From: Cyanobacteria bacterium P01_E01_bin.42
GTDB lineage: Bacteria; Cyanobacteriota; Cyanobacteriia; Cyanobacteriales; Spirulinaceae
NCBI GenBank assembly: GCA_039194995.1
Contig: JBCCVR010000004.1
Coordinates: 18,883 to 82,882, forward strand
Reading direction: 5' to 3'
Length of the DNA: 64,000 nt
In this document: in pieces, positions 1-64,000 of the stretch
How the letters are laid out: the number at the start of each line of letters is the position of its first letter
How positions within the stretch are numbered: position 1 is the stretch's first letter
Program-made: the position numbers and the translations under genes
The notes under the pieces: generated by a model
What the model saw: the letters and a program-made list of their open reading frames with translations, nothing else
Told to the model about the DNA's origin: nothing
The model's database searches: none

Positions 1-605
<605 letters not shown>

Positions 606-610
606 AATCA

Positions 611-637
611 CTTGCTGAAATCTCTTGATTTCGCAAG
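611..637 (+). promoter_or_regulatory. Inverted repeat CTTGCTGAAATC-tctt-GATTTCGCAAG about 55 bp upstream of the globin start; putative operator or transcription-factor site
   Basis: 11/12-bp arms with a 4-bp spacer are seen directly. A TATTAT-like element and a GGAGG RBS follow before the ATG at 691. Confidence 0.3.
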
Positions 638-690
638 GAATATTATGCTTAAAATTTGGAGGATCGCATTGAGTAGGAGAACACAATCTC

Positions 691-1683
691 ATGTCCTTAC
701 AGGCTGAAATCCTAGAAAAGAGTTTTGAGAACATCAAGCCCCAAGCCAATGAATTCGTAAACAGTTTTTATGAAAACCTCTTTTCAGCCAATCCAGAAGC
801 CAAGCCTTTATTTGGTCACACAGATATGGCTGCTCAGAAGAAAAAACTACTCGGCTCTCTCGTTTTAGTTGTCGAAAACCTGCGCAAGCCTGACGTACTG
901 AGCGATGCACTCAAAGGCTTAGGTGCAAGACACGTAAAGTATGGGGCATTACCCGAACATTATCCTCTTGTCGGTAGCGCTCTATTAACAACTTTCGAGC
1001 AATATTTAGGCGAGGCTTGGACGGAAGAAGTCAGACAAGCATGGGTCGAAGCCTATGGTGCAATTACCGAATTAATGCTTGACGGAGCCGATTATTCCGC
1101 CAAAGAAGTCATCTTAGATTCCTCCTCTGAAGAGTCTCCATTAGCTGCTGAATTACTCGAAACTAGCTTTGAGAAAATCAAACCCCAAGCCGATGAATTC
1201 GTAAACAGTTTCTACGCTAATCTCTTTACTGCCAATCCAGAAGCAAAACCTTTGTTTAGCCATACGGATATGGCCGGGCAAAAGAAAAAGCTCCTCGCTT
1301 CTCTGGTTTTAGTTGTCGAAAATGTACGCAAGCCAGATGTATTAACAGAATCCTTAAAAGGATTGGGATCAAGACACGTTAAATACGGTGCATTGCCAGA
1401 ACATTACCCGCTTGTGGGTAACGCGCTTTTAGCAACTTTCGAGCAATATTTGGGCATGGATTGGACAGAAGAAGTCAAACAAGCATGGGTGAAAGCCTAT
1501 GGGGTTATTACCGAAATTATGCTGTCAGGAGCCGATTATTCAGCCGAGGAGGTCGCCCTAAAAAAGCCTACTCTCCCCCCTCAATCCCAATCTTTTATTA
1601 TTGAAAATGAGATTAATTTGGGTTTGTTTGTCGGAATTTTTGTGGGGGCAGGAGTTCTTGTTTCTTTGATGCTATTGCTGTAA
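691..1683 (+). CDS. tandem (two-domain) 3/3 single-domain-type globin with C-terminal transmembrane anchor
   Basis: Two about 140 aa repeats each carry FY(E/A)NLF..NPEAKPLF..H..QKKKL..LKGLG(A/S)RHVKYGALPEHYPLVG. These align with Vitreoscilla-type bacterial haemoglobin (Tyr B10, Gln E7, proximal His F8). The C-terminal hydrophobic stretch LGLFVGIFVGAGVLVSLMLLL and a GGAGG RBS are present. Confidence 0.8.
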   Translation: MSLQAEILEKSFENIKPQANEFVNSFYENLFSANPEAKPLFGHTDMAAQKKKLLGSLVLVVENLRKPDVLSDALKGLGARHVKYGALPEHYPLVGSALLTTFEQYLGEAWTEEVRQAWVEAYGAITELMLDGADYSAKEVILDSSSEESPLAAELLETSFEKIKPQADEFVNSFYANLFTANPEAKPLFSHTDMAGQKKKLLASLVLVVENVRKPDVLTESLKGLGSRHVKYGALPEHYPLVGNALLATFEQYLGMDWTEEVKQAWVKAYGVITEIMLSGADYSAEEVALKKPTLPPQSQSFIIENEINLGLFVGIFVGAGVLVSLMLLL

Positions 1684-1693
1684 TTTTGGAAAG

Positions 1694-2353
1694 ATGGCAA
1701 ATCCTGTTCGTCGGGCTTTTAAACCCAATCAAATATTTCAATCGAAATTTGCCATTCTTGGAATTATCGTGCTGCTCGTTGTTTGGTTTTCCGTTGCTTT
1801 TGTGGTGGATCGGCGCACCATCTTTCTTCCTGGAAAGACTTCTGTGGGTCACGTTCTTTTCGAGACATCTTGCAGTTCCTGTCACGAAGGATTTAAACCC
1901 GTGACGAATGAAACTTGCTTGCGCTGTCACGAGGCAGAAATGGCAGAAGATGCTCACGGTGCGAAGAAATTTCGAGATCCTCGGTGGGCGGAATTATTAA
2001 CCCGCGTTGACGTGCTAACTTGTACGGCTTGTCATGCGGAACACGTGCATATTTTCGCTCGCGGCGTTCATCTCAAGCCGGATCTGTGCATGGCCTGTCA
2101 TGAAGACATTATTACAGGAGAACTGGCGAGTCACGATGGTTTTGCACCCGATGGTTGTTGGACGGCTGGTTGTCATAATTTCCACGATCATCGCTCGATT
2201 TCTACGGGATTTTTGCGGCAGAACATGGATGCACCACCATTGTTACCCGTGCCGGAGGTTTTCCCCTTGTCGAGACCCGATCGCTCGGGCGAACCGCCAA
2301 AACCTGACTTGAATCGGGAATTTTTGCAGGCAAAAACGGGGAGGACAGAATGA
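1694..2353 (+). CDS. membrane-anchored multihaem cytochrome c, NapC/NirT/NrfH-like (4 CXXCH plus a possible CX4CH site)
   Basis: N-terminal TM helix (FAILGIIVLLVVWFSVAFVV) is followed by CSSCH, CLRCH, CTACH and CMACH, plus CWTAGCH. The 219 aa size and architecture are typical of quinol-dehydrogenase tetrahaem cytochromes. The start lies 11 bp after the globin stop. Confidence 0.75.
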   Translation: MANPVRRAFKPNQIFQSKFAILGIIVLLVVWFSVAFVVDRRTIFLPGKTSVGHVLFETSCSSCHEGFKPVTNETCLRCHEAEMAEDAHGAKKFRDPRWAELLTRVDVLTCTACHAEHVHIFARGVHLKPDLCMACHEDIITGELASHDGFAPDGCWTAGCHNFHDHRSISTGFLRQNMDAPPLLPVPEVFPLSRPDRSGEPPKPDLNREFLQAKTGRTE

Positions 2354-3156
2354 GCGATCGCGCAACTAAACTCTTGATTTTTGTTCTTTCGATCGGGTTT
2401 TTCTGGGGGTCTTTGTTGTCTTTTCCCGCGATCGCTCGGGCCGATGGCTTTAGCGCCCAACATATCGAGGAAATTAACAGTTTGTGGCAAAAAAGCGCCC
2501 ATGCTTTTGCCGATATTAATTGCTCGAGCTGCCATCTAGAAGCGGAAACCAAACAATTAATTATTGCCCCCAAGTTTGAAAGCTGCCAAACCTGTCACGA
2601 ACGACAAGTCGAGACATTTCTATTCGGAAAACATGGCGTTCGCTCTCTTGAAGGTCTTTCTCCATTAACCCCAGCAATGGCACATTTACCGATGAAAGAA
2701 ACGGCAAGCGATCGCCAGATGAATTGCAATACCTGTCACGACGTTCATTCGGTCGATACTTTTACCGCTTCGGTAGATTCTTGTTTGAGTTGTCATAACG
2801 ATACCCATTCCTTGAATTATGTCAAGTCAAAACACGGTTTATTATTTGCCGAAGCGAAATTGTTACCTGCCCCCACAGCCGATTTAGTCAGTTGTGCGAC
2901 TTGTCACCTACCCCGGCAACAAGTGGAAGGCACAAAAACTGTTTTTGTCAACCACAACAATACTTACAATTTATTGCCTCGCGATCGCATGGTCAAAGAT
3001 GTTTGCATGAATTGTCACGGTCTGGAATATTCCTACAATAGTATCTTTGATGATGAGTTGGTGGAAGCGAATTTTAATGCACCCCCGACGCAATATTTAG
3101 AGACCTTTGATATGGTAAAAGACCTCGAGAAAAAGCGATCGGGAACGGGGAATTAA
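2350..3156 (+). CDS. periplasmic hexahaem cytochrome c
   Basis: Signal peptide, then six CXXCH motifs (CSSCH, CQTCH, CNTCH, CLSCH, CATCH, CMNCH) in about 235 mature residues. Start and stop overlap the previous gene (ATGA), indicating translational coupling. Confidence 0.8.
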   Translation: MSDRATKLLIFVLSIGFFWGSLLSFPAIARADGFSAQHIEEINSLWQKSAHAFADINCSSCHLEAETKQLIIAPKFESCQTCHERQVETFLFGKHGVRSLEGLSPLTPAMAHLPMKETASDRQMNCNTCHDVHSVDTFTASVDSCLSCHNDTHSLNYVKSKHGLLFAEAKLLPAPTADLVSCATCHLPRQQVEGTKTVFVNHNNTYNLLPRDRMVKDVCMNCHGLEYSYNSIFDDELVEANFNAPPTQYLETFDMVKDLEKKRSGTGN

Positions 3157-3215
3157 AACTAGAGCAATTCGGAAGGGTACGAGTTAGTTTGTTTATTTGC
3201 AGAGGAGAACACCAA

Positions 3216-3860
3216 ATGTTAGCTTTTTTGAAAAAATTGAAAGCAAGAACCATTGCGTTAATGACTTTAGCCGTCGCAATTTGTTTCATCGCGATCGCTT
3301 GTGGAGGTGGCTCCGCACCGCAAGCAGGAGGTGATGGGATTAATCCGGAAGTTGTTGTCGATTACATTCACACGGTATTATTAGCTGATAGAACAGCTTA
3401 TACCAAGCACGTTGTCAATCGTTTTGAAACCCTAGAAGGAAAACCCAATGAAAAGGGTGTCGTCCCCGCAGAAGCGACAGAAGGATGGAAAGAAACCGGG
3501 GGAATTCCCCTACCTGCACAAATGTTCCGTTTGGGTGCAGAAATTGCCGCCGAAGAAGGAACATTTACTTACGGTTTAATTTCTCCGTGGAATATTAATG
3601 ATTCCCAAGCCCCGAAAACAGACTTTGAAAAAGAAGCAATGGCGAAAGTCATCGAAACGGGAGAACCTTATAAAAATTATCAAGAAATTGGCGGTCAAAA
3701 ATACTTCTCCGCCGTCTATCCCGATAACGCCGTTGCAGAGGCTTGTATTACTTGCCATAATACCCATCCCGTCCACCTAGAACGCTATCCCGACAAACAG
3801 TTTGAAATGGGAGAAGTCATGGGGGGAGTCGTGATCAACTTGCCGTTAGAAGGCGCTTAG
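3216..3860 (+). CDS. c-type haem lipoprotein with a single C-terminal CXXCH, Tll0287-like (PAS-like haem c protein family)
   Basis: AGGAG RBS 8 nt upstream of the ATG at 3216. Lipoprotein signal with lipobox IAIAC. Single CITCH near the C-terminus. Size and architecture resemble the cyanobacterial Tll0287/DUF3365-type haem c proteins. The ORF-track start at 3189 was replaced by the RBS-supported start. Confidence 0.55.
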   Translation: MLAFLKKLKARTIALMTLAVAICFIAIACGGGSAPQAGGDGINPEVVVDYIHTVLLADRTAYTKHVVNRFETLEGKPNEKGVVPAEATEGWKETGGIPLPAQMFRLGAEIAAEEGTFTYGLISPWNINDSQAPKTDFEKEAMAKVIETGEPYKNYQEIGGQKYFSAVYPDNAVAEACITCHNTHPVHLERYPDKQFEMGEVMGGVVINLPLEGA

Positions 3861-3897
3861 TTTAAGCTAGTTCGGTAATCATGTTCGGACATTCTCT

Positions 3898-3921
3898 AGG
3901 GACGTTGTTGGCAACGTCCCT
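3898..3921 (+). other. perfect 10-bp GC-rich stem-loop (AGGGACGTTG-ttgg-CAACGTCCCT) between operon genes; possible attenuator or RNA-processing/stability element
   Basis: Inverted repeat seen directly. No U-tract follows, so it is not a canonical intrinsic terminator. Confidence 0.3.
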
Positions 3922-3969
3922 GAATAGTAATCGCGATCGCCAATGGAATTAAGATTTTAAAATTGTACA

Positions 3970-4584
3970 ATGAAACCAACATTTACTACTTTAATTATTT
4001 TGACGTTCTTGGTCGCGTTACTACTCGTCCCTTTTGTTGTCAGTCCTTACTATTTGGTTTATCTCCGCGATCGCGCTTTTGAAATTCATCTCATTTTACA
4101 AGGAGAGATTTACAAGCAAATCACGGGATACTTTTCTTTACTGTTTGTGCTTGTAGAAATGCTGATCGTTGCTCGCAAGCGAGGGCGGACTTGGCTAGTA
4201 AAAATAAAACTTCCCGGATCGTTACAAATTTGGCGGCGCTGGCACATTTTTCTCGGCGTTGCTCTTTTGGGTACAACTTTAATTCATACGATCGGATCGC
4301 GGGGTTTAAATTTTAATGCAGTGTTTCTCTGGTTTTTTTTCGGGGTCACACTGTCGGCTTTAGTGGGGGCAGTTGCCGAAACGGGAGTATTAGAGTCTTC
4401 TCAACGTTATTTCGGTTGGGTTCCTCACGATACAAAAGAAGTTCATAAGAGTCGTTTTCTCATCTCTAAAGCCGCACTGATTCGCAATTTACGTGCTTGG
4501 TGGCTCAATACTCATATTTTCCTCGTTACGGCTTTTTGTGTCATGCTTGTTTTTCATATTTTTCTAGCTTACTATTATCAATAA
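3970..4584 (+). CDS. integral membrane protein (about 4 TM) with conserved His in TM helices; putative b-type haem/ferric-reductase-like membrane component
   Basis: Hydrophobicity pattern, with His at helix ends (WHIFLGVALLGTTLIHTIGS, NTHIFL, FHIFL). No named family recognised with certainty. Confidence 0.45.
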   Translation: MKPTFTTLIILTFLVALLLVPFVVSPYYLVYLRDRAFEIHLILQGEIYKQITGYFSLLFVLVEMLIVARKRGRTWLVKIKLPGSLQIWRRWHIFLGVALLGTTLIHTIGSRGLNFNAVFLWFFFGVTLSALVGAVAETGVLESSQRYFGWVPHDTKEVHKSRFLISKAALIRNLRAWWLNTHIFLVTAFCVMLVFHIFLAYYYQ

Positions 4585-4616
4585 TAGTTGTTTTTTGTTT
4601 GTTATTTGTTTTTAAA

Positions 4617-5114
4617 ATGTTAGAATTCTCTAATACCGATCGCTCATTACTCGTTACTCATTGCCGAAGGATTGCGATCGCATTGTTACTCTGTTTTTGT
4701 TTAAATAGTTTTTTGTTGGTTTCCGAAGCGAAAGCCGGACTTTTTTCGGGTTCTTCTTTAGCGGGTTTGGTGACAATGAAAAAAATGGCGGCGGAGTCGG
4801 TTGCTTATGATACAGCCGCGAACAGCGATCGCCCGATGGTTCTCGAATTTTATGCGAATTGGTGTACCACCTGTCAGGGAATGGCACCAACTATGGAAAA
4901 ATTAGAGGCGGAATTTCGAGAAAATGTCGATTTAGTCATGCTCGACATTGACGATCCCCAATGGGTTAATATGATTCAAGAATATGGCGTAACTGGAGTT
5001 CCTCAGTTTATCTTTTTAGATCGCGATCGTCATCTCCAAAAAACTTTGGTCGGGAAAGTTCCGCGATCGATTATGACTCGCTATTTTGCAACCTTATCAG
5101 ATCCCGAATTCTAA
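4617..5114 (+). CDS. secreted thioredoxin-like thiol:disulfide oxidoreductase (WCTTC active site), TlpA/ResA-like
   Basis: Signal-like N-terminus, then YANWCTTCQ and a thioredoxin fold pattern (VPQFIFLD). Start re-assigned to the internal ATG at 4617 to avoid overlap with the preceding gene. Confidence 0.7.
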   Translation: MLEFSNTDRSLLVTHCRRIAIALLLCFCLNSFLLVSEAKAGLFSGSSLAGLVTMKKMAAESVAYDTAANSDRPMVLEFYANWCTTCQGMAPTMEKLEAEFRENVDLVMLDIDDPQWVNMIQEYGVTGVPQFIFLDRDRHLQKTLVGKVPRSIMTRYFATLSDPEF

Positions 5115-5138
5115 AAGTTAGCAACTCAGGAGTTAGCA

Positions 5139-5462
5139 ATGCCAAATCTATTGTTTATATGCAGCCGCAATCAATGGCGCAGTCCGACCGCCGCAAGTCT
5201 TTTTCGCAATACTGATGGCGTAAAAGTGCGTTCGGCAGGAACGAGTAGCAAAGCTCGAAAAAAAGTCTCTAATTCGGATTTGAATTGGGCTGATTTGATT
5301 TTTGTCATGGAGAAAAAGCACAAAAATCAGTTGCAAGCAAAATTTTCGGAATCGCTTCAAGATAAACCTATTCATGTCTTAGGTATTCCTGATGAATATC
5401 GCTACATGGACGAAGAGCTTATCGATTTATTGAATGCAACAGTTACGCCCTTTCTGCTATAG
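5139..5462 (+). CDS. low-molecular-weight protein-tyrosine-phosphatase/ArsC-like small protein (CX5R motif)
   Basis: N-terminal LFICSRNQWRSP (CX5R-S P-loop) is typical of the LMW-PTP superfamily. 107 aa. Confidence 0.5.
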   Translation: MPNLLFICSRNQWRSPTAASLFRNTDGVKVRSAGTSSKARKKVSNSDLNWADLIFVMEKKHKNQLQAKFSESLQDKPIHVLGIPDEYRYMDEELIDLLNATVTPFLL

Positions 5463-5501
5463 TTTCACTCTTTTTATTATCCACAAGGAAACAGGATAAA
5501 A

Positions 5502-5819
5502 ATGGATCGACATAAAGAAACGCTCGCCCAAACTATGTCTTTTCTCATGTCAATTCGTCCCGAAACTGACTTGGGCAAATTACTAAACTTTTGTTTGGCA
5601 ACAAAAATAGAACCGGAACAAACTGGGAAAACTGCTTATGAAATGGCCTGTTATCTTTTAGAACATCCCGATAATTTATCAAATTTTATTCAAGAATCAA
5701 TGGAAAGCGATGGGGAATATACTCCTGAAGAATATGTAGCAATGGGGGAATTGCCTACGCGAGATCCAGAAAGGTTCATGCAGAAAATATTTGCACAATT
5801 AGACCAAATAGAACTATAG
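5502..5819 (+). CDS. hypothetical protein
   Basis: ORF with coding-like composition; no recognisable motif. Confidence 0.35.
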   Translation: MDRHKETLAQTMSFLMSIRPETDLGKLLNFCLATKIEPEQTGKTAYEMACYLLEHPDNLSNFIQESMESDGEYTPEEYVAMGELPTRDPERFMQKIFAQLDQIEL

Positions 5820-5863
5820 AGCGATATCTCTAACAGAAAAGATTCGCTCCATAAACTAACATC

Positions 5864-6325
5864 TTATTGTTGATCAGGATATACGATCAATTGAGACCAA
5901 GGAAAACCTTGGGGATGCTCGTCTGTCCGGATACCACATCCTCCACTACATGGATCGCTAGTATCTGCGTAGGGTCGATCGGCAGCTTGTTTTGCCGTGT
6001 CTGCATCATAAACTTGCTGACAATACCACAGAAGTCCGCGTTTATCGTATGTCCAATCAAATTGGCTAAATTTCCCACTAAATTTTGGAGAATTTTTAGT
6101 ATTTTTTGCGATGATTACCTTGTTTTTATTATCTACCGAAGTATAGGTAAAAATCAAAGAAGGATCGTCTGGAGAACCCATTGACCATTCTGTATTGCTA
6201 ATTTGCTGCAACCCTCCATAATTATCAATATAATCGCCAACAATTTTAGGAGTTTCATCTGCTAATGCAGAAGTCCCTCCCAAGATAAACAGGGAAATGA
6301 TGGTAATGAGAAATAATCGTTTCAT
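5864..6325 (-). CDS. secreted hypothetical protein (signal peptide)
   Basis: N-terminal MKRLFLITIISLFILGGTSALA signal peptide. No family recognised. Confidence 0.5.
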   Translation of the reverse strand: MKRLFLITIISLFILGGTSALADETPKIVGDYIDNYGGLQQISNTEWSMGSPDDPSLIFTYTSVDNKNKVIIAKNTKNSPKFSGKFSQFDWTYDKRGLLWYCQQVYDADTAKQAADRPYADTSDPCSGGCGIRTDEHPQGFPWSQLIVYPDQQ

Positions 6326-6476
6326 AGTACCCTTGAAGTTGAGAATGACTAAAAATCCTAATCTATCTCCAAAAAAAGATTTTTGTACTCTTTTTGGTAG
6401 TAATTTTTCAGAACTTTAGTTCTTTTAATCCAAGATAGCTCTCTACTCATATATTTACAGAGATATTATATTTATT

Positions 6477-7151
6477 TCAGAATTGATGTGAGATCAGCGT
6501 ACCCGTTTCAATACGCCAACAGCGATCGCTAATCTTCGCTAACCCTTCTGCATCGTGAGTGACAATGAGTAAGGTCCAATGCTGTTTTAATTTCTCTAAT
6601 AATGTTACGACTTGGCGGCGGATCGACCAATCCAAACCTGCCGTCGGTTCGTCTAACAATAAAATATTGGGCTGACGAATTAATTGTACGGCGAGGGCGA
6701 GGCGGCGTTGTTGCCCGCCACTGAGGACATGAGGGGGCGTTGAGAGAGAAAGATGATCTAAACCCACCTCAAATAAGGTCGATTTGACTTGTTCTAAACC
6801 CAATTCTGGATGACCGAGACGCAATTCTTCTAACATTGTCCCCCCGCAAAAATGTCGCTCGGGAAACTGAAAGACCAAACCCGCGAGATATTGCAGATCG
6901 TAAGCATCTAGCTCTTGTTCTCCCCAAGCAATAAACCCTTGGGTGGGTTCTGCTAGTCCGGCCAGCAGTTCCAAAAGCGTTGATTTTCCCGAACCACTCG
7001 GCCCGACGATTAAACCGAGTTCTTGGGGGGCAAGTTCGAGATTGACATTTTTTAGGATGGGGTCGGGAGTCGCGGGAGGGTGATAAGTTAAATCTTTTAG
7101 ATACAACATTAAAGGAGAAGCGTGAATCATGGGGAATGGGTGACGAAACAA
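6477..7151 (-). CDS. ABC transporter ATP-binding protein (ECF/CbiO-like), orphan
   Basis: Walker A GPSGSGKST, ABC signature LSGGQQRR, Walker B LLLDEPT, H-loop TH. No adjacent permease. The true start may be an internal Met. Confidence 0.8.
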   Translation of the reverse strand: MFRHPFPMIHASPLMLYLKDLTYHPPATPDPILKNVNLELAPQELGLIVGPSGSGKSTLLELLAGLAEPTQGFIAWGEQELDAYDLQYLAGLVFQFPERHFCGGTMLEELRLGHPELGLEQVKSTLFEVGLDHLSLSTPPHVLSGGQQRRLALAVQLIRQPNILLLDEPTAGLDWSIRRQVVTLLEKLKQHWTLLIVTHDAEGLAKISDRCWRIETGTLISHQF

Positions 7152-7357
7152 CTCGTTTTTTCCCGATTCCCTTCCTCTAGATTAAACGGAAAAATTCTGA
7201 ATTGATAATCGATCGCCGATCGCTCAATATTGAAGGGGTGGAACTCGAGCAAATAGGAGTCCGTCAGGGTGCCAGAGACGAGAATTAGAAGCACTCAAAT
7301 AGATTTCTCGTCAGCTTGTGCCTTTTGTGTTGCCTGGTCAATATTTGGAAAACTCTC

Positions 7358-8272
7358 ATGCTGAAACAATTATTAAAATCATCGCGATCGCTGTCTCTCC
7401 TTCTATCTTCCACTGTTGCGATCGCCGCGATCGGTTGGGGTGCGATCGCTTTCGCCGGAGATCCCTTTGAACGCAGCCCCGAGAAACCCATCGGCGATGC
7501 GACTGAAGATGTATTTGAGGCCATGTTTAAAGAAGGGGATTATCGCGAAGCAGAACGCCTGATCGAACAAGCATTGCGCGAAGATGCCAACGAACCCCTT
7601 GCCCACGCTCTCCAAGCGGCTCTTGCTTATAATGAGGGCGATTGGGAAACGTTGAAAGTTCACGGGGAAAAAACCACGGAAGCCGCAGAACAATTAATCT
7701 CTCGCGATGCCGTGCGGGGCAATCTTTATAAGGGCGTGGGTTTAATGTTGGAAGGTGCTTATGATGTCTTGAAAAACAAGAATTATCTCGGGGCTGTCCC
7801 AAAACTCCAGAGAATTTTCCAAGCCTTTGATGCGGCACAAGCTGCCGATCCCAACGATCCGGAATTGAATTTGGCTAAGGGCTATATGGAATTACTCTTG
7901 GCGGTAAATTTGCCGTTTTCCAGTCCCGATACGGCGATCGAAAATTTTCAACGTTCCGCCAAGCCTTCCTATTTAGTCGATCGCGGTTTGGCTTTAGCCT
8001 ATCGGGATTTAGGACGCTTTCCAGAGGCACTCGATCGCGTCAAGCAAGCGCGATCTCAAACTGGAGATAATCCAGAAATTACCTATCTCAAAGCGCAAAT
8101 TCTCCACGAATTGGGCAAGCAAGAAAATCAGCCCAATACCGTCCGCGAAGCCGTGCAACTGTTTAACGAGGCATTAGGAGAAATCGACCAATTCCCCAAT
8201 CCTCAAGCCAATCAACCCCAAATCGAACGGGAAAAGCGCATTGCTGAGGAATGGCTACAAGAGAATAGTTAA
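7358..8272 (+). CDS. secreted alpha-helical hypothetical protein
   Basis: Signal peptide MLKQLLKSSRSLSLLLSSTVAIAAIGWGAIAFA; helical repeat-like remainder. Start placed at the Met that begins the signal. Confidence 0.5.
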   Translation: MLKQLLKSSRSLSLLLSSTVAIAAIGWGAIAFAGDPFERSPEKPIGDATEDVFEAMFKEGDYREAERLIEQALREDANEPLAHALQAALAYNEGDWETLKVHGEKTTEAAEQLISRDAVRGNLYKGVGLMLEGAYDVLKNKNYLGAVPKLQRIFQAFDAAQAADPNDPELNLAKGYMELLLAVNLPFSSPDTAIENFQRSAKPSYLVDRGLALAYRDLGRFPEALDRVKQARSQTGDNPEITYLKAQILHELGKQENQPNTVREAVQLFNEALGEIDQFPNPQANQPQIEREKRIAEEWLQENS

Positions 8273-8294
8273 AAGGCTTTGAAGGAATTGAAGA

Positions 8295-8334
8295 GGCGAT
8301 CGCGCTGCAATGCGATCGCCCTTTCACATCTTTC
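8295..8334. terminator. HIP1-based hairpin GGCGATCGC-gctgcaat-GCGATCGCC followed by a T-rich tract, between convergent genes
   Basis: Perfect 9-bp stem seen directly; downstream ctttcacatctttc. Confidence 0.35.
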
Positions 8335-8355
8335 AAACTTTATCAATTCTTTTCT

Positions 8356-8742
8356 TCACACTTCTTGCATTTTAGGAACTTCTGGTTTCGGAAGCAGTTC
8401 TAATTGTGATGCAATAGGACTGAATTGACAGTAACAAATCACGATTTCCTTTTTCTCGCAATCTCCTGATGCTGCGGGGTAGCGATCGATACGAGTAATG
8501 ACCCAATCTCCATCGCGGACGTGAGTTGAACTTTCTGGCGCGATCGCATCTTCAAATCCTTCCACGCGATGAAACTGGCGCAGGCGATCGCCAATTTTGG
8601 GAATGTTTCCATCAGGGTTATAATCCCAATGTTCGTCAAGAATATCGGTTAAGTTTCCCATCGGATTTTTACGCTTTTCCCATCCGGGCTGTTCTCCGTC
8701 GCAGTGGAAAATAATCCAAGTTTCTTTATTCGTTTCGCTCAT
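8356..8742 (-). CDS. hypothetical protein, larger member of cassette copy A (paralogue of 10606-11142)
   Basis: GGAGG RBS before the ATG at 8742. Shares NxP(K/E)(I/V)GDR and W(V/S)I(T/V)(R/G)(I/V)DRY motifs with the 10606-11142 product. Confidence 0.5.
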   Translation of the reverse strand: MSETNKETWIIFHCDGEQPGWEKRKNPMGNLTDILDEHWDYNPDGNIPKIGDRLRQFHRVEGFEDAIAPESSTHVRDGDWVITRIDRYPAASGDCEKKEIVICYCQFSPIASQLELLPKPEVPKMQEV

Positions 8743-8920
8743 GGTAATTATCCTCCATAAAAGATGTTTGCTTGCCTTTAAAAACACATTTAGCTTTGAG
8801 AATGGGATCGTTTGTGGGTTCAATGCGAACTAACTCCCACCCATTTAATCGAGCCATAATTTTGCATTGCATCCGACTGGCAGCATAGTGGACATTTTCG
8901 TTATTTTCTCGATCTGACAT
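8726..8920 (-). CDS. small hypothetical protein (64 aa), cassette copy A (paralogue of 11154-11375)
   Basis: Shares (V/W)H(Y/C)AA...KxM...L(V)xI..T(N/D)DPIL(K/R)..C(V/I)F(K/D)G with the 11154-11375 product. Confidence 0.45.
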   Translation of the reverse strand: MSDRENNENVHYAASRMQCKIMARLNGWELVRIEPTNDPILKAKCVFKGKQTSFMEDNYHERNE

Positions 8921-8931
8921 TACTTTACTCT

Positions 8932-17737: not shown

Positions 17738-18721
17738 TTACTTCTTTTTCTCCTTGTATCTCATATCTGCATATTTCTTCATCACGCGATTAAAAGTTTT
17801 TGCAACACCCGTTCCTTTCGATGCACTCACTAGGGCGACAGAAAAATCGATATGATGTTCCGGTTTGGCAATTTTATCGCAAGCATCGCGAATATTATAC
17901 TCGATGCGTTTGAATAGATTGCGGGCGTACTCTTCTACATTCGCCAAACTTACACCGGGGATACAGCCCATTGCTACAATTTGTTCTAGCAAATCCATCT
18001 TATTAATGATTAGAGTCACACACAACAGGTTTTTACTGTATACCGTGGCAAAAACAATTTCTAAAATTGCCGGAACAATATATTCAAGATGCTGTTCAAC
18101 TCGCTTGCGGATTTTAGTTTCGGTATCAACGGCCAACCATTCAACTAATTCATTAGTATCTAGTGGTTTGCTATTTTTTTCAATTCGCGGGGCAATATCA
18201 ACAATAAAAAAGACTCCATTCACCAAACGCCTGTCTGGGGGACCAATAACCTGTGGTGACGCATTGAGAGTATTCTGGGAAGGAGATTGACCTTGATAAT
18301 CGGAGACAACAATCCGACAGCGTCGTTTCGTTTCCAAGTCTAAGTATTTTTCTGCCGTATAGAAGGCAAAATATTTTGTGGCTTGTTCGGGTCTGACTTC
18401 CCCACCCAGCCAACTTTTAATCAACGTGGTCTTGCCGCTACCGCCGCGACCGTAGAGATAGAAACGACTTGAAGGCTTCTTGAGGATGGAATCATTGCGG
18501 AGACTATCCACCATATCCCGGTAGAGTTCTGTCGTTGCGCCGACCGAAATGAGGGCAAAAACGGCAACCAGCAAAAGGCTAATCAAAATAGGCCCGGCCA
18601 CTTTTTCCGAACCTTGCAGAAAGATAACGACGACTACGGCGCAAACGATCAAAAATATGAAGATTAAGGTTCTGCGTCCTCTCATTGTGTCATTCCGGTT
18701 GCGATGGGGTATGGGGGTCAT
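17738..18721 (-). CDS. Ras-superfamily small GTPase with two N-terminal transmembrane helices
   Basis: G1 GRGGSGKTT, G3 DYQGQ, G4 NKMD, G5 SASK. Two hydrophobic helices in the first about 65 aa. Confidence 0.7.
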   Translation of the reverse strand: MTPIPHRNRNDTMRGRRTLIFIFLIVCAVVVVIFLQGSEKVAGPILISLLLVAVFALISVGATTELYRDMVDSLRNDSILKKPSSRFYLYGRGGSGKTTLIKSWLGGEVRPEQATKYFAFYTAEKYLDLETKRRCRIVVSDYQGQSPSQNTLNASPQVIGPPDRRLVNGVFFIVDIAPRIEKNSKPLDTNELVEWLAVDTETKIRKRVEQHLEYIVPAILEIVFATVYSKNLLCVTLIINKMDLLEQIVAMGCIPGVSLANVEEYARNLFKRIEYNIRDACDKIAKPEHHIDFSVALVSASKGTGVAKTFNRVMKKYADMRYKEKKK

Positions 18722-18913
18722 TCTACGTTAGTATACGCTGATAAATATCTCTGGGGACATTTTCTTAACGCTGTAAGGGAGGAAGCGATCGCGGGCGGTC
18801 GCTTTTATTTTACTTGGCATGGGGAATTTCTTTATACTTCCCGCCAGTTTTCAGTTAATTTCCGGATAAAGGGAAAAATTGCCCTCCGATCGCCGTTCAC
18901 TTGTGTTATTTTT

Positions 18914-21835
18914 TTATTTCGCTTCCATCCAATTTTTTCCGCCTCGCACGTCTACAACTAAGGGAATGCTTAAGCGTACGGCATTTTCCATCCCTTCTCG
19001 AATTTGCGGTTCTAATTCTTGCCATTCTTCTGGTGGAATTTCAAAAACCAATTCATCGTGAACTTGCAACAGCAATTTGGCCTGATAATTTTGCAAAATT
19101 TTGTGCAAGCGAATCATGGCAATTTTAATAATATCCGCACTCGATCCCTGGATGGGGGCATTGGCGGCTGCTCTTAAGAGTTGTGAATCTCCTTGGGAAA
19201 GTTTTTTCAGGGTTTCTAGTTCGATCGCTTCGGGATCTCGTCCTTTGAGTCTGCGCAGGCTTTCTCCGGCAAAATTAAAGTAACGGCGGCGTTTGCACAA
19301 GGTTTCGACATAACCGAGGGCGATCGCTTCTTTTTTCATTCGTTCTAAGTAGGCAAAGACATTGGCATAACGCTCTCGATAGCGATCGATAAAGACTTTG
19401 CCTTCTTTGCTACTCACTCCAGCTTCTCGGGCGAAGCGTTGGGCACCCATACCATAGATTACCCCAAAATTAATCGTTTTGCCCAAGCGGCGCTCATCTG
19501 GGGTAATCTCTTCTTTTTCAAAGAGTAATTGTGCGGTGACGCGATGCACGTCTTGGCGATCGCGATAGGCTTTTAAGAGAATGGGTTCTTGACTTAAATG
19601 GGCGAGGATTCTTAATTCAATTTGGGAGTAATCGGCGGAGACTAATTGCCATCCTTCTCGCGGTAAAAAAGCTTGGCGAATTTGCCTTGAAAACTCGCTG
19701 CGAATGGGGATATTTTGTAAGTTGGGACTGGAGGAAGAAAGGCGGCCCGTTGAGGTACCCGTTTGGTTAAAATTGGTGTGAATGCGTTGGGTTTTGGGAT
19801 GGACGAGGGCGGGAATTGCGTCTACATAGGTTGATTTGAGTTTGGAGAGGGTGCGATATTCGAGAATGCGATCGATGACGGGATGATCTCCTTGTAATTT
19901 CTCTAAAGTTGCGTGGTCTGTGGAATAGCCTGTTTTTGTTTTTCGGGTTTTTCTCGTACTCAATCCCAAGGTTTCAAACAGCAATTTACTTAACTGTTTG
20001 GGAGACCCTAAATTAAATTCTTCTCCAGCCTCTTTGTAAGCATTTTTTTCGATATCTGTCAAGTCTTTCCCTAACTGTTCGGAGAGTTTTTGGAGATAAT
20101 CGGTATCGATACAAATACCTCGATCCTCCATTACAGCGAGGACAGGTTCTAAAGGTTGTTCGACTTCTAGAAATAGTTTTTCTAGTTCGGGTATTTTTGC
20201 CAGTTCTTCTTGCAATTTTGGCACGAGACAAAAGGTCGAGTAGACATCCATACCGCAATAGTTTGCAGTTTTAGGAATGGAGAGATCGGCAATCGTTTTA
20301 CCTTTGGGAATGTCTAAATCTTTATAGCTTTTGGCTTCGATCCCGGTTAAATATTTGAGGGAGAGATCGGTTAAATTATGCAGGCCATCAGGAATGAGAA
20401 TATAGCTGGCTAACAAAGTATCAAAAACAACGCCCTCTAGGGAAATACCTTGATATAAGAGAACGAGGCGATCGAATTTTGCATTTTGTAGGGATTTGGG
20501 ATAGTTTTCGCTTTCCAGAATGGGTTTTAATGCGTCTAAAACCGTTGTTTTTTCCAATTGCTGCCCTTCGCTATGATTGAGGGGAATATAAGCCATTTCA
20601 TCGGGCTTTTCTCCCCAACAGCAACCGAGTCCGACTAATTCAGCATCGCGAGGTTCGAGGGAATTGGTTTCTGTATCCCAAGCAACGGGAATTTGGGGAT
20701 TGGTATGGGTTTTTAGGCGATCGACTAAGGCTGTTAATTTTTCTACTGTATCGATAATTTCCGGTGAAATAATCGTCTCTTCTTCAACTTCTGCATTGTC
20801 GGTATCTTCAGCACTAAAAAACCATGTCTCCTCGCTTTCCGGTGCGTCCATTTCCAAGAGAGCGGATTCGGTAAAATCGCCGCCGAATCGTTCTTGTAAT
20901 TTGTCGATTTGTTGCAGTAGCTTTTTGAGTTCTAATTTTTCTAGTAAGGGTTGAACTTTTTGGCGATCGAATCCGGACAGTTGCAAATTCTCGAATTCAA
21001 GGTCTAAAGGAATGTCGAGTTTAATGGTTGCCATAAACTGGGAGTGTTTAGCATCTTCTTGTCCGGTTGTGAGTTTCCTGTTATTTGCTCCTTTAATTTG
21101 GTCGAGATTTGCATAAATATTCTCTAATGTCCCATACTCTTTCAGCAATTTCACTGCTGTTTTATCGCCAATTCCTTTAATGCCGGGAATATTATCGGAT
21201 TTGTCGCCACACAGGGCTTTATAATCGATCACTTGGGAAGGGTTTATTCCCATTTTTTCTTCAACTTCTGCAGCTTTAAATTCCGGCGATCGCGATCGCG
21301 CACTTTTCATCGCCTTCGGATCTAAATACAACACGCTAATCTGTTTTTCATCATCAACGACTTGAAATAAATCGCGATCGCCAGTGACAATTTTAACGCG
21401 ATGTCCCGCTTGACTTCCCGATCGAGCCAGCGTACCAAGAATATCATCGGCTTCGTATCCCGGGGCGATAACCGTCGTTATTTTTAATGCTTGTAAAAGT
21501 TCTTGTAGATTTTTCAGATCCGGGAAGAAATCTTCCGGCGTTTCTTGGCGATCGGCTTTATAGTTAGGATCGGCTTGGTGGCGAAAGGTTGGCTTATCCG
21601 TATCGAAGGCGATCGCCAGATATTTCGGTTGTTCGACTTGGATGACTTGCAAAAGAGACTTGAGAAAGCCAAAACAGATATTAGTGGGAATTCCCGTGGA
21701 AGTGCGCAATCCCCCATCTCGTCCCTTAGCAAAGGCATAATAGGAGCGAAAGGCAAGGGAATGTCCGTCAACGAGAAGCAAAGTTAAGGGGGATGTTGAA
21801 GCGTTCAAAGGTTTTTCAAACTCTACCATCCCCAT
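18914..21835 (-). CDS. polA: DNA polymerase I
   Basis: 973 aa with 5'-3' exonuclease, 3'-5' exonuclease and pol A-family motifs (DYSQIELR, QVHDELVFE, RRxxKxxNFGxxYG). Confidence 0.95.
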   Translation of the reverse strand: MGMVEFEKPLNASTSPLTLLLVDGHSLAFRSYYAFAKGRDGGLRTSTGIPTNICFGFLKSLLQVIQVEQPKYLAIAFDTDKPTFRHQADPNYKADRQETPEDFFPDLKNLQELLQALKITTVIAPGYEADDILGTLARSGSQAGHRVKIVTGDRDLFQVVDDEKQISVLYLDPKAMKSARSRSPEFKAAEVEEKMGINPSQVIDYKALCGDKSDNIPGIKGIGDKTAVKLLKEYGTLENIYANLDQIKGANNRKLTTGQEDAKHSQFMATIKLDIPLDLEFENLQLSGFDRQKVQPLLEKLELKKLLQQIDKLQERFGGDFTESALLEMDAPESEETWFFSAEDTDNAEVEEETIISPEIIDTVEKLTALVDRLKTHTNPQIPVAWDTETNSLEPRDAELVGLGCCWGEKPDEMAYIPLNHSEGQQLEKTTVLDALKPILESENYPKSLQNAKFDRLVLLYQGISLEGVVFDTLLASYILIPDGLHNLTDLSLKYLTGIEAKSYKDLDIPKGKTIADLSIPKTANYCGMDVYSTFCLVPKLQEELAKIPELEKLFLEVEQPLEPVLAVMEDRGICIDTDYLQKLSEQLGKDLTDIEKNAYKEAGEEFNLGSPKQLSKLLFETLGLSTRKTRKTKTGYSTDHATLEKLQGDHPVIDRILEYRTLSKLKSTYVDAIPALVHPKTQRIHTNFNQTGTSTGRLSSSSPNLQNIPIRSEFSRQIRQAFLPREGWQLVSADYSQIELRILAHLSQEPILLKAYRDRQDVHRVTAQLLFEKEEITPDERRLGKTINFGVIYGMGAQRFAREAGVSSKEGKVFIDRYRERYANVFAYLERMKKEAIALGYVETLCKRRRYFNFAGESLRRLKGRDPEAIELETLKKLSQGDSQLLRAAANAPIQGSSADIIKIAMIRLHKILQNYQAKLLLQVHDELVFEIPPEEWQELEPQIREGMENAVRLSIPLVVDVRGGKNWMEAK

Positions 21836-21918
21836 TGTACAAACGAATTACCCCGATCGCGAACTGAGGTCGAGGGATGCTGAGGTCTCTCTCGGTTGCG
21901 AATCGCGGCGAATCGCGA

Positions 21919-22263
21919 CTACCATTGTGCTTGGTCGATCATATTTTTGCATTTTTGCCAGATTTCTAGCTCGGAACGCCATTTTTCCAGTTCGGTTCTG
22001 AGTCGAGTCGGATCGCCGACATAGGTTGACAAAATTAACTCTCTTCGATCGATTTTGTCCTTGAGGGTATTGGTTTCTAGAGAGATTGTGTTTTGAATTT
22101 CCGAGATTTTCATGGCTGCGATCGCTATCCTAAAAAATGATTGCTGTTTGCGGTTGTTAAAACTTTGTAACAGAATATATCTAATTTTGTCATTGAGGGC
22201 AACCGGAAAGAGAAAACGCGGAAAAGTCCCCGTTTCCTGTAGGATCGAGAGGAGTAGGTGCAA
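21919..22263 (-). CDS. hypothetical coiled-coil protein (true start may be the internal Met, about 63 aa)
   Basis: ORF only; lies upstream of polA on the same strand. Confidence 0.3.
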   Translation of the reverse strand: MHLLLSILQETGTFPRFLFPVALNDKIRYILLQSFNNRKQQSFFRIAIAAMKISEIQNTISLETNTLKDKIDRRELILSTYVGDPTRLRTELEKWRSELEIWQKCKNMIDQAQW

Positions 22264-22283
22264 TTGTGGAGGAGATTCGCCGC

Positions 22284-23084
22284 ATGAGTTTGGGATACAG
22301 ACAACGGCGTTTAAAGTTCCGGCTGTCTCGCTGGCTGTTCGTCGCCTTTTTGGTGGTTTCGGCGCTCTTTTTATCCGGCTGCATTCGCTATGATGTAGGC
22401 GTAACGGTGCGGGGTCAAAATGGCGGGACGATTTCCCAGCACGTTAAATTGGGCGAACAACTGACTCGCTTTAGTCCTACAGAAGCCTCTCGCTGGCTGA
22501 AAACCATTGAAGATCGGGCCAAAAAACTGAAAGGGAAGAGCAAATATATCGCCGATGACGAACTTCTCGTCACGATTCCGTTCTATAATGGCAAAGATTT
22601 AGTTTCCAAGTTTAACAAGTTTTTCAATCCCGCCGGACAGGATATTGCTACCTCGGAATCCAACACTCTCGATGCAGTCCAACTGGTTTCCGAGATTGAG
22701 ATCGAGCAAAGCAATCTTATTTTAGTCGAACGCGATCGCCTTAGTTTGGCGGTGGATATGCGCGGGTTGGAAGTATTGAGCGATCGCTCTCCTATTTCCC
22801 TCGAGTCTGGTTTCCCCATTACCATCGATTTTTCCCTCTCCACTCCTTGGGGTGCAAGATATTTGGTGCGCACTCCCGACGGGATTTCTCCCCCCGTGCG
22901 ACGGGTTGGAGATCGCTCCATTTGGACGCTACAAACCGGAGAAATCAATCATATTGAGGTAGTTTACTGGGTGCCGAGTTATTTGGGGATGGGGTTTATC
23001 GCGATTGTTTTGTTGACAATTGGCGGAATTTATGTTAGGGATCAATATTTTTCTGGCTCGGATACCCCGGTAACAACTTCTTAA
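22284..23084 (+). CDS. hypothetical lipoprotein with C-terminal TM helix
   Basis: GGAGGAG RBS. Lipobox LSGC after an R-rich N-terminus. C-terminal hydrophobic helix. Confidence 0.55.
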   Translation: MSLGYRQRRLKFRLSRWLFVAFLVVSALFLSGCIRYDVGVTVRGQNGGTISQHVKLGEQLTRFSPTEASRWLKTIEDRAKKLKGKSKYIADDELLVTIPFYNGKDLVSKFNKFFNPAGQDIATSESNTLDAVQLVSEIEIEQSNLILVERDRLSLAVDMRGLEVLSDRSPISLESGFPITIDFSLSTPWGARYLVRTPDGISPPVRRVGDRSIWTLQTGEINHIEVVYWVPSYLGMGFIAIVLLTIGGIYVRDQYFSGSDTPVTTS

Positions 23085-23092
23085 AATAAAAA

Positions 23093-23653
23093 ATGGTTGT
23101 CACTCCAATTTCCACGCACCGATGGACGGTGGAACAATACCACCAAATGATAGAAACGGGGATTTTAACCCCTCGCGATCGCGTAGAACTGATTCGAGGA
23201 GAAATTGTCGATGTGAGTCCGCAAAAGCCCGTTCATGCGGTTTTAATTTGTTTGTTAGCAGATTTATTGAGAGAGCGGTTGCAAGGCAATGCTTATGTGC
23301 GATCGCAACTTCCCATTACCCTGTCAAACTCAGAACCCAGTCCCGATCTGGCGATCGTGCGGGGGACGGCGAGAAGTTATCTGACTCAACATCCCCTACC
23401 AGACGATATTTTCTGGCTCATTGAAGTCTCAAATACAACCCTCGCTTTCGATTTAGGAGCAAAAGCAGAAGTTTACGCGATCGCGGGAATCCCGGAATAC
23501 TGGGTTTTCGATTGTCAACAAAATCGTCTGCACCTGTTTCGAAACCCGCGATCGGGTCAATATCAACAAGAAATGATTATTTCAGGAGGCGAAAATATCT
23601 CTCCCATCGCCTTTCCACATCTCACTTTAACCATCGAGGAGTTTTTGATTTGA
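23093..23653 (+). CDS. Uma2-family (DUF820) putative restriction-endonuclease-like protein
   Basis: W(T)VEQYHQM...G..TP...ELI.GEIV signature of the Uma2 family that is abundant in cyanobacteria. Confidence 0.8.
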   Translation: MVVTPISTHRWTVEQYHQMIETGILTPRDRVELIRGEIVDVSPQKPVHAVLICLLADLLRERLQGNAYVRSQLPITLSNSEPSPDLAIVRGTARSYLTQHPLPDDIFWLIEVSNTTLAFDLGAKAEVYAIAGIPEYWVFDCQQNRLHLFRNPRSGQYQQEMIISGGENISPIAFPHLTLTIEEFLI

Positions 23654-24064
23654 ATTAAGATATCAGGAAAGTGAAGGCTGCAATGCGAGCATCTTTGTAT
23701 CCCATTTTTTCCATTCTGAAGCCTCAAAGGGATGAGCCGCCAAACTACACGCCTTCCAACAGCCTTGTACTGGGACGTTTAATTGACGGCAGTTTCCACC
23801 ACGTCTTCCTTGAGGGGCATAAAAAATACAACGGCGACAAGTTGATGTTAAAGATTTTTCTGAGTCCATGATATTTTATAGTAGTTTTGCGAACCCGATG
23901 CTTACAAACATTTTGCCATCTGTGCGGTAAGGCGACAGCGATCGCGAGTTTGACTCGAGAGTGCTTTCGTGCAGATATTGAAGTGATGCAGATAACCCGA
24001 TCGATGCGATCGCGTGCAGGAGATAGAATAAAATTAACTGTCAGTCGGATAAGAAATAGCGATC

Positions 24065-24481
24065 GTGGCAAAAGACATTTTTCATCAACAAGTTAAAAGT
24101 GCTTTAATCAAGGACGGGTGGACGATTACTCACGACCCGCTAACCCTCCGCATCAGTGAAGCCGTGAAATTGCAGATCGATTTAGCCGCAGAAAATGCGA
24201 TCGCAGCAGAACGAGATTCTGAAAAAATTGCAGTAGAAATTAAGAGTTTTATCGCAGATTCAGATATTAGTGCTTTTCATACCGCACTGGGGCAATATCT
24301 CAACTATTATCAAGCCCTTGAAGAACAAGAGCCAGATCGTCTCCTGTATTTAGCCATTCCTGTGGAGACTTATCGAGATTTTTTTCAACTTCCTTTTATT
24401 CAACGAGCGATCGCTCGTCACCCAATGAATCTCATTATTTATAATCCTAGATTGGAGGAGATCGAAGAATGGATCGCCTAG
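24065..24481 (+). CDS. xisH: XisH family protein
   Basis: MAKDIFHQQVK.ALIKDGWTIT..PL N-terminus typical of XisH; overlaps xisI by 13 bp. Confidence 0.8.
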   Translation: MAKDIFHQQVKSALIKDGWTITHDPLTLRISEAVKLQIDLAAENAIAAERDSEKIAVEIKSFIADSDISAFHTALGQYLNYYQALEEQEPDRLLYLAIPVETYRDFFQLPFIQRAIARHPMNLIIYNPRLEEIEEWIA

Positions 24482-24807
24482 AACAATATCGACAATTTAT
24501 CGAGCAAATTTTAACAGAACACGCTCAGATTTCCACAAGCACGGATACAGATGTAAAACCGCAACTGATTTTCGATCGCGAACGAGACCATTATCAGTTA
24601 TCTTTTGTAGGTTGGCAGGGAGATAAACGAGTATTTGGACCCGTGATGCACTTTGATATTGAAAATGGCAAAATTTGGGTGCAATATAACGGAACGGAAG
24701 AGGCTGTTGCTGAAAGATTGGTAGAAATGGGCGTACCCTCTTCAGATATCGTTCTGGGCTTCCATTCTGCTTTTAAACGTCAATTTACACGTTATGCAGT
24801 GGATTGA
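24469..24807 (+). CDS. xisI: XisI family protein
   Basis: MDRLEQYRQFIEQIL...ENGKIWVQYNGTEE typical of XisI. Confidence 0.8.
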   Translation: MDRLEQYRQFIEQILTEHAQISTSTDTDVKPQLIFDRERDHYQLSFVGWQGDKRVFGPVMHFDIENGKIWVQYNGTEEAVAERLVEMGVPSSDIVLGFHSAFKRQFTRYAVD

Positions 24808-25237
24808 AAGCTAAAACCTGCTTTCCCGTTTGATAATTTAAGACTCCGGTGGGTTCGTCGCAGAGCAAAACTTAGGAGCATTTAGCGATCGCTCGAGCAA
24901 TCGTAACCTGTTGCTGTTTCTTAACTATAGCACCTTAAAGAGGCTTCATTAGCATGGGTTAAATTGCGATCGCGAATCCGATTTTTATTTTTTTCAGTCA
25001 GAGATTAACCCGATTTCCAAAGAATGTCAAAGATCTCAATCTTGTTTTCTTCTAAGCGCGATCGTAAAAAATCCCAATTTAACTCATTTTCAGTGGTAAT
25101 CTACTTCACAAAAAAAATATAAGATCGTTCACTAAAATTTTAGATTTGGATCGCACTAGAAATTCAAAATCTCGAAGACCATAAAAATGTAATCGACACA
25201 AGACCTAACACATAAAGTTCTCAAGGAGGTTGTACCA

Positions 25238-25495
25238 ATGAAAACTTACCAACTGAAAAAAAACAAATGGAAAATTGTTGGTGTGTGGATTGGTGGGGGT
25301 CGCCGGATCTACTGTACGGTAGAAACTAACCGACAATGTCGGTGGCGACGAGGAACGATTCCCGGGTGGGGTAAGTTCACCGAACAACACTCAACAATTC
25401 TTCTGGGCATTTTTGCTTTTTTACAAGTGAAATCACCCGTTGATACAGTTTGCAAAACATCTTTTCAGAAAGAAGATGTAGGTTGGGTTGAATAA
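25238..25495 (+). CDS. small basic Trp/Arg-rich hypothetical protein (85 aa)
   Basis: Strong AGGAGG SD 7 nt upstream of the ATG. No family recognised. Confidence 0.35.
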   Translation: MKTYQLKKNKWKIVGVWIGGGRRIYCTVETNRQCRWRRGTIPGWGKFTEQHSTILLGIFAFLQVKSPVDTVCKTSFQKEDVGWVE

Positions 25496-25509
25496 ACATA
25501 ATTTTTCTG

Positions 25510-25537
25510 AGTCGGGTTGAGATAAAGCAACCCGACT
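25510..25537. terminator. perfect 10-bp hairpin (AGTCGGGTTG-agataaag-CAACCCGACT) between convergent genes
   Basis: Inverted repeat seen directly; weak T-tract. Confidence 0.3.
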
Positions 25538-25584
25538 TATTAACTGTAGGGATGCAAAATTTTAAGTCCCTATAAATACCCGAA

Positions 25585-27462
25585 TTATGCAGCAGAATCG
25601 ACAAAATCAACATCGATGATATCATCATCAGTTTTGGTATTTTGTGCCGTTTCTTCGTTAGAATTGGCATACATGGCATTGCCGATTTGCATTAGGGTTT
25701 GTTTCAATTCATCGCTGAGAGACTTCAGGCGATCGCTCTCTTCTTTTTCGATCGCATCTCGTAACTGTTGGATGAGATTTTCGGCGCGATCGCGATCTTC
25801 CGAAGCAACTCGATCGCCTAGATCGTTCAGTTGTTTCTCGGCTTGATAAACTAAGGAATCCGCCGTATTTTTGGCATCGATTTGCTCTCGGCGTTTCTTA
25901 TCTGCTTCTGCGTTTCGTTCCGCATCTTTCATCATGCGATCGACTTCTTTTTCATCCAAAGTTGAGGCTCCGGAAATGGTAATCGATTGCTCTTTTCCAG
26001 TGGCTTTATCTTTCGCAGAAACCGCTAGCACGCCATTAGCATCAATATCGAAGGTGACTTCAATTTGCGGTACGCCACGCGGTGCGGGGGGAATGCCATC
26101 CAAACGGAATGTTCCCAAACTCTTGTTATCATTGGCGAATTCTCGTTCCCCTTGCAAAACGTGAATTTCCACATTGGGTTGACTGTCCGCCGCCGTCGAA
26201 AACACCTCCGATTTTTTGCTGGGAATGGTGGTATTGCGAGGAATAATAGGAGTCATGACCCCGCCCAAAGTTTCCACGCCCAAAGAGAGAGGCGTAACGT
26301 CTAACAAAAGTACGTTGCTCACTTCTCCACCGAGAACGCCCCCTTGAATGGCAGCACCCACAGCGACCACTTCATCGGGGTTGACCCCCTGACAGGGTTC
26401 TTTTCCAGTAATGCGCTTTACGAGGTCTTGCACGGCGGGAATGCGGGTCGAACCACCCACCAAAACCACCTCATCGATGCGATCGGCGGAAAGTTTGGCA
26501 TCTTTTAACGCCTGTTCGACGGGAATGCGACAGCGATCTAACAGATCCGCAGACATCTCCTCGAATTTCGCCCGCGTTAGGGTCATTTCGATGTGTTGGG
26601 GACCTTCTGGGGTGGCGGTGATAAAGGGCAGGCTGATGGATGTTTGCGTTGCGCTGGAAAGTTCGATTTTTGCCTTTTCTGCGGCTTCCGTCAGGCGTTG
26701 TAAGGCTTGCTTATCTTTGCGGAGATCGATACCGCGATCGCCCTTAAATTCATTCGCTAACCAATCTACAATTTGCTTATCGAAATCATCCCCGCCAAGA
26801 TGGGTATCCCCAGAAGTCGAAAGCACCTCAAAAATCCCTTCTCCGACATCGAGAACGGAAACATCAAAAGTTCCCCCTCCCAAGTCAAAAACGAGGATAG
26901 TTTCATTACTTTTCTTATCCAACCCGTAAGCCAAGGCTGCGGCGGTGGGTTCGTTAATAATACGCAGCACTTCTAAGCCCGCAATTTTTCCCGCATCTTG
27001 AGTCGCTTGGCGTTGGGAATCATTAAAATAAGCCGGGACAGTGACGACAGCTTGCGTAACTTTTTCGCCGAGGTAGGTGCTGGCATCATCGGCCAGTTTT
27101 CGCAACACTTGGGCGGAAATTTCTTCCGGGGAAAATTCGCGTTTCGCTTGGGGACAGTTTAATTTAACATTACCATTGCGATCGCGCTTGACCTGATAAG
27201 CAACTTCTTTACTTTCTTGTTGAATTTCATCATATTTGCGCCCGAGAAAGCGCTTAACCGAATAAAAAGTATTATCGGGGTTCATCACCGCTTGTCGCTT
27301 GGCAATTTGTCCCGCGAGGCGATCGCCATTTTTGGTATAAGAAACCACGGAAGGCGTAGTACGATGACCTTCAGCATTCGCAATTACTGTCGGCTGTCCG
27401 CCTTCAATCACTGCAACACAAGAGTTCGTCGTTCCGAGGTCAATTCCAACAATTTTAGACAT
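25585..27462 (-). CDS. dnaK: molecular chaperone DnaK (Hsp70)
   Basis: [22 protein letters not shown], ATPase and substrate-binding domains; 625 aa. Confidence 0.95.
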
Positions 27463-27569
27463 ATTTTTTCTCCGATTTCGTACTGGGGATGGGATCGGGC
27501 GGGAGTGACCCGCCCTTAGATTAAACTAAAGTGTTAAAGTGCCGTTTTTTCTGGCAGTTGCAAAGGCGC

Positions 27570-28004
27570 TTAGTTGAGAGCAACTTTGACAACTTTATTC
27601 TTTTCTTCTTCTGCTTTGGGTAGGGTGAGATGAAGAATGCCATTGGTGTATTCAGCAGTCACGCTGGTGTTTTGAATGCGGACGGGAAGGGGAATGACGC
27701 GCTGAAAACTACCGTAATAGAATTCGCTGCGTTTTACGCCACCTTCTTCCACTTTCTTTTCCGCCTTGCGTTCGCCACTGATAGAAACGGCTTCGGCTGT
27801 TGCTTGAATCTCGATATCTTTAGCATCGAGACCGGGAACTTCGAGTTTGAGTAGAACGGCTTCTGAAGTTTCTTCAAGTTCCGCAGCCGGAACAAAGTTT
27901 ACATTCATGCGATCGGGGACAATTCGCGCATCGTCAAAAATGCGATTCATTTCCCGATGCAAGCGATCGATTTCTTGGAAGGGTTGAAAACGAATCAGGT
28001 TCAT
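27570..28004 (-). CDS. hspA: Hsp20/alpha-crystallin family small heat-shock protein
   Basis: Alpha-crystallin-domain pattern (AVLLKLEVPGLDAKDIEIQ...GILHLTLPK). Confidence 0.85.
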   Translation of the reverse strand: MNLIRFQPFQEIDRLHREMNRIFDDARIVPDRMNVNFVPAAELEETSEAVLLKLEVPGLDAKDIEIQATAEAVSISGERKAEKKVEEGGVKRSEFYYGSFQRVIPLPVRIQNTSVTAEYTNGILHLTLPKAEEEKNKVVKVALN

Positions 28005-28466
28005 AATATTAATCTCCGAAGTTGTCTTTTCTATTCTTTCAGGCGTTTACTTTGCTTGCCTTTGGTTACTACTTTAGCGAGTGAAAACTGTTAAGTCAGT
28101 GTGGTTTTAACGAATTAAAAATTCAAGGTTTCCGAACCTATTTCGTTGATTTTCGGTTTACCGAACTAGGTTTTTTGGTTTTGCGATCGCTGTATTCAGG
28201 TATTAGCAAGATGACAAATTTATCGAATCTATAAAACCCTGAAATTATTCCAAACTCTAATGTTGGGTTAATGGCGATCGGGAGTTTGACAAAAAATGAG
28301 TCCTATGGGTTTGGGAACTATTGAATCGGGTATCAAACCAACTGAAAGGCGTGATAACATATCTGGGGCGCAATTGCAGGTTGATAATGTTCCTCTTATT
28401 CTTCCAGTAGGCTGCGCTTCCCTCAATGGTACTGTTTCCTAGGGGTGTTTTTATACGTTAAAAATC

Positions 28467-30992
28467 ATGACATCTAACCGTCAAAAAAACTCGCGCCGGA
28501 ATTTTCTCAAGGATATGGCCGTAGGTGCGGCTGCTGTAACAGGGGCAGATCTCCTCAAAAATCAGAAGCCCGTTGAGGCTTCCAGCGATGGTGTTTATCC
28601 AGCTAAGCCCGTCGATAATGCCCAACCCCAAGAATTTGATTTTACCCAGCAGTCCGGGGCATTGCAGCCCGATCGCATTGTCAATAGTGCCTGTCAGTTC
28701 TGTAATAGTTTGTGTCGCTTAAAAGTTCACCTTAAAGATGGGCGCATCATCGACGTGACCGGGGAATCCGAGGATCCGGTGCAGGCGGGGGGATTTTGCG
28801 TTAAAGGTCCCATGATGACCCAATTGGTTTACAATCGCTTCCGTCTGACTCGTCCCCTTAAACGAGTCGGGGGGGCAAAGGGGTCTTCAGACTCCAAGTT
28901 TGAGCCGATTAGTTGGGATGAAGCCTTAGAAACGATCGCCCGCAAATTTTTAGCCCTGCGAGATACCGGGGAGGCTCGGGCGATCGCCAACAAAACCTCC
29001 GGTCGCCTGCCACGAGGGACGGGATCTCTGGTGGGGCGCTACTTTACCTTATTGGGCAGTCCCAACAACACGGATGTGGGGCCAGTCTGTAACGATGCGG
29101 GGGCCAATGCCTTAACCTGGACTTTTGGCATGGGCAATTTTACCAATGGCTACGGTGTCGATCGCAATATCGGTCAAGAAGACTTAGGATCGGCCAAATG
29201 TTTTCTATTTCTAGGCACCAATCAGGCAGAAACCCATCCGGTCACGTTTGCCTATCTCCTCAGAAGTCGTGCGAAAACCAATGCAAAGTTAATCGTCATC
29301 GATCCCCGCTTAACCCCCACAGGAGCCGAGGCGGATGAGTGGCTTGCCCCCAAACCCCATACGGATTTAGCCTTGGTTCTGGGGATGCTCCATCACATTG
29401 TCAGCAATAACCTGTACGATGCGGAATTCGTACGGCAATGGGTGCTAGGCTTTGAAGAACTCAAGGCGCATCTATTGGAAAACGAGTATACCCCCGAATG
29501 GGCGGCAACCATTGCCGACGTACCCGCCGATCGCATCCGCGATATTGCCACGACCTATGCCACCGCCAAACCCGCCGCTATCTTCTGCAATGCGGGCATT
29601 TCCCACCAGTTGGGGGCATTCGATACCTACCGCGCTCTGTCCTTCCTCGCGGCGATTACGGGCAATATCGGCGTTTCTGGTGGGGGTTGCAACTTCATGC
29701 ACAACACTTGGCCTGGCGGACTGAACTTACCTCCCATGACCGCCACTGTACCCGAAAAACCCGTCGCGTTGCCCGTGGGCCCGGATTACTTTGCCGAGTC
29801 GATTTTGACTGAGAAACCTTATGGGTTGAAGGCGATCGTGACCCAAGGAAACCCCCTCGTTGCCTGCGCCAATAACAAAAAAGTGCAAACCGCCTATCAG
29901 CAACTCGACTTTTATGTTTACACCGGATTGTTTATGGAAGAGTCGGCCTATTATGCCGATATTATTCTCCCCGTGACCAGTGGCTTTGAGATGGAAACGG
30001 TCTATATGCGCCGGGACGATCGCGCCATTCGCTGGCAAAAGCAAGTAGTTTCCCCAGTAGGGGAGTCCAAACCCGATTGGCACATCTGGATCGATCTGGC
30101 TCATGCAACGGCGAAACTGGATCGGCAAAACCCCCCAGAATACTGGACGGAGCATTTTCCCCTCGCTTGGAAAGATTATGGCAACCTGTGGGCGACTTTC
30201 GTGGAAAATACTCCCAGTATGGGAGGCATGACCCAAGCGCGCATGGAACGGAGTGCAGAACCCTTACAATATCCTTGCCCCTCCCCCGATCGCCCCGCAG
30301 TCAGTACCCTCTATCTCGATCATCTCTCTTGGTATCAAGCGGTGGAGTCCCTCGATCCCAATCAAAAGGGCAAACGGTTTTTAACCCCCAGTGGCAAAGT
30401 CGAGATTTACACCGCCGAACTCGAAGCGCAGTTAAGCACGGTCGGTCACAGTGCCTTACCTCGTTTTTACACCCATCCGGAGGTCACGGGGGGACACCCT
30501 TCTATCGAATATAGTCGCGAATTGGTGCAAAATCCCGTCAATCCTCAAGCCCTAACCCTTAAAGCCAGCCTCGGCAAACCCGCATCGGAAGTCATACACG
30601 AAGAATATCCCCTCATGGGCATGACAGGCCGGCCAAGTGTGGTACATTTTCACTCCGTGACCCAGTGGACTTATACGGGCAAGCAAATGAATGGCATCCG
30701 GCTGATTCAAATTCACCCCGAAACCGCCCGCGCCGCAGGGATTAATCAAGGCGATCGCATCAGGGTGGAGAGCCCGAGGGGAGCGATCGAGGGCACGGCT
30801 TTGCTCTGGGAACAGATTCGCAAGGACACGATTTTTATCCCGAACTGGTTCGGTCCCAAACAAGAAGTCGCTTTAGAGTTGGGCACCCCTCTCTACGAAC
30901 CAGCTAGCGTGTTAATTGACGATCGCTACTACGATAATCTATCCGGTCAGCAAGCCTACAAATGCTTTGCCTGCCGCGTCGAAAAAGTCTAA
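28467..30992 (+). CDS. Tat-exported molybdopterin (Mo-bisPGD) oxidoreductase, Nap/Nas-like catalytic subunit
   Basis: Twin-arginine signal SRRNFLKDMAVGAAAVTGA. N-terminal [4Fe-4S] motif CQFCNSLC...C. LGTNQAETHP motif. Candidate Mo-ligand Cys in PVCNDAGANALTWTFGMG, resembling NapA/NarB. C-terminal MoCo-dinucleotide-binding region. Confidence 0.85.
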   Translation: MTSNRQKNSRRNFLKDMAVGAAAVTGADLLKNQKPVEASSDGVYPAKPVDNAQPQEFDFTQQSGALQPDRIVNSACQFCNSLCRLKVHLKDGRIIDVTGESEDPVQAGGFCVKGPMMTQLVYNRFRLTRPLKRVGGAKGSSDSKFEPISWDEALETIARKFLALRDTGEARAIANKTSGRLPRGTGSLVGRYFTLLGSPNNTDVGPVCNDAGANALTWTFGMGNFTNGYGVDRNIGQEDLGSAKCFLFLGTNQAETHPVTFAYLLRSRAKTNAKLIVIDPRLTPTGAEADEWLAPKPHTDLALVLGMLHHIVSNNLYDAEFVRQWVLGFEELKAHLLENEYTPEWAATIADVPADRIRDIATTYATAKPAAIFCNAGISHQLGAFDTYRALSFLAAITGNIGVSGGGCNFMHNTWPGGLNLPPMTATVPEKPVALPVGPDYFAESILTEKPYGLKAIVTQGNPLVACANNKKVQTAYQQLDFYVYTGLFMEESAYYADIILPVTSGFEMETVYMRRDDRAIRWQKQVVSPVGESKPDWHIWIDLAHATAKLDRQNPPEYWTEHFPLAWKDYGNLWATFVENTPSMGGMTQARMERSAEPLQYPCPSPDRPAVSTLYLDHLSWYQAVESLDPNQKGKRFLTPSGKVEIYTAELEAQLSTVGHSALPRFYTHPEVTGGHPSIEYSRELVQNPVNPQALTLKASLGKPASEVIHEEYPLMGMTGRPSVVHFHSVTQWTYTGKQMNGIRLIQIHPETARAAGINQGDRIRVESPRGAIEGTALLWEQIRKDTIFIPNWFGPKQEVALELGTPLYEPASVLIDDRYYDNLSGQQAYKCFACRVEKV

Positions 30993-31037
30993 CAATTCTA
31001 GGGGGTGTGTTATTAATGCACCCTACAAAATTTGCGA

Positions 31038-32618
31038 TTATTTCTCCTCGGTACTCTTTCCCGATACCCCGCGAATGATGCGCGAAAGTTCCGTTTTTTC
31101 GTCCACGCTAATGCGCGTTGGCGAACCGCTAATAATGCCCTCGTAATTGCGGAAGGAATCTTTAATATCGGGACCTTCGGAACTGATGGTATATTCGCGA
31201 ATACCTTTATCATGCCAAGAACCGCGCATTTTAAAGACATTAATTGCCCTCGACATTTCCCCACGAATCTCTACATATTGTAACATAATAATGGTATCGG
31301 TAATCGTGGAAATATGAGACTCGGTAATCGAATTCGATCCCATAAATTGATCCGTTGTATTGGTGAAAAAGCCCGTAATTTCTTCTTGCTTGGCATATCC
31401 CGTTACCCCAATTACAAACTGTCGAAAAGCATTATTCGTCACACCTCGCGCCATTGCTGACAAAGAATCGATCGCAATCCGAGACGGTTTAAACTCTTCA
31501 ATCTCCGATTTTATCATCTGTAAGTGATCTTCCAATCCCGCCGATTCGGGATAGGTACAGAGCAGTTTTAACAATCCTCTCTGCTCCATTTCTTCAAAAT
31601 TAACCCCCCAAGAATTGGCATTACGAGATAGTTGAGCGCGAGACTCTTCATAAGCAAATAAAATCGCTCGTTCTCCTTGCCTACAGCCTTCTTGAAGAAA
31701 CTTACTCACCAATAGCGTTTTCCCCGTTCCCGTCGCACCTGTTGCCAAGATAATAGAATCTTTAAAGAACCCGCCGCCGCACATTTCATCCAAAGTTTTA
31801 ACCCCCGAAGATATGCGAACGTTAGAGGAACGCTGAGTTAAACGCATTGCTCCCAAGGGGAAGATATTAATCCCGTCGTTGGTAATCGTAAAAGGATATT
31901 CTCCTTTCATATGGGTCGTTCCCCGCAGCTTTAGAATTTCAATCGTTCGCCTGCGTCGTTCCCCTTCAATTACATTTCGTAAAATAATGACATTATCGGA
32001 GACGAATTCTTCTACCCCGAAACGTGCCACTGGACCGTATTCATCGATTCGTTCCGTGGTCATAATCGACGTTACGCCAATTTGCTTGAGCCGCGCGACG
32101 AGGCGAAAAATTTCCCGTCTCACCACCGATGCGCCTTCATATTGTTGAAAAACCGCCGTAACCGAATCAATCGAAACCCGTTTGGCTTTGTATTTTTTAA
32201 TAGCGTATTGAATGCGTTCGATTAATGCTGAAAGATCGAAATTGCCAACGACTTCTTGACCTTCAGGATCGGGAGACGCATCGAGAATGAAGAGTTTACC
32301 GCGATCGACCAGTTCTTGCAATTCCCAACCGAAACTGCAAGCATTGGTAATAATATCTTGGGGGGACTCTTCAAAGGTCACAAAAATTCCCGCTTCCCCA
32401 AATTGTTCGATCCCGTTATAGAGGAACTGTGTTGCGAGTAAAGTTTTTCCCGTCCCTGACGTTCCGCTTGCTAAAGTCGTTCTCCCGACGGGCATTCCAC
32501 CATGGCTGATTTCGTCAAATCCTTCGATCATCGTCCGGATTTTTCGAACCCCTTTGAGATTGGTTTGACCGTTGGCTTGTTCGTTAGGATTTGCTTGATT
32601 CATTGACGAGTTTTCCAA
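31038..32618 (-). CDS. kaiC: circadian clock protein KaiC
   Basis: Duplicated RecA-like domains with Walker A GTSGTGKT and GATGTGKT; IRTMIEGFDEISHGG; 526 aa. Confidence 0.95.
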   Translation of the reverse strand: MENSSMNQANPNEQANGQTNLKGVRKIRTMIEGFDEISHGGMPVGRTTLASGTSGTGKTLLATQFLYNGIEQFGEAGIFVTFEESPQDIITNACSFGWELQELVDRGKLFILDASPDPEGQEVVGNFDLSALIERIQYAIKKYKAKRVSIDSVTAVFQQYEGASVVRREIFRLVARLKQIGVTSIMTTERIDEYGPVARFGVEEFVSDNVIILRNVIEGERRRRTIEILKLRGTTHMKGEYPFTITNDGINIFPLGAMRLTQRSSNVRISSGVKTLDEMCGGGFFKDSIILATGATGTGKTLLVSKFLQEGCRQGERAILFAYEESRAQLSRNANSWGVNFEEMEQRGLLKLLCTYPESAGLEDHLQMIKSEIEEFKPSRIAIDSLSAMARGVTNNAFRQFVIGVTGYAKQEEITGFFTNTTDQFMGSNSITESHISTITDTIIMLQYVEIRGEMSRAINVFKMRGSWHDKGIREYTISSEGPDIKDSFRNYEGIISGSPTRISVDEKTELSRIIRGVSGKSTEEK

Positions 32619-32689
32619 AAAATAAATTTACTAAATGCAGTTTTAAAGAATGAATTAAAAAGAAAAATCAAAAAAATTTTGGACTTGGG

Positions 32690-32992
32690 TTAGGCTTCCG
32701 AGATTTCCTCGTAGAGTAGATCTAGACCGATCAAAACTTTTTCGCGATCGGAAAGATCTCCTATAATTTTCCGCACGGGAGGGGGCAATACTTTAGAGAG
32801 GGTCGGCGTGGCTAAGATTTTATCTTCTTCGGCAAGTTGGGGATTTTTGAGAACGTCAATGACTTTGAGGGCGTAAACTCCTTGAAAATCTTGCTCCAGA
32901 ATTGTTTTTAAGGTTTTTAAAGCTCTAGCAGAGTTGGGGGTATTTCCGGCAACATAGAGCTTAAGCACATACGTTTTTTTCGAGAGACTCAT
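32690..32992 (-). CDS. kaiB: circadian clock protein KaiB
   Basis: [22 protein letters not shown] signature; 100 aa. Confidence 0.9.
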
Positions 32993-33053
32993 AGATTGAT
33001 AAGGAATGAGGGGTTAACAGCAATAAACTAGCAGCTTAACGTACCTTAAGATT

Positions 33054-34040
33054 TTATTCCCTTGTTGCAAAGACTTCAAAGGGAATGTCTTCTCGGGGAA
33101 TCGATCGCCGATACATCTCGCATAAATGGGCAATAATGTCAATCAACACGAGGCGATAATCGAGTAAAATTTCCTCACTGCGCCCCTCGAGTTTCAACTG
33201 TTGGGCGAATTCGTCCACGAGTTCCATATGAATCTCTAAAATTTGGGACACTGAGAGATCGGCAAAAAAGGCACGATTGACCAATTGATCTAACAGAGGA
33301 TTGAGGGGATAGTTGGAAACGAAGTAATTCAAAAATATCTCGCTATAGTCTTTTTTTAGCTCTCGCAATAAGGATTTTTGCCCTTGGGGAGATAAGTTTC
33401 GCAAAAAGTCTTGGGGGTTGCGCTTGTAATAAATTCCCAAGTACCCGAGGCGCTCTTTGAGTTTCTCAGCCAAACGACGTTGTTGCAGGAGGAGGAAATT
33501 CTGCTTGCTCTGCGCCTTAGCCCATGCTAACGTGTCGGCTGATGTCTCGAGATCGCTAGCGGGGGCGAGTTTGAGAAAATTGGCGATCGCGCGCTCGATC
33601 GCCGTGGGAATTTGCTCGAGATGCTTCCCCAACAGTAAAACTTCTCCGGTATGGTAGAGATAATTGGCGGCTTCTGGGGCTGTATGGGGAAAAGTTTCGG
33701 AAAACTGTTCGCTCTTAATTTCGTCGGTTTTGGGATTGGTATTTTGTGAATTGGTCGGCTCGATAATGACGATCGGCAGCAAAATGCCGCGATGGTAGAG
33801 GGTATCGAGCACCTCTAGCTCGGATGAAATATTCTGCAAAATCAGGCAGTCAATCCGTTCTTTATCGCGTTCTACCAGAGCGAGAAAATCATCTTGGCTG
33901 CTTCTCTGTTCGTAAATGTAGCGATCGCTGCCTAATAAATTCTTCAGCGATCGGCACAAACCCTCAGTTTTAGCATAAATGCAAATAAATAATTGAGGAT
34001 CTGAGGCAGTAGAAAGGGAAGATGTCTCGCTTGTCATCAA
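33054..34040 (-). CDS. kaiA: circadian clock protein KaiA
   Basis: N-terminal pseudo-receiver (ICIYAK...DRY...IDCLIL) and C-terminal KaiA-type helical domain, in conserved kaiA-kaiB-kaiC order. Confidence 0.75.
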   Translation of the reverse strand: MMTSETSSLSTASDPQLFICIYAKTEGLCRSLKNLLGSDRYIYEQRSSQDDFLALVERDKERIDCLILQNISSELEVLDTLYHRGILLPIVIIEPTNSQNTNPKTDEIKSEQFSETFPHTAPEAANYLYHTGEVLLLGKHLEQIPTAIERAIANFLKLAPASDLETSADTLAWAKAQSKQNFLLLQQRRLAEKLKERLGYLGIYYKRNPQDFLRNLSPQGQKSLLRELKKDYSEIFLNYFVSNYPLNPLLDQLVNRAFFADLSVSQILEIHMELVDEFAQQLKLEGRSEEILLDYRLVLIDIIAHLCEMYRRSIPREDIPFEVFATRE

Positions 34041-34362
34041 TCGTAAACCTTAGCCAACCATTTGCTCTTGCTGTTTTTCTGTCTAATCTTAAAATAATAT
34101 AAAATTTGTTGGCGATCTTGTCACGATCGCCAATGTAAAAGTTTTTGGTAAAGTTTTTGGTCATTCTGGCGATCGCACTTGTTGAGGCAGACTAAGAAAT
34201 GTAATTAATTGTAATCTTCTTTCCGGAAAATTAGCTCGAAAGGCAATAATAAAATTGGGACTCTGATAGACCTGGAACGCAAAATCTCAAAATTTTACCC
34301 ATTCCCCATAGTCGGCCCCAACTCCGAGGGCATCCCGATCGCGAGGCATTATATTTTTAACG

Positions 34363-37300
34363 TTGCGACTCATGCCCAGCTTACCGCGCACCTTGCAACA
34401 ATTTATTCGTCCCGTTCCCGTTTGCGAACCGACCGCAGACCCAGATACGCTGCTACAAATTTTTCGAGACAATCAAGCCGAGGAGATCGCGGTTTTAAGC
34501 GATCGAGGCTATCCCCTAGGAATTATTCGTCTATCGCGCCTGCTCGCCCGAGGGAATATTGCTTGTCACAGTCGTCCGAGTGGGGATGGGGAAATTCTCT
34601 TCAAATTGGGGGCGGTAGAAAGTACGAGGGAGACGGCACGACAGCAGAAACCATTGCCTCACGGTCTTTTCCCTTTAGCCGTTTCTGAAGAAACTTCGAG
34701 CCCCCACGCGGAAAAAAATAATTTACCCGATCTGATCGAACCCATTCTCGTCCTTCCTTCAACAGCGAGCATTGAAGAAGCCAGCTCCCGCCTGCGAAGA
34801 CAAGGTTGGGGAGATGAGAAGCAATATTGCGCCCTTATTGATGAATCGGGTCAATTTCAAGGCTTGTTAGATGTTTGGCGACTTCTATCGGTGGTACTGC
34901 CCGAACTTCCCATTCTCGATGCCACGACCCTAGAATCTCTGCTGAACTTATTAGAACAATTGCCCATTCCGCTAATGTTACAGGGGGAACGAGGGCAGGT
35001 CATCCAACAAAATTCAACTTGGCAAAGGCAAATCGGTCGGGGAGTGGCAGGAGGGGGCGATCTCGATACGAACGAATACACAAAAGAATATACGAAAGAA
35101 TTTTTGCCATTTCCTCGCTACGATGGTGAAAACCTGTGGGAAACCGTCCCCCCCAATTGGAAAATTGGTTTGGATCCAGAGGTCGTTCTCGATCGCTGGT
35201 GTAATTTTATTGCCGAACGGGGGGATGAAGAAGAGCGGGATACAGAACGGGATACAGAGCGGGATACAGAGCGGGATACGGAAGGCGAGCGGCAATTTAC
35301 ATCAACCAATTCAGAGCTTGCCCAAAAAGCCAATCGCGTTTGGCAATTTGTTAAACTTCCCCTGAGAATCTATTCCCAACCGACCTCCCAACTGCCTACC
35401 TCCCTTTGGCTCGTCCTTGCCACGGATGTTACCGAACAGCGCCAACTGTGCAAAGAACTGACGGCAAAAAATGCCGATCTCGTCCAGTTAAATCGCCTCA
35501 AAGACGAGTTTTTGGCTTGTATTTCTCACGAACTGAAAACCCCCCTAACGGCAGTTTTAGGTCTTTCCAGCCTACTTAAAGATAACAAGCTGGGAGAACT
35601 CAACAAGCGTCAGTCCCGCTACGCTCAACTCATTTATCAGAGCGGACAGCAATTGATGGGCGTGGTTAACGATATTCTCGACCTGACGCGCATTGAAACG
35701 GGACAGTTAAAGCTGAATCTCGAATCCGTGAATTTAAACGATGTTTGCGATCGCGCCTACCAGCAAGCACGACAGCAATTATTTTCCGCTCGGGGCAAAG
35801 AGCCTCAAAACATTCCTAACATTGACTTTTCCTTAACCATTGCGCCGGAATTAGAAACGATGGTGGCGGATGAGTTACGCTTGCGGCAAATGCTCGTACA
35901 CCTGTTGGAAAATGCCCTCAAATTTACTCCCAGCGGCGGCAAAATCGGCTTGCACGTCGATCGCTGGCAGGGTTGGATCGATTTTACCGTCTGGGATACG
36001 GGCATCGGCATTCCCGAATCCGCCCAGCATCTCATCTTCCAAAAATTTCAACAATTGGAAAGTCCCTTAACCCGTCAATTTGAAGGGACGGGATTGGGAC
36101 TGGTTCTCACGCAACGTCTCGCTCGCGCTCACGGTGGCGATATCTCTTTTACCTCCAAAGTAGGATGGGGGAGTAAGTTCACCTTACTTTTACCACCCGC
36201 TCCACCAGACCGAGAAACTCGTCGCGATCGCGAGAAGGCGATGCCAGAACCCAATCGCCTCATTCTGATTGTAGAAGCCGTTCCGCAATATATCGAACGC
36301 ATTATCGGGCAGTTACAAAAGTTGGGCTATCGCGGCATTGTCGCTCGCTCCGGTACGGAAGCCCTCGAACAAGCCCGGCAAATTCAACCTCGGGCGATCT
36401 TTCTCAATCCTCTTTTACCCCTCCTTTCAGGCTGGGATGTTTTGACCTTACTCAAAGCCGATAGCAATACGAAGGATATTCCCGTGATTATGACCGCGAC
36501 GCAGGCGGATAAACGTCAGGCTCAACAAAATGGTGCCGATGGTTTTTTAAGTTTGCCCGTCCGATTTCCGGCTTTACAAGATAGTTTATCCCGTTTAAAA
36601 ACCGCACCCCCACCAACGCGGAAGAACCTGACGATTTTGCACTTACACCCTTGGTCTCTGCGAGAGGGAGAAAATCGGACAACGCAAATTTTTCGCGATC
36701 GCGTTTTAACCTTAAATTATCGGATTTTAGAAGCCAGCGATATTGAACAAGCGGAAATTCTCGCCAAGGTTTGGAAACCCGATGTTTTGTTACTCAATGG
36801 CAGCAAAATTGAAGATCCCGACGGGTATTTGCAAGCATTGGGTGCGATCGATTCTCTTTCTCGCCTGCCCATTATTACACTCGATGCGGCCATTACCGAA
36901 TCTGCTAATAAAATTACTGGATTATCGGTCTTTCCTTGTTTAATTCCCATTACCGAACAGAGTATTGTGGCGCTCTTGCAAGTCATTCAGGTAGCAGCCG
37001 GGGTCAGCCAGCAAGCCAATATTCTCATCATTGAAGCGGGTAATGAATGCCATCAACTCCCGCCGGATCTTGATGAAACTTCAGAGACTCAACCCCACGC
37101 AGGAATTGATTTTACTCATGCTTTAACCCAATATTTGCAAACTGCCGGACTGCGAAGTTTATTGGCAAAATCTTGGGCAGAAGTCTACAGTCAAATCCAA
37201 CATCACAGCGTTGATTTACTGATTATCAATTTGGGAGAAGTTCGAGATATCGAATGTTGGTTAGACGGGGTGCAAAACTTAGACAATCTTACCGCCCATC

Positions 37301-37452
37301 CGCCAATTTTAGTCCTCGAACATAATTCCTTAGTCGGGACGGGGAATCGCGAGTTAGATGAGTTATTAGATCGGTTGGCAACGAAAACAATTGTTGATGA
37401 TGCGCAGTTAATGCCCGAGCTTTTGACGCAGATCAATCAAATGTTGATTTAG
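34363..37452 (+). CDS. multidomain sensor histidine kinase (CBS-like N-terminus, HisKA/HATPase core, C-terminal pseudo-receiver/receiver-like domains)
   Basis: H-box ISHELKTPL; N, G1, G2 boxes (LLENALKFT, DTGIGIP, GTGLGL). Receiver-fold segment with Asn in place of the phospho-Asp (IFLNPLLP). (ERDT)x4 coding repeat. Confidence 0.8.
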   Translation: MRLMPSLPRTLQQFIRPVPVCEPTADPDTLLQIFRDNQAEEIAVLSDRGYPLGIIRLSRLLARGNIACHSRPSGDGEILFKLGAVESTRETARQQKPLPHGLFPLAVSEETSSPHAEKNNLPDLIEPILVLPSTASIEEASSRLRRQGWGDEKQYCALIDESGQFQGLLDVWRLLSVVLPELPILDATTLESLLNLLEQLPIPLMLQGERGQVIQQNSTWQRQIGRGVAGGGDLDTNEYTKEYTKEFLPFPRYDGENLWETVPPNWKIGLDPEVVLDRWCNFIAERGDEEERDTERDTERDTERDTEGERQFTSTNSELAQKANRVWQFVKLPLRIYSQPTSQLPTSLWLVLATDVTEQRQLCKELTAKNADLVQLNRLKDEFLACISHELKTPLTAVLGLSSLLKDNKLGELNKRQSRYAQLIYQSGQQLMGVVNDILDLTRIETGQLKLNLESVNLNDVCDRAYQQARQQLFSARGKEPQNIPNIDFSLTIAPELETMVADELRLRQMLVHLLENALKFTPSGGKIGLHVDRWQGWIDFTVWDTGIGIPESAQHLIFQKFQQLESPLTRQFEGTGLGLVLTQRLARAHGGDISFTSKVGWGSKFTLLLPPAPPDRETRRDREKAMPEPNRLILIVEAVPQYIERIIGQLQKLGYRGIVARSGTEALEQARQIQPRAIFLNPLLPLLSGWDVLTLLKADSNTKDIPVIMTATQADKRQAQQNGADGFLSLPVRFPALQDSLSRLKTAPPPTRKNLTILHLHPWSLREGENRTTQIFRDRVLTLNYRILEASDIEQAEILAKVWKPDVLLLNGSKIEDPDGYLQALGAIDSLSRLPIITLDAAITESANKITGLSVFPCLIPITEQSIVALLQVIQVAAGVSQQANILIIEAGNECHQLPPDLDETSETQPHAGIDFTHALTQYLQTAGLRSLLAKSWAEVYSQIQHHSVDLLIINLGEVRDIECWLDGVQNLDNLTAHPPILVLEHNSLVGTGNRELDELLDRLATKTIVDDAQLMPELLTQINQMLI
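35233..35280 (+). repeat. four tandem 12-bp units GA(G/A)CGGGATAC(A/G) encoding (ERDT)x4 inside the histidine kinase gene
   Basis: Seen directly in sequence and translation. Confidence 0.8.
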
Positions 37453-37618
37453 CGATCGGTGGGAGATGAACTGTAGAGAGCGTGGAAAGAAGAAGGAGAC
37501 CGGATATTTTTAACAGGCTTAATCTTGATTGCAAATCATACGGTTTAACTTCTCTACCAGCAAGAAAAAATCAAAGTGATTACAATCAAAAAAGAGCGCA
37601 CTTCACTCCCGAAAAATC

Positions 37619-46880: not shown

Positions 46881-48023
46881 ATGAAAAGACGCTGCTTCTT
46901 CCAACTGGCAACGGCAATATCAGGCTCGATTCTCTTGGGCAAAAATCTGGTTGGCTGCACGGCAAATTCCCAAATAGAAAATAACAGCACTGCGACTATG
47001 GCTGCGAATTCTTCTTTTTGCATGCCCGATGAAGCTGCACCCCATTTGTGTACTTGGATGGCATTTCGTGCCAACCCAGATGTTTATACTTTTGGACGCG
47101 AACACGTTTCAGCAGTCCAAGATACTATCGCTCGAGTTGCCAAAACAATCGTTCAATACGAACCCGTGAAAATGTTAGTTTGCGAGGAAGATTATGACAT
47201 TGCGCGGCGGAAATGTGGTTCTGATGTCGAGTCGATCGTGCAACCGATTGACGATCTGTGGATGCGAGATACAGGACCCATTTTTGTGGTGAACGAACAA
47301 AGGGAAAAGGCAGCCGTTGACTTTAATTTTAATGGCTGGGGAAACAAAGCGTACCACGAGAATGATGCAGAAACTGCCCCATTTGTTGCCAAGAAAGCGG
47401 GAGTACCTCTCATTACTACAAAACTCACCTGCGAGGGCGGTGGGATTGAGGTAGATGGTCGCGGTACGGCAATTATAACGGAAAGCTGTATTATTAACGA
47501 CAATCGCAATCCGGGCTGGAGTAAAATCGATTGCGAGCGAGAATTAAAAGCATTATTGGGACTGCAGAAAATCATTTGGTTGCCCGGTATTCGCGGGGTC
47601 GATATTACCGACGGACATACGGATTTTTATGCCCGTTTTACCCGTCCCGGAGTTGTTGTTGCCGGGTACGATCCCAATCCCGAATCTCCCGACCATCTCA
47701 TAACAAAAAAGCACCTTGAAATCTTAGAGTCCCAAACCGATGCTGATGGAAACGATCTTGAAGTTGTCGTCTTAGAAGGGCCGAGTAGAATCCGTGAAGG
47801 ATATGATTGGGATGATTTTTTTGCAGCCGGATATATTAACTTTTACGTCCTCAATGGTGCTGTTCTGCTGCCCGAATTTGGCGATCGCTATTGCGATCGC
47901 AATGCCAAAGAAATTTTAGAAGGACTATTCCCCGATCGCGACATTATTCAACTCAATATCGATGAAATTGCGGCCGAAGGCGGTGGCATTCACTGCATGA
48001 CGCAACAAGAACCTTTAGTTTGA
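46881..48023 (+). CDS. Tat/lipoprotein-exported agmatine deiminase (Porphyromonas-type peptidyl-arginine deiminase) family protein, copy 1
   Basis: MKRRCFFQLATA...LVGC signal. C-terminal catalytic GGGIHCMTQQEP, WMRDTGP, TDGHTDF motifs. Start moved to the Met that begins the twin-arginine signal. Confidence 0.75.
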   Translation: MKRRCFFQLATAISGSILLGKNLVGCTANSQIENNSTATMAANSSFCMPDEAAPHLCTWMAFRANPDVYTFGREHVSAVQDTIARVAKTIVQYEPVKMLVCEEDYDIARRKCGSDVESIVQPIDDLWMRDTGPIFVVNEQREKAAVDFNFNGWGNKAYHENDAETAPFVAKKAGVPLITTKLTCEGGGIEVDGRGTAIITESCIINDNRNPGWSKIDCERELKALLGLQKIIWLPGIRGVDITDGHTDFYARFTRPGVVVAGYDPNPESPDHLITKKHLEILESQTDADGNDLEVVVLEGPSRIREGYDWDDFFAAGYINFYVLNGAVLLPEFGDRYCDRNAKEILEGLFPDRDIIQLNIDEIAAEGGGIHCMTQQEPLV

Positions 48024-48136
48024 AAACAAAATCTGGCAAGATTCGGAGTCGATCTCCCCATCAAACTGAGAAAAGGGTAGAATAAAGCCAGTAAAAACGT
48101 GGCGATATTTCTCCGATCGAATAATACTCCAATATT

Positions 48137-49267
48137 ATGAAAAGACGCTCTTTTCTGCAATTGACAGCAGCAACATCCGGATCGATTCTCTTGGGCAAAA
48201 ATCTGGTTGGCTGCGCGGCAACTCCTCAAGTCGAAAATCATACTGCTGCTATGGCTGCAAACTCTTCTTTTTTCATGCCCGACGAAGGCGAACCCCATTT
48301 GTGTACTTGGATGGCATTTAGTGCCAGTCCGGATATTTGGGGACGCGAATATGCCGAGGGAGTCCAAGATAATCTCGCTGAAATTGCCAACACCATCGCC
48401 CGCTACGAACTCGTGAAAATGTTAGTTCGCGAGGAAGATTACGATATTGCCCGGCGGAAATGCGCCTCAGAAGTCGAGTTAATCATTCAACCCATTGACG
48501 ATTTGTGGATGCGAGATACTGGCCCCGTTTTTGTCGTCAACGAACAGGGAGAAAAAGCAGGCGTTGACTTTAATTTTAACGGTTGGGGAAACAAGCAAAG
48601 GCACGAGCTCGATGCAGAAGTCGCCCAGTTTGTCGCCCGAGAAGCGGGAGTTCCCGTCATTAACACAGAACTCGTCTTTGAAGGAGGAGGAATTGAGGTA
48701 GACGGTCGCGGCACGGCAATTGTAACGGAAAGTTGTATTATCAATGACAATCGCAATCCGGGCTGGAGTAAAGCCGATTGCGAAAAAGAATTAAAAGCAC
48801 TGCTGGGACTGCGGAAAATCGTTTGGTTACCCGGTATTCGTGGGGCTGACATTACTGACGGACATACGGATTTTTACGCCCGTTTTGCCCGCCCCGGGGT
48901 TGTCCTTGCCGCATACGATCCCGATCCCGAATCTCCCGACCATTCAGTGACGAAAAAGCACCTTGAAATCTTAGAAACCCAAACCGATGCAGATGGAAAC
49001 GAACTCGAAGTTGTCGTGTTAGAGGCACCGACAAGAATTCGCGAGGGGTATAGTTGGGATGATTTTGCAGCCGGATATATTAATTTTTACGTCTGCAACG
49101 GTGCCGTGCTGCTGCCCGAATTTGGCGATCGCAATGCCGATCGCAATGCTAAAGAAGCTCTAGAGAGATTGTTTGACGATCGCGACATCATCCAACTCAA
49201 TATTGACGAAATAGCGGCAGGCGGCGGCGGGATTCACTGTACGACCCAACAAGAACCTTTAGTTTAA
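48137..49267 (+). CDS. Tat/lipoprotein-exported agmatine deiminase/PAD family protein, copy 2 (tandem paralogue)
   Basis: MKRRSFLQLTAA...LVGC signal. GGGIHCTTQQEP. Highly similar to the preceding gene. Confidence 0.8.
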   Translation: MKRRSFLQLTAATSGSILLGKNLVGCAATPQVENHTAAMAANSSFFMPDEGEPHLCTWMAFSASPDIWGREYAEGVQDNLAEIANTIARYELVKMLVREEDYDIARRKCASEVELIIQPIDDLWMRDTGPVFVVNEQGEKAGVDFNFNGWGNKQRHELDAEVAQFVAREAGVPVINTELVFEGGGIEVDGRGTAIVTESCIINDNRNPGWSKADCEKELKALLGLRKIVWLPGIRGADITDGHTDFYARFARPGVVLAAYDPDPESPDHSVTKKHLEILETQTDADGNELEVVVLEAPTRIREGYSWDDFAAGYINFYVCNGAVLLPEFGDRNADRNAKEALERLFDDRDIIQLNIDEIAAGGGGIHCTTQQEPLV

Positions 49268-49357
49268 ACTTTTTTTACAAAAGTAATAAAATTTACCTCC
49301 AACTATTAGGGGGTATTTTTTTACTTGCGATAGAATACCAAAAACGCATCTATTTTC

Positions 49358-50701
49358 ATGGAATCACAAAATAAAATTGCTTTTACAGAAGCACTTTTAC
49401 ATTATCAACAAGCGATCGCGATTTTAAATACAAATGAATCCCCAAATCTTGCCCAAATTCTGACTGCATTAACCAGTCGCGATGTCGTAGAAGCAGCGCG
49501 GACGGATTTATCAGAACTCAATGGAGAGCGTCTTGCCGAACTGGTGGAACTGGACGATCGCTTACAACAATGCGCGGGCGCGATCGCCGCCCATCCCCAA
49601 ATCGAACAATGTCGAAATACCCTACAGCCGCATCAAACAGCTTGGTGGTGGTTTCTCAAAGCCCCACCGCCGCCCCCGCCAAAACCCTCAAAATACGCTA
49701 AGTTATTCGAACAGGATTGGCTCTGGAATTTCCTCACCGTTGTTTGTTTGGTGGGTGCGGGAACTTTTGCCACAGACACCGTGCAAAAATTGTCGAGCGA
49801 AAATCTAAACTTATTACAAACTTTTAGTACGATCGGTCAAGGTGCGGGACTCGTTCTCGTGACGGGTGGAACCCTAACCGACAAAGGACAAAAAGTCGTT
49901 CGCGAGACCCTCGCCGATATGGGCATTAAACCCAAATATCAAGCAGAGGCGACTTTGGGTTTCGCTGCGTTGTTATTGGGTGTCACCTATGCTGCCAATG
50001 CGTCTATTCCCAATCTCGGCCAATCATTCTATCGTCGGGGGTTAAGCCATTACAATAACGGTTACGTCGATAAAGCCAGACTCAGTTTTGAAGAGGCACT
50101 CTCCCTCGCTCCCGATGATGCCAACATTAATGTTGCTTTGGGGAATGTTTACGAAACTTTTATGATGCAAGAAAAAGCAGAAGAGCAATATTCCGAAGCG
50201 ATTTTAGCGGGTATACCGGAAGCACTGAATGGACTAGGACGAACGAATCTGCGATTAGCAACAGATTTTGACCGTCTGGTTCGTGCAGAAGGACTATTTC
50301 GCTTGGGATTGGCTCAATCTGACCTTCCTGATTATCTTATCGCTGCAATGCACGGACATCTGGGATTTACCCTCATTCGTCAAGTGGAATCAGGCAATTT
50401 TTCAGAGGTCATCATTCAAGCAAGATATACCGAAGCAGAACAAAACTTCAAAGCTGCGATCGCACTCGAAAGCAAGATCGATGATGAACTTCCGGGAATG
50501 GGGATGAGTTATTGTTATCTCGGAATTTTATATGACAAACAAGAAAAAACTGCGGCTGCTCGGGAGGCTTGGCAAGATTGTCAGAACAAAGCCTTCCCTG
50601 CCAGTTATAACGAGTATGAAGATATTGTTATTTATGGTACGCCAGAAATTGCCGAAAATGTCAATACGACGAAAATTATACGATTCGTTCAAAGCGATTG
50701 A
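49358..50701 (+). CDS. hypothetical membrane protein with poly-Pro linker and C-terminal TPR-like repeats, copy 1
   Basis: AWWWFLKAPPPPPPKP, then hydrophobic helices and TPR-like repeats. Paralogous to the next gene. Confidence 0.5.
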   Translation: MESQNKIAFTEALLHYQQAIAILNTNESPNLAQILTALTSRDVVEAARTDLSELNGERLAELVELDDRLQQCAGAIAAHPQIEQCRNTLQPHQTAWWWFLKAPPPPPPKPSKYAKLFEQDWLWNFLTVVCLVGAGTFATDTVQKLSSENLNLLQTFSTIGQGAGLVLVTGGTLTDKGQKVVRETLADMGIKPKYQAEATLGFAALLLGVTYAANASIPNLGQSFYRRGLSHYNNGYVDKARLSFEEALSLAPDDANINVALGNVYETFMMQEKAEEQYSEAILAGIPEALNGLGRTNLRLATDFDRLVRAEGLFRLGLAQSDLPDYLIAAMHGHLGFTLIRQVESGNFSEVIIQARYTEAEQNFKAAIALESKIDDELPGMGMSYCYLGILYDKQEKTAAAREAWQDCQNKAFPASYNEYEDIVIYGTPEIAENVNTTKIIRFVQSD

Positions 50702-50983
50702 GAATCGCGATTCTTAATAGATCTAGAATATGAGAGGCTCAGTCTCTTTTGTGCAATTTAGAAATTGAGTCGGTTCGGGTTAAAGCGATTGTGCAACTCA
50801 GTAACAAGTCAGAAACAAGTCAGTCAATCCCAGTCGGTAACTCAGTAAGCGATAGGTTTGACTGAATAATATCAGTTTGAGTTAAGCGATTTAACTCCTT
50901 AGACGACCGATCGGGGTTTCAGTCGATCCCGACCTCGCGTTAGAGATTGGTAATTTTCCCTAAAGTCACCCAAGCCAATTATC

Positions 50984-52351
50984 ATGACAGTCCATCTCAA
51001 TCCTCCCATTACGGAAGCCCTCATGGGTTACCAGAACGCGATCGCCGAACTGAGTCTGTACAGATCGCCCCAACTGCCTCGAGTCTTGGCGGTTTTATTG
51101 GCACGAGACGAGGTGGAAGCCTTACGGAATAATGGCTCGGAATTGACCGGAAATTCCTTGGCCGAATTGGTGGCCCTTGATGCTCGCTTGCGAGAATCGG
51201 CCGGGGCGATCGCGTCTCATCCCCAGTTCGAACAATGTCGTCAGACGAGACAGCCACCAGAAAGCGCTTGGTGGTGGTTTTTGGAAGTCCCGCCTTCTCC
51301 GCCACCCAAAATCGCTCATTTCGATTGGTTGTGGGGCTTTCTAACCGTTGCCTGTTTGGTGGGTGCGGGAACTTATGCAACGAATACAGTCAACGCATTT
51401 TCCCATGAAAGCCTAGCTTTATTAAAAACATTTAGTACCATCAGTCAAGGTGCGGGTTTGGTTTTAGTCACGAGCGGCACATTAACCGATAAAGGTCAAA
51501 AAGTCGTTCGCAATAGCCTCGTGAAAATTGGCATCAGAGGGGAATACGAAGCTGTCGCAACTTTTGGTATCGCCGCAATTTTGTTCGCTGCTACTTATGG
51601 TGTAAATGCTTTCATTCCCAATTTTGGCCGATATTTTTATTTTCAAGGCTTGAAAGATTATGAAAATGGTTATATCTCTCGAGCGCAAGCCAATTTTGAA
51701 AGGGCGGAATCTCTGGCACCTCAAAGTGTAGAGATCGATCTGGCCTTGGGAGATGTTTATGAAACTTTTTCCAAGCACGAACAAGCCTATAAATTGTACG
51801 AAGTCGGGATTAGAGCGGGGAGACCTTATGCTTTTAATGGTGCGGGACGAGCGCAAATGCGAATGGCAACGACCATTGACGATCTCGTGCAAGCAGAATC
51901 AATATTTCGCTTGGGATTAGCACAGCCGACTGCCCGAGATAATTTAAAATACTACATTTACGGTCATCTCGGATTTACTTTGATTCGTCAAGTGGAATTA
52001 GGCGGCTTCTCCGAAGCAGAAAATCAGATGCTTTACAATCGAGCCGAAGATGCCCTCCTGAAATCCCTCGCTCTAGAAGACAAGGTTGATGAAGAACTAG
52101 CAGGTTGGGGAATGAGTTATTGCTATCTGGGGATTCTCTACGACCAACAAGGGAAAGCCAATCCAGCGCGATCGGCTTGGCGAAATTGTCAAGATAAAGC
52201 CAAACCTGCCAGCAAAGATCAATATCAAGATATTGTCAGTTATGCCAAGCCCGAAGTTGCAGAGAAGATTGATGTGACCAAGATCGTGCAAGTCAGTCCC
52301 TCGAATTTCTTAGAGACAGAAGAGAGCATACAACCCCAATCAAACAATTGA
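50984..52351 (+). CDS. hypothetical membrane protein with TPR-like repeats, copy 2 (tandem paralogue)
   Basis: Collinear with 49358-50701 (e.g. ALL.YQ.AIA.L....SP.L...L.A...R..VEA.R; AWWWFLE.PPSPPPK). Confidence 0.5.
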   Translation: MTVHLNPPITEALMGYQNAIAELSLYRSPQLPRVLAVLLARDEVEALRNNGSELTGNSLAELVALDARLRESAGAIASHPQFEQCRQTRQPPESAWWWFLEVPPSPPPKIAHFDWLWGFLTVACLVGAGTYATNTVNAFSHESLALLKTFSTISQGAGLVLVTSGTLTDKGQKVVRNSLVKIGIRGEYEAVATFGIAAILFAATYGVNAFIPNFGRYFYFQGLKDYENGYISRAQANFERAESLAPQSVEIDLALGDVYETFSKHEQAYKLYEVGIRAGRPYAFNGAGRAQMRMATTIDDLVQAESIFRLGLAQPTARDNLKYYIYGHLGFTLIRQVELGGFSEAENQMLYNRAEDALLKSLALEDKVDEELAGWGMSYCYLGILYDQQGKANPARSAWRNCQDKAKPASKDQYQDIVSYAKPEVAEKIDVTKIVQVSPSNFLETEESIQPQSNN

Positions 52352-52454
52352 GCGGTCACATCAATTCACCGATTTAAAATTACGCTCTCTTGTTCAAAGG
52401 GAGGCTGTAAATTATGCTACAATAAAGGAATTTTAGATTATTTGTATTTCATTT

Positions 52455-53759
52455 ATGGTTGCTTTGGAGAACTCTACACCAACCCTAACAGAAATCGCTC
52501 GGGAAACTCGCAATGCAGCCCGACAGCTTGCCGTTTTATCGACGGAAGAACGCAATGCGGCATTAGAGGCGATCGCGGCAGCCTTAAAGGCATCTACTGC
52601 CGTAATTCAAGCCGCCAATCTTGCCGACTGCGAAAGAGCAGAAAAAGAAGGCATTGCCAAGGCGTTATACGCGCGTTTGAAGCTGGGAGAAACAAAATTA
52701 GATTCCGCTATCGCCGGGGTACGGGATGTTGCGAAATTAGCCGATCCGGTGGGTACGGCACAAATTCAGCGCGAGTTGGATGAAGGATTGATTCTCAAAC
52801 GCGTCACCTGTCCTCTCGGAGTCTTGGGGATTATTTTTGAAGCACGTCCCGAGGCACTCATTCAAATTACCAGTTTGGCGATTAAATCGGGCAATGGGGT
52901 GATTCTCAAGGGGGGGAAAGAAGCGCTCGAGTCCTGTCGGATATTAACTAAAATTATTCGCGAAGCCTTAGAAGGAACAAAAGTCGATCCCAATGCAGTC
53001 CAACTATTGACCACGCGAGAAGAAATTCGCGCTTTATTAGAGTTAGATGAATATGTAGATTTAATTATTCCGCGCGGTTCTAATGCTTTCGTTCGCTACG
53101 TGCAGGATAATACCAGAATTCCGGTTTTAGGTCATGCCGATGGAATTTGCCATCTTTATGTCGATCGCGCTGGAGATTTAACGAAAGCCATTCCCATTAT
53201 TATCGATGCGAAGGTGGGTTATCCGGCGGCTTGTAATGCGATCGAAACGTTACTCGTTCATGAAAGGATTTCGAGGGATAATTTGCAGAAAATTGCCGAG
53301 GCTTTACAGGAAAAGAATGTGAAATTAAAGGGATGCGATCGCGCTTCGATTCTCTTAAATATCGAATCTGCAACCGAGGAAGATTGGCAAACCGAATATA
53401 GCGATCTGATTCTTTCAATTAAAATTGTAGACTCGACAGAAGCCGCGATCGCCCATATCAACCAATATGGCTCTAAACATACCGATGCGATCGTCACAGA
53501 AGATGAAGAGGCTGCAATTCAATTTTTAAATCGAGTTGATGCGGCTGGCGTGTATCATAATTGTTCCACTCGGTTTGCAGACGGTTTCCGCTATGGTTTC
53601 GGCGCAGAAGTTGGGATTAGCACTCAACAAATGCCCCCGAGAGGTCCGGTAGGACTAGAAGGGTTAGTCACTTACAAATATCAAGTTACGGGAAATGGTC
53701 ATATCGTGGCAACCTATTCCGGCGCAAATGCCAAACCGTTTACCCATCAAGATATTTAG
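52455..53759 (+). CDS. proA: glutamate-5-semialdehyde dehydrogenase (gamma-glutamyl phosphate reductase)
   Basis: 434 aa; ProA-type N-terminus ([15 protein letters not shown]), LIIPRGS motif, aldehyde-dehydrogenase fold. Confidence 0.9.
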
Positions 53760-53775
53760 AAAGAATGCTTAAGTC

Positions 53776-54162
53776 GTGATGAAAAATGCAAAAATGGATG
53801 AGATTAAAATAACAGGAATTCGCGCTTACGGTTATACGGGAGCAATATCCGAAGAAAACGTTTTAGGACAATGGTTTGAGGTGGATCTAATCTTGTGGCT
53901 GGATATCACTAAGGCTTCTGAAAGTGATAAGCTACAAGATACGTTTGATTATCGAAAAACCATCTATCTCGTTCAAAGCACGATTAAAACTGCAAAATTT
54001 GCCCTGATTGAAAAACTCGCAGCAGTGATCGTCGAAAAAATTCTATCTTTGGAAAAAATCCAGAAAGTGCAGATTGATTTAACAAAACTAGCTGCACCTA
54101 TTCCAGATTTTAGCGGTCGAGTTGGTGTCAGCTTGACACGAGAAAAAGATAAGAATTCATGA
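53776..54162 (+). CDS. folB: dihydroneopterin aldolase
   Basis: 128 aa; MDEIKITGIRAYGYTG...QWFEVDL pattern typical of FolB. Confidence 0.8.
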   Translation: MMKNAKMDEIKITGIRAYGYTGAISEENVLGQWFEVDLILWLDITKASESDKLQDTFDYRKTIYLVQSTIKTAKFALIEKLAAVIVEKILSLEKIQKVQIDLTKLAAPIPDFSGRVGVSLTREKDKNS

Positions 54163-54197
54163 TATGATTATATTAATAGTCTCAGAGAGAAAGGATC

Positions 54198-54857
54198 GTG
54201 GCATATAGCGATTTTACACTCAAAAAAGTGAAGTCCGATCTCGGTCTGAAAATTGTTGAAAACCGATCGCTATTCTCTGCAACCCCACCTCTAGAAATTA
54301 GCGATTACTTGAGTCAAACGCTCAAGCGTAATGTTCCTTTGGCGCTTTCGATTAATACTGAAAAAGCGCGATCGGAATTAATTATAGTTAACATCTTACT
54401 CGAAGTAAAAGATAAATTATCTGGAGAAATCGGCCTCTTTTCGGGAATAGATTTTAATGTCGATCGCGATCGCGGTCTCGTTGGCTTTTGCGATTATATT
54501 ATTAGCGGTTCGTCCGAACAGTTTTATCTCGATCGGCCTGTTATTACAATCGTAGAAGCCAAGAACGAAAATATTATTTCTGGTCTTGGCCAATGCGTTG
54601 CGGAAATGTATGCAGCTAATCTATTTAACGAGCAGGAAAATATTAACTTATCTACGATTTATGGTGCTGTCACAACAGGAGATGAATGGAGATTTTTGCA
54701 ATTAGAAAAGCAAACAATCGCGATCGATCTTGATTCATATTATATCAGCAATATCGCAAAAATTGTAGGAATTCTCGTACAAATGGCAAATCTAACAACT
54801 AATAATAACCCACCCCCCAACCCCCTCCCAAGAGGGGGAGAAACCAATAGCCAATAA
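54198..54857 (+). CDS. hypothetical protein
   Basis: ORF with HIP1-containing native composition; no motif recognised. Confidence 0.4.
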   Translation: MAYSDFTLKKVKSDLGLKIVENRSLFSATPPLEISDYLSQTLKRNVPLALSINTEKARSELIIVNILLEVKDKLSGEIGLFSGIDFNVDRDRGLVGFCDYIISGSSEQFYLDRPVITIVEAKNENIISGLGQCVAEMYAANLFNEQENINLSTIYGAVTTGDEWRFLQLEKQTIAIDLDSYYISNIAKIVGILVQMANLTTNNNPPPNPLPRGGETNSQ

Positions 54858-54869
54858 CCAATAAATAAT

Positions 54870-57581
54870 TCACTTTGTCATCATAATATGAATGCCATCC
54901 CAGCTTTCCGGGGGAGGAGTTTCTAGATAGCTTTGACAGCGATGGAGGTGCATTAATAAAGGTTTATCTTGTGGACGAATATCAGCAGCTTGGTGGAAAA
55001 ATTTCAAGGCTTCGGGGAAATTGCGTTCTAAATAGGATTGACGACCCCAATGATATAATTTTAAAAACTGTTCTGTTTGCGCATCGATGCCGTCCGATCG
55101 CTTGCCAATCAGTTCGTAAATCTCGACCGCTTTACTTTTTCCTTTGACGCGAGTTTTATCTAATTCTCGCACGATCAGGCGATCGCGTCCCCCACACAAT
55201 TGAAACGTTGATTCGCTGATGATAATATCGCAATTGTATTCTTTCGTCAGACTTTCCAAGCGAGAACTGAGGTTAACCCCATCTCCAATCACCGTATAGT
55301 CCATGCGCTTTTGAGAACCAATATTTCCCGAAACGACCTCCCCGGAACTAATGCCGATCCCAAAGCGAAAATGAGGCTGATTTTCTAGAATATGTTGTTG
55401 ATTGAACTCGGCTAATCTTCGCCGCATATCTAGGGCAGATTGTACCGCCATCAGCGCATGATTTTCTAATGGCAACGGTGCGCCAAAAACGGCCATTAAG
55501 GCATCACCAATAAATTTATCTAATGTTCCTTGGTAATTAAAAACAGCCTCCACCATCGTTTCAAAATAGCGGTTGAGTAGCGTCACTACCTCTGTCGCTT
55601 CTAGATTTTCGGTCATGGTGGTGTAACCGCGAATATCGGAGAATAAAATCGTGACTTCTTTACGTTCTCCTACCATTAAAGCATCATCGCCCAATGCCAT
55701 CACTTGTTCTGCTACACTAGGGTTCATATAGCGATAGAGCGTTGATTTAATGCGTTTTTCGTTGCTAATATCTTCGAGAATAACCAAACCGCCCCGTACG
55801 TTTCCTTCCGGGTTGCTGAGAGGATTTACGGTTAAATTAACGCTGCGTTCGATAGGTTGAACTTCTTTCCGATCGCGCAACAAACGATCGCGATCGCGTT
55901 GGAGTTCATTCCAAGGAATATAGATATTGTCATCTGCGCGATCGGGAAAAGCAAGGATGGGTAAAAATCCTTTTGACTGGGGGCTATCGGCAATACCGAG
56001 GAGTAATGTTTGTTCGGGGACGTAATGCTTGCGACCAACTCGCAAACTTTCCAACAGTCGCTCATCTAAGGTGTCAATCGGGAAAATTTCCCAAACATAG
56101 CGATCGAGAATCTTATATTCCCACATTTGCCGGACGCGATCCTCATAAAGAAGCTCTTCCGGACAACCTAATAATTTTAATGCCGCATCATTGATCGTTA
56201 CAATTCGTCCTGCGAGATCGGTAGAAATCACGGCATCAGATAGACTCTCTAAAATATCTTTCTGGTACTGTTTTTCTGTCAGCACGCTTTCAAACAGTTT
56301 GGCATTTTCTAGGGCAATTCCGGCCTGAATATTAAAAGCCTGCATGAACTCTTCATCGGAAGAGGTGAATGTTCCTTCTTGTTCTTTGTTAATCAACTGC
56401 GTTACGGCAATTAATTCACCACCAGAATTATAAACGGGCATACAAAGAATACTGCGGGTGCGATACCCGGTTTTTTTGTCTGTTGAAGGATCGAAGCGAT
56501 CGTCGAGGTAGGCATCGGGAATATTTAATGTTTGTCCGCTTGTGGCAACATAACCGGCAATGCCGCGATCGGCAGGGATGCGAATTTCTAATAGTTTTGT
56601 TTCATCGGCAGTGGGAATCTTACTCCAAAGCTCGTTAGTTTCTTTACTGAGCATAAATAAGGTACTGCGATCGGCTTTCATCAGCTTTCTTGCCTGCTCC
56701 ATGACCGATTTCAACGTGGCTTCTAAATCGAGACTTTCTCCCAAACTTGCCGTCGCTTTTAACAGTGCCGATGCGCCTCTTTGGTTGCGGGCTGCCATGT
56801 AAAAAGATTGACAGGTTTCGAGGATAATGCCAATAGAGGCGGCAAAGTCTTGAAATTGGCGTTCGTCGTCTTGATTAAAGGGCTGATAATTGCTTTTATT
56901 AAGGAGTTGAACCACGGCAACAACGCGATCGCTACTACTCAAGATCGGCATACAGAGGAGCGTTTTCGTTTGATAACCCGGCAGTCCGTCGATTTGCTCG
57001 TTGAAGAGGGGATGGTTTTCGGCATTCACGAGGTTGAGTAGTTGCCCCGTGACGGCGACTCGTCCGGCAATCCCGACATTGAGGGGAAGGCGCAAGTTTT
57101 TGGACGTGTGGGGATCGTCATGGTTAACTTTAGCCCAAAGTTGATTTTTCTCTGTATCGACCAAAAATACGATGGTGCGATCGGCCTGCAAAATCTGCCC
57201 GATTTTTAGGGTTAATGCGTCTACGATGCGATCTAACATCGTTTCTAGGGCTTCGCTGTTGATCGCGTCGATCGCCCGCAAAAATTGCTGAAATTCTGCC
57301 GTAATGAAATCCAGCAAACAGATAAATTCGTTGATCGAGAGGTCTTTAACTCGATCGGTCAGTACACTCGCTCGATTGATTTGAGTGAGTTGGGTCAGCG
57401 ATGCTAGGATACTCCCAGTGTTCGATAATGGCATAAAGTCCCATTTTTGGTTTTGGGCAATGCAAATATTGAGATTGACAATCCCTCTGTTGCCAATCCT
57501 AACAATACAGCAAGGATACTTCTGTGATCTGAAACATTTTTCGGGATAGGCGATCGCGGCAGATTCTAAAACACGTCTCAT
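54870..57581 (-). CDS. adenylate cyclase with tandem GAF domains, PAS, class III cyclase domain and C-terminal TPR (CyaB1/CyaB2-like)
   Basis: Class III CHD motifs (VTILFSDIRGYTTMTE...FIGDALMAVFGAP). Two GAF-like segments. The true start may be an internal Met near 57434. Confidence 0.85.
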   Translation of the reverse strand: MRRVLESAAIAYPEKCFRSQKYPCCIVRIGNRGIVNLNICIAQNQKWDFMPLSNTGSILASLTQLTQINRASVLTDRVKDLSINEFICLLDFITAEFQQFLRAIDAINSEALETMLDRIVDALTLKIGQILQADRTIVFLVDTEKNQLWAKVNHDDPHTSKNLRLPLNVGIAGRVAVTGQLLNLVNAENHPLFNEQIDGLPGYQTKTLLCMPILSSSDRVVAVVQLLNKSNYQPFNQDDERQFQDFAASIGIILETCQSFYMAARNQRGASALLKATASLGESLDLEATLKSVMEQARKLMKADRSTLFMLSKETNELWSKIPTADETKLLEIRIPADRGIAGYVATSGQTLNIPDAYLDDRFDPSTDKKTGYRTRSILCMPVYNSGGELIAVTQLINKEQEGTFTSSDEEFMQAFNIQAGIALENAKLFESVLTEKQYQKDILESLSDAVISTDLAGRIVTINDAALKLLGCPEELLYEDRVRQMWEYKILDRYVWEIFPIDTLDERLLESLRVGRKHYVPEQTLLLGIADSPQSKGFLPILAFPDRADDNIYIPWNELQRDRDRLLRDRKEVQPIERSVNLTVNPLSNPEGNVRGGLVILEDISNEKRIKSTLYRYMNPSVAEQVMALGDDALMVGERKEVTILFSDIRGYTTMTENLEATEVVTLLNRYFETMVEAVFNYQGTLDKFIGDALMAVFGAPLPLENHALMAVQSALDMRRRLAEFNQQHILENQPHFRFGIGISSGEVVSGNIGSQKRMDYTVIGDGVNLSSRLESLTKEYNCDIIISESTFQLCGGRDRLIVRELDKTRVKGKSKAVEIYELIGKRSDGIDAQTEQFLKLYHWGRQSYLERNFPEALKFFHQAADIRPQDKPLLMHLHRCQSYLETPPPESWDGIHIMMTK

Positions 57582-57684
57582 TCCTCAAAGCAATTTCAAA
57601 ATCTACCCGATAATTTTTCTTTCTCAACAGGAAATTCTGATTTTAGAGATACTGAGGCGATCGCTTTTTTTGATTTTCTTTATT

Positions 57685-58497
57685 TTAACGAGTTCGAGAA
57701 GTTTTGTCCGGCCAAGCCTGTTGATAAGTTTCAATAAAATGAGCAAAGAATTGCCGTGCGGGTTCGCTGAGGGATGCCAAAATAGAGGGCGCGGAAAAAC
57801 ATGTGGGGGGCGGGATAAAATAACATTTTCCTCCCCAACCGTAAATAATATCTAGGGTTCGACGCGGTTTGTCGATATGATAGGAACCGCGATGAATGCC
57901 CCAAGCATGAAACAAACAAGCATCTCCCGATCGTAAATGAATTCGCTGGCGATCGGGCATATCAAAAAAGCTAGGATTTTTACCTTTGCGGATGTTAAAC
58001 TCAACTTCTGTATCCCAGCGTTTTTGCGAACCGGGAACGAATTCTAAGCGATCGTCTTCCAAAAAAGCAACGCGAAAATGAACGCCAGTCAATTCCTGCA
58101 TCCGTACTTTTTCGAGTTCGCTATCCGGCGCGTCAAATTGACTGTCGCGATGCCAATTTCCATCCCAAGATGCCCACTTAGGCTGATAGAAATATTGGCT
58201 GTTGTGGAAAAGGGGAGTCTCTCCAGCAATCTCTTCTAAAATACCTCTGATTTTACAGCCACCCATAAATTCTAGTAACTGAATTAACGGTGAAAAATCA
58301 TCTTGGAAATAGTGTGTTTCCGTGAGATAGGCAATATTGGTAACATCCTTGAAGTCTTCACTTGCTTGTCGTTTTGCTTGAATTTGTTCGAGGATACGAT
58401 CGCAAATTCCTCTTAATTGCTCTACTTCAGTTTCATCGATAAAATTAGGAAAAATAATATATCCATCTCGATACCACTGGGTTTTTAGATTCTCCAT
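57685..58497 (-). CDS. phytanoyl-CoA dioxygenase (PhyH)-family Fe(II)/2-oxoglutarate oxygenase-like protein
   Basis: WHRD.QFD (HxD) and FHAWGIHRG (distal His/Arg) pattern. Confidence 0.55.
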   Translation of the reverse strand: MENLKTQWYRDGYIIFPNFIDETEVEQLRGICDRILEQIQAKRQASEDFKDVTNIAYLTETHYFQDDFSPLIQLLEFMGGCKIRGILEEIAGETPLFHNSQYFYQPKWASWDGNWHRDSQFDAPDSELEKVRMQELTGVHFRVAFLEDDRLEFVPGSQKRWDTEVEFNIRKGKNPSFFDMPDRQRIHLRSGDACLFHAWGIHRGSYHIDKPRRTLDIIYGWGGKCYFIPPPTCFSAPSILASLSEPARQFFAHFIETYQQAWPDKTSRTR

Positions 58498-58504
58498 TGC
58501 ACAA

Positions 58505-58765
58505 TTATTCCTCTAACGGATTGATATTCTCCATCTTGACTTTTTCTTGTTGGATATCGCGATAGCGGAGTTCTAAAAAAGCGATCGCCTCAGAAGGATG
58601 AAAATAAATTTGTGGAACGCCCCGCACGATTAATATCCAGCGTTCTTCACGCTGCTCGAGAAACCAACTCTTACTTGTATCTCGAGGAAAAATTTGCCAG
58701 TCTTGATTGTTTTGCCCGCAAGAAAATCCCCATAGTCGAGCTTGATTTATCACAGTATCAATCAT
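58505..58765 (-). CDS. small hypothetical protein
   Basis: ORF immediately downstream of the PhyH-like gene on the same strand. Confidence 0.35.
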   Translation of the reverse strand: MIDTVINQARLWGFSCGQNNQDWQIFPRDTSKSWFLEQREERWILIVRGVPQIYFHPSEAIAFLELRYRDIQQEKVKMENINPLEE

Positions 58766-58935
58766 AAAAAGGAACTGGCACGCTTTTTTTGTGCAGTTTG
58801 GTGCAGTAAAATTTTACACTCTTATTCAATCTAAAATGTGGGGTTAATTTTGACAAGAGTTTAAGTTTTTTTTAACTCATTCTTAACCTCTTATTTGTGT
58901 TGCCCATCTAGGAGTATAGATGATTTGCAAACGGT

Positions 58936-59823
58936 TCAAACGTCTTGGCGCAATCGCAAAATAGCCCCTTTGACAGCATCGTATTGAGGCGGAACGAGAC
59001 GCGATCGCAAATTCTCTCCCAGCCAAGGTTCGAGGGAAGAGGCGAGACCTCCCAACAAGGCACAGGGAAGGGGGTAGCTTGTTTTGGCCGCCAAGGCCTC
59101 GCCAATGCGATCGATTTCCCTTGCAGCTTGCAACATCAGTTCGATCGCGAGGGGGGTTTCTTGTCGTGCCTGTTCCACCACAATCGGAGCGAGTTCGGCA
59201 AATTGAGTCGATTTTGCTTGATTCGCCCAGATAATAAACTGCGTCCAATCTTGCTGAAAATGTGTCAAAATGGCTTCGATCAAGGGAGAATTCTCCCTAC
59301 GTCCGTCTTGCCAATGTAAGGTTGCCCGCACTGCTTCCAGTCCCAACCACGCCCCGCTTCCTTCATCTCCTTGAGGAAAGCCCCAACCGCTAACCCGAGA
59401 GATCTGACCCGCTTCAGCTTGATAGGCGACAACCCCAGTTCCGATCGCGATAACCGCCCCATCTTTGCCCCCATGCGCCCCGATACAAGAAATATAGCCA
59501 TCAGACTCTAAAATTAATTTGCGGAAGGGATGGGGATGGGCAAGGAATTCCTCGCAAGCAGAGGGAACTTGAGTGCCCGCCAACCCCGCACAACAGAAAA
59601 AATTGCAGGCTCGGGCATTGAGGGGGATTTGTGTCGGTAAAAGTGCTTGTTCGAGGGCATCGAGAATCGATTGCCACGTATTTTCTACCGAGAGGCGAAT
59701 ATTAGAAGAACCGCTTTTTCCTTCTCCTAAAAGATTGCCCTTTTCGTCTTCTATCCGAACGACGGTTTTCGTTGCGCCCCCATCCACGCCAATAAAAAGA
59801 TTGGGGAGTTTCCCAGTTTGCAT
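58936..59823 (-). CDS. BadF/BadG/BcrA/BcrD-type ATPase (N-acetylglucosamine kinase-like)
   Basis: LFIGVDGGATKT N-terminal phosphate-1 motif and ASKHA fold pattern. Confidence 0.7.
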   Translation of the reverse strand: MQTGKLPNLFIGVDGGATKTVVRIEDEKGNLLGEGKSGSSNIRLSVENTWQSILDALEQALLPTQIPLNARACNFFCCAGLAGTQVPSACEEFLAHPHPFRKLILESDGYISCIGAHGGKDGAVIAIGTGVVAYQAEAGQISRVSGWGFPQGDEGSGAWLGLEAVRATLHWQDGRRENSPLIEAILTHFQQDWTQFIIWANQAKSTQFAELAPIVVEQARQETPLAIELMLQAAREIDRIGEALAAKTSYPLPCALLGGLASSLEPWLGENLRSRLVPPQYDAVKGAILRLRQDV

Positions 59824-59891
59824 GAATCAATCCCGAAGCAATTTGTTAGATTTGATGTTTCAATGCTATTTAACAATATCCTGCCATCGCC

Positions 59892-60821
59892 ATGAGAAAA
59901 ACCTTTATTAATACCCTAGTCGAACTCGCCGATCGAGATCGCCGCATTGTCTTGTTGACTGGCGATCTCGGTTATACGGTTATCGAACCCTTTGCCCAAA
60001 GATTTCCGGATCGCTTTTTTAATGTTGGCGTGGCGGAACAAAATATGGTGGGTTTGGCAACGGGTTTGGCAGAAGCGGGATTTATTCCTTTTCTCTATTC
60101 GATTGCCACATTTGCCGTGTTGCGCCCCTATGAATTTATCCGCAATGGTGCGATTTTGCATCGATTTCCCCTGCGAATTCTCGGCATTGGTGGCGGTTTT
60201 GAATACGGTCACGCGGGCATTACCCATCATGCTTTAGAAGATATCGGCGTGATGAGAATTCAACCCGGAATTACGACGATTGTTCCCGCAGATTATCGAC
60301 AAACGCGATCGGCTTTATTACAAACTTGGGATTTGCCCGAACCTATTTATTTTCGCTTGGGAAAAGACGATATTAATGAGATTGTTGGGTTAAATGGGAA
60401 TTTCGTTTTAGGACAAACGCAAATTTTAGGAGAAGGAACGGATTTATTATTCATTACCCTAGGAAGTATTGCCCGCGAAGTTAGTCAGGCAATGGAGATT
60501 TTAGCCAGCGAAGGGGTTTCAACGCAAATCATGGTTGTCTCTAGTTTTAATCCTTCTCCAGTCGAAGATATTGTCAAGATTTTGCCGAGATTTAAAGCAG
60601 CAATTTCTGTAGAAGAACATTATATTTCGGGCGGATTGGGATCTTTTGTCGCCGAGGCGATCGCAGAAAATAAGTTAAACTGTTGCTTACACCGTTGCGG
60701 TATCAAGGCACAACCCAATGGCATATCGGGAAACCGCGATTATTTACTTGCTTTACATGGACTATCCGTAGAACATCTCGTCCAAAATGCTAAAACAATG
60801 CTGAATCAAATAGAAGAATAA
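59892..60821 (+). CDS. transketolase C-terminal subunit (split transketolase, pyrimidine-binding and C-terminal domains)
   Basis: FNVGVAEQNMVGLATGLA, LTGDLGY. 309 aa, the typical size of TktB-type split subunits. No adjacent N-terminal subunit gene. Confidence 0.8.
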   Translation: MRKTFINTLVELADRDRRIVLLTGDLGYTVIEPFAQRFPDRFFNVGVAEQNMVGLATGLAEAGFIPFLYSIATFAVLRPYEFIRNGAILHRFPLRILGIGGGFEYGHAGITHHALEDIGVMRIQPGITTIVPADYRQTRSALLQTWDLPEPIYFRLGKDDINEIVGLNGNFVLGQTQILGEGTDLLFITLGSIAREVSQAMEILASEGVSTQIMVVSSFNPSPVEDIVKILPRFKAAISVEEHYISGGLGSFVAEAIAENKLNCCLHRCGIKAQPNGISGNRDYLLALHGLSVEHLVQNAKTMLNQIEE

Positions 60822-60879
60822 CCGAACGCACAATGATATAAAATAATTAATTAGATCGATCAAAAAGGATAAATAAATA

Positions 60880-61569
60880 ATGTCTGAATTCAAAAATAAA
60901 GTTAAAACAGATTTTGAAACGTTTGCGTTTGATTACGATGGTTTGATTCCCAAACTCATTCCCCACTATCGCGAACAACATCAATTAATGGTCGATCTGA
61001 TTCCCTGCGATCGCGCTACTTCCCTCAAAGTCCTCGACTTGGGGACAGGAACGGGAATTTTATCCTATTTTATTTTGAAAAACTTTGCCAATGCGAAAAT
61101 TTTTGCTTTAGATTTGGCGAAAAATATGCTGGAAGTTGCTCGCAAAAATCTAGCAGAGTATAGCGATCGCATTACATTTCAGCGAGGAGATTTTTCCGAA
61201 TGCGATCTGGGAACGGGTTACGACCTCATTATTTCCGGACTGGCAATTCATCACCTCGACGATCCGCAAAAGCAACGCTTATTTGCTACAATTTTTCAGG
61301 CTTTGAAACCGGGAGGAATCTTTCTCGATCGCGATATCGTCTTGGGTGCAACTCCTGCATTAACCCAACAATACGAACAACTTTGGCGAGACTACATAGC
61401 CTCTAATGGAGAAGATAGCCAGCGCTGGTTTAAGAGCTATCTCGAACAAGATATTCCTGCTTCATCAGAAGACCAAATACAATGGTTAAAAGAAGTTGGA
61501 TTTGTTGATGTTAGCTGTCATTGGCGCTATCTCAATTTTGCTATTTTTGGCGGATGCAAACCCAACTAA
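60880..61569 (+). CDS. class I SAM-dependent methyltransferase
   Basis: VLDLGTGTGIL motif I, post-I acidic residue, LKPGG motif. Confidence 0.8.
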   Translation: MSEFKNKVKTDFETFAFDYDGLIPKLIPHYREQHQLMVDLIPCDRATSLKVLDLGTGTGILSYFILKNFANAKIFALDLAKNMLEVARKNLAEYSDRITFQRGDFSECDLGTGYDLIISGLAIHHLDDPQKQRLFATIFQALKPGGIFLDRDIVLGATPALTQQYEQLWRDYIASNGEDSQRWFKSYLEQDIPASSEDQIQWLKEVGFVDVSCHWRYLNFAIFGGCKPN

Positions 61570-61608
61570 ACAATTACAGAGTCACTTTCCTGTTTTAAGA
61601 CGCTTTCG

Positions 61609-62316
61609 ATGATCCAAATTTCTATTATTTTGCCTGTTTACAATCAAGCCGATCATATTGGCGCGATCGTGCAAGAATATGAAGAAGCCTTAACCAATAT
61701 TCAGAACCCTCACGAACTCATTTTAGTGGTGAATAATTGCCGCGATCGCTCTCTGGAAGTGTGTCAAGTATTGGCAAGTCAATATTCATCAATTCGCATC
61801 GTTCATAGCGAAGAAGGAGGCTGGGGATTAGCGGTTAAATTGGGAATTGCTGCGGCAAAGGGAGATTTGATCTGTTATACTAATTCTGCCAGAACCAGTG
61901 CTAAAGACTTGACATTATTGTTACTTTATGCAGTGGTTTATCCTCAAGTTATTATCAAAGCAAATCGTAAAATTCGAGATAATTGGTTTCGCCGTTTGGG
62001 GTCGTTGTTCTATAACTTAGAATGTCGAACTTTATTCGATCTGTCTTATTGGGATATTAATGGAACGCCCAAGATATTTCCCCGACAGTGCGATCGCCTC
62101 CTCCACTTAACGCGCGATGACGATCTCATTGATGTAGAATTTAATATTATTTGTCGGCAAGAAAACTATCCCGTCCTAGAAGTCCCCATCTTTTCAACCT
62201 CCCGTCACGGTGGGCGATCGACCACCAATATTAACTCAGCATTCAAGTTATATTGGGGTGCCTTACAAATCTGGACAAATAGAAAGAATAAGAACTTACA
62301 AGAAAATGGGAAATAA
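61609..62316 (+). CDS. glycosyltransferase family 2
   Basis: ISIILPVYNQ N-terminus and DxD-type GT-A fold pattern. Confidence 0.7.
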   Translation: MIQISIILPVYNQADHIGAIVQEYEEALTNIQNPHELILVVNNCRDRSLEVCQVLASQYSSIRIVHSEEGGWGLAVKLGIAAAKGDLICYTNSARTSAKDLTLLLLYAVVYPQVIIKANRKIRDNWFRRLGSLFYNLECRTLFDLSYWDINGTPKIFPRQCDRLLHLTRDDDLIDVEFNIICRQENYPVLEVPIFSTSRHGGRSTTNINSAFKLYWGALQIWTNRKNKNLQENGK

Positions 62317-63490
62317 AACGCCAGATAAACAACAAATATGGGAACAGCATTATCAAGAATGGCGAGATCCCATGCAAATTACTTCCCAATGGCAAGAAGC
62401 CTCAGAAACCGATCGCAAACTCCTAGAATACGAAGTAATAGGAGATTGGTGGGAGATTCTAGAACAATGTAATATTACCCTGTTGGTGACGCGAGAATAC
62501 GAGCATTTGTTAATGGGAATAGGGGTTAAAGAAGGCAGACCGAGAATGACGTATACCAGAATGCCCCATCCATCCGGTTTAACCGTCGATCGCGATCGCG
62601 GTATCGTTCATATTGCCAGCACCCGCAACCCCAATCAAATCTACGATCTAATGCCCGTTCGCGATACATTATCCCGGTTGGATATACCGGGAGAAATACG
62701 AGAAGATTGCCCCTTAATTCCAGTGCGATCGCATTTTTATCCCGGATGCTTATACATTCACGATTTAGCAATTATTGGGGAGAATTTATATGCCAATGCA
62801 GTCGGACATAATGCGATCGCATTATTGGGAAAAGATAGCGCTTATGAGCGAGTTTGGCATCCTCGCTGTATTGAAGTCAACGAACAGCCCATATTCGGAC
62901 AAAATCACATTCAACTCAACTCGATTGCTGCGGGAGATAGTCTCGAAACGTCCTATTTTTCTGCCTCTTGTGCGGAAATTTCCGAGTTGCGTCCCGGACA
63001 CCCGGATTTTCCCGTTGACAGACGCGGGGTTATCTTTTCGGGTCAAACAAGAGAACCGATTGTTAGCGGGCTAACGCGCCCCCATTCTGCCCGATTGTAC
63101 GAAAATAAACTTTGGGTCGATAATAGCGGTTATGGGGAATTTGGCATCGTAGAAAACGGGAAATTTACCGTTGTTTCTCGACTCCTCGGATGGACGAGAG
63201 GATTGTGTTTTTACGATCGCATTGCCTTTGTGGGAACCTCTCGCGTCATTCCTCGCTTTCGTCAATATGCCCCCGGTTTGGATGTCGAAAAAAGCGTTTG
63301 CGGTTTGCACGCGATCGATGTACCATCGGGAAACATTTTAGGCAGTTTAATTTGGCCTTATGGCAATCAAATTTTTGCCCTTGATTGGGTAGAGCATCAG
63401 TTTAGTTCGGGTTTTCCTTTCCTTGTTGAGGAAGAACGCGATCGGGATCGAGATATTAAACTATTTTACTCCTTCGTTGTCGATCGCTGA
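62306..63490 (+). CDS. hypothetical protein (about 395 aa)
   Basis: Start placed at the ATG overlapping the GT2 stop; no family recognised. Confidence 0.45.
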   Translation: MGNKTPDKQQIWEQHYQEWRDPMQITSQWQEASETDRKLLEYEVIGDWWEILEQCNITLLVTREYEHLLMGIGVKEGRPRMTYTRMPHPSGLTVDRDRGIVHIASTRNPNQIYDLMPVRDTLSRLDIPGEIREDCPLIPVRSHFYPGCLYIHDLAIIGENLYANAVGHNAIALLGKDSAYERVWHPRCIEVNEQPIFGQNHIQLNSIAAGDSLETSYFSASCAEISELRPGHPDFPVDRRGVIFSGQTREPIVSGLTRPHSARLYENKLWVDNSGYGEFGIVENGKFTVVSRLLGWTRGLCFYDRIAFVGTSRVIPRFRQYAPGLDVEKSVCGLHAIDVPSGNILGSLIWPYGNQIFALDWVEHQFSSGFPFLVEEERDRDRDIKLFYSFVVDR

Positions 63491-63547
63491 GGCATAAAAC
63501 CTACAGAGAATTTTCTTCCCATTCACCATTATCCATTACCCTCAAAA

Positions 63548-64000
63548 ATGCAAAATTTTAAATTTTTAATGCTTGGTGCAATGTATGAAAATGGTGGCAA
63601 TACCACGCACCGTTTTCTCGACGGACACCCCCAGATGTTTGTTTATCCCTTTGAATCCCAAATTGGGACGAGATTGGTTAGCGATCGCATGGCTTCAATT
63701 TTTCCCGTTAAATATCGTTATCCCGTGTTTTCTCTCGATGCGACATCCTATCAAGATTATAAAGCCATTATTGACGAAGAAGGAAAAGTTAGAGCCAGAA
63801 CACCTCACGTGAGCAAATTTCGTCATATGAAATTTGATTTTAATGACGACGAACGCTGCGAAATTTATCAAAAATATATCCAAGAAACCGGGCGATCGCG
63901 TGCTAATAATGTCGCGGCTTTCTTTCGTTCCACTTTTGATGCTTGGAAAGATTACAAACGCACGGGAAAAGAAGAATTCTACGTGGGATATAGTCCTATA
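63548..64000 (+). CDS. hypothetical protein, 3' truncated by window edge
   Basis: ATG at 63548 opens a frame without stops to the window end (MQNFKFLMLGAMYENGGNTTHRFLDGHPQMFVYPFESQ...). The ORF-track TTG ORF at 63573 is in another frame and was rejected. Confidence 0.4.
   Translation, partial: MQNFKFLMLGAMYENGGNTTHRFLDGHPQMFVYPFESQIGTRLVSDRMASIFPVKYRYPVFSLDATSYQDYKAIIDEEGKVRARTPHVSKFRHMKFDFNDDERCEIYQKYIQETGRSRANNVAAFFRSTFDAWKDYKRTGKEEFYVGYSPI

Follow-up and report, generated by a model that had tools for sequence, protein, structure and literature searches.

A cluster of six genes in a cyanobacterial DNA stretch of 64 kb (the window, meaning the whole stretch analysed) appears, from its sequence, to encode an undescribed membrane complex in which a globin inside the cell is linked to about 12 c-type haems outside it; no published description of such a module was found in the literature. 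We tentatively favour the reading that a transmembrane haem wire couples a globin of the nitric-oxide-dioxygenase type to extracytoplasmic haems and would serve to detoxify NO and/or O2. There is good support for the architecture in the genes present, their cofactor motifs and topology signals, their co-conservation, and their fusions; a role in NO/O2 handling is what we infer.

Gene content and layout

Six ORFs on the plus strand at 691-5114 of the window were all located where the first-pass annotation had placed them, and the ORFs, family matches, and haem motifs confirmed the six-gene content that it had claimed (Table 1). The globin stop and the cyt4 start are 10 nt apart, cyt4 and cyt6 overlap by 4 nt (ATGA), and the gaps between cyt6 and the lipoprotein gene, the lipoprotein gene and TM4, and TM4 and the thioredoxin gene are 59, 109, and 33 nt, respectively. 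The lipoprotein and thioredoxin genes likely start at ATG 3216 and ATG 4618, with their ORFs opening upstream at TTG 3189 and TTG 4497, respectively. The hairpin inside the 109-nt spacer has a perfect 10-bp stem and a 4-nt loop, occurs once in the whole window, and is not followed by a T-run; the entire spacer folds slightly better than shuffled sequences (z -1.7). HIP1 (GCGATCGC) was found nine times in 606-5114 and 104 times in the full 64 kb window, at similar densities.

Table 1 Features of the cluster, in window coordinates.
Feature	Position	Strand	Length
Tandem flavohaemoglobin-type single-domain globin	691..1683	+	330 aa
Globin domain 1	about 691-1110	+	
Globin domain 2	about 1135-1554	+	
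Hydrophobic tail anchor of the globin (residues 312-330)	1624-1680	+	
Membrane-anchored pentahaem cytochrome c (cyt4)	1694..2353	+	219 aa
Secreted hexahaem cytochrome c (cyt6)	2350..3156	+	268 aa
Tll0287-like / sCache_haem single-haem c lipoprotein (Tll)	3216..3860	+	214 aa from ATG
Hairpin in the lipoprotein-TM4 spacer	3898..3921	+	
Putative di-haem cytochrome b (TM4)	3970..4584	+	204 aa
Thioredoxin-like protein (WCTTC), secreted or membrane-anchored	4618..5114	+	about 165 aa from ATG

Conservation of the cluster

Loci from 80 cyanobacterial species were surveyed, 11 of which were cut by contig ends. The order globin-cyt4-cyt6-Tll-TM4 was identical in all 69 complete loci (one per species), and the clustering is far above chance. 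Many marine cyanobacteria retain the cluster, and so do other bacteria. It is not specific to cyanobacteria, since the four-gene set is also present on unrelated metagenome contigs: 43 metagenome loci (GC 0.41-0.71) carry a globin, an 11-haem cytochrome, an sCache_haem protein, and a membrane protein in two other orders. Outside cyanobacteria, cyt4 and cyt6 are fused in one protein; on a contig of 70% GC, this fusion (439 aa, 11 haem motifs) accompanies a globin (60% identity), Tll (51%), and TM4 (30%). The proposal that the genes form one functional unit was supported by their co-conservation, both at the loci of the 80 cyanobacterial species and in other phyla, and by the gene fusions.

A cytoplasmic globin with a dioxygenase-type pocket

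The globin matched PF00042 in two stretches (1e-39) and the NCBIfam Hmp globin model NF009805 (3e-47), and its nearest solved structures were M. infernorum HGbI (3s1i, 3e-26), VHb, and FHP/Hmp. The two domains share 82% identity in protein and 79% in DNA. Throughout 124 globin domains from 78 orthologous genes, TyrB10, PheCD1, GlnE7, LeuE11, HisF8, and TyrG5 were invariant; these residues and the globin fold are shared with Hmp/FHP and the single-domain F-family globins (VHb, Campylobacter Cgb, HGbI), as is the expected chemistry, NO dioxygenation with one electron per turnover. Unlike Hmp/FHP, the window globin has no fused FNR-like FAD/NAD domain, and its gene accompanies those for multihaem cytochromes c and a cytochrome b, not for a flavin reductase; unlike either group, it has tandem copies (one to five domains per gene among orthologues) and a C-terminal membrane tail.

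No N-terminal signal peptide was found in the set (0/124 domains), and the sole hydrophobic segment lies at the extreme C-terminus, where the final 19 residues have a KD value of 2.71. On these signals, the globin is predicted to be a tail-anchored cytoplasmic protein. The first-pass annotation had described a periplasm-facing globin; this topology was rejected because no orthologue carries an export signal and the anchor is C-terminal, and we regard it as largely refuted. Tethering is not obligatory, since about 14 cyanobacterial orthologues are single globins without a tail anchor. Such untethered single globins were counted against detoxification by a haem wire.

The globin might instead scavenge or buffer O2. 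A high-affinity, multi-copy globin would capture O2 at the membrane, and the cytochrome chain would supply electrons that keep the globin reduced or reduce its O2. This would shield processes sensitive to O2, among them N2 fixation at night, or aid microoxic respiration. M. infernorum HGbI, the nearest solved relative, binds O2 very tightly; the domain number varies as if capacity mattered, and 39 cyanobacterial loci have a second globin gene. Furthermore, the hosts of the cyanobacterial loci are mostly benthic mat formers, many of which we take to be non-heterocystous diazotrophs. However, no nif or oxidase genes were linked to the cluster at the loci examined, and the non-cyanobacterial contexts favour nitrate/nitrite assimilation and H-NOX over O2, so that we consider O2 scavenging distinctly unlikely.

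Multihaem cytochromes outside the cell

In the Pfam search, both cytochromes matched cytochrome c3-type families only, cyt4 matching Cytochrom_c3_2 alone (3.6e-7). An N-terminal transmembrane helix of cyt4 (residues 20-38) is followed by four CxxCH and one CX4CH motifs, and these five motifs and six additional His (53, 88, 117, 147, 164, 166) were invariant in 78 orthologues. The signal peptide of cyt6 ends ..AIARA; its six CxxCH motifs and six other His (51, 95, 133, 153, 162, 202) were invariant in 23 orthologues, and 569 relatives were found in the protein database and 190 GTDB species. The extra invariant His are numerous enough for every haem in the two proteins to be bis-His, and no open catalytic c haem outside the cell was evident from the motifs. 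That all eleven haems of cyt4 and cyt6 are potentially bis-His was likewise counted against a detoxifying wire. A PDB profile search with cyt6 found the HAO-like kustc0458 (6h5l, 8.5e-8) as well as octahaem nitrite reductase and the C-terminal haem region of NrfA (4e-5 to 1e-3).

The pair resembles NrfH-NrfA, NapC, and CymA in pairing a small multihaem cytochrome tethered to the membrane with a soluble multihaem partner in the periplasm, and cyt6 is distantly similar to the HAO/ONR/NrfA haem cores. Unlike NrfA, cyt6 lacks a CxxCK motif and shows no haem with evident open coordination. The earlier model had a quinol dehydrogenase of the NapC/NrfH type feed electrons from the quinone pool to a globin facing the periplasm, and cyt4 does have an NrfH-like architecture, with one N-terminal transmembrane helix and a small multihaem domain. 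However, neither PF03264 (NapC/NirT) nor the NrfH models matched cyt4, a PDB profile search did not find NrfH, and the haem sites are five, not four. Membership of cyt4 in the NapC/NrfH family was accordingly rejected, and with the globin tail-anchored and lacking an export signal, this model is highly improbable. Its suggestion of an NO/O2-related role is plausible; the quinol dehydrogenase that was to reduce the globin is not upheld.

The lipoprotein matched PF11845 well above the cut-off of 24 (68 bits, 1.2e-18). The lipobox Cys, CITCH, Met103 (in PLPAQMFRLG), His184, and His187 were invariant, and no conserved Cys fit for an axial ligand was found among the orthologues; the invariant Met is likely to be the sixth haem ligand. 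The protein shares PF11845 membership, a single CxxCH, an extracytoplasmic location, and a stand-alone architecture with Tll0287 (PDB 5B82), in which, by contrast, the haem has Cys/His ligation. Its profile did not reach 5B82, from which it seems too divergent for a sequence-profile match. Stand-alone sCache_haem architecture has been tied to redox roles (preprint 10.64898/2026.02.01.703092), and in distant versions of the module the sCache_haem gene always adjoins TM4 or multihaem genes.

A putative cytochrome b across the membrane

The first-pass annotation had described TM4 as a 4-TM, His-rich, b-haem-like protein. It remains a b-haem candidate, with five rather than four predicted transmembrane helices. 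Four invariant His form two Hx13H pairs, the predicted fold is nearest to CybB, FdnI, and cytochrome b6, and the protein is homologous to DUF4405 proteins, a family experimentally shown to bind haem b (PMC11334425). TM4 reached no Pfam threshold, which was also counted against a detoxifying wire. We consider it a putative, distant DUF4405-type di-haem cytochrome b. In other genomes, the TM4 domain is often fused C-terminally to NAD(P)H-FAD-[2Fe-2S] reductases that match NirB residues 1-466 (8e-131) and NorW (1e-44); these fusions mark TM4 as a route for electrons through the membrane that engages a cytoplasmic redox partner at its inner face. With the DUF4405, MsrQ, PepSY-like, and NOX-type di-haem cytochromes b (PMC11334425), TM4 shares four conserved His in the transmembrane helices, a predicted role in moving electrons across the membrane, and relatives joined to NAD(P)H flavin reductases of the cytoplasm. 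Unlike these, TM4 falls below all Pfam thresholds, and it is accompanied by c-type cytochromes and a globin, not by flavinylated proteins, MsrP, or ferrosome proteins.

The reductase fused on the cytoplasmic side of TM4 follows the inside-to-outside logic of NOX and ferric reductases, and eleven apparently bis-His c haems resemble a wire, not an enzyme. The module could therefore send cytoplasmic electrons out to an acceptor in the periplasm or outside the cell, for instance as an electron sink at night or under anoxia, or in metal reduction, with the globin as a non-catalytic, O2/NO-responsive gate or accessory; the largely benthic, mat-forming hosts are in keeping with this. However, the co-conserved genes include neither an outer-membrane conduit nor a terminal reductase, the globin has no accompanying signalling output domain and has a catalytic-type TyrB10/GlnE7 pocket, and no cytoplasmic reductase is encoded at the cyanobacterial loci, which makes export unlikely.

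The missing reductase would suit a quinone-linked redox loop, in which TM4 (like FdnI, HyaC, and CybB) or cyt4 exchanges electrons with plastoquinone in a respiratory side branch and the globin is the cytoplasmic partner. CybB, FdnI, HyaC, and cytochrome b6, the structural neighbours of TM4, are without exception di-haem cytochromes b that react with quinones, but a quinone site is unrecognisable in the sequence and NAD(P)H is the electron donor in the fused forms; such a loop is very unlikely.

Thioredoxin-like protein and its probable role in cytochrome maturation

The thioredoxin-like protein matched PF00085 (3e-18) and scored under the ResA cut-off. Downstream of TM4, a same-strand homologue is present at 52-53 of about 79 cyanobacterial loci (median gap 55 bp). 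ResB-like genes occur close by at 43-50 loci and CcsA-like genes at 38-39; both are absent from the 64 kb window. Since other genomes add these genes to the cluster, the protein is probably a maturation factor acting as apocytochrome c thiol reductant, which is likelier than a role as redox partner. The set resembles System II (ResA-ResB-ResC; CcsX/CcsB/CcsA) in its secreted CxxC thioredoxin-like protein and ResB-like and CcsA-like proteins, and differs in that the latter two are divergent paralogues: the CcsA-like protein scored 163 bits against a cut-off of 187.6, and the ResB-like one had no NCBIfam match.

Proposed function

Several observations hint at NO or another N-oxide as the substrate. 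Although they amount to a handful of loci only, distant versions of the module are flanked by a NIR_SIR nitrite reductase on one side and a molybdopterin (Nas-like) oxidoreductase on the other, and one non-cyanobacterial locus adjoins an NrtA-like gene and one an H-NOX gene. Moreover, H-NOX, a reductase, and TM4 are joined, in this order, in one TM4 relative, cyt6 is a remote relative of HAO, octahaem nitrite reductase, and NrfA, and signalling members of sCache_haem act as NO sensors (preprint 10.64898/2026.02.01.703092). Near the cyanobacterial loci, no nitrogen-oxide genes were found; this and the missing reductase were counted against detoxification by a haem wire.

Extended forms of the module recall the NO defences of E. 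coli (Hmp, NorV-NorW, NrfA), with an Hmp-type globin, an extracytoplasmic multihaem cytochrome, and, in fused forms, a NorW/NirB-type NAD(P)H reductase. Unlike in E. coli, the components are one encoded unit joined via a transmembrane cytochrome b, with neither a flavorubredoxin nor the NrfA catalytic haem.

In the detoxifying haem wire that we tentatively favour, the binding of haem b by TM4, the physical contact between globin and TM4, the direction of electron flow, and the substrate are what we infer. The wire would span the cytoplasmic (or thylakoid) membrane. Inside would be the tail-anchored tandem globin, whose TyrB10/GlnE7 pocket is of the kind usual in nitric oxide dioxygenases; in the membrane, the DUF4405-like cytochrome b with two stacked b haems, a His pair near each face; and outside, the anchored pentahaem cyt4, the soluble hexahaem cyt6, and the haem-c Cache-fold lipoprotein, giving 12 c haems. 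The thioredoxin-like protein would serve c-type cytochrome maturation and stand outside the wire. The globin would convert NO and O2 to nitrate and then be re-reduced via the wire, and the extracytoplasmic haems may either deliver its electrons or handle NO outside the cell from the same electron supply.

Organization and nativeness of the gene cluster

Six genes were found in the order globin, cyt4 (a membrane-anchored pentahaem cytochrome c), cyt6 (a secreted hexahaem cytochrome c), Tll (a Tll0287-like/sCache_haem lipoprotein), TM4 (a putative di-haem cytochrome b), and Trx (a thioredoxin-like protein). This gene content, as read in the first-pass annotation, agreed with the family assignments by Pfam and NCBIfam, and the successive junctions are a 10-nt spacer, a 4-nt overlap, and gaps of 59, 109, and 33 nt. 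PGAP labels the cluster proteins no more specifically than 'cytochrome c3 family protein' or 'hypothetical protein'. Promoter and terminator scans of the cluster gave results at chance level and were uninformative on co-transcription. HIP1 sites numbered 9 in the 4.5 kb of the cluster against 104 in 64 kb. Since this density is normal and the GC content is like that of the surroundings, recent transfer was ruled out and the cluster looks native, as had been supposed from the HIP1 sites inside its genes.

Table. Features of the cluster and its immediate surroundings in the window
Feature	Position (nt)	Strand	Basis
Upstream ORF, C-terminal end of a PabB/TrpE-type chorismate-binding enzyme	36-605		PF00425 2e-25, first 77 residues
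Globin, 330 aa, two globin domains	691-1683	+	ORF and Pfam/NCBIfam
cyt4, cytochrome c, 219 aa	1694-2353	+	cytochrome c3-type matches only
cyt6, cytochrome c, 268 aa	2350-3156	+	cytochrome c3-type matches only
Tll, Tll0287-like lipoprotein	3189/3216-3860	+	PF11845 1e-18
Hairpin in the Tll-TM4 spacer	3898-3921		10-bp stem, 4-nt loop
TM4, membrane protein, 204 aa	3970-4584	+	no Pfam match
Trx, thioredoxin-like protein	4497/4618-5114	+	PF00085 3e-18
LMW-PTP/ArsC-like protein, short	5139-5462	+	PF01451 1e-8, CX5R motif
105-aa protein	5502-5819	+	without family
Pentapeptide-repeat protein, 554 aa	8932-10596	-	

The hairpin, with a perfect stem (AGGGACGTTG-TTGG-CAACGTCCCT), is the only one of its kind in the window and has no T-run behind it; it may act in RNA processing or stability. 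The LMW-PTP/ArsC-like and 105-aa genes follow Trx as a pair only in the four closest (Spirulina-like) relatives (L002-L005), ORFs similar to the latter are scattered near the cluster in a few further loci, and the two proteins are probably not core to the system. On the other side of the cluster, the upstream ORF ends in about 100 low-complexity residues reaching just short of the globin gene, and this tail may be non-coding. In 41-46 other cyanobacterial loci, too, the cluster has pentapeptide-repeat genes in its vicinity, a count that may include repeat-driven cross-matches among abundant paralogues; in Thalassoporum mexicanum PCC 7367 such a gene lies directly upstream of the globin gene.

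Conservation in cyanobacteria

One genome per GTDB species was scanned with a cyt6 pattern, and relatives were detected in 190 species. The best 80 of the 190 were all cyanobacteria, including Moorena, Okeania, Symploca, Caldora, Roseofilum, Xenococcus, Pleurocapsa, Hyella, Spirulina, Coleofasciculus, Leptolyngbya PCC 7375, and Prochloron. All five genes from globin to TM4 were present in the same order in 69 of these 80 loci, and every gene missing from the other 11 lay beyond a contig end. The gene neighbourhood is thus conserved across cyanobacteria, and adjacency by chance was ruled out.

Domain structure and topology of the globin

Two stretches of the window globin matched PF00042 (1e-39), and the protein also matched the globin part of Hmp in NCBIfam (NF009805, 3e-47). 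Between the two domains, identity is 82% at the protein level and 79% at the DNA level. TyrB10, PheCD1, GlnE7, LeuE11, HisF8, and TyrG5 were invariant in 124 domains of orthologous genes, and the nearest solved structures were M. infernorum HGbI (3e-26), Vitreoscilla Hb, FHP/Hmp, and Cgb. The window globin has the TyrB10, GlnE7, and HisF8 globin domain of Hmp, whereas the fused FAD/NAD reductase part of Hmp is missing: there was no FAD_binding_6 or NAD_binding_1 match, the score was 161 bits against the 432-bit cut-off of NF009805, and only a linker and a TM tail lie beyond the two domains.

No N-terminal signal was found in any globin orthologue. In most orthologues the last 20 residues form a strongly hydrophobic tail, which about 14 single-domain orthologues lack. 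Haem b globins fold in the cytoplasm. Because of the missing signal, the hydrophobic tail, and this site of folding, the window globin is, judged from its sequence, a tail-anchored cytoplasmic protein and not the periplasm-facing one that had been assumed.

The number of globin domains per protein ranged from 1 to 5 across the cyanobacterial loci. Tandem arrays of five (L045, 4798-7152), four (L050, 5404-7347), and three domains (L031, 1608-3149) each form one tail-anchored protein; to our knowledge, bacterial globins seldom vary in copy number in this way. The gene for a second, longer type of globin, with about 175 aa, was observed in 39 cyanobacterial loci (e.g. L075, 10837-11367), in most cases downstream of TM4, and is absent from the 64-kb window. 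Its product shares about 50% identity with the cluster globin and carries a conserved C-terminal extension ending in ..THFKYR.

Multihaem cytochromes and the haem lipoprotein

cyt4 has an N-terminal TM helix (residues 20-38) and five haem sites, four CxxCH and one CX4CH, which were all invariant together with six extra His. It had been taken for a NapC/NrfH-like cytochrome. However, no match to PF03264 or TIGR03153 (NapC/NirT/NrfH) was obtained at E ≤ 0.1, CymA-type models likewise gave none, and a cyt4 profile did not retrieve NrfH from the PDB at E ≤ 1. In NapC/NirT/NrfH proteins, an N-terminal TM helix precedes four CxxCH; cyt4 has such a helix, and its five sites include CX4CH. An AF2 model of cyt4 from 40 homologues (pLDDT 47) was too poor for fold comparison. 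The scheme in which a NapC/NrfH-type quinol dehydrogenase feeds a periplasmic globin fails on both the globin topology and the family membership of cyt4, and we regard it as very improbable.

cyt6 has a signal peptide and six CxxCH with six further His, all invariant. Its profile gave weak PDB matches to the HAO-like protein 6h5l (8.5e-8) and to the C-terminal haem region of ONR/NrfA (4e-5 to 1e-3). All six motifs are CxxCH, with no CxxCK, and the catalytic haem of NrfA, HAO, and octahaem nitrite reductase (CxxCK or an open distal site; the Tyr cross-link in HAO) was not found in cyt6.

Tll scored 68.4 bits against PF11845 (gathering score 24.1) and is a divergent member of that family. Its CxxCH (CITCH) was invariant in 72 orthologues, and the Met in PLPAQMF was also invariant. 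The haem of Tll0287 has Cys/His axial ligation, whereas no candidate Cys ligand was found in the window Tll, in which only the lipobox Cys and the CxxCH pair are conserved. PDB searches with Tll, both as a single sequence and as a profile, returned nothing, the Tll0287 structure 5B82 included, and the alignment gave no sixth haem ligand.

TM4 and its relation to DUF4405

TM4 matched no Pfam family at E ≤ 0.1, and its profile gave only a spurious PPR match in the PDB. Four His are invariant and form two Hx13H pairs on two helices, and the positive-inside distribution, as read from the sequence, predicts that the two His of each pair lie near opposite faces of the membrane. TM4 bears the signature of two putative stacked b haems.

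An exhaustive profile search with TM4 returned 155 cluster representatives. The profile matched one relative, P0369, at 4e-24, and P0369 in turn matched PF14358 (DUF4405) with 39.3 bits against 26.7 (E = 1e-9); distant relatives were also weakly similar to Ferric_reduct and Ni_hydr_CYTB. Comparison of the cyanobacterial and distant TM4 groups by hhalign gave 99.9%. TM4 has no direct Pfam match to DUF4405 but is homologous via intermediates, with four conserved TM His. Haem b binding has been demonstrated for one DUF4405 protein, for which a function as a membrane electron-transfer cytochrome was proposed (PMC11334425).

Fusions were also found in P0422/P0472, where the TM4-like domain is joined to H-NOX, a NirB-like reductase, and [2Fe-2S] (861 aa) or to two cNMP-binding domains, [2Fe-2S], and an FNR-like reductase (907 aa). 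Both fusions resemble transmembrane reductases under the control of a ligand.

Thioredoxin-like protein and its probable role in cytochrome c maturation

Trx has a WCTTC motif and a hydrophobic N-terminal segment. It shares the extracytoplasmic thioredoxin fold and CxxC with ResA/CcsX, but its score of 32.7 bits against the cut-off of 170 for ResA (NF002854) is below family level. Flanking-ORF clustering showed a Trx-like gene directly 3' of TM4 in 52-53 loci (median gap 55 bp), a ResB-like gene nearby in 43-50 cyanobacterial loci, and a CcsA-like gene in 38-39. A small Tat-signal Rieske lipoprotein was encoded near the cluster in 30 loci, and a ChaN-type haem-binding protein in 11; no ResB, CcsA, or Rieske gene was found in the 64-kb window. 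The complete genome of PCC 7367 carries ResB-CcsA-Rieske-pentapeptide protein-globin-cyt4-cyt6-Tll-TM4-Trx on one strand. Its divergent ResB-like and CcsA-like genes and its Tat-signal Rieske gene lie at 976-5125 of L086, and such genes accompany the cluster in about 30-50 other loci.

The CcsA-like protein scored 163 bits against the CcsB equivalog cut-off of 187.6 and has about 320 extra N-terminal residues, and no NCBIfam model matched the ResB-like protein. Because these linked proteins look like dedicated paralogues rather than housekeeping genes, cytochrome c maturation, as in the Bacillus resABC operon, would be the most economical role for Trx.

The module beyond cyanobacteria

On a contig of 70% GC, a globin 60% identical to that of the window was found with Tll (51%), TM4 (30%), and then an NrtA-like gene, and cyt4 was fused to cyt6 in one protein of 439 aa with 4 CxxCH, CX4CH, and 6 CxxCH. 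Searching metagenomes with the distant TM4 alignment gave 43 loci (GC 0.41-0.71) in three layouts: globin-multihaem cytochrome-Tll-TM4, TM4-multihaem cytochrome-Tll-globin, and TM4 as the C-terminal domain of a protein of about 667 aa. The N-terminal part of this fusion matched NirB positions 1-466 at 8e-131 and NorW at 1e-44, and is, by these matches, an NAD(P)H-FAD-[2Fe-2S] reductase. The only strongly recurrent neighbour among 132 flanking ORFs was this reductase (Pyr_redox_2 10, Fer2_BFD 9); NIR_SIR, CysJ-like, hemerythrin, and cytochrome c occurred twice each. One locus has the order nitrite reductase (NIR_SIR)-globin-multihaem cytochrome-Tll-TM4-cytochrome c-ferredoxin-molybdopterin oxidoreductase and another distant locus has an H-NOX neighbour, such nitrogen-oxide contexts being few and none of them cyanobacterial.

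Across phyla, the globin, TM4, and three extracytoplasmic haem c proteins (12 sites) were inherited together despite reordering, and this co-inheritance also survives the cyt4-cyt6 fusion and the fusions of TM4 with a cytoplasmic reductase.

Proposed mechanism

We infer that the globin, TM4, and the c-haem proteins form one complex, in the plasma or the thylakoid membrane, in which TM4 would link a cytoplasmic partner to the c haems by moving electrons across the membrane. This partner would be the globin in cyanobacteria, kept at the inner face of TM4 by its tail anchor. In the fused forms, the NirB/NorW-like reductase would sit at this face, from where it might supply electrons to the globin as well as to the haem chain through TM4. 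Electrons might instead leave through the extracytoplasmic haems in an outward export branch with the globin as its gate, which seems unlikely to us.

The reading that we favour, with somewhat less than even confidence, is that the globin converts NO and O2 to nitrate and is re-reduced through the haem chain. It is favoured because of the globin pocket, the nitrate/nitrite and H-NOX contexts, and the NirB/NorW-type reductase, and also because signalling sCache_haem domains sense NO, as their behaviour in a preprint indicates (10.64898/2026.02.01.703092), and cyt6 is distantly kin to N-oxide-converting multihaem enzymes. A globin that scavenges or buffers O2, kept reduced by the same chain, is a reading that we consider improbable. 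Candidate electron sources in cyanobacteria are plastoquinol, an unlinked reductase, and extracytoplasmic donors. A quinone-linked redox loop seems quite improbable to us.

Significance

Taken singly, the parts can all be placed in or near known families, namely F-family globins, small multihaem cytochromes, sCache_haem, DUF4405-type cytochromes b, and System II maturation factors. Among known systems, we found none in which a transmembrane cytochrome b connects a globin with multihaem cytochromes c, and searches of full-text literature (open-access papers and bioRxiv) gave no description of the cluster. The globin side would be an NO-detoxifying globin of a known kind with a new electron supply, and the conduit side a transmembrane haem conduit with a new partner; the cluster may be a new class of complex. 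As a tentative proposal, about which we are somewhat more doubtful than about NO conversion, this class of membrane-integrated haemoglobin-cytochrome complexes would occur in several phyla, with the globin as the catalytic end of a transmembrane electron-transport chain, serving as a respiratory-style NO/O2 oxidoreductase and as a reductase system for single-domain bacterial globins. The predicted haem count of the chain is some 15 or more, made up of 12 c haems, 2 b haems, and 1-5 haems of the globin.

Where the electrons of bacterial single-domain globins (VHb, Cgb, and relatives) come from has long been asked. The cluster offers a concrete, testable answer in the form of a dedicated membrane cytochrome chain, which, if true, would be their long-sought physiological reductase system. 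The system is experimentally tractable because cultured and genome-sequenced strains carry it (T. mexicanum PCC 7367, Leptolyngbya PCC 7375, Xenococcus PCC 7305, and Moorena). Stand-alone sCache_haem proteins, DUF4405-like cytochromes b, and the present 'cytochrome c3 family' proteins are three poorly understood families, and the system also places them in a context. Cyanobacteria are usually regarded as poor in multihaem cytochromes, and the complex would give them an extra redox branch, one that occurs in about 190 species, mostly benthic and marine.

Follow-up and report, generated by a model that had tools for sequence, protein, structure and literature searches.

The window analysed here, a 64,000-nucleotide stretch of one contig of Cyanobacteria bacterium P01_E01_bin.42, encodes at positions 28467..30992 a molybdoenzyme of a tight, uncharacterised family, the ancestral genomic setting of which looks to be arsenic metabolism. 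With a probability of roughly 0.45, we regard this protein as a periplasmic or lumenal arsenic oxidoreductase, single-subunit and Tat-exported, and most likely an arsenite oxidase.

The gene and its genomic flanks

The product of the gene is 100% identical to a database protein (P0001) named 'molybdopterin-dependent oxidoreductase [Cyanobacteria bacterium P01_E01_bin.42]'. The gene and its upstream region comprise the following features:

27570..28004, minus strand: hsp20, upstream of the molybdoenzyme gene
28005..28466, no strand: divergent intergenic region of 462 bp between hsp20 (minus) and the molybdoenzyme gene (plus), presumed promoter region
28467..30992, plus strand: Mo-bisPGD oxidoreductase gene from the ORF list, ATG start, stop codon included, intact, 841 aa

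The gene dnaK also lies on the upstream side, while kaiC, kaiB and kaiA lie on the downstream side, and no partner subunit gene adjoins the molybdoenzyme gene among the window flanks surveyed by ORF list and Pfam. The enzyme stands alone, as the sequence-only reading of this stretch had maintained, and its flanks are hsp20/dnaK and kaiABC. The kai genes, like the name of the database protein, bear out the cyanobacterial origin of the DNA. Synteny with kaiABC, dnaK or hsp20 was not found in other genomes, except for hsp20 at two Verrucomicrobia loci; the genomic location of the gene varies, and it is plasmid-borne in Nostoc C052 and Streptomyces NBC_01708. The 462-bp region 5' of the gene contains no inverted repeat, its promoter-like matches are no commoner than in shuffled sequence, and an operator search of the same region yielded no regulator site.

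Export signal, domains and active-site motifs

The following features were located within the gene, all on the plus strand:

28467..28577, plus strand: predicted Tat signal peptide, residues 1-37 (n-region RR, h-region, VEA motif)
28491..28511, plus strand: twin-arginine motif S9-R-R-N-F-L-K15, an exact match to the (S/T)RRxFLK consensus
28677..28835, plus strand: Molybdop_Fe4S4 domain, residues 71-123 (Pfam E 3e-13), with ligands Cys76, Cys79, Cys83 and Cys111
28842..30104, plus strand: Molybdopterin (PGD-binding) domains, residues 126-546 (Pfam PF00384, E 6e-52)
29076..29102, plus strand: Mo-ligand motif V204-G-P-V-C208-N-D-A-G212, with Cys208 as predicted Mo ligand
29676..29714, plus strand: family-invariant loop G405-G-G-C408-N-F-M-H412-N-T-W-P-G417, from the alignment with references
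30621..30962, plus strand: Molydop_binding (domain IV) beta-barrel, residues 719-832 (Pfam PF01568, E 4e-17)
30963..30974, plus strand: C-terminal pair C833-F-A-C836, invariant in alignments A1 and A2

After the twin-arginine motif come a stretch of weak hydrophobicity and V-E-A37 (residues 35-37), beyond which the signal peptide would be cleaved. With its motif, h-region and AxA-type site, the protein has the sequence features of a Tat substrate, and the full-length family members that were read carry at this place [ST]RRx[FL] or an RR motif differing little from it. The signal is therefore of the Tat type that had been claimed for it, SRRNFLK fitting the consensus exactly, and its presence sets the protein apart from the cytoplasmic NarB.

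The three Pfam matches score 177, 62.5 and 49.9 bits, each above its gathering score, and together with the DMSOR fold of the model they identify the protein as a member of the Mo/W-bisPGD (DMSO reductase / MopB) superfamily. The cluster-binding cysteines, spaced CX2CX3CX27C, show no or almost no variation in alignments A1, A2 and A3 and align with the FeS motifs of the reference enzymes, and Cys208 falls in the column of E. coli FdhF Sec140 and of the ligand Cys in NapA, PhsA and ArxA. These features agree with the enzyme type that had been proposed, a Mo-bisPGD protein having a single [4Fe-4S] cluster and Cys as Mo ligand. The stretch DVGPVCND is invariant in the family, and its 'CND' signature is common to the sister clade A described below and absent from the reference enzymes. 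Asn209, directly after Cys208, takes the place of the catalytic His of formate dehydrogenases (FDH), and His412 falls in the column of FdhF Arg333, so that the FDH catalytic Arg is absent. The sister clades have kept the C833-F-A-C836 pair in part, and the reference enzymes do not have it.

An AF2 model built on an alignment of 83 sequences reached a pLDDT of 90.4 and shows a DMSOR-type fold with a disordered N-terminus; a model from 28 sequences (70-80% identity) gave 48.5 and was discarded. The best structural matches are formate dehydrogenases, with the monomeric Desulfovibrio desulfuricans NapA among the best; the S-/N-oxide reductases TorA and MtsZ are among the fold matches, and ArrA ranks only 36th.

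Separation from characterised molybdoenzymes

None of the curated family models reached its cut-off with this protein, the score being at most half of the cut-off in every case. The best-scoring model was Fdh-alpha (TIGR01591; 316.8 bits against a cut-off of 666), and the other scores were 288.3 against 694 for PhsA (NF012032), 255.5 against 1100 for NasC, 166.3 against 1600 for ArrA, 144.4 against 904 and 136.4 against 930 for NapA (NCBIfam NF010055 and TIGR01706, respectively), 119.1 against 1000 for NasA, and 72.8 against 359 for AioA (TIGR02693). Pairwise identity was 24.9% with E. coli NapA, 26.0% with an annotated assimilatory nitrate reductase, 28% with FdhF, 26.7% with E. coli PhsA and 26.0% with Sulfuricella ArxA; the values for NapA and the assimilatory nitrate reductase are no higher than those for FdhF, PhsA, ArxA and an acetylene-hydratase-like protein. 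Phylogenetic placement, which had been suggested as a check, puts the protein outside any characterised clade, in a clade with 100% bootstrap apart from the NapA, Nas, FdhF, PhsA, ArxA, DmsA and Ahy references. Genes for napD, napB or napC/G/H were found neither in the window flanks nor among the recurrent neighbours at 86 related loci, a Rieske/FeS partner was neither among the identified window neighbours nor recurrent near the gene in related loci, genes of PhsB/PsrB or PhsC/PsrC type were not seen near family genes, and no residue-level match to the active sites of Arr/Arx or Aio was found. By family criteria, the protein therefore does not appear to be a NapA, NarB/NasC/NasA, FdhF/FdhA, ArrA/ArxA, AioA or PhsA/PsrA, and the label 'NapA/NarB-like', given to it earlier, has to be dropped in view of the model scores, the 25-26% identity and the separate clade.

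The sequence-only reading had further pointed to a NapC/NrfH-like cytochrome 25 kb away. Such a cytochrome gene does exist, at 1694..2353, about 26 kb upstream of the molybdoenzyme gene; its product has an N-terminal TM helix and four CXXCH motifs, and it adjoins the gene for a 6-haem cytochrome. Homology of this cytochrome to NapC is not supported: the Pfam NapC/NirT family (Cytochrom_NNT) gave no match, and in a pairwise comparison E. coli NapC was only marginally similar (E 8e-4 across 58 aa). A functional link to the molybdoenzyme is not supported either.

A stand-alone family with arsenic gene neighbours

The family is present in at least 236 species genomes and its members are 64-80% identical across five or more phyla, among them Cyanobacteria, Verrucomicrobia, Planctomycetes, Acidobacteria and Actinobacteria. 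Its active-site motifs do not vary between members, which, together with the high identity across phyla, makes a single function likely. In the open-access literature, no description was found of the family, or of a molybdoenzyme in bsn, ars or arsenosugar clusters. The gene stands alone at all 86 loci examined: no c-type cytochrome is encoded within 5 kb of it at any of them, no Fer4_11 gene lies within 10 kb at any family locus, and neither a low-potential donor module of NapC/NrfD type nor a membrane anchor is conserved near family genes. Neighbours containing CXXCH, considered as cytochromes, proved to be ArsS radical-SAM proteins and hence false positives.

Specific arsenic genes, counted as arsC, arsM, arsS, arsH, acr3 and bsnMN, lie beside the family gene at 32 of the 86 loci and in four different layouts. 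The linkage is found at 18 of 20 actinobacterial loci, where either arsR-acr3-arsO-[Mo] occurs with arsC/trxB, or the molybdoenzyme gene ([Mo]) precedes, by 50-113 bp, bsnM/bsnN homologues of the same orientation that are followed by pstS/pstC or PiT and arsR. Among PVC, Acidobacteria and Polyangia, arsC or arsM is present at 8 of 28 loci, often less than 200 bp away and on the same strand, and an ArsR-family gene adjoins the molybdoenzyme gene at seven further loci. In Cyanobacteria, the linkage concerns 6 of 38 loci, all basal, with arsM-[Mo]-arsS (an arsenosugar cluster) in Chroococcidiopsis, [Mo]-peroxidase-like-arsS in Thermosynechococcaceae, and [Mo]-arsR-pstS-MIP-arsH-arsC in Microcoleus and 'Richelia'. 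PstS, PstC and PiT genes are frequent neighbours of the family, although ArsR-family regulators and Pst/PiT transporters are not specific to arsenic. The GNAT genes beside the Nostoc copies, considered as the arsinothricin-resistance gene arsN, scored 22-27 bits against cut-offs of 125-210, and this identity was rejected.

The linked members occupy basal branches of the cyanobacterial subtree and occur in all the other phyla, so that the arsenic linkage looks ancestral. Within 10 kb, arsenic genes are absent from this window and from about 30 Nostocales and Microcystaceae-like loci, and the link of the present protein to arsenic thus comes through homology only; its identity to the ars-linked cyanobacterial members (72-75%) equals that to the unlinked ones.

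Sister clades with partner subunits and AioX-type sensors

The sister clades, which are classical multi-subunit enzymes, are 37-47% identical to the query, and clade A (36-47%), which forms a joint clade with the family at 100% bootstrap, contains its closest relatives outside the family, likewise uncharacterised (for example P0126 of Thiolapillus, P0271 of a Sulfuricella MAG, P0278 of Nitrospinae and P0277 of Methylomirabilales). Clade A proteins resemble the query in their Tat signal, CND ligand motif and similar C-terminus, but their systems are multi-subunit, with a small Tat-exported ORF, a Fer4_11 subunit, a NarJ/TorD-type chaperone and cytochromes encoded alongside. Directly upstream in the sister clades lie genes for a periplasmic sensor of the AioX/ArxX type, together with those for a histidine kinase and a sigma54 regulator. 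The best PDB match of the sensor is AioX (E 9e-50), ArrX scoring lower and PtxB giving E 1e-14, and it is 39% identical to Sulfuricella ArxX; in the Sulfuricella MAG, arsR-acr3-arsP follow in the same locus. The query family has lost these partner genes and the AioXSR-like system. An identification of clade A as ArxA was rejected: the ArrA model is absent among its matches at E < 1e-40, the best plasmid matches of P0271 do not include the ArxA of Sulfuricella pSCD, and ArxA falls outside the clade in the tree.

Proposed function

As an arsenite oxidase, the enzyme would be loaded with its cofactor in the cytoplasm and exported in folded form through Tat to the periplasm or the thylakoid lumen, and would there, outside the cytoplasm, convert arsenite (As(III)) to arsenate (As(V)) by oxo-transfer at the Mo centre ligated by Cys208. 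The two electrons would exit through the single [4Fe-4S] cluster (Cys76/79/83/111) and be handed directly, with no intervening FeS or cytochrome subunit, to an acceptor that is soluble or surface-exposed, plausibly cytochrome c6 or plastocyanin in cyanobacteria; the monomeric Desulfovibrio NapA likewise has no such subunit in between. Electron transfer from As(III) to either of these two acceptors runs downhill in potential. To our knowledge, soluble c-type cytochromes are absent from Actinobacteria, which counts against the oxidase reading. The arsenate formed would be less toxic than arsenite, and in the relatives the Pst/PiT transporters encoded alongside may import it for use by bsnMN, or alternatively ArsC may reduce it and ArsM/ArsS methylate it. 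We infer the substrate, the direction, the electron acceptor or redox partner and the compartment, as well as the retention of the family function by the unlinked copy in this window.

The layouts bear unequally on this proposal. As(V) is the form used by BsnM (PMC4943196; PMC12159101), and an extracellular step from As(III) to As(V) with subsequent Pst/PiT uptake therefore fits the Mo-bsnMN layout, against which an arsenate reductase would run. ArsM and ArsS use As(III), so that an external oxidase beside them is not an obvious partner. Gene neighbourhood by itself gives neither the reaction nor its direction.

Comparison with known systems

In architecture, the closest likeness is to D. desulfuricans NapA (PDB 2NAP, 2V45), also a single Tat-exported chain that carries Mo-bisPGD and one [4Fe-4S] cluster at the N-terminus, has Cys as Mo ligand, and binds neither NapB nor an FeS subunit tightly; its fold matches the query model with TM 0.73 (query) and 0.85 (target) at an rmsd of 3.7 A. 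The two differ in sequence (23% identity) and in ligand motif (CMA versus CND), and the query has no nap or nitrate context, so that the likeness is one of architecture only. FdhF/FdhA share the domain order and FeS motif of the query and are its top PDB sequence and structure matches, but FdhF-type enzymes are cytoplasmic and the query has a Tat signal.

Among arsenic enzymes, Arx/Arr (Sulfuricella denitrificans pSCD ArxA; Shewanella ANA-3 ArrA, PDB 6CZ7) share with the query Tat export, Mo-bisPGD, the [4Fe-4S] cluster and the Cys ligand; they interconvert As(III) and As(V), sit in arsenic islands, as members of the query family do, and have XSR three-component regulators resembling those beside its sister clades. 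Arr/Arx always occur with a four-cluster FeS subunit B and usually with a membrane anchor C and a chaperone D (PMC6549141), whereas none of the three is encoded within 10 kb of the family genes. Aio (AioAB) shares the proposed reaction and its place, oxidizing periplasmic As(III) to As(V) with electrons passing to a soluble cytochrome c or cupredoxin; both it and the query family are found in arsenic islands beside pst genes, and an AioX-like sensor occurs in the sister clades. In AioA the cluster is of the [3Fe-4S] kind, no residue of the protein binds the Mo, and a Rieske subunit is obligatory; the query, in contrast, has four cysteines for its FeS cluster as well as Cys208, and its surroundings contain no Rieske gene. 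A Thioalkalivibrio candidate for 'alternative arsenite oxidation' (PMC6620896) is a cytoplasmic SoeABC-like enzyme and not a member of the query family.

Alternative explanations

That the enzyme acts on arsenic but does so reductively, or that its substrates are organoarsenicals, is rather unlikely in our estimate, although the arsenic gene context would serve this reading equally. The enzyme might reduce periplasmic arsenate, MAs(V), DMAs(V) or trimethylarsine oxide, as would suit the fold close to S- and N-oxide reductases (the TorA and MtsZ matches) and the reversibility of Arr/Arx-type enzymes, or oxidize exported MAs(III)/DMAs(III), as the neighbouring arsM/arsS (methylated and adenosylated arsenicals) and the arsH of Microcoleus-type operons could suggest. 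An exported reductase, however, requires a periplasmic low-potential donor, and the gene has no conserved neighbour encoding a quinol dehydrogenase or a cytochrome; external reduction of As(V) would also oppose the As(V)-using bsnMN pathway directly downstream, and the sister clades pair with sensors like AioX, the regulator of arsenite oxidase, with ArrX scoring lower. We consider it distinctly unlikely that the enzyme has no arsenic role in this cyanobacterium and in Nostocales, acting there on a sulfur compound (thiosulfate, polysulfide, tetrathionate), on formate or on some other molecule, the arsenic neighbourhoods being co-mobilised islands. The absence of ars genes within 10 kb in the window and at about 30 Nostocales loci, the plasmid copies and variable location noted above, the Fdh-alpha and PhsA models as top HMM scores (317 and 288 bits) and the formate dehydrogenases as top structural matches speak in its favour. 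Yet the catalytic His and Arg of FDH are replaced by Asn209 and His412, PhsB/PhsC-type partners are missing, and the family cut-offs are missed by a factor of at least two; moreover, the equal identity (72-75%) to ars-linked and unlinked members and the invariant motifs argue for a single function, and four independent arsenic layouts plus the sister clades are hard to reconcile with hitch-hiking.

External oxidation of antimonite or phosphite, with the product or analogue handled by the co-encoded Pst/PiT and ars genes, appears highly unlikely. The ars operons respond to Sb(III) as well, PstS, PstC and PiT genes are often neighbours, and the AioX-type sensors of the sister clades have the PtxB/PhnD phosphite-/phosphonate-binding fold, but these sensors are far nearer to AioX, ArxX and ArrX than to PtxB, and the most specific recurrent neighbours (arsC, arsM, arsS, arsH, acr3, bsnMN) are arsenic-specific. 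Very improbable, finally, is a NapA/NarB-like periplasmic reductase of nitrate, chlorate or selenate, to which the multihaem cytochrome encoded 26 kb upstream might supply electrons, even if the Tat signal, the single [4Fe-4S] cluster, the Cys ligand, the structural match to D. desulfuricans NapA (TM 0.73 and 0.85 on query and target, respectively) and the TM-anchored tetrahaem cytochrome at 1694..2353 would accord with it. The NapA and NasC scores are far below their cut-offs, NapA and Nas lie outside the 100%-bootstrap clade at 25-26% identity, nap, nar, nir and nitrate-transport genes are not among the identified neighbours in the window or at related loci, and the cytochrome has no NapC/NirT Pfam match and no linked counterpart at other loci. 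The three oxyanions, suggested earlier as substrates, accordingly found no support, and the family context points to arsenic, which the earlier reading had not considered.

Implications

Only the Aio and Arx systems are recognised in microbial arsenite oxidation (2026 review, PMC13262295). In cyanobacterial mats, arsenite-driven anoxygenic photosynthesis occurs of which the "enzymatic basis remains unresolved", aioAB being undetected in the cyanobacteria concerned (bioRxiv 10.1101/2024.04.27.591451; Geitlerinema genome paper, PMC5061849). The family described here provides a concrete, clonable candidate for the arsenite-oxidising enzyme of these organisms. In a bolder form of the proposal, which we hold to be unlikely as a whole, it would be a third, hitherto unrecognised lineage of arsenic-active molybdoenzymes beside Aio and Arr/Arx, with all partners shed, and in cyanobacteria the missing arsenite oxidase. 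Electrons from As(III) would then pass via the [4Fe-4S] cluster and cytochrome c6 or plastocyanin to photosystem I, and the sister clade, with its several subunits and its AioXSR regulation, would represent the respiratory form of this new lineage; if true, this would explain arsenite-driven anoxygenic photosynthesis, and also light-dependent As(III) oxidation, in cyanobacteria without aioAB and arxA.

Should the arsenic reading fail, an abundant orphan family, present in the at least 236 species genomes given above, would remain. If the arsenite oxidase reading is true, the family would explain the supply of arsenate to bisenarsan-type and arsenosugar pathways, would offer a minimal model of partner-free electron exit from a Mo-bisPGD enzyme, and would add a new arsenic-cycling marker gene for soils and mats, where present surveys count only aioA, arxA and arrA.

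Gene, protein and flanking genes

The molybdoenzyme gene is an intact open reading frame with an ATG start, encoding a protein of 841 amino acid residues that is already present in the sequence database at 100% identity. All three domains of the Mo/W-bisPGD (DMSO reductase) superfamily were found by Pfam, and the protein is a member of this superfamily.

28467..30992, + strand: Mo-bisPGD oxidoreductase gene, 841 aa
Residues 71-123: Fe4S4 domain
Residues 126-546: Molybdopterin domain
Residues 719-832: Molydop_binding domain
Nucleotides 29586-29588, 29688-29690, 30276-30278 and 30963-30974: family-invariant cysteines additional to the FeS and Mo ligands

Residues 9-15 (SRRNFLK) match the twin-arginine consensus exactly and are followed by a weakly hydrophobic stretch and VEA37. 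The iron-sulfur ligands are Cys76, Cys79, Cys83 and Cys111, spaced as CX2CX3CX27C, and the predicted Mo ligand is Cys208 in DVGPVCND, at the alignment position of FdhF Sec140 and of the ligand cysteines of NapA, PhsA and ArxA. Five further cysteines (residues 374, 408, 604, 833 and 836) are invariant in the family; they include a C-terminal CxxC pair in YKCFACR and Cys408, which lies inside an invariant GGGCNFMHNTWPG loop. Thiol pairs among them could bind As(III).

Upstream of the gene lie hsp20 and dnaK, transcribed divergently, and downstream lie the convergent kaiC, kaiB and kaiA followed by a hybrid histidine kinase; no partner subunit gene adjoins it in the window. Because these are the flanks, both the cyanobacterial host and the lack of an adjacent partner are secured, and the sequence-only reading of a stand-alone molybdoenzyme with a Tat signal in a cyanobacterium is borne out by the domains, Tat motif, ligands and flanking genes. 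The moa/moe and tat genes that it had proposed to look for were not found in the window, nor were ars genes.

Comparison with known molybdoenzymes

When scored against NCBIfam equivalog models, the protein approached none of the cut-offs: 317 bits for Fdh-alpha (cut-off 666), 288 for PhsA (694), 255 for NasC (1100), 166 for ArrA (1600), 144 for NapA (904) and 73 for AioA (359). Membership tests placed it outside NapA, NarB/Nas, FDH, Arr/Arx, Aio and Phs/Psr. Its identity to each reference enzyme (E. coli NapA and FdhF, PhsA from an E. coli plasmid, ArxA from Sulfuricella pSCD, a Curtobacterium assimilatory nitrate reductase, a DmsA-family protein and an acetylene-hydratase-like protein) was 24.9-28.2%. 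In a bootstrapped neighbour-joining tree of 50 sequences, the family formed by the protein and its close relatives, its union with sister clade A, and the union of both with sister clade B each received 100% bootstrap support, with all reference enzymes outside this grouping.

The AlphaFold model, of high confidence (pLDDT 90.4, pTM 0.90), had no close solved relative in a Foldseek search. The top matches, at 20-24% identity, were formate dehydrogenases, monomeric Desulfovibrio desulfuricans NapA (TM 0.85 on target), FdhH and acetylene hydratase; ArrA ranked 36. Unlike formate dehydrogenase, the protein lacks the catalytic pair: Asn209 follows the ligand cysteine and His412 occupies the column of FdhF Arg333. 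In working architecture it resembles monomeric Desulfovibrio NapA. Since it falls below the cut-offs, in a clade apart from the reference enzymes and not close to any solved structure, the earlier label "NapA/NarB-like" holds as a description of architecture only.

Distribution of the family

The closest relatives share 64-80% identity with the protein, and the genome scan found relatives in at least 236 species genomes; clustering of a library at 50% identity leaves the family as one cluster, with the next relatives at 35-47%. Cyanobacterial members come from Nostocales, Microcystaceae-like MAGs, Chroococcidiopsis, Microcoleus and Thermosynechococcaceae, and others from Verrucomicrobia (Chthoniobacterales), Planctomycetes (Gemmataceae), Acidobacteria and Polyangia; many belong to Actinobacteria (Streptomyces, Kitasatospora, Amycolatopsis, Microbispora). 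Full-length members carry the twin-arginine motif at the same N-terminal position, followed in some by a lipobox. The stand-alone state is a property of the whole family, because in the 86 family loci no Fer4_11 (B-type) gene lies less than 10 kb, and no c-type cytochrome gene less than 5 kb, from the Mo gene. Gene location is variable, being plasmid-borne in Nostoc C052 and Streptomyces NBC_01708, and no synteny with kai or dnaK was found in other genomes. A description of this family was not found in the open-access literature searched.

Arsenic genes near the Mo gene

Flanking open reading frames of 88 loci were clustered, and arsenic genes were mapped by tblastn and named with NCBIfam. Specific ars genes stand near the Mo gene in 32 of 86 loci; genomes hold few copies of such genes, and the chance of meeting one in a 20-kb window is estimated at about 1%.

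In Actinobacteria 18 of 20 loci are arsenic-linked, in two layouts. One is arsR-acr3-arsO-[Mo], preceded by arsC and trxB. In the other, homologues of bsnM (EPSP-synthase-like arsenoenolpyruvate synthase) and bsnN (iPGM-like mutase) lie 50-113 bp downstream of the Mo gene on the same strand; pstS/pstC or PiT and then arsR come after them, and a phosphonopyruvate-decarboxylase homologue is found upstream. The latter is the arseno-organic (bisenarsan) cluster type, the first step of which, according to the searched text of two articles, consumes arsenate (PMC4943196; PMC12159101); that text contains no mention of a molybdoenzyme.

Among PVC, Acidobacteria and Polyangia loci, arsC or arsM was present in 8/28, often within 200 bp and on the same strand (e.g., arsM-[Mo]-pstS and arsC-[Mo]); an ArsR-family gene adjoins the Mo gene in a further 7/28, and PiT only in 1/28. 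Six of 38 cyanobacterial loci are arsenic-linked: arsM (arsenosugar type, 583 bits)-[Mo]-arsS (419 bits) in Chroococcidiopsis, [Mo]-arsenosugar-associated peroxidase-like-arsS in Thermosynechococcaceae, and [Mo]-arsR-pstS-MIP channel-arsH-arsC in Microcoleus and 'Richelia'. These ars-linked members branch basally in the family tree. The window copy groups with Microcystaceae-like MAGs beside Nostocales, a subclade from which ars linkage is absent.

Two other kinds of neighbour were observed.

L045 1082-1876, L046 3895-4722 and L059 2355-3005 (Verrucomicrobia): outer-membrane beta-barrel-like ORFs
Window 27570-28004, - strand; L050 7711-8127; L059 about 1.5-2.0 kb upstream of the Mo gene: Hsp20 genes

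The beta-barrel-like ORFs, 7-34 bp upstream of the Mo gene and co-directional with it, encode proteins of about 220-275 aa with a signal peptide, a C-terminal aromatic residue and no family hit, and may be substrate porins. Hsp20 genes form tandem pairs in the two Verrucomicrobia loci (L050, L059); arsenite is a classic heat-shock inducer, and the adjacency could be coincidence.

Sister clades

Clade A (36-47% identity to the protein) is a classical multi-subunit enzyme.

L091 631-7504; L093 1196-11792; L095 1-14531; L096 3400-15006; L089 1513-8731: clade A operons

Its operon encodes a Tat-exported ORF of ~75 aa, the Mo subunit, a Fer4_11 subunit, a small ORF and a NarJ/TorD-type chaperone; after these come either a CydA-like membrane protein and cytochrome c or multihaem, NapC/NirT-type and dihaem cytochromes. 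Directly upstream, several members have a periplasmic binding protein, a histidine kinase and a sigma54 regulator. The best solved relative of the binding protein is AioX (E 9e-50), the next ArrX (E 5e-29), and ArxX from the arx cluster of Sulfuricella matches it at 39% identity; in a Sulfuricella MAG, moaA, arsR, acr3 and arsP extend the operon. Given this sensor and these arsenic genes, the wider clade also points to arsenic, specifically to regulation of the arsenite-sensing type. Identity of clade A with ArxA was rejected, as ArxA lies outside it in the 50-sequence tree; clade A seems to be a candidate respiratory arsenic enzyme in its own right.

L007 8281-11208, Pseudohalocynthiibacter plasmid: clade B member, 975 aa

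This protein has an N-terminally fused Fer4_11 module and no Tat motif. A gene for a hybrid-cluster NAD(P)-dependent oxidoreductase lies beside it and Rieske-type ferredoxin genes a few kb off; the protein is apparently a cytoplasmic relative with different wiring.

Other genes of the window

691-1683, + strand: globin-domain protein
1694-2353, + strand: 4x CXXCH cytochrome anchored by an N-terminal TM helix
2350-3156, + strand: 6x CXXCH cytochrome, c3/MtrC-like
3189-3860, + strand: Tll0287-like haem protein, one CXXCH
3970-4584, + strand: ORF without assigned family
4497-5114, + strand: thioredoxin-like protein
23093-24807, + strand: Uma2-family endonuclease gene, then XisH/XisI pair, upstream of dnaK
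37619-40204, + strand: Major Vault Protein homologue, 861 aa (Vault repeats E 6e-63)
41450-44287, + strand: fused PstC-PstA permease (643 aa) and PstB-like ATPase
46704-49267, + strand: two tandem PAD_porph paralogues (E 8e-103, 1e-109)

Multihaem cytochromes are unusual in cyanobacteria, and here they lie in a co-directional haem-protein cluster (691-5114). The "NapC/NrfH-like cytochrome" of the sequence-only reading (1694..2353) does exist, with a TM helix and four CXXCH motifs, but has no demonstrated NapC homology, and no link between it and the Mo gene was found.

The PstC-PstA fusion exceeds both equivalog cut-offs, the PstB-like ATPase reaches 330 bits against a cut-off of 343, and no PstS gene adjoins them. 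A distance of 10.4 kb and four unrelated genes separate them from the Mo gene upstream; in other phyla Pst genes accompany the Mo gene. Besides Vault repeats, the homologue of the eukaryotic vault protein has an MVP shoulder domain (E 2e-53) as well as Vault_2/3/4 domains; its gene closely follows that of the kai-associated histidine kinase on this cyanobacterial contig. The PAD_porph paralogues are of the Porphyromonas-type peptidyl-arginine/agmatine deiminase. In L001 from Mastigocladopsis and in L002, on a contig binned as Planctomycetota, Uma2 genes are again close to the Mo gene, which raises the question of whether the L002 contig is correctly binned.

Proposed reaction and significance

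An involvement of the family with arsenic is likely (probability about 0.75); the narrower assignment as an arsenite oxidase, the main reading, is tentative, at slightly under even odds. The enzyme would act outside the cytoplasm, oxidizing As(III) to As(V), and electrons would leave through the single [4Fe-4S] cluster to an acceptor, soluble or at a surface, which in cyanobacteria may be cytochrome c6 or plastocyanin. Oxidation is favoured over reduction because bsnMN, which consume As(V), and Pst/PiT uptake genes come immediately after the Mo gene, because the sister clades carry AioX-like sensors, because no module donating electrons at low potential is conserved in its neighbourhood, and because the transfer of electrons from As(III) to carriers of high potential is downhill. 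Against oxidation of arsenite stands the use of As(III) by ArsM and ArsS, and against an arsenic role of the window copy, its having no arsenic neighbour.

In proposed role the protein resembles Aio and Arx, the only arsenite oxidases recognized in a 2026 review (PMC13262295), and according to two papers cyanobacteria carry out photosynthetic arsenite oxidation without known genes for it (PMC5061849; bioRxiv 10.1101/2024.04.27.591451). The gene in the window is one ordinary member, and its interest is that of a family-level lead: a partner-less branch of the Mo-bisPGD superfamily that is probably arsenic-active.

Follow-up and report, generated by a model that had tools for sequence, protein, structure and literature searches.

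The stretch of DNA analysed here (hereafter the window, 64 kb in length) comes from a marine cyanobacterial MAG and carries two related genes arranged head to tail on the + strand. The upstream gene, copy 1 or the 'a' paralogue (46881..48023, +), starts with ATG and encodes a signal-bearing enzyme of the agmatine deiminase family of 380 aa, equal to NCBI protein P0009. The downstream gene, copy 2 or the 'b' paralogue (48137..49267, +), encodes 376 aa with 100% identity to NCBI protein P0001, for which the NCBI start is an ATT located 3 nt upstream of 48137. A GTG at 46704, the mechanical limit of the first open reading frame, was considered as the start of copy 1 and rejected, because the extra 59 residues have no counterpart and P0009 also begins with MKRR; the MKRR start was retained since the homologues and the orthologue in a second MAG, SBLK, begin with M-x-RR. 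The two proteins are 79% identical over their full length, and both match PF04371 from end to end (profile positions 2-321 of 321), with E 5e-103 and 345.1 bits for copy 1 and E 1e-109 and 367.1 bits for copy 2, against a gathering cut-off of 25. An earlier note on this DNA had described tandem, similar paralogues with an intact Cys motif and had proposed a check with the PF04371 HMM; the description holds, down to the exact coordinates. The parent clade, consisting of signal-bearing "agmatine deiminase family" proteins, counts >589 species loci in many phyla, including proteobacteria, actinobacteria, Chloroflexota and Deinococcales. The gene pair is thus real but largely ordinary, as the family is large and already annotated.

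The C-terminal motif GGGIHC(M/T)TQQEPLV is common to the two copies. The catalytic Cys372 of copy 1 (codon 47994..47996, +; motif GGGIHCMTQQEP) can be placed, through the alignment of copy 2, opposite Cys366 of plant AIH, and the catalytic Cys368 of copy 2 (codon 49238..49240, +; motif GGGIHCTTQQEP), after which the protein continues for 8 residues, matches its catalytic counterpart in 6nib and 3h7c. Residues D122, D127, H243, D245 and C368 correspond to Asp89, Asp94, His224, Asp226 and Cys366 of MtAIH, the roles of which are taken from the literature (PMC6447857), and they are invariant in the sequences examined. The catalytic Cys/His/Asp and the two guanidinium-binding Asp are kept in both copies. 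The AF2 model of copy 2 (pLDDT 84.4) is a five-bladed alpha/beta propeller, whose best PDB matches by Foldseek are all agmatine deiminases (6nib, 1vkp/3h7c and 2jer), with a TM of about 0.8 (0.80-0.88) and E 1e-37 to 1e-34; the sequence E-values to the crystallised agmatine deiminases range from 1e-63 to 1e-57. Canonical AguA (TIGR03380; E. faecalis AgDI 2JER, plant AIH 6NIB, 3H7K), which provides the best structural matches at 33-36% identity, has the same fold, the same Cys/His/Asp set and the same two guanidinium-binding Asp. It differs from the window proteins in having no signal peptide, the window proteins have a shorter connection from repeat IV to repeat V, and Asp220 of plant AIH, which binds the agmatine amine, is replaced in them by Ile239, with an Asp at +2. 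On the AguA equivalog profile TIGR03380, copy 1 obtains 264.9 bits and copy 2 285.4 bits, below the curated cut-off of 381.8. The proteins are therefore not members of the canonical cytoplasmic AguA equivalog, and for the same reason their specificity for agmatine is not guaranteed.

Both copies possess an N-terminal extension of ~45 residues, composed of MKRR..., a hydrophobic stretch, LVGC and a disordered linker. It has no counterpart in any crystallised agmatine deiminase, the alignments beginning at query residue 40-44, and residues 11-42 have a pLDDT <50 and are modelled as disordered. The two N-termini follow MKRR(C/S)F(F/L)QL...SGSILLGKNLVGC. The signal region of copy 1, MKRRCFFQLATAISGSILLGKNLVGC, lies at 46881..46958 (+), with RR at residues 3-4 and the Cys26 codon at 46956-46958, and that of copy 2, MKRRSFLQLTAATSGSILLGKNLVGC, at 48137..48214 (+), with the Cys26 codon at 48212-48214. 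The motifs KRRSFLQ and KRRCFFQ are Tat-like, with a maximum 12-residue hydropathy of 1.5 and 1.74. The twin-arginine signals announced by the earlier note are consequently sustained by the KRR motif and the h-region but not by the Tat HMMs: copy 2 stays below both cut-offs (PF10518, 16.4 bits against 22.7; TIGR01409, 14.6 bits against 16.7), and copy 1 gives no match to either profile. A Paraburkholderia orthologue is above the TIGR01409 cut-off (17.4). RR followed by a hydrophobic stretch is found at the same place in 171 of the 222 family sequences examined, which is far beyond chance expectation, and the RR extension is conserved across phyla and also between the paralogues at the DNA level. 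An extracytoplasmic location of both enzymes, as formerly suggested, is likely, because this clade-wide RR signal is common to the Tat substrate Agu2A'.

The signal ends at Cys26 with LVGC in both copies, in accordance with a minimal lipobox (a basic residue close to the N-terminus and [LVI][ASTVI][GAS]C between residues 15 and 35). The stricter pattern of the PROSITE type demands six positions without a charged residue before the box, and neither copy conforms to it, given Lys21 (-5) and Asn22 (-4). This strict pattern is passed by 4 of 44 close homologues, and by the 'lipoTat' paralogues of Burkholderiales. When close homologues with complete N-termini are considered (n=43), L-x-[GAS]-C is present at the same place in 28, a Cys in a non-canonical box in 5, and no Cys in 10, the last being the Okeania/Dapis clade. 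The membrane tether that had been read into LVGC thus keeps its minimal box, while the failure of the strict pattern and the missing Cys of Okeania/Dapis weigh against it; membrane tethering by lipidation at Cys26 may occur.

The closest characterised relative is Agu2A' of P. aeruginosa (PA14_48450), which is listed among the experimentally identified Tat substrates (PMC6085387). Copy 2 is 53% identical to it over residues 1-372, signal included (E 2e-130). The comparator sequence was drawn from a plasmid collection and was identified as Agu2A' because its N-terminus equals the PA14_48450/Agu2A' signal peptide; the gene is the last of a P. aeruginosa operon with the order LysR, AgD, aguB, SBP, AgD. 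The clade members of Pseudomonas and Paraburkholderia are found in operons comprising LysR, AgD, aguB, a PotF-like binding protein and the Tat-AgD, the Paraburkholderia relative being 63% identical; a protein search seeded with the Paraburkholderia orthologue returned no Pseudomonas among the best 120 matches. The co-operonic N-carbamoylputrescine amidase (aguB) of these relatives scores 461.7 on TIGR03381 against a cut-off of 410, and the Undibacterium relative adjoins a GABA transaminase and an aldehyde dehydrogenase. In the NJ tree, the window proteins cluster apart from the signal-less paralogues of the same operons. The periplasmic location and the activity of Agu2A' were reportedly established by Williams et al. 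2010. Parts of that work are restated in later papers (PMC6085387, PMC4211729 and PMC4287709), and agmatine in the environment is described as the signal to which the agu2ABCA' operon responds (PMC4211729).

Like the window proteins, Agu2A' consists of a PF04371 domain after a twin-arginine signal and belongs to the same exported clade in the tree, and its W/Q/G and D-I-T-D-x-H-x-D pocket residues are those of copy 2. Its signal terminates in an Ala-rich end of the signal-peptidase-I type (…GQAAAAD), with no Cys, whereas the window proteins have LVGC; it also differs by its C-terminus (HCVTKHMSRA) and by RDYGG in place of the RDTGP of the window proteins. Moreover, its gene belongs to an operon under LysR control, alongside aguB and the genes for a cytoplasmic AgD and a binding protein, while the cyanobacterial genes form a lone tandem pair. 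The earlier opinion that the role is open, on the ground that agmatine deiminases are cytoplasmic, overlooks this exported enzyme and the operons in which the relatives are joined to aguB and a PotF-like binding protein.

Around the pair, a GC-rich hairpin read from the sequence just past the upstream 732-aa gene (GGGCAGG-CAATA-CCTGCCC, then TTTCCC; 46671..46689, +) probably marks the boundary between that gene and copy 1; its short T-run is the reason that it escaped the terminator scan. A promoter-like element that matches the consensus, TCGAAA-17-TATGAT (46804..46832, +), precedes copy 1 in a block also conserved in SBLK. In the spacer between the two copies, a TAGAAT -10-like box (48078..48083, +) was recognised from the sequence and the SBLK alignment within the 3' ~75 bp, a stretch nearly identical in SBLK, and this conservation suggests a promoter and leader belonging to copy 2 itself. 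The terminator scan identified a terminator-like hairpin with a T-run after copy 2 (49294..49325, +), separating the pair from downstream genes for TPR proteins; this TPR paralogue pair is common only to the window and SBLK. A pst operon is found upstream of the genes only here and in Spirulina sp. CCY15215, and was judged coincidental. At four Okeania/Dapis/Microcoleaceae loci, a secreted-type Met-zincin of ~950 aa is encoded directly upstream on the same strand.

No NtcA site (GTAN8TAC) is present upstream of copy 1 or copy 2, and such sites are not enriched in cyanobacteria, with 1 in 23 upstream regions for a background of about 0.04 per 300 bp, so that a nitrogen-scavenging role is without regulatory support. 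One GTAN8TAC site lies past copy 2, at 49283-49296. No riboswitch or other known RNA (e.g. guanidine riboswitches) was matched in Rfam at E <=1 between 44000 and 53000. The check for a nearby putrescine or agmatine transporter, recommended in the earlier note, yielded none in the window, and searches by tblastn with the proteins of the relatives detected no aguB, PotF-like binding protein or GabT in the 64 kb. The operon genes for LysR, cytoplasmic AgD, aguB and binding protein are all absent from the window, and none of them flanks the cyanobacterial orthologues. A Pfam sweep of 34 other ORFs of the window revealed no polyamine or arginine family among 25 of the 56 matched families, and no neighbour of the gene is conserved in cyanobacteria beyond very close relatives. 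There is consequently no local pathway context, since the partner genes are missing from the window and conserved cyanobacterial neighbours are lacking.

In NJ analysis, copy 1 groups with the 'a' copy of SBLK (W1+SBLKa, bootstrap 100) and copy 2 with the 'b' copy (W2+SBLKb, 93). Judged by this branching, the duplication is recent and lineage-specific, and took place in the common ancestor of the window MAG and MAG SBLK. All pairs have a dN/dS of 0.09-0.18, and both copies are under purifying selection; in the 'a' lineage, dN is about 1.8-fold higher and dN/dS is 0.16. Copy 1 departs from the >=90% consensus at 14 positions and copy 2 at 5. Copy 2 is a conservative orthologue of the widespread exported agmatine-deiminase clade, and copy 1 is the more derived member of the pair. 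W68, Q154 and G362, which are present in 327 of 339 family members, Agu2A' and the cytoplasmic paralogues included, are replaced by Y/A/E in copy 1 and its SBLK orthologue, which also have in common a 2-aa insertion after residue 68. Through HMMER alignment to 6nib and 3h7c, these positions are equivalent to Trp36 (beside Asn35), Glu129 (in the mobile 122-136 loop) and residue 360, which in plant AIH close over the terminal amine of agmatine or form hydrogen bonds with it (PMC6447857). Because the three replaced residues map to the distal substrate pocket of plant AIH, W68Y/Q154A/G362E suggest an altered substrate specificity of copy 1. This pocket change is the one new observation here. Substitution at more than one of these sites is otherwise seen only as Y/T/N, in Thiothrix, Thiolinea and an acidobacterium, where the protein is again the upstream one of a tandem pair. 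Adjacent, same-strand exported paralogues resembling the window pair, often LysR-linked, are found in Burkholderiales, as a Tat-lipoprotein with a Tat protein, and in Thiothrix/Thiolinea, as a Sec with a Tat protein. All these pairs are ancient and divergent, with ~30% identity between the Sec and Tat partners against 79% for the window pair. The upstream members of Burkholderiales have a clear Tat and lipobox signal (…LLSACGGG), pass both lipobox tests and form a separate tree branch, whereas the window pair is placed within the cyanobacterial branch of the Tat clade.

We propose that the product of each gene is the precursor of an exported, Agu2A'-like enzyme of the agmatine deiminase type, which would probably act on agmatine outside the cytoplasm. 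Such extracytoplasmic deimination of agmatine is the most likely function in view of the homology to Agu2A' and of the LysR/AgD/aguB/PotF-like operons of the relatives. We infer the export route, the lipidation, the substrate and the physiological role in the host organism, the case for export being built on homology and on the conserved RR motif. Each precursor would be composed of a twin-arginine signal (MKRR, a weakly hydrophobic h-region and a c-region Lys) reaching to Cys26, followed by a disordered linker of ~20 residues and a complete five-bladed pentein domain. The enzyme would fold, and probably oligomerise, in the cytoplasm before being carried by the Tat translocase across the cytoplasmic membrane or, conceivably, the thylakoid membrane instead. 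It would subsequently receive a lipid anchor at Cys26 or be cleaved nearby by signal peptidase I. Outside, the guanidino group of agmatine would be hydrolysed to give N-carbamoylputrescine and NH4+, whereby the cell could gain ammonium and an importable ureido-amine while external agmatine is removed. Copy 2 would keep the ancestral pocket, and copy 1, with its remodelled distal pocket, may prefer a related guanidino-amine.

This last point can be extended to a pair that has been sub- or neo-functionalised, copy 2 acting on agmatine and copy 1 either on another guanidino-amine (an analogue that is shorter or longer, hydroxylated or di-guanidino) or as a hetero-oligomer subunit with different tuning, a tentative proposition that we regard as possible. 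It accounts for the Y/A/E residues and the insertion in copy 1 and SBLK where 327 of 339 sequences have W/Q/G, for their alignment to the end of plant AIH that holds the agmatine amine, and for the accelerated dN (at a dN/dS of 0.16) and the 14 consensus departures of copy 1 against 5; the Y/T/N variants, likewise upstream members of tandem pairs, offer a parallel. However, the pocket was mapped by sequence alignment to a plant enzyme of 36% identity, bacterial enzymes recognise the distal amine differently (PMC6447857), and the residues that handle the guanidino group are all unchanged. The Y/T/N proteins are ~30% identical to copy 1, and for this reason the parallel may reflect general divergence. 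That copy 1 and its SBLK orthologue would constitute an exported guanidino-hydrolase, newly evolved to act on a compound different from agmatine, appears unlikely. Tethering in the thylakoid lumen can also be considered, in which case the substrate would be a guanidino metabolite of the cell itself and not agmatine from outside. Cyanobacteria display dual Tat targeting and have lumenal lipoproteins such as Psb27 and CyanoQ, and no uptake or pathway genes in the vicinity tie the pair to scavenging. Nevertheless, the same clade and the same kind of signal are widespread in bacteria that have no thylakoids, in which the enzyme can only be periplasmic or at the surface and is linked to periplasmic binding proteins, and we hold the lumenal placement to be improbable.

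It is very unlikely that the two proteins are peptidyl-arginine deiminases of the PPAD type, which would citrullinate C-terminal Arg in the periplasm or at the cell surface. PPAD of Porphyromonas gingivalis has in common with them the pentein fold, export and the name of the Pfam family ('Porphyromonas-type peptidyl-arginine deiminase'), and the upstream Met-zincin at four loci could yield peptides ending in Arg, but that linkage is limited to one narrow clade. The match to PPAD is remote (E about 1e-6, 20% identity, TM 0.69, structural rank 24 or lower), compared with a sequence E of 1e-63 for agmatine deiminases. PPAD carries an Ig-like domain and a C-terminal domain for type IX secretion, its crystallised chains having 417-438 residues; at 376-380 aa, the window proteins are devoid of these extra C-terminal domains. 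They also keep acidic residues at the entrance, D122, D238 and D241, which suit a cationic tail rather than a carboxylate. The peptidyl-arginine option, raised in the earlier note, is further disfavoured by relatives of 53-63% identity in operons with aguB and a PotF-like, polyamine-type binding protein, and by Agu2A', which points to agmatine. We give similarly little credence to ordinary cytoplasmic agmatine deiminases serving putrescine biosynthesis, whose extension would be non-functional or whose true start would lie downstream, despite the fact that cyanobacteria use a cytoplasmic agmatine deiminase with an N-carbamoylputrescine hydrolase (PMC2242806). The sub-threshold Tat HMM scores and the shorter annotated N-termini of some database homologues are in keeping with such a view, but most of the short homologues seem to owe their length to a start called too far downstream, within the h-region. 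The RR and hydrophobic extension is kept across phyla and between the paralogues, the nearest relative that has been characterised is a proven Tat substrate, and the window proteins are separated in the tree from the signal-less paralogues and remain below the aguA equivalog cut-off.

Agmatine is a common decarboxylation product in decaying biomass. If the reading as exported deiminases of the Agu2A' kind is correct, filamentous marine cyanobacteria hold agmatine-deiminase-type enzymes outside the cytoplasm and would obtain ammonium from external agmatine without prior import, which would add modestly to what is known of how microbial mats scavenge organic nitrogen. Current understanding is not overturned by this gene pair. 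At the level of the family, the exported deiminase of the Agu2A' type is not a curiosity of Pseudomonas but a very large clade spanning multiple phyla, often as tandem exported paralogues, which the databases label merely as 'agmatine deiminase family protein'. Were the substrate of copy 1 to differ, the pair would form a two-enzyme extracytoplasmic system by which, in marine mats, more than one guanidino compound would serve as a nitrogen source, and the recurrent tandem exported pairs of other phyla would follow the same logic. The pocket changes of copy 1 provide a handle on the determinants of substrate choice in this family.

The two genes lie on the forward strand, copy 1 at 46881-48023 (+; 380 aa counted from the ATG giving MKRR) and copy 2 at 48137-49267 (+; 376 aa), and their products are 79% identical over the full length. 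The coordinates, GGGIHC(M/T)TQQEP motif, MKRR start and LVGC of the earlier note were all found in the sequence, and its family assignment is borne out by PF04371, which covers both proteins end to end (E 5e-103 for copy 1, 1e-109 for copy 2). Identical NCBI proteins (P0009 / P0001) are annotated as 'agmatine deiminase family protein', source 'MAG: Cyanobacteria bacterium P01_E01_bin.42', and the window also carries KaiA and KaiC genes (family-level profile matches among 34 ORFs scanned), in agreement with a cyanobacterial source. By sequence, the nearest enzymes of solved structure are agmatine deiminases (AgDs) from plants and bacteria (6nib, 3h7c/1vkp, 1xkn, 2ewo and 2jer; E 1e-63 to 1e-57), whereas the peptidylarginine deiminase of P. 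gingivalis (PPAD) is remote (E about 1e-6). Likewise, for the AlphaFold2 model of copy 2 (pLDDT 84.4) the best structural matches are these AgDs (TM about 0.8), with PPAD ranking 24th or lower (TM 0.69). The catalytic Cys366, His224 and Asp226 of Medicago agmatine iminohydrolase (AIH), its guanidine-binding Asp94, and also Asp89 (PMC6447857), correspond here to C368, H243, D245, D127 and D122, which are invariant among the sequences examined. Both copies score under the cut-off of the NCBI aguA equivalog profile (265 and 285 bits for copies 1 and 2, against 381.8), which indicates, at the level of sequence, family members other than canonical AguA; in trees they also separate from the signal-less paralogues.

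Alignments to every crystallised enzyme begin only at query residue 40-44, and residues 11-42 are disordered in the model. M-x-RR-x-F-L-Q/K opens almost all of the 120 best database homologues, and RR followed by a hydrophobic stretch is present in 171 of 222 family sequences, the exceptions being mostly truncated start calls, RK/RQ variants and Sec-type signals. The closest precedent came from a tblastn search of a plasmid collection, which matched a P. aeruginosa record with the order divergent LysR, AgD family protein (346 aa, no signal), aguB, extracellular solute-binding protein and AgD family protein (373 aa). The last protein begins MMTRRHFLQRLGASAGLGAALTLGLEFGSPRGQA, identical to the printed signal peptide of PA14_48450/Agu2A', one of eight Tat substrates of P. 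aeruginosa identified by experiment (PMC6085387, citing Williams et al. 2010). Agu2A' shares 53% identity with copy 2 over residues 1-372 (E 2e-130), whereas the signal-less Agu2A-like protein of the same operon shares only 42%. Agu2A' is reportedly periplasmic and its operon agmatine-induced. Tat-profile support for the window proteins themselves is weak: copy 2 scores 16.4 bits with PF10518 (cut-off 22.7) and 14.6 bits with TIGR01409 (cut-off 16.7), copy 1 matches neither profile, and a Paraburkholderia orthologue clears the TIGR01409 cut-off. The predicted lipobox is ambiguous, since LVGC at Cys26 agrees with the minimal rule, [LVI][ASTVI][GAS]C, but the stricter PROSITE-type pattern does not admit Lys21 and Asn22. 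Of the 43 close homologues whose N-termini are complete, 28 have L-x-[GAS]-C, five an atypical box and ten, the Okeania/Dapis clade, no Cys; we infer that, as an alternative to lipidation, signal peptidase I cleavage around G-C-A is equally possible. The earlier reading of extracytoplasmic, membrane-tethered enzymes is partly right: export is likely from the RR motif and the homologous Tat substrate, whereas lipid anchoring is uncertain, as the strict lipobox pattern fails and the Cys is not universal.

A one-genome-per-species scan found relatives at 589 loci at least, and most matches begin at query residue 1-3, so that the signal is included in the similarity. The best 80 of these loci belong to cyanobacteria, beta-, gamma- and alphaproteobacteria, Chloroflexota, Rhodococcus/Mycolicibacterium, Deinococcales, Acidobacteriota and Nitrospira. 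When the neighbouring ORFs around these 80 were clustered and annotated, a divergent LysR regulator was found at 20, PotF/PotD-type binding proteins at eight and N-carbamoylputrescine amidase at four, with two-component systems and TetR regulators likewise recurrent. The agu2ABCA' layout is reproduced exactly in Paraburkholderia solitsugae (aguB, 461.7 bits, cut-off 410; a PotF-matching binding protein, E 1.5e-109; a Tat-AgD 63% identical to the window protein), and an Undibacterium locus additionally carries GABA transaminase, aldehyde dehydrogenase and a MocR-type regulator. Such neighbours (LysR, PotF/PotD, aguB, GABA transaminase) suggest that the enzymes serve agmatine/putrescine metabolism and that its first step is periplasmic. 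Substrate and role, which the earlier note had left open, are less so in view of these operons and of Agu2A'. The cyanobacterial orthologues are usually solitary with variable neighbours, and the suggested search for a nearby putrescine or agmatine transporter found no PotF-like protein, nor aguB or GabT, in the 64-kb window.

Several other features of these neighbourhoods were observed. In Dapis, Microcoleaceae, P01_H01_bin.35 and Okeania (loci L008-L011), the orthologue is preceded on the same strand by a ~950-aa Met-zincin (DUF4953 + DUF5117; at about 4.1-7.7 kb in each locus, directly adjoining in L009-L011) and no longer has the lipobox Cys. A fused pstC-pstA (643 aa) and pstB (41450-44287, +) lie upstream of the pair, and pstS-pstC-pstA-pstB directly precede the single orthologue of Spirulina sp. 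CCY15215 (L004 3499-7374); found in two lineages only, this is probably coincidence. Directly 5' of copy 1, a 732-aa gene (44465-46663, +) weakly matches phosphoketolase/transketolase profiles (XFP E 6e-13; NCBIfam phosphoketolase 86 bits, cut-offs 777-1518) and looks like a divergent thiamine-diphosphate enzyme. An 861-aa ORF (37619-40204, +) strongly matches eukaryotic Major Vault Protein domains (Vault repeats E 6e-63, MVP_shoulder 2e-53, plus Vault_2, Vault_3 and Vault_4), an unusual homologue for a cyanobacterial MAG; globin, molybdopterin oxidoreductase and DUF4915 proteins are also encoded (family-level matches among the 34 ORFs).

MAG SBLK holds the same block: AgD-AgD, two paralogous TPR/membrane proteins and proA. 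In neighbour-joining trees, copy 1 pairs with SBLK_a at a bootstrap of 100 and copy 2 with SBLK_b at 93, and a node with 69 unites the four, inside the cyanobacterial branch of an exported clade that takes in Agu2A'. The dS between paralogues (0.64) about equals that between orthologues (0.63-0.64), which dates the duplication to about the time when the two MAGs diverged, and dN/dS of 0.09-0.18 in all comparisons shows that both genes are being kept. A promoter-like block is conserved upstream of each, and copy 2 is followed by a terminator-like hairpin. The start of this hairpin is overlapped by an NtcA-like perfect palindrome, GTA-N8-TAC (GTAATAAAATTTAC; 49283-49296), which lies between the copy 2 stop and the first TPR gene and may be due to chance, as the window has nine such sites against 4.4 expected. 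Directly downstream is a second tandem paralogue pair (49358-50701 and 50984-52351, +; 447 and 455 aa). In each protein the N-terminal region is conserved and the C-terminal part TPR-like, and there are hydrophobic stretches and a proline-rich segment (WWWFL..PPPPP); TPR profiles match the first protein only. This pair also follows the deiminases in SBLK and was not seen beside the gene at the other loci examined; the 732-aa gene is missing from the SBLK locus, a VapC/HTH pair taking its place.

Exported paralogues in tandem are frequent at other loci too: more than one family member occurs at 19 of 78 loci (fetched loci with a family ORF called, window included). Burkholderiales have Tat-lipoprotein + Tat pairs, and Thiothrix and Thiolinea have Sec + Tat pairs whose partners are about 30% identical; these pairs are ancient and divergent. 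LysR-linked exported pairs recur in Burkholderiales and relatives (L021, L039, L055, L059, L078 and L082), with a Tat + lipobox signal of textbook form (…LLSACGGG) on the upstream gene and, on the downstream one, a Tat signal whose cleavage site is Ala-rich; no characterisation of these Burkholderiales pairs was found.

Of the positions on which at least 90% of the family agree, 14 differ in copy 1 and five in copy 2; four copy 1 changes are common to SBLK_a, among them W68Y, Q154A and G362E, and copy 1 has a 2-aa insertion after residue 68. W-Q-G occupies 68/154/362 in 327 of 339 family sequences, Agu2A' and cytoplasmic paralogues included. Among these 339, multi-site variation is otherwise confined to four tandem pairs, whose upstream, Sec-signal partners have Y-T-N. 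These partners (L023 6853-7977, L051 6850-7968, L066 6780-7910, L058 6734-7873) form a divergent subfamily with about 30% identity to the Tat clade; each immediately precedes a Tat-type copy and carries Y/T/N at the positions that are W/Q/G in 96% of the family. Aligned with 6nib and 3h7c by HMMER, the three positions fall at Trp36, Glu129 and residue 360 of plant AIH, where Asn35, beside Trp36, contacts the gate loop, Glu129 lies within the mobile 122-136 loop and an H-bond of residue 360 holds the terminal amine of agmatine (PMC6447857). This suggests an altered distal pocket in copy 1, as read by alignment to a 36%-identical enzyme rather than from coordinates. The genes are new, recently duplicated cyanobacterial members of the known and very widespread exported AgD kind typified by P. 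aeruginosa Agu2A', and only a possible shift of specificity in copy 1 goes beyond annotation.
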